64,000 nt of DNA from Eledone cirrhosa (lineage: Eukaryota), in contig OZ024743.1 of the NCBI GenBank assembly GCA_964016885.1, positions 149,668,001 to 149,732,000 of the forward strand, in the 5' to 3' direction. The notes beneath the pieces are model-generated. The model saw only the letters and a program-made list of their open reading frames with translations. It did not search any database and was not told the DNA's origin. The position numbers were made by a program, and so were the translations under genes. Numbering within the stretch: the stretch's first letter is position 1; every line of letters begins with the position of its first letter. Shown piece after piece: positions 1-64,000 of this stretch.

Positions 1-30
1 GTGTGTGACGAAAGAACTATAACTATGTAT

Positions 31-236
31 AAACAACTATCTGGTTGTGGAACCAACCAACCAACCAGAAATTTAGAAATTTATAAATTTATTATAAATT
101 TATTATAATAAATTGAAGTGAAAGCAACTGGTGCGTGTGTTTCTTATTGGCAACATGACCCTCCCAAAGTATAACAATATCGGTTTCAACACACGATTTC
201 AGATAAAGAATCTTGCTAAACAAATTCAGAAACGAA
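31..236. repeat. Interspersed repeat fragment; related copies at 670-745 (inverted), 9925-10020 (inverted) and 10490-10640
   Basis: Shared strings such as aaacaactat.cggtt..gaaccaaccaacc and ttattggcaacatgaccctcccaaagtataacaatat recur at the other loci; ends in a (TA)n tract. Confidence 0.75.
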
Positions 237-333
237 ATATATATATATATATATATACATAGATATATGTATGTATATATATATGTGTATATATACACAT
301 AAATATATGTATTTATATATATATATATGTACA

Positions 334-399
<66 letters not shown>

Positions 400-519
400 T
401 GTATATATATGTACATATATGTATATATCTGTATATATATGTATATATATGTATATATATACACATAAATAAAAATATATATATGTATATGTATATATAT
501 ATGTGTAGATATATGTAGA

Positions 520-596
<77 letters not shown>

Positions 597-660
597 ATAT
601 ATATATATGTGTGTACATATATGTATATATGTATATATGTACATATATATATATATATAT
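237..660. repeat. Degenerate (TA)n microsatellite, representative of many tracts (e.g. 1209-1922, 5925-6158, 15023-15265, 21785-22285, 31686-32102)
   Basis: Directly visible TA dinucleotide runs with TG/CA interruptions; they give the YIYI ORFs. Confidence 0.99.
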
Positions 661-723
661 GTAGCAGCGATGAATTAGTTTTGCGAGGTTTTTTATATGA
701 AATCGTGTGTCGAAACAAATATT

Positions 724-1208
724 GTTATACTTGGGGAGGGTCATATTCGTGTAATATTGCCAGAATTAATAACAGAACACACTCACTGTTTGGTTGGTTT
801 TCGCTTCTCGCTTCTGTGCCTTTTATATCGGTAATCTAACTTACTCGGTCCTCAATGTTGCCATTGACTGACCGACGGTAAAAAATAATACAGATACAAT
901 ATAGACACAAACACATATATATAGTTTATCATAAATCTTTCGTTGCACATCTGCAACATCGTCAGTGGTGCTATATTTTCCTCCTGTTGTATTGTATGTC
1001 TACGCCATTTTTATGTCTATATTGTGTCTATGTTGTATCTGTATTATTTTTGACCGTCGGTCAGTCAATGGCAGCATTGAGGACCGAGTAAGTTAGATTA
1101 CCGATATAAAAGACACAGAAGCGAGAAACGAAAACCAACCAAACAGTGAGTGTGTTCTGTTATTAATTCTGGCAATATTACACAAATATGACCCTCCCCA
1201 AGTATAAC
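724..1208. mobile_element. Fold-back insert: ~185-bp inverted arms (724-910 / 1021-1208) with 110-bp spacer, between TA tracts
   Basis: gttatacttggggagggtcatatt...atagacacaa is the reverse complement of ttgtgtctat...aatatgaccctccccaagtataac. Confidence 0.9.
925..970 (-). ncRNA. Hammerhead ribozyme-like motif (type I, partly degenerate)
   Basis: Minus strand: acca CTGACGA t gttgca gatg tgcaac GAAA gatt TA tgat; clear stem II, weak stems I and III. Confidence 0.6.
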
Positions 1209-1303
1209 TATATATATGTAGATATATGTATATATATATACAGTATATGTACATATATATGTGTACATATATGTATATATGTATTTATGTATATATGTAC
1301 ATG

Positions 1304-1354
<51 letters not shown>

Positions 1355-1638
1355 ATATGTATATATATGTATATATATACATATATGTGTACATATATGT
1401 ATATATGTACACATATATATGTATATATGTATATATGTACACACACATATATATATATGTACATATATGTATATATGTATATATGTACACACACATATAT
1501 ATATATGTACATATATGTATATATATATATATATGTACATATATGTATATATATATATATGTACATATATGTATATATATACATATGTATATATGTATAT
1601 ATGTACACATATATATATATATATGTACATATATGTAA

Positions 1639-1669
<31 letters not shown>

Positions 1670-1880
1670 CATATATATATATATGTATATATGTATATAT
1701 ATGTATATATGTATATATATGTATATATGTATATATATGTATATATGTACATATATGTATATATATATGTATATATATGTATATATGTACATATATGTAT
1801 ATATATATATACATATATATTATATATATATATGTACATATGTACATATGTATATATATATGTACATACGTATATATGTA

Positions 1881-1924
<44 letters not shown>

Positions 1925-2166
1925 AATGTAAGTATGCATGTATACGTACATACATATATGTATACAGACGTACAGTAGCATGCACATATATATATATATA
2001 TACATATATATATACATATGCATACAGGTACACATACATATATGCACGTATCAGTTTAGCGGCGCTAACGTCGCTTTGTTCGTTTGTAAACAAACTGAAC
2101 AGCCTGAATTTATGCCATACGGTGTTAAGGCAACCACGTCACCTTTTTGTTCAACACTGACACAGG

Positions 2167-2211
2167 AACGATGTACTAGTTTCAAGCTTGTTAGCTATCA
2201 TCAGCACCGTT
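2167..2211 (-). ncRNA. Minimal type I hammerhead ribozyme (further minus copies at 2633-2677, 3099-3143, 3565-3609, 4031-4074)
   Basis: aacggtg CTGATGA t agct aaca agct t GAAA ctag TA catcgtt: 7-bp stem I, 4-bp stem II, palindromic stem III (ACTAGT), GUA cleavage triplet. Confidence 0.9.
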
Positions 2212-4178
2212 TACCCATCTGCCAGATAGTTGAACGTTCGAAAGTATATACTTTACTTATGAAAATTAACGGCTGAGCAGCCTAATTTGCATATTGAGTG
2301 AGTTAAATCGGTCAGGCATACCGAAAACGATAAATTGAAACAAAATGAAAACGAAATTTCATTTCTCACTCTTAGTATGGCACTTACTTAAATGTAAGTA
2401 TGCATGTATACGTACATACATATATGTATACAGACGTACAGTAGCATGCACATATATATATATATATACATATATATATACATATGCATACAGGTACACA
2501 TACATATATGCACGTATCAGTTTAGCGGCGCTAACGTCGCTTTGTTCGTTTGTAAACAAACTGAACAGCCTGAATTTATGCCATACGGTGTTAAGGCAAC
2601 CACGTCACCTTTTTGTTCAACACTGACACAGGAACGATGTACTAGTTTCAAGCTTGTTAGCTATCATCAGCACCGTTTACCCATCTGCCAGATAGTTGAA
2701 CGTTCGAAAGTATATACTTTACTTATGAAAATTAACGGCTGAGCAGCCTAATTTGCATATTGAGTGAGTTAAATCGGTCAGGCATACCGAAAACGATAAA
2801 TTGAAACAAAATGAAAACGAAATTTCATTTCTCACTCTTAGTATGGCACTTACTTAAATGTAAGTATGCATGTATACGTACATACATATATGTATACAGA
2901 CGTACAGTAGCATGCACATATATATATATATATACATATATATATACATATGCATACAGGTACACATACATATATGCACGTATCAGTTTAGCGGCGCTAA
3001 CGTCGCTTTGTTCGTTTGTAAACAAACTGAACAGCCTGAATTTATGCCATACGGTGTTAAGGCAACCACGTCACCTTTTTGTTCAACACTGACACAGGAA
3101 CGATGTACTAGTTTCAAGCTTGTTAGCTATCATCAGCACCGTTTACCCATCTGCCAGATAGTTGAACGTTCGAAAGTATATACTTTACTTATGAAAATTA
3201 ACGGCTGAGCAGCCTAATTTGCATATTGAGTGAGTTAAATCGGTCAGGCATACCGAAAACGATAAATTGAAACAAAATGAAAACGAAATTTCATTTCTCA
3301 CTCTTAGTATGGCACTTACTTAAATGTAAGTATGCATGTATACGTACATACATATATGTATACAGACGTACAGTAGCATGCACATATATATATATATATA
3401 CATATATATATACATATGCATACAGGTACACATACATATATGCACGTATCAGTTTAGCGGCGCTAACGTCGCTTTGTTCGTTTGTAAACAAACTGAACAG
3501 CCTGAATTTATGCCATACGGTGTTAAGGCAACCACGTCACCTTTTTGTTCAACACTGACACAGGAACGATGTACTAGTTTCAAGCTTGTTAGCTATCATC
3601 AGCACCGTTTACCCATCTGCCAGATAGTTGAACGTTCGAAAGTATATACTTTACTTATGAAAATTAACGGCTGAGCAGCCTAATTTGCATATTGAGTGAG
3701 TTAAATCGGTCAGGCATACCGAAAACGATAAATTGAAACAAAATGAAAACGAAATTTCATTTCTCACTCTTAGTATGGCACTTACTTAAATGTAAGTATG
3801 CATGTATACGTACATACATATATGTATACAGACGTACAGTAGCATGCACATATATATATATATATACATATATATATACATATGCATACAGGTACACATA
3901 CATATATGCACGTATCAGTTTAGCGGCGCTAACGTCGCTTTGTTCGTTTGTAAACAAACTGAACAGCCTGAATTTATGCCATACGGTGTTAAGGCAACCA
4001 CGTCACCTTTTTGTTCAACACTGACACAGGAACGATGTACTAGTTTCAAGCTTGTTAGCTATCATCAGCACCGTCTGACCGATTTAACTCACTCAATATG
4101 CAAATTAGGCTGCTCAGCCGTTAATTTTCATAAGTAAAGTATATACTTTCGAACGTTCAACTATCTGGCAGATGGGTA

Positions 4179-4223
4179 AACGGTGCTGATGATAGCTAAC
4201 AAGCTTGAAACTAGTACATCGTT
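4179..4223 (+). ncRNA. Minimal type I hammerhead ribozyme (further plus copies at 4645-4689, 5111-5155, 5577-5621)
   Basis: Same motif read directly on plus: aacggtgCTGATGAtagctaacaagcttGAAActagTAcatcgtt. Confidence 0.9.
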
Positions 4224-6018
4224 CCTGTGTCAGTGTTGAACAAAAAGGTGACGTGGTTGCCTTAACACCGTATGGCATAAATTCAGGCTGTTCAGTTTGT
4301 TTACAAACGAACAAAGCGACGTTAGCGCCGCTAAACTGATACGTGCATATATGTATGTGTACCTGTATGCATATGTATATATATATGTATATATATATAT
4401 ATATGTGCATGCTACTGTACGTCTGTATACATATATGTATGTACGTATACATGCATACTTACATTTAAGTAAGTGCCATACTAAGAGTGAGAAATGAAAT
4501 TTCGTTTTCATTTTGTTTCAATTTATCGTTTTCGGTATGCCTGACCGATTTAACTCACTCAATATGCAAATTAGGCTGCTCAGCCGTTAATTTTCATAAG
4601 TAAAGTATATACTTTCGAACGTTCAACTATCTGGCAGATGGGTAAACGGTGCTGATGATAGCTAACAAGCTTGAAACTAGTACATCGTTCCTGTGTCAGT
4701 GTTGAACAAAAAGGTGACGTGGTTGCCTTAACACCGTATGGCATAAATTCAGGCTGTTCAGTTTGTTTACAAACGAACAAAGCGACGTTAGCGCCGCTAA
4801 ACTGATACGTGCATATATGTATGTGTACCTGTATGCATATGTATATATATATGTATATATATATATATATGTGCATGCTACTGTACGTCTGTATACATAT
4901 ATGTATGTACGTATACATGCATACTTACATTTAAGTAAGTGCCATACTAAGAGTGAGAAATGAAATTTCGTTTTCATTTTGTTTCAATTTATCGTTTTCG
5001 GTATGCCTGACCGATTTAACTCACTCAATATGCAAATTAGGCTGCTCAGCCGTTAATTTTCATAAGTAAAGTATATACTTTCGAACGTTCAACTATCTGG
5101 CAGATGGGTAAACGGTGCTGATGATAGCTAACAAGCTTGAAACTAGTACATCGTTCCTGTGTCAGTGTTGAACAAAAAGGTGACGTGGTTGCCTTAACAC
5201 CGTATGGCATAAATTCAGGCTGTTCAGTTTGTTTACAAACGAACAAAGCGACGTTAGCGCCGCTAAACTGATACGTGCATATATGTATGTGTACCTGTAT
5301 GCATATGTATATATATATGTATATATATATATATATGTGCATGCTACTGTACGTCTGTATACATATATGTATGTACGTATACATGCATACTTACATTTAA
5401 GTAAGTGCCATACTAAGAGTGAGAAATGAAATTTCGTTTTCATTTTGTTTCAATTTATCGTTTTCGGTATGCCTGACCGATTTAACTCACTCAATATGCA
5501 AATTAGGCTGCTCAGCCGTTAATTTTCATAAGTAAAGTATATACTTTCGAACGTTCAACTATCTGGCAGATGGGTAAACGGTGCTGATGATAGCTAACAA
5601 GCTTGAAACTAGTACATCGTTCCTGTGTCAGTGTTGAACAAAAAGGTGACGTGGTTGCCTTAACACCGTATGGCATAAATTCAGGCTGTTCAGTTTGTTT
5701 ACAAACGAACAAAGCGACGTTAGCGCCGCTAAACTGATACGTGCATATATGTATGTGTACCTGTATGCATATGTATATATATATGTATATATATATATAT
5801 ATGTGCATGCTACTGTACGTCTGTATACATATATGTATGTACGTATACATGCATACTTATATTTAAGTAAGTGCCATACTAAGAGTGAGAAATGAAATTT
5901 CGTTTTCATTTTGTTTCAATTTATATATACATATATCTACATATATACATATATGTGTATATATATATATATAATATATGTATATATATATATATATATA
6001 TATACATATATTCATATA

Positions 6019-6116
<98 letters not shown>

Positions 6117-6158
6117 TAAATGTATATATATACATATATGTACATATGTATATATATA

Positions 6159-7054
6159 CGAGGGCAATCCTAAAAGTAAGGTCTCCAAAGCGATGTGGAC
6201 GCAGAGAAACTGTTCGTACGGTTGTTGGCAACACTGTTGTAATTGGTGCTTCCTTCACTCCCAAACAAGCATGCGCCCGCTTCGCTGGGATGCTCAATCT
6301 TAGCTTGGCAGCCGTTGAGAGTAGAGCTCCCGTTGAACGCTACCGCCCAGTGTGACTTCGCTCAGTTATTCGGTTTCTGAACGTAAAAGGCATTGAACCG
6401 ATTGAAATTCATCGGCAATTGACGGATGTGTATGGACAGTCGTGCATGGATGTCAAAAACGTTCGCAAGTGGTGTAGAGAGTTTACTGCCCGTCGTACTG
6501 AAATTCACGACGAACAAAGGAACGGGAGACCGTCAATTTCCGACGAGACAGTCGCAAAGGTTAAGGAAAACATGCGCACACCTTCTGATATTGCAACTTT
6601 TCCGTTAAAATCCTGTGGATGCTGTTTCGGGAAACATCAGGAACCAAAATGCAGAGAGCATCCAGAGTGATCCGCCGATCTTTACTCATGTTTTCCTCAA
6701 CCTTTGCGACTGTCTCGTCGGAAATTGTCGGTCTCCCGATCCTTTGTTCGTCGTGAATTTCCGTACGACCGGCTGTTTATACACTTCCGTCAATTGGCGA
6801 TGAATTTCAATCGGTTCAACGCCTTTTGCGTTCAAAAATCGAATAACTGAGCGAACTTCGCACTTGGCGGTAGCGTTCAACGGGAGCTCCATTCTCATCG
6901 GCCGCCAAGCCAAGATTGAGCATCCCAGCGAAGTGCGCGCATGCTTGTTTGGGATTGAAGGAAGCACCAATCACAACAGTGTTGCCAACAGCCGTACGAA
7001 CAGTTTCTCTGCGTCCCCATCGCTTTGGAGACCTTACTTTTGGGATTTCCCTCG
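6159..7054. mobile_element. Mariner-derived fold-back element (two inverted copies of a mariner 5' end), TA-flanked
   Basis: TIRs cgagggcaatcctaaaagtaaggtctcc / ggagaccttacttttgggatttccctcg; both arms encode a decayed N-terminal HTH (EVRSVIRFLNAKGVEPIEIHRQLTEVY; VRKWCREF...DEQRNGRPS). Confidence 0.88.
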
Positions 7055-7063
7055 TATATATAT

Positions 7064-7210
7064 AGTGAAGGCGTGCGGTTGATAAGTTAGAGAACTGGAT
7101 TCGCAATCGTGAGGTTGTCCGCTCGATTCCTGGACCAGGCGACGCGTTATGTCCTTGAGCAAGACACTTTATTTCACGTTACTCCTTCTACCTGGAGTTT
7201 CGACCGATAG
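7064..7210 (+). mobile_element. tRNA-derived SINE 5' portion
   Basis: A/B-box-like head (ggttgataagttag...gctcgattcc) followed by gtccttgagcaagacacttt; related copies at 13866, 22322 and 63283. Confidence 0.8.
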
Positions 7211-9371
7211 ACTGTTTTAATTGACATACACAACACACCAACAGATTCCAAACACTACCTGCTATTCACCCCCAACCATCGAAAGCACACGAAGATGAAC
7301 ATCCCATTTAACCTAGTAAGAAGAATTTTCACAATTGTCTCCAATTATGAAACGCGAAATAAAAGACTTCAAGAATTAAAGGAAATTCTGCTCGAAAGAC
7401 AGTACCCACCATTACTAATAAATAATGGAATAGGAAGGGCTAAAGCAATAGGCATTGATGAATTACGAAAACAGAAACAAATTCAAGGTACGTCCAATAT
7501 TCTATCATATATCTCAACACACAACCCAAGAAATGCGGAAGCTTAAAACATTATTCACAAGAATATCCCACTATTGAAACAAGACCCAAGAATGGAAAAA
7601 GCCCTTGAAACACAAAATAATCAAAAGCAAAAGACAACCAAAATCACTAAAAACATTACTCACCAATGCCAAATTACCTACCACAAACCCACAACCAACT
7701 GTCAAAAAATGTGGCCGCTCTAATTGTGGAACCTGCACTCACCTCATTGAAGGCAACATGTATACATTTCAATCAGGACCAAATTTTGCTGTAAAAAATC
7801 ACTTCAATGCTCATCAAAAATTTAGTTTATGCCATTAAATGTAAAGGATGCAATGAAGATTATATAGGACAAACTAAACTCACACTCAGAAACAGAATGA
7901 CAATTCATCGCCAACAATTACGAGACCCTACCACAAGACAGATACCACTCGGTGCCCATCTAGACATATGCGGAAGTAATAAGACACCCAAATTCCAGGT
8001 CTTCCTATTTTATCTTTGCGCTGACAATACAACAGAACAAATACGAATAAATAAGGAAAATATGTTTATTCAAAAATATAAACCAGCATTAAATATAGTT
8101 TAATATACATTACGTCAACACCATAACATGCTAACCATCCAAACAGACACATACATACACACACACACATAACATCTTCTATTTTCGAAAATAAAAGCCA
8201 GAGCTAAATAAACCTTAACATAAGTTAATACTCTAACACCTTAACATGCTAAGCCCCCCCCCCATACACACATAACTCCGTCCCCCATTTCTACTAACGG
8301 AATCATTTTCCTACACTAGGCACTCACACACACAAAAATATATATATTCTCTCCATCTTAATATACTAACCATACTCACACACATATAACACCCGTATAC
8401 ACAACTCCCTCTCCCATTTCTACTAATAGAATTATCTTCCTACACACACACACAAGCACACAAATAAACATACATATCTCTGCTTTCTTTATTTCAATAG
8501 AAAGACTGAATTTTGACACCCCAGCACACCAGCCATATTCACTGAACCAGAACAATTCTCCCCATCCCGTTTTTCTTGACCATTATCTTTTGTTTGGCAC
8601 AACATTCTCTACATATCTACAAAAGAAATTCCCAAATACGGGCGCGAAATTTAATGTACTTGTTCACGTGACAGTCATAATTTCATTTATAACCAATCAA
8701 ATTACATTTCAGCACTGATCCAGAACAACTCTTTCCATCCCTTTTTCTTGACCATTATCTTTTGTTTGGCACAACATTCTCTAAATGGCTACAAAATAAT
8801 TCCAAAATACGGGCGCGAAATTTAATGTACTTATTCACGTGACAGTCGTAATTTCATTTATAACCAATCAAATTACATTTATAAAAAAAAGCCTTCGTGA
8901 GCCACTTTTTTTGTAAGTAAAAACAAATTCAAACACAAACTGACGCGAAAGCTGATGTGCTTATTCACTCATATATAAAAAACAATCTGAGCCCCACTTA
9001 CCTTTTTTGAAGGCAAATATAATAAGAACTTTGTAACGCGAAGTGGCGCGAAATTTATTATACTTATTCACATGACAGTCATCAACCAACCAAATTACTT
9101 CTCTAAAAACCTAGCATTTCGAGCCTCTTTTTCCCATATAAAACAGAAGTAACATTCAAACAGCAACCAGATGTGAGAAAAACCACAAACCCTCCATCTC
9201 AATTCTACTTTTGGAAAGCACAAGAAATGCGAAACCGGTAAAGGAACCAAATAAATATATTTAAAAAAAAAAGACTCGAGTTGCATTTTCAATTTCATCT
9301 TTTTCCCTTATACTTTCACTCGTGTAGGACACCTCGTTTTTCTTCATTTTGGAAAAAAAAACTCACTTTCT
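7211..9371 (+). mobile_element. 5'-truncated Penelope-like retroelement (RT thumb, Cys linker, GIY-YIG endonuclease to 8103, ~1.27-kb 3' region); Neptune-like
   Basis: TDSKHYL..NH.KH.KMNIPFNLVRRI, CGRSNCGTC, NLVYAIKCKGCNEDYIGQT..LRNRMTIH, KYKPALN; stops and frameshifts; internal ~170-bp duplication 8540-8880; ends in (TA)n. Clade call is from motif memory. Confidence 0.88.
9207..9245 (+). ncRNA. Degenerate hammerhead remnant near the PLE 3' end
   Basis: ctt TTGGAAA gca caagaaa tgc GAAA ccgg TA aag: stem II, palindromic stem III and GUA retained, 5' core mutated. Confidence 0.45.
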
Positions 9372-9547
9372 AATATATATATATATATATATATACATAT
9401 ATATATGTATATATATATATATGTGTGTGTGTATATATGTACATATATGTATATATATATGTGTGTATATATATATATACACATAAATATATATATATAT
9501 GTACATATATATATATATGTATATATATGTGCATATATTTATATATA

Positions 9548-9920
<373 letters not shown>

Positions 9921-9924
9921 TTCA

Positions 9925-10645
9925 ATTTTTAATTTGTTTTGCAAACTTTCTTATCTGAAAAATTTTGTTGAAACAGATATTGTTATAATTTGGGAGGGTT
10001 ATGCTGCCAATAAAAACACTGGCAAGAAATCCAGGCTGGGAAAAACTCATCAGTTGTCCACCAACATGCCAAATTAGAACATAGGGGTACATTAGAAAAC
10101 ACAGAGAAAAAATTATATCCACACAATGAAAAGATTCAATGCTCAGGCAAATGACAGAGGCGACAAACATAAACGAACTCCAACCGAAATTAAACAGAAA
10201 ACATACGTTGAATAGCAACATTACATCTAGTAATTAAGGAGAAAATGAAGACATACAGACACACACAATAACCAACTAAGAAAACATATCAGACACGCAC
10301 AGTTAGAACAAACAAACATGTAGTTCCAAATAAATAAATAAACACAAATAAATAAATAAAATCACACACACACATTCGGGTGAAACGTATGAGCACACTA
10401 AGCACACAACACACAACGCACAAAAACAAATTGCTGTCAGAACAAAGGAGAGAGACAAAATAAAAACATAGTGACTGGGGAGATCACAGAATGTGTGACA
10501 AAAGAGCTTTGACAATATATAAACAACTATCCGGTTATCGAACCAACCAACCAGCCTGAAATTTTATATGTTGAAGTGAAATCCAACTGATGTGTGTTTT
10601 TATTGGCAGCATCACCCTCCAAAGTATAACAATATATGGATGTTT
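9925..10645. mobile_element. Diverged fold-back insert of the 31-236 family, TA-flanked
   Basis: 9977-10019 is an imperfect reverse complement of 10594-10635. Confidence 0.65.
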
Positions 10646-10672
10646 TCTGTGTAATATATATATATACATATA

Positions 10673-11532
10673 GGGGATATATTTGATATACCCCATATGA
10701 AATGATACAGCCAATTTTCCACACAATACAATTAGTTAGCACCCCGAATGTTTAATTAGGAATATACTCAGTTATTTCCTAATGTTTGTTGAGTGAGTTG
10801 GGATTTGGCCGGAGTATCGCTATTAGCTTTCTCCGATTATGTATTTATATATTTACTCTTGGTGCAACCGATATTAACTTTCCCGATATAAGGTATGACT
10901 CTCTTTCTTTATTTTTTTTATATGAATATTGATTGTTCCTTGTATCTCATTCTGTTATTTTGCCCGAGAAAATATCTATGTGTGTCATCAAACGATGTAC
11001 ACATATGGTTATTTTTTCAAATCCAATTGAGTTCTAGCACGTGGCTTGAATTCTTTTCAGAATTCATTGACCTGCGTATGTATTGTTTTTTGGCGGCAAT
11101 CTCCTTCTTCCTTTTTTGAGACTTTCTTTAGAACTGCTGAGCTAACAACCTAGCATCTACCACAAGCACTGATGGTGATTATCGCTAAATATTGATGTTG
11201 ATTTGATTATCAATATTAATATTATTGGGCACCCACTGAAGAATTATAAGAGCCCACTTATATAAGTATCTGTTGATCTCATACAAGCTTCTACATAAAT
11301 TGGTATAATTTCACCCAACTTGTAGATATCTTATAATGAAACGAGACGTCCGTCTGGGAAGGGATATATTTGATATATCTCAATGATACAGCCAATTTTC
11401 CACACAATATAATTAGTTAGCACCCCGAACGTTTAATTAGGAATATACTCAGCTATTTCCTAATGTTTGTTGAGTGAGTTGGGATTTGGCCGGGGTATCG
11501 CTATTAGCTTTCTCCGATTATGTATTTATATA
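10673..11532. repeat. TA-flanked insert with ~175-bp direct repeats (10673-10850 / 11361-11532)
   Basis: aatgatacagccaattttccacacaat...ctccgattatgtatttatat occurs twice, about 680-690 bp apart. Confidence 0.85.
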
Positions 11533-11636
11533 AATATATATATGTATATATGTAAAAATAAAAATATAAATATATATGTCTACATAAATATATATATATA
11601 TACATATATAAAAATGTATACATATAAATATATATA

Positions 11637-11697
<61 letters not shown>

Positions 11698-11700
11698 GTA

Positions 11701-12120
11701 CGTGGAAAAGTAAGAAATCGGAGAACAGACCGTTAATACATGTTTATTTAAAACAGCTCCTACGTACGTTTCGCCCAGTTGGGCTTCTCAAGGGCATAAA
11801 TAACTAAACGTGTTCCTTACATTGCCCGGGCAATGTAAGGAACACCTTTGGTTATTTATGCCCTTGAGAAGCCCAACTGGGCGAAACGTACGTAGGAGCT
11901 GTTTTAAATAAACATGTATTAACGGTCTGTTCTCCGATTTTTCACTTGTCCACGTGCTTACTCTCTGCTAACTCTCTCGCCCACTAAATATTAACACTTT
12001 TAATATTTAATACTGCCGGCACTAGTATTGAGCACCTTCTGCATACGGTATTTGGCAAATAACTACATGTATCACCTATCCTTCCTCTTTTTTTCTCTCT
12101 CTCGATACGTAAATACTCTA
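11701..12120. mobile_element. Near-perfect 254-bp palindrome (11701-11954, axis 11827/11828, no spacer) plus long-arm tail, TA-flanked
   Basis: Centre attgccc|gggcaat; arms complementary with few mismatches. Confidence 0.93.
11860..11899 (+). ncRNA. Hammerhead with U3-A8 core variant (mirror copy on minus at ~11756-11795)
   Basis: gccc TTGAGAA gccc aact gggc GAAA cgtacg TA ggagc; palindromic stem III ACGTACGT. Confidence 0.72.
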
Positions 12121-12260
12121 TATATAAATGTATACATATAAATATATATATATATGCATATATATATATAAGCATATATATATATATATAAATGTATACA
12201 TAAATATATATATATATATATATATGCAAATTTACACATATATGCATATACATTTATCTA

Positions 12261-12469
<209 letters not shown>

Positions 12470-12493
12470 ATATAATATATATATATATATATA

Positions 12494-13995
<1,502 letters not shown>

Positions 13996-14214
13996 TAACT
14001 AATGAATATTTCCAGCTCTGTGCACCTAACCTCTGCATGAACCCAGCCACCATGCTGCCTTCCACTGCAGATTGCACATTGAGCACATGCCTTTACGCTT
14101 TGGCTTCTAACTAATTCAGCAATCTCTCTTCTCCTCTCCTATCTCCATCTCACTCTTTAAGATTGGTTACTCTTGAACTGTGTATATATATAATATATAT
14201 ATATATAATATATA

Positions 14215-64000: not shown

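Follow-up and report, generated by a model that had tools for sequence, protein, structure and literature searches.

A young two-armed hammerhead array in Eledone cirrhosa as the probable footprint of a retrozyme insertion primed on both strands of a (TA)n target, likely by a Penelope-like element

The 64,000-nt window of Eledone cirrhosa DNA analyzed here contains a tandem array with a period of 466 bp, of which 2,152 bases (positions 1923-4074) are followed directly by a further 1,850 bases (4075-5924) of the same repeat as its reverse complement. The first arm (1923-4074), with its ribozyme sense on the minus strand, comprises 4.62 units and extends from an inner end at monomer position 430 to an outer (3') end, termed site A, about 251 nt past the ribozyme cut. 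The second arm (4075-5924), with its ribozyme sense on the plus strand, comprises 3.97 units and extends from monomer position 325 to an outer (3') end, termed site B, roughly 310 nt beyond the cut, such that the array has site A at its left and site B at its right border. Since the ribozyme sense is directed outward from the junction, it is the 5' ends of the two arms that meet there. The inversion junction itself (4074/4075) shows no microhomology and occurs once in the genome. The tail between the two sites, about 58 nt in length (5866-5924, plus strand), terminates arm 2 but not arm 1. The array is flanked by (TA)n-type target tracts on the left (1209-1922) and the right (5925-6158), and any target-site duplication is unreadable because both array ends lie within (TA)n. 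The units carry no private mark, and the sole difference among them is a C>T change at 5860 (plus strand); it was rejected as a trace of site A, as 1 of 60 B-terminal units carries such a change. The original prediction of about 8.6 units of 466 bp differing at one SNP, of a strand flip at 4074/4075 and of (TA)n at both ends is thus confirmed in full for the assembled sequence.

The window also houses several other elements. At 660-1205, there is another two-armed hammerhead element in TA, with a core at 965 (minus strand) and an extra tail of ~60 nt on its left arm only. A fold-back element with inverted ends (6158-7050) encodes a helix-turn-helix-like frame, which we take to resemble a mariner transposase. 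A decayed copy of an autonomous Penelope-like element (PLE) at about 7260-9372 retains the end of the reverse transcriptase (RT), the GIY-YIG domain and a 3' end with a B tail running into TA, this end being 86% like intact copies. Copies of a short family that targets TA, is likewise two-armed and has A and B ends of its own are found at about 9600-9775 and 62340-62590. An older, ribozyme-less two-armed piece of the 466 family lies at 48464-48956, where the minus strand carries an arm ending at B and the plus strand carries stem pieces ending at A. Hammerhead-like cores of other families were observed at 23734, 28085-28695, 31335, 32272-32279, 36181, 38818, 47766 and 52930, several of them as opposite-strand pairs.

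Within the array, hammerhead cores start at 4186, 4652, 5118 and 5584 on the plus strand and at 4068, 3602, 3136, 2670 and 2204 on the minus strand, with predicted cuts after GUA at 4216, 4682, 5148 and 5614 (plus strand). In arm 2, the type I hammerhead at 4179-4223 (plus strand) is repeated at +466, +932 and +1398, and in arm 1 that at 3565-3609 (minus strand) is repeated at -466, -932 and -1398. A further copy at 4031-4074 (minus strand) is clipped by the junction: it retains the core and 6 bp of helix I and has lost the 5' side of loop 1. Hence, the nine hammerheads previously proposed are all present as cores, but the one at 4068 is not intact. Helix I is 6 to 7 bp long, helix II has 4 bp closed by a U.U pair (G-C in a 465-nt sister family) and helix III has 2 bp with the palindrome ACUAGU, which agrees with the palindromic stem III noted before. 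The earlier label of a minimal hammerhead has to be dropped: in the account given in PMC4209133, the minimal form is the one without helix III, and by the definitions stated there the 466-unit motif is, as judged from its sequence, a canonical metazoan type I hammerhead with predicted action as a dimer. The minimal hammerhead of PLEs (min-HHR), with no helix III, a long helix II and a short helix I, was likewise rejected on the basis of the canonical helix sizes. A two-pair, palindromic-loop helix III is shared with the dimer-active hammerheads of amphibian satellite 2 and axolotl as described in PMC7229834 and PMC4209133, and by analogy the palindromic helix III would permit tandem transcripts to adopt an active fold as dimers. 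Eight of nine Xenopus retrozyme dimers were uncut according to bioRxiv 10.64898/2026.07.22.740005.

An Rfam search returned zero matches at the gathering score, with HH9 reached only at an E value of 0.089, and no match to other ribozyme classes. Given this subthreshold score, the hammerhead is identified from the letters of its core and from covariation. Across 8 sequences drawn from the 466 family, the 465-nt sister family and a 310-nt family, a small and related set, 8 of the 12 pairs have changed on both sides, a count reached in none of 500 shuffles. The lineage-level change in the core within the 466 family affects the free position N7, and the hammerheads of the family that were listed cross the cut site with single substitutions at most. 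A core scan of the window detected no hammerhead core on the opposite strand of the 466 unit, which, along with the lack of an Rfam match to other ribozyme classes, does not fit a viroid-like replicon with ribozymes in both polarities.

The reference monomer, taken from cut to cut (4217-4682, plus strand; 466 nt), has a GC content of 0.36, is noncoding and lacks LTRs. Its longest stop-free frame is 114 aa, and in the absence of a reading frame for RT plus GIY-YIG it is not an autonomous PLE. As a circle, it is predicted to be highly paired (z of -7.6 against 40 shuffles), with helix II stable and helix I only partly formed. Each unit contains one long AT-rich stem-loop (4335-4459, plus strand, in the reference unit), which is the site of the inherited A>G changes considered below. 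A transcript crossing the junction is predicted to fold upon itself (521 of 574 bases), and as it would fold back in this way, monomers would need transcripts that start inside one arm; on this model, such transcripts could release at most four monomers in the case of arm 1 and three in that of arm 2. Every unit also bears an octamer-like ATGCAAAT (4098-4105; monomer position 348), 80 bases upstream of the ribozyme. We presume from the precedent of newt satellite 2 that ATGCAAAT may be part of a promoter; a literature search did not confirm this. The 465-nt sister retrozyme family, which we observed at L151:7490-8985 in a B/A two-armed layout, preserves the ribozyme and the fold via compensatory changes, and its monomer has the same set of stems as the 466 monomer despite many changes.

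When up to two mismatches are allowed, a hammerhead 39-mer is matched 14,829 times in the 3.0-Gb genome (reversed control, 0) and a 34-mer from the tail 17,571 times (control, 0). The closeness of the two counts indicates that no larger family shares the tail. The 466 family is thus a dispersed, high-copy family of monomers to multimers, and these counts, together with a type I hammerhead in each noncoding tandem unit, support the proposed retrozyme footprint. We sampled it through 20 loci from a BLAST list and, on chromosome 1, the first 50 clusters in which the 39-mer occurs exactly, the latter set being biased toward young copies with arms long enough to include the ribozyme. As many as 31 of these 50 chromosome-1 loci are two-armed in the polarity of the window (5' to 5'), and the strand flip is a rule of the family rather than a rarity. 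The array in the window is real and young, and nothing sets it apart within this very large family, whose class is known. Arm lengths in the sampled loci have a median of about one unit and reach 12 to 16 units. Within pairs, they correlate with a rho of -0.31 (n = 36), and there is no sign of the equal arms expected if two enzymes followed one another around a single circle. One locus (L055:1986-5440) has the reverse polarity, an A-ended and a B-ended arm pointing their 3' ends toward one another with 1.25 kb of TA-rich DNA in between.

The outer ends of the arms fall at two positions past the cut, A at about 244 to 252 and B at about 305 to 310, and merge into (TA)n via a few shared letters. 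Among 48 arm pairs, 12 have one end unresolved; the 36 with both ends resolved, namely, 13 from the BLAST set (including the window and one doubtful nested pair) and 23 from the chromosome-1 set, are without exception A+B, with no A+A or B+B pair and no outer end at the ribozyme cut. A further 35 loci recovered with the stem motif were classified by eye; 18 are clean A+B pairs, none is A+A or B+B, and the remainder are single, cut off or ambiguous. The completed locus L100 is also A+B. The inner ends, in contrast, are scattered and mostly joined with 1 to 7 shared bases: 21 of 31 measurable junctions overlap by at least 2 nt, against a null of 17%, and that of the window shares none. The loci with one A and one B end support the suggestion that priming occurred from both target strands, and these fixed outer ends across the family, together with the uniqueness of the window junction, also support the view that the array was written in one recent event. 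In L1 twin priming, both target strands likewise prime and a 5'-to-5' inversion with short microhomology results; there, the second start depends on chance annealing, and each arm represents a different part of one linear RNA. The 466 insertions differ from this in that both starts are fixed and the arms copy overlapping sequence. An L1-type event does not fit, as the inner ends of the B arms are scattered instead of lying at site A.

Four chimeric loci pair a 466 arm with a terminal piece of another TA-targeting family. Two of these (L058 and L079) are A+B and two (L059 and L097) apparently B+B, one of the latter bearing the autonomous PLE's own end, and in none is there a remainder of the partner family on the far side. 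The partner arms in L058 and L079 are pieces of the short two-armed family seen in the window at about 9600-9775 and 62340-62590. The chimeras imply that one RNA is not required and that the A/B rule is not absolute across families. They suggest, as far as their sequences go, a shared machinery with two RNAs serving one event; nested insertion with deletion is a possible alternative.

An intact PLE family in the Eledone cirrhosa genome codes for a 775-aa frame with RT and a GIY-YIG domain, the latter assigned by Pfam. Its 3' end shows, in order, a hammerhead-like motif with a U3-A8 core (L149:6900-6950; assigned by eye), an A end, a tail and a B end, with 64 bases from A to B and both ends inserted into (TA)n. 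Among 10 loci, seven of eight two-armed insertions are A+B, and one (L153) is A+A. A BLAST search of the 466 unit against 40 loci of this one family, in a genome that holds 31,095 RT candidates, revealed no homology between the two and retrieved only nested copies and the sister family. Being nonhomologous to the unit, this PLE family is a candidate partner only. The PLE tail (L149) and the 466 tail have in common a 12-letter U-rich word, possibly by chance. PLE insertions have been described as having an inverted 5'-truncated copy, a tail at one end and a preference for (TA)n (PMC8557442), and all three features of this footprint are present in the 466 family. The account in PMC11167929 further has the purified PLE protein, predicted to be a dimer, cutting and extending both strands and initiating at a pair of internal RNA positions that delimit the tail, with uncleaved RNA as its main substrate in vitro and ribozyme cutting dispensable.

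With regard to the template, of the 99 5' ends that could be resolved, just 2 are no farther than 10 nt from the cut, where chance alone would place about 5, and 86 of 111 arms run past it, 42 by more than a unit. The scarcity of ends near the cut and the passage of most arms beyond it indicate a template that is continuous at the cut site. Rare variants, defined as rare within about 70 sampled loci, are fixed within a single locus in 31 cases, 11 of which extend to both arms, compared with 188 changes confined to one unit, and two-armed loci have almost no variants common to only some of their units. At L068, the stem has acquired 13 extra G's that are identical in three adjacent units, and a 35-mer of this pattern is found nowhere else; L171, of the same lineage, has further G's fixed in five units. 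Such a pattern is expected from one changed monomer copied round and round; for L068, a later DNA duplication or a parent absent from the assembly is also possible. At L067, both arms start from the same tail and the terminal stems match while the inner stem differs, which indicates that some templates were multimers. A young array at L031:3293-4719 has stem lengths of 36/42/36, with the middle unit variant, for which a dimer-circle template or repeated slippage is possible. The stem variant of the window, with 2,044 genome matches, cannot settle the nature of the template. Two other candidates for private marks were discarded, the extra G of L094 being a lineage of 616 matches and the 3' pattern of L057 having 13 matches. 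Repeated copying of a monomer, as envisaged in the original prediction, is therefore favored indirectly by read-through of the cut and by the L068 and L171 stems; the chimeras indicate that a pair of arms may also stem from two RNAs.

The changes in the AT-rich stem are biased in a strand-specific manner. On the ribozyme strand of 60 multiunit loci, distinct stem changes shared by at least two units comprise 18 A>G and 4 T>C (P = 0.004, with runs collapsed and ancestral G's excluded), the events being not fully independent because lineages are nested. The corresponding counts are 13 versus 16 for unit-private stem changes shared nowhere and 95 versus 97 for the flanking TA tracts. Weighing against such a bias of the inherited stem changes are the counts of 37 versus 17 for all unit-private stem changes and 9 versus 5 for fixed changes outside the stem (P = 0.29). 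Pure (TG)n runs were rejected as products of editing, as they occur mostly in one unit and reflect slippage, and the stem changes were recounted with clusters collapsed since such runs also grow by slippage. We take ADAR editing to be the simplest cause of the unit-shared A>G changes; a rival explanation is that selection favored G.U pairs in the stem at the expense of A.C pairs. Either of these alike implies an RNA step.

On balance, we consider it probable that the array arose in one recent insertion of a noncoding retrozyme, likely by a PLE RT/GIY-YIG enzyme priming on both strands of (TA)n and most likely from a 466-nt circle. In the scenario we propose, tandem units would be transcribed, their hammerheads would cut after GUA, probably as dimers, and the monomers would be ligated into circles. 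A PLE dimer would then cut both strands of (TA)n, each active site starting at one position, A or B, and roll along an endless template, as suggested by the lack of a pileup at the cut and by arms of 12 to 16 units. The inner ends of the two cDNAs would be joined by microhomology-mediated repair, and ADAR edits (or changes from G.U-tolerant selection) on the RNA would become fixed in all units of the daughter array. Weighing against this scenario are the in vitro preference of the PLE protein for uncleaved RNA, the uncut Xenopus dimers, the multimeric template at L067, the four chimeric loci, the A+A insertion at L153 and the lack of a positive link between arm lengths. The most specific form of this reading, wherein a PLE dimer with one fixed start per strand rolls a single ADAR-edited 466-nt circle into two arms and writes the edits into every unit, is advanced here tentatively, with somewhat less than even confidence.

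The same enzyme and two-strand priming could instead act on a long transcript that had escaped cleavage and came from a young array of uniform units, so that no circle is needed and DNA-level events even out and lengthen the arrays. We regard this as unlikely, though it draws on the dominance of uncleaved RNA as the PLE substrate in vitro in the account of PMC11167929, on the multimeric template at L067, on old arrays (L036 and L048) with many unit-shared variants that are a sign of DNA-level amplification and on the 2,044 matches of the window stem variant, from which it follows that uniform parents exist. It is countered by the L068 pattern, which fills three units and is parentless in the assembly, by the further A>G changes fixed in five units at L171 and by the near absence in two-armed loci of variants common to only some units; moreover, with median arms of about one unit, long arrays would have to be regenerated. 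The template might also be a cut linear monomer, with the enzyme running to its 5' end and then jumping, time after time, to a 3' end that belongs either to this monomer or to a different one. Such jumps would account for uniform units, and the chimeric insertions indicate that the enzyme or repair does join different RNAs; however, arm ends are not in excess at the cut (the 2 of 99 noted above), and the family hammerheads listed read through it with single substitutions at most, the 14,829 matches being those of a cut-spanning 39-mer, which makes this route quite improbable. Least probable, and by our estimate very much so, is an array made without an RNA step, either as a satellite through unequal exchange and fold-back inversion or as an assembly expansion. 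The units are indeed identical, and the junction at 4074/4075 is spanned by no contig from two sequencing runs that contain the 466 family. Against it are the dozens of loci with identical polarity and outer ends and differing junctions, the strand specificity of the A>G bias, the uniqueness of the window junction in the genome and the depth of the family in an independent sequencing run.

The element, whose insertion we read as probably PLE-driven, agrees with the metazoan non-LTR retrozymes of coral, mussel and axolotl (PMC7229834) in its low-GC, noncoding tandem units of hundreds of bases with a type I hammerhead. As portrayed in PMC7229834 and bioRxiv 10.64898/2026.07.22.740005, these retrozymes also have thousands of copies and a highly paired predicted circle, and PLEs are proposed as their mobilizing partner; both the retrozymes with their circles and the hypothesis of PLE mobilization are hence already described. 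The RNAs measured in PMC7229834 are 170 to 400 nt in length, whereas the unit here, a DNA repeat of 466 bp, exceeds that range and falls within the 51 to 972 bp of the vertebrate survey in bioRxiv 10.64898/2026.07.22.740005. The sections of those retrozyme papers that were consulted describe neither the two-armed layout nor the fixed A/B ends nor any A>G marks. Endonuclease-bearing PLEs, as presented in PMC8557442 and PMC11167929, share with the 466 family the inverted 5'-truncated copy, the one-sided tail, AT-rich or (TA)n targets, two internal start sites and a hammerhead upstream of the tail. The 466 element differs from them in lacking RT and endonuclease, in its many short tandem units and in a tail of about 58 nt rather than the 30 to 40 nt given in those accounts; further, the start site is alike on both strands in the in vitro work of PMC11167929, whereas the genomic pairs here use one site per arm per event. 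The literature searched contains no report of retrozymes with two-strand priming, editing (at the level of titles and abstracts) or chimeric inverted insertions, and older PLE papers may detail the one-sided tail.

With an element of known class and thousands of further copies in the genome, the locus is unremarkable in itself. Published proposals have PLEs mobilizing animal retrozymes from circles, and the footprint described here supports this mechanism, which has been proposed but not demonstrated; published work likewise leaves unsettled the origin of the inverted copy and the one-sided tail. The A+B rule common to the retrozyme and the intact PLE family, together with the A>G marks, makes these proposals precisely testable, the RNA being small and well defined, its start sites predicted and the candidate enzyme intact. 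If an edited circle is indeed rolled by a PLE dimer, the genome would hold thousands of natural records of the rolling-circle retrotransposition of animal retrozymes, the one-sided tail of PLEs would be explained as a two-site, two-strand start and RNA editing would be a major source of heritable change in this parasite.
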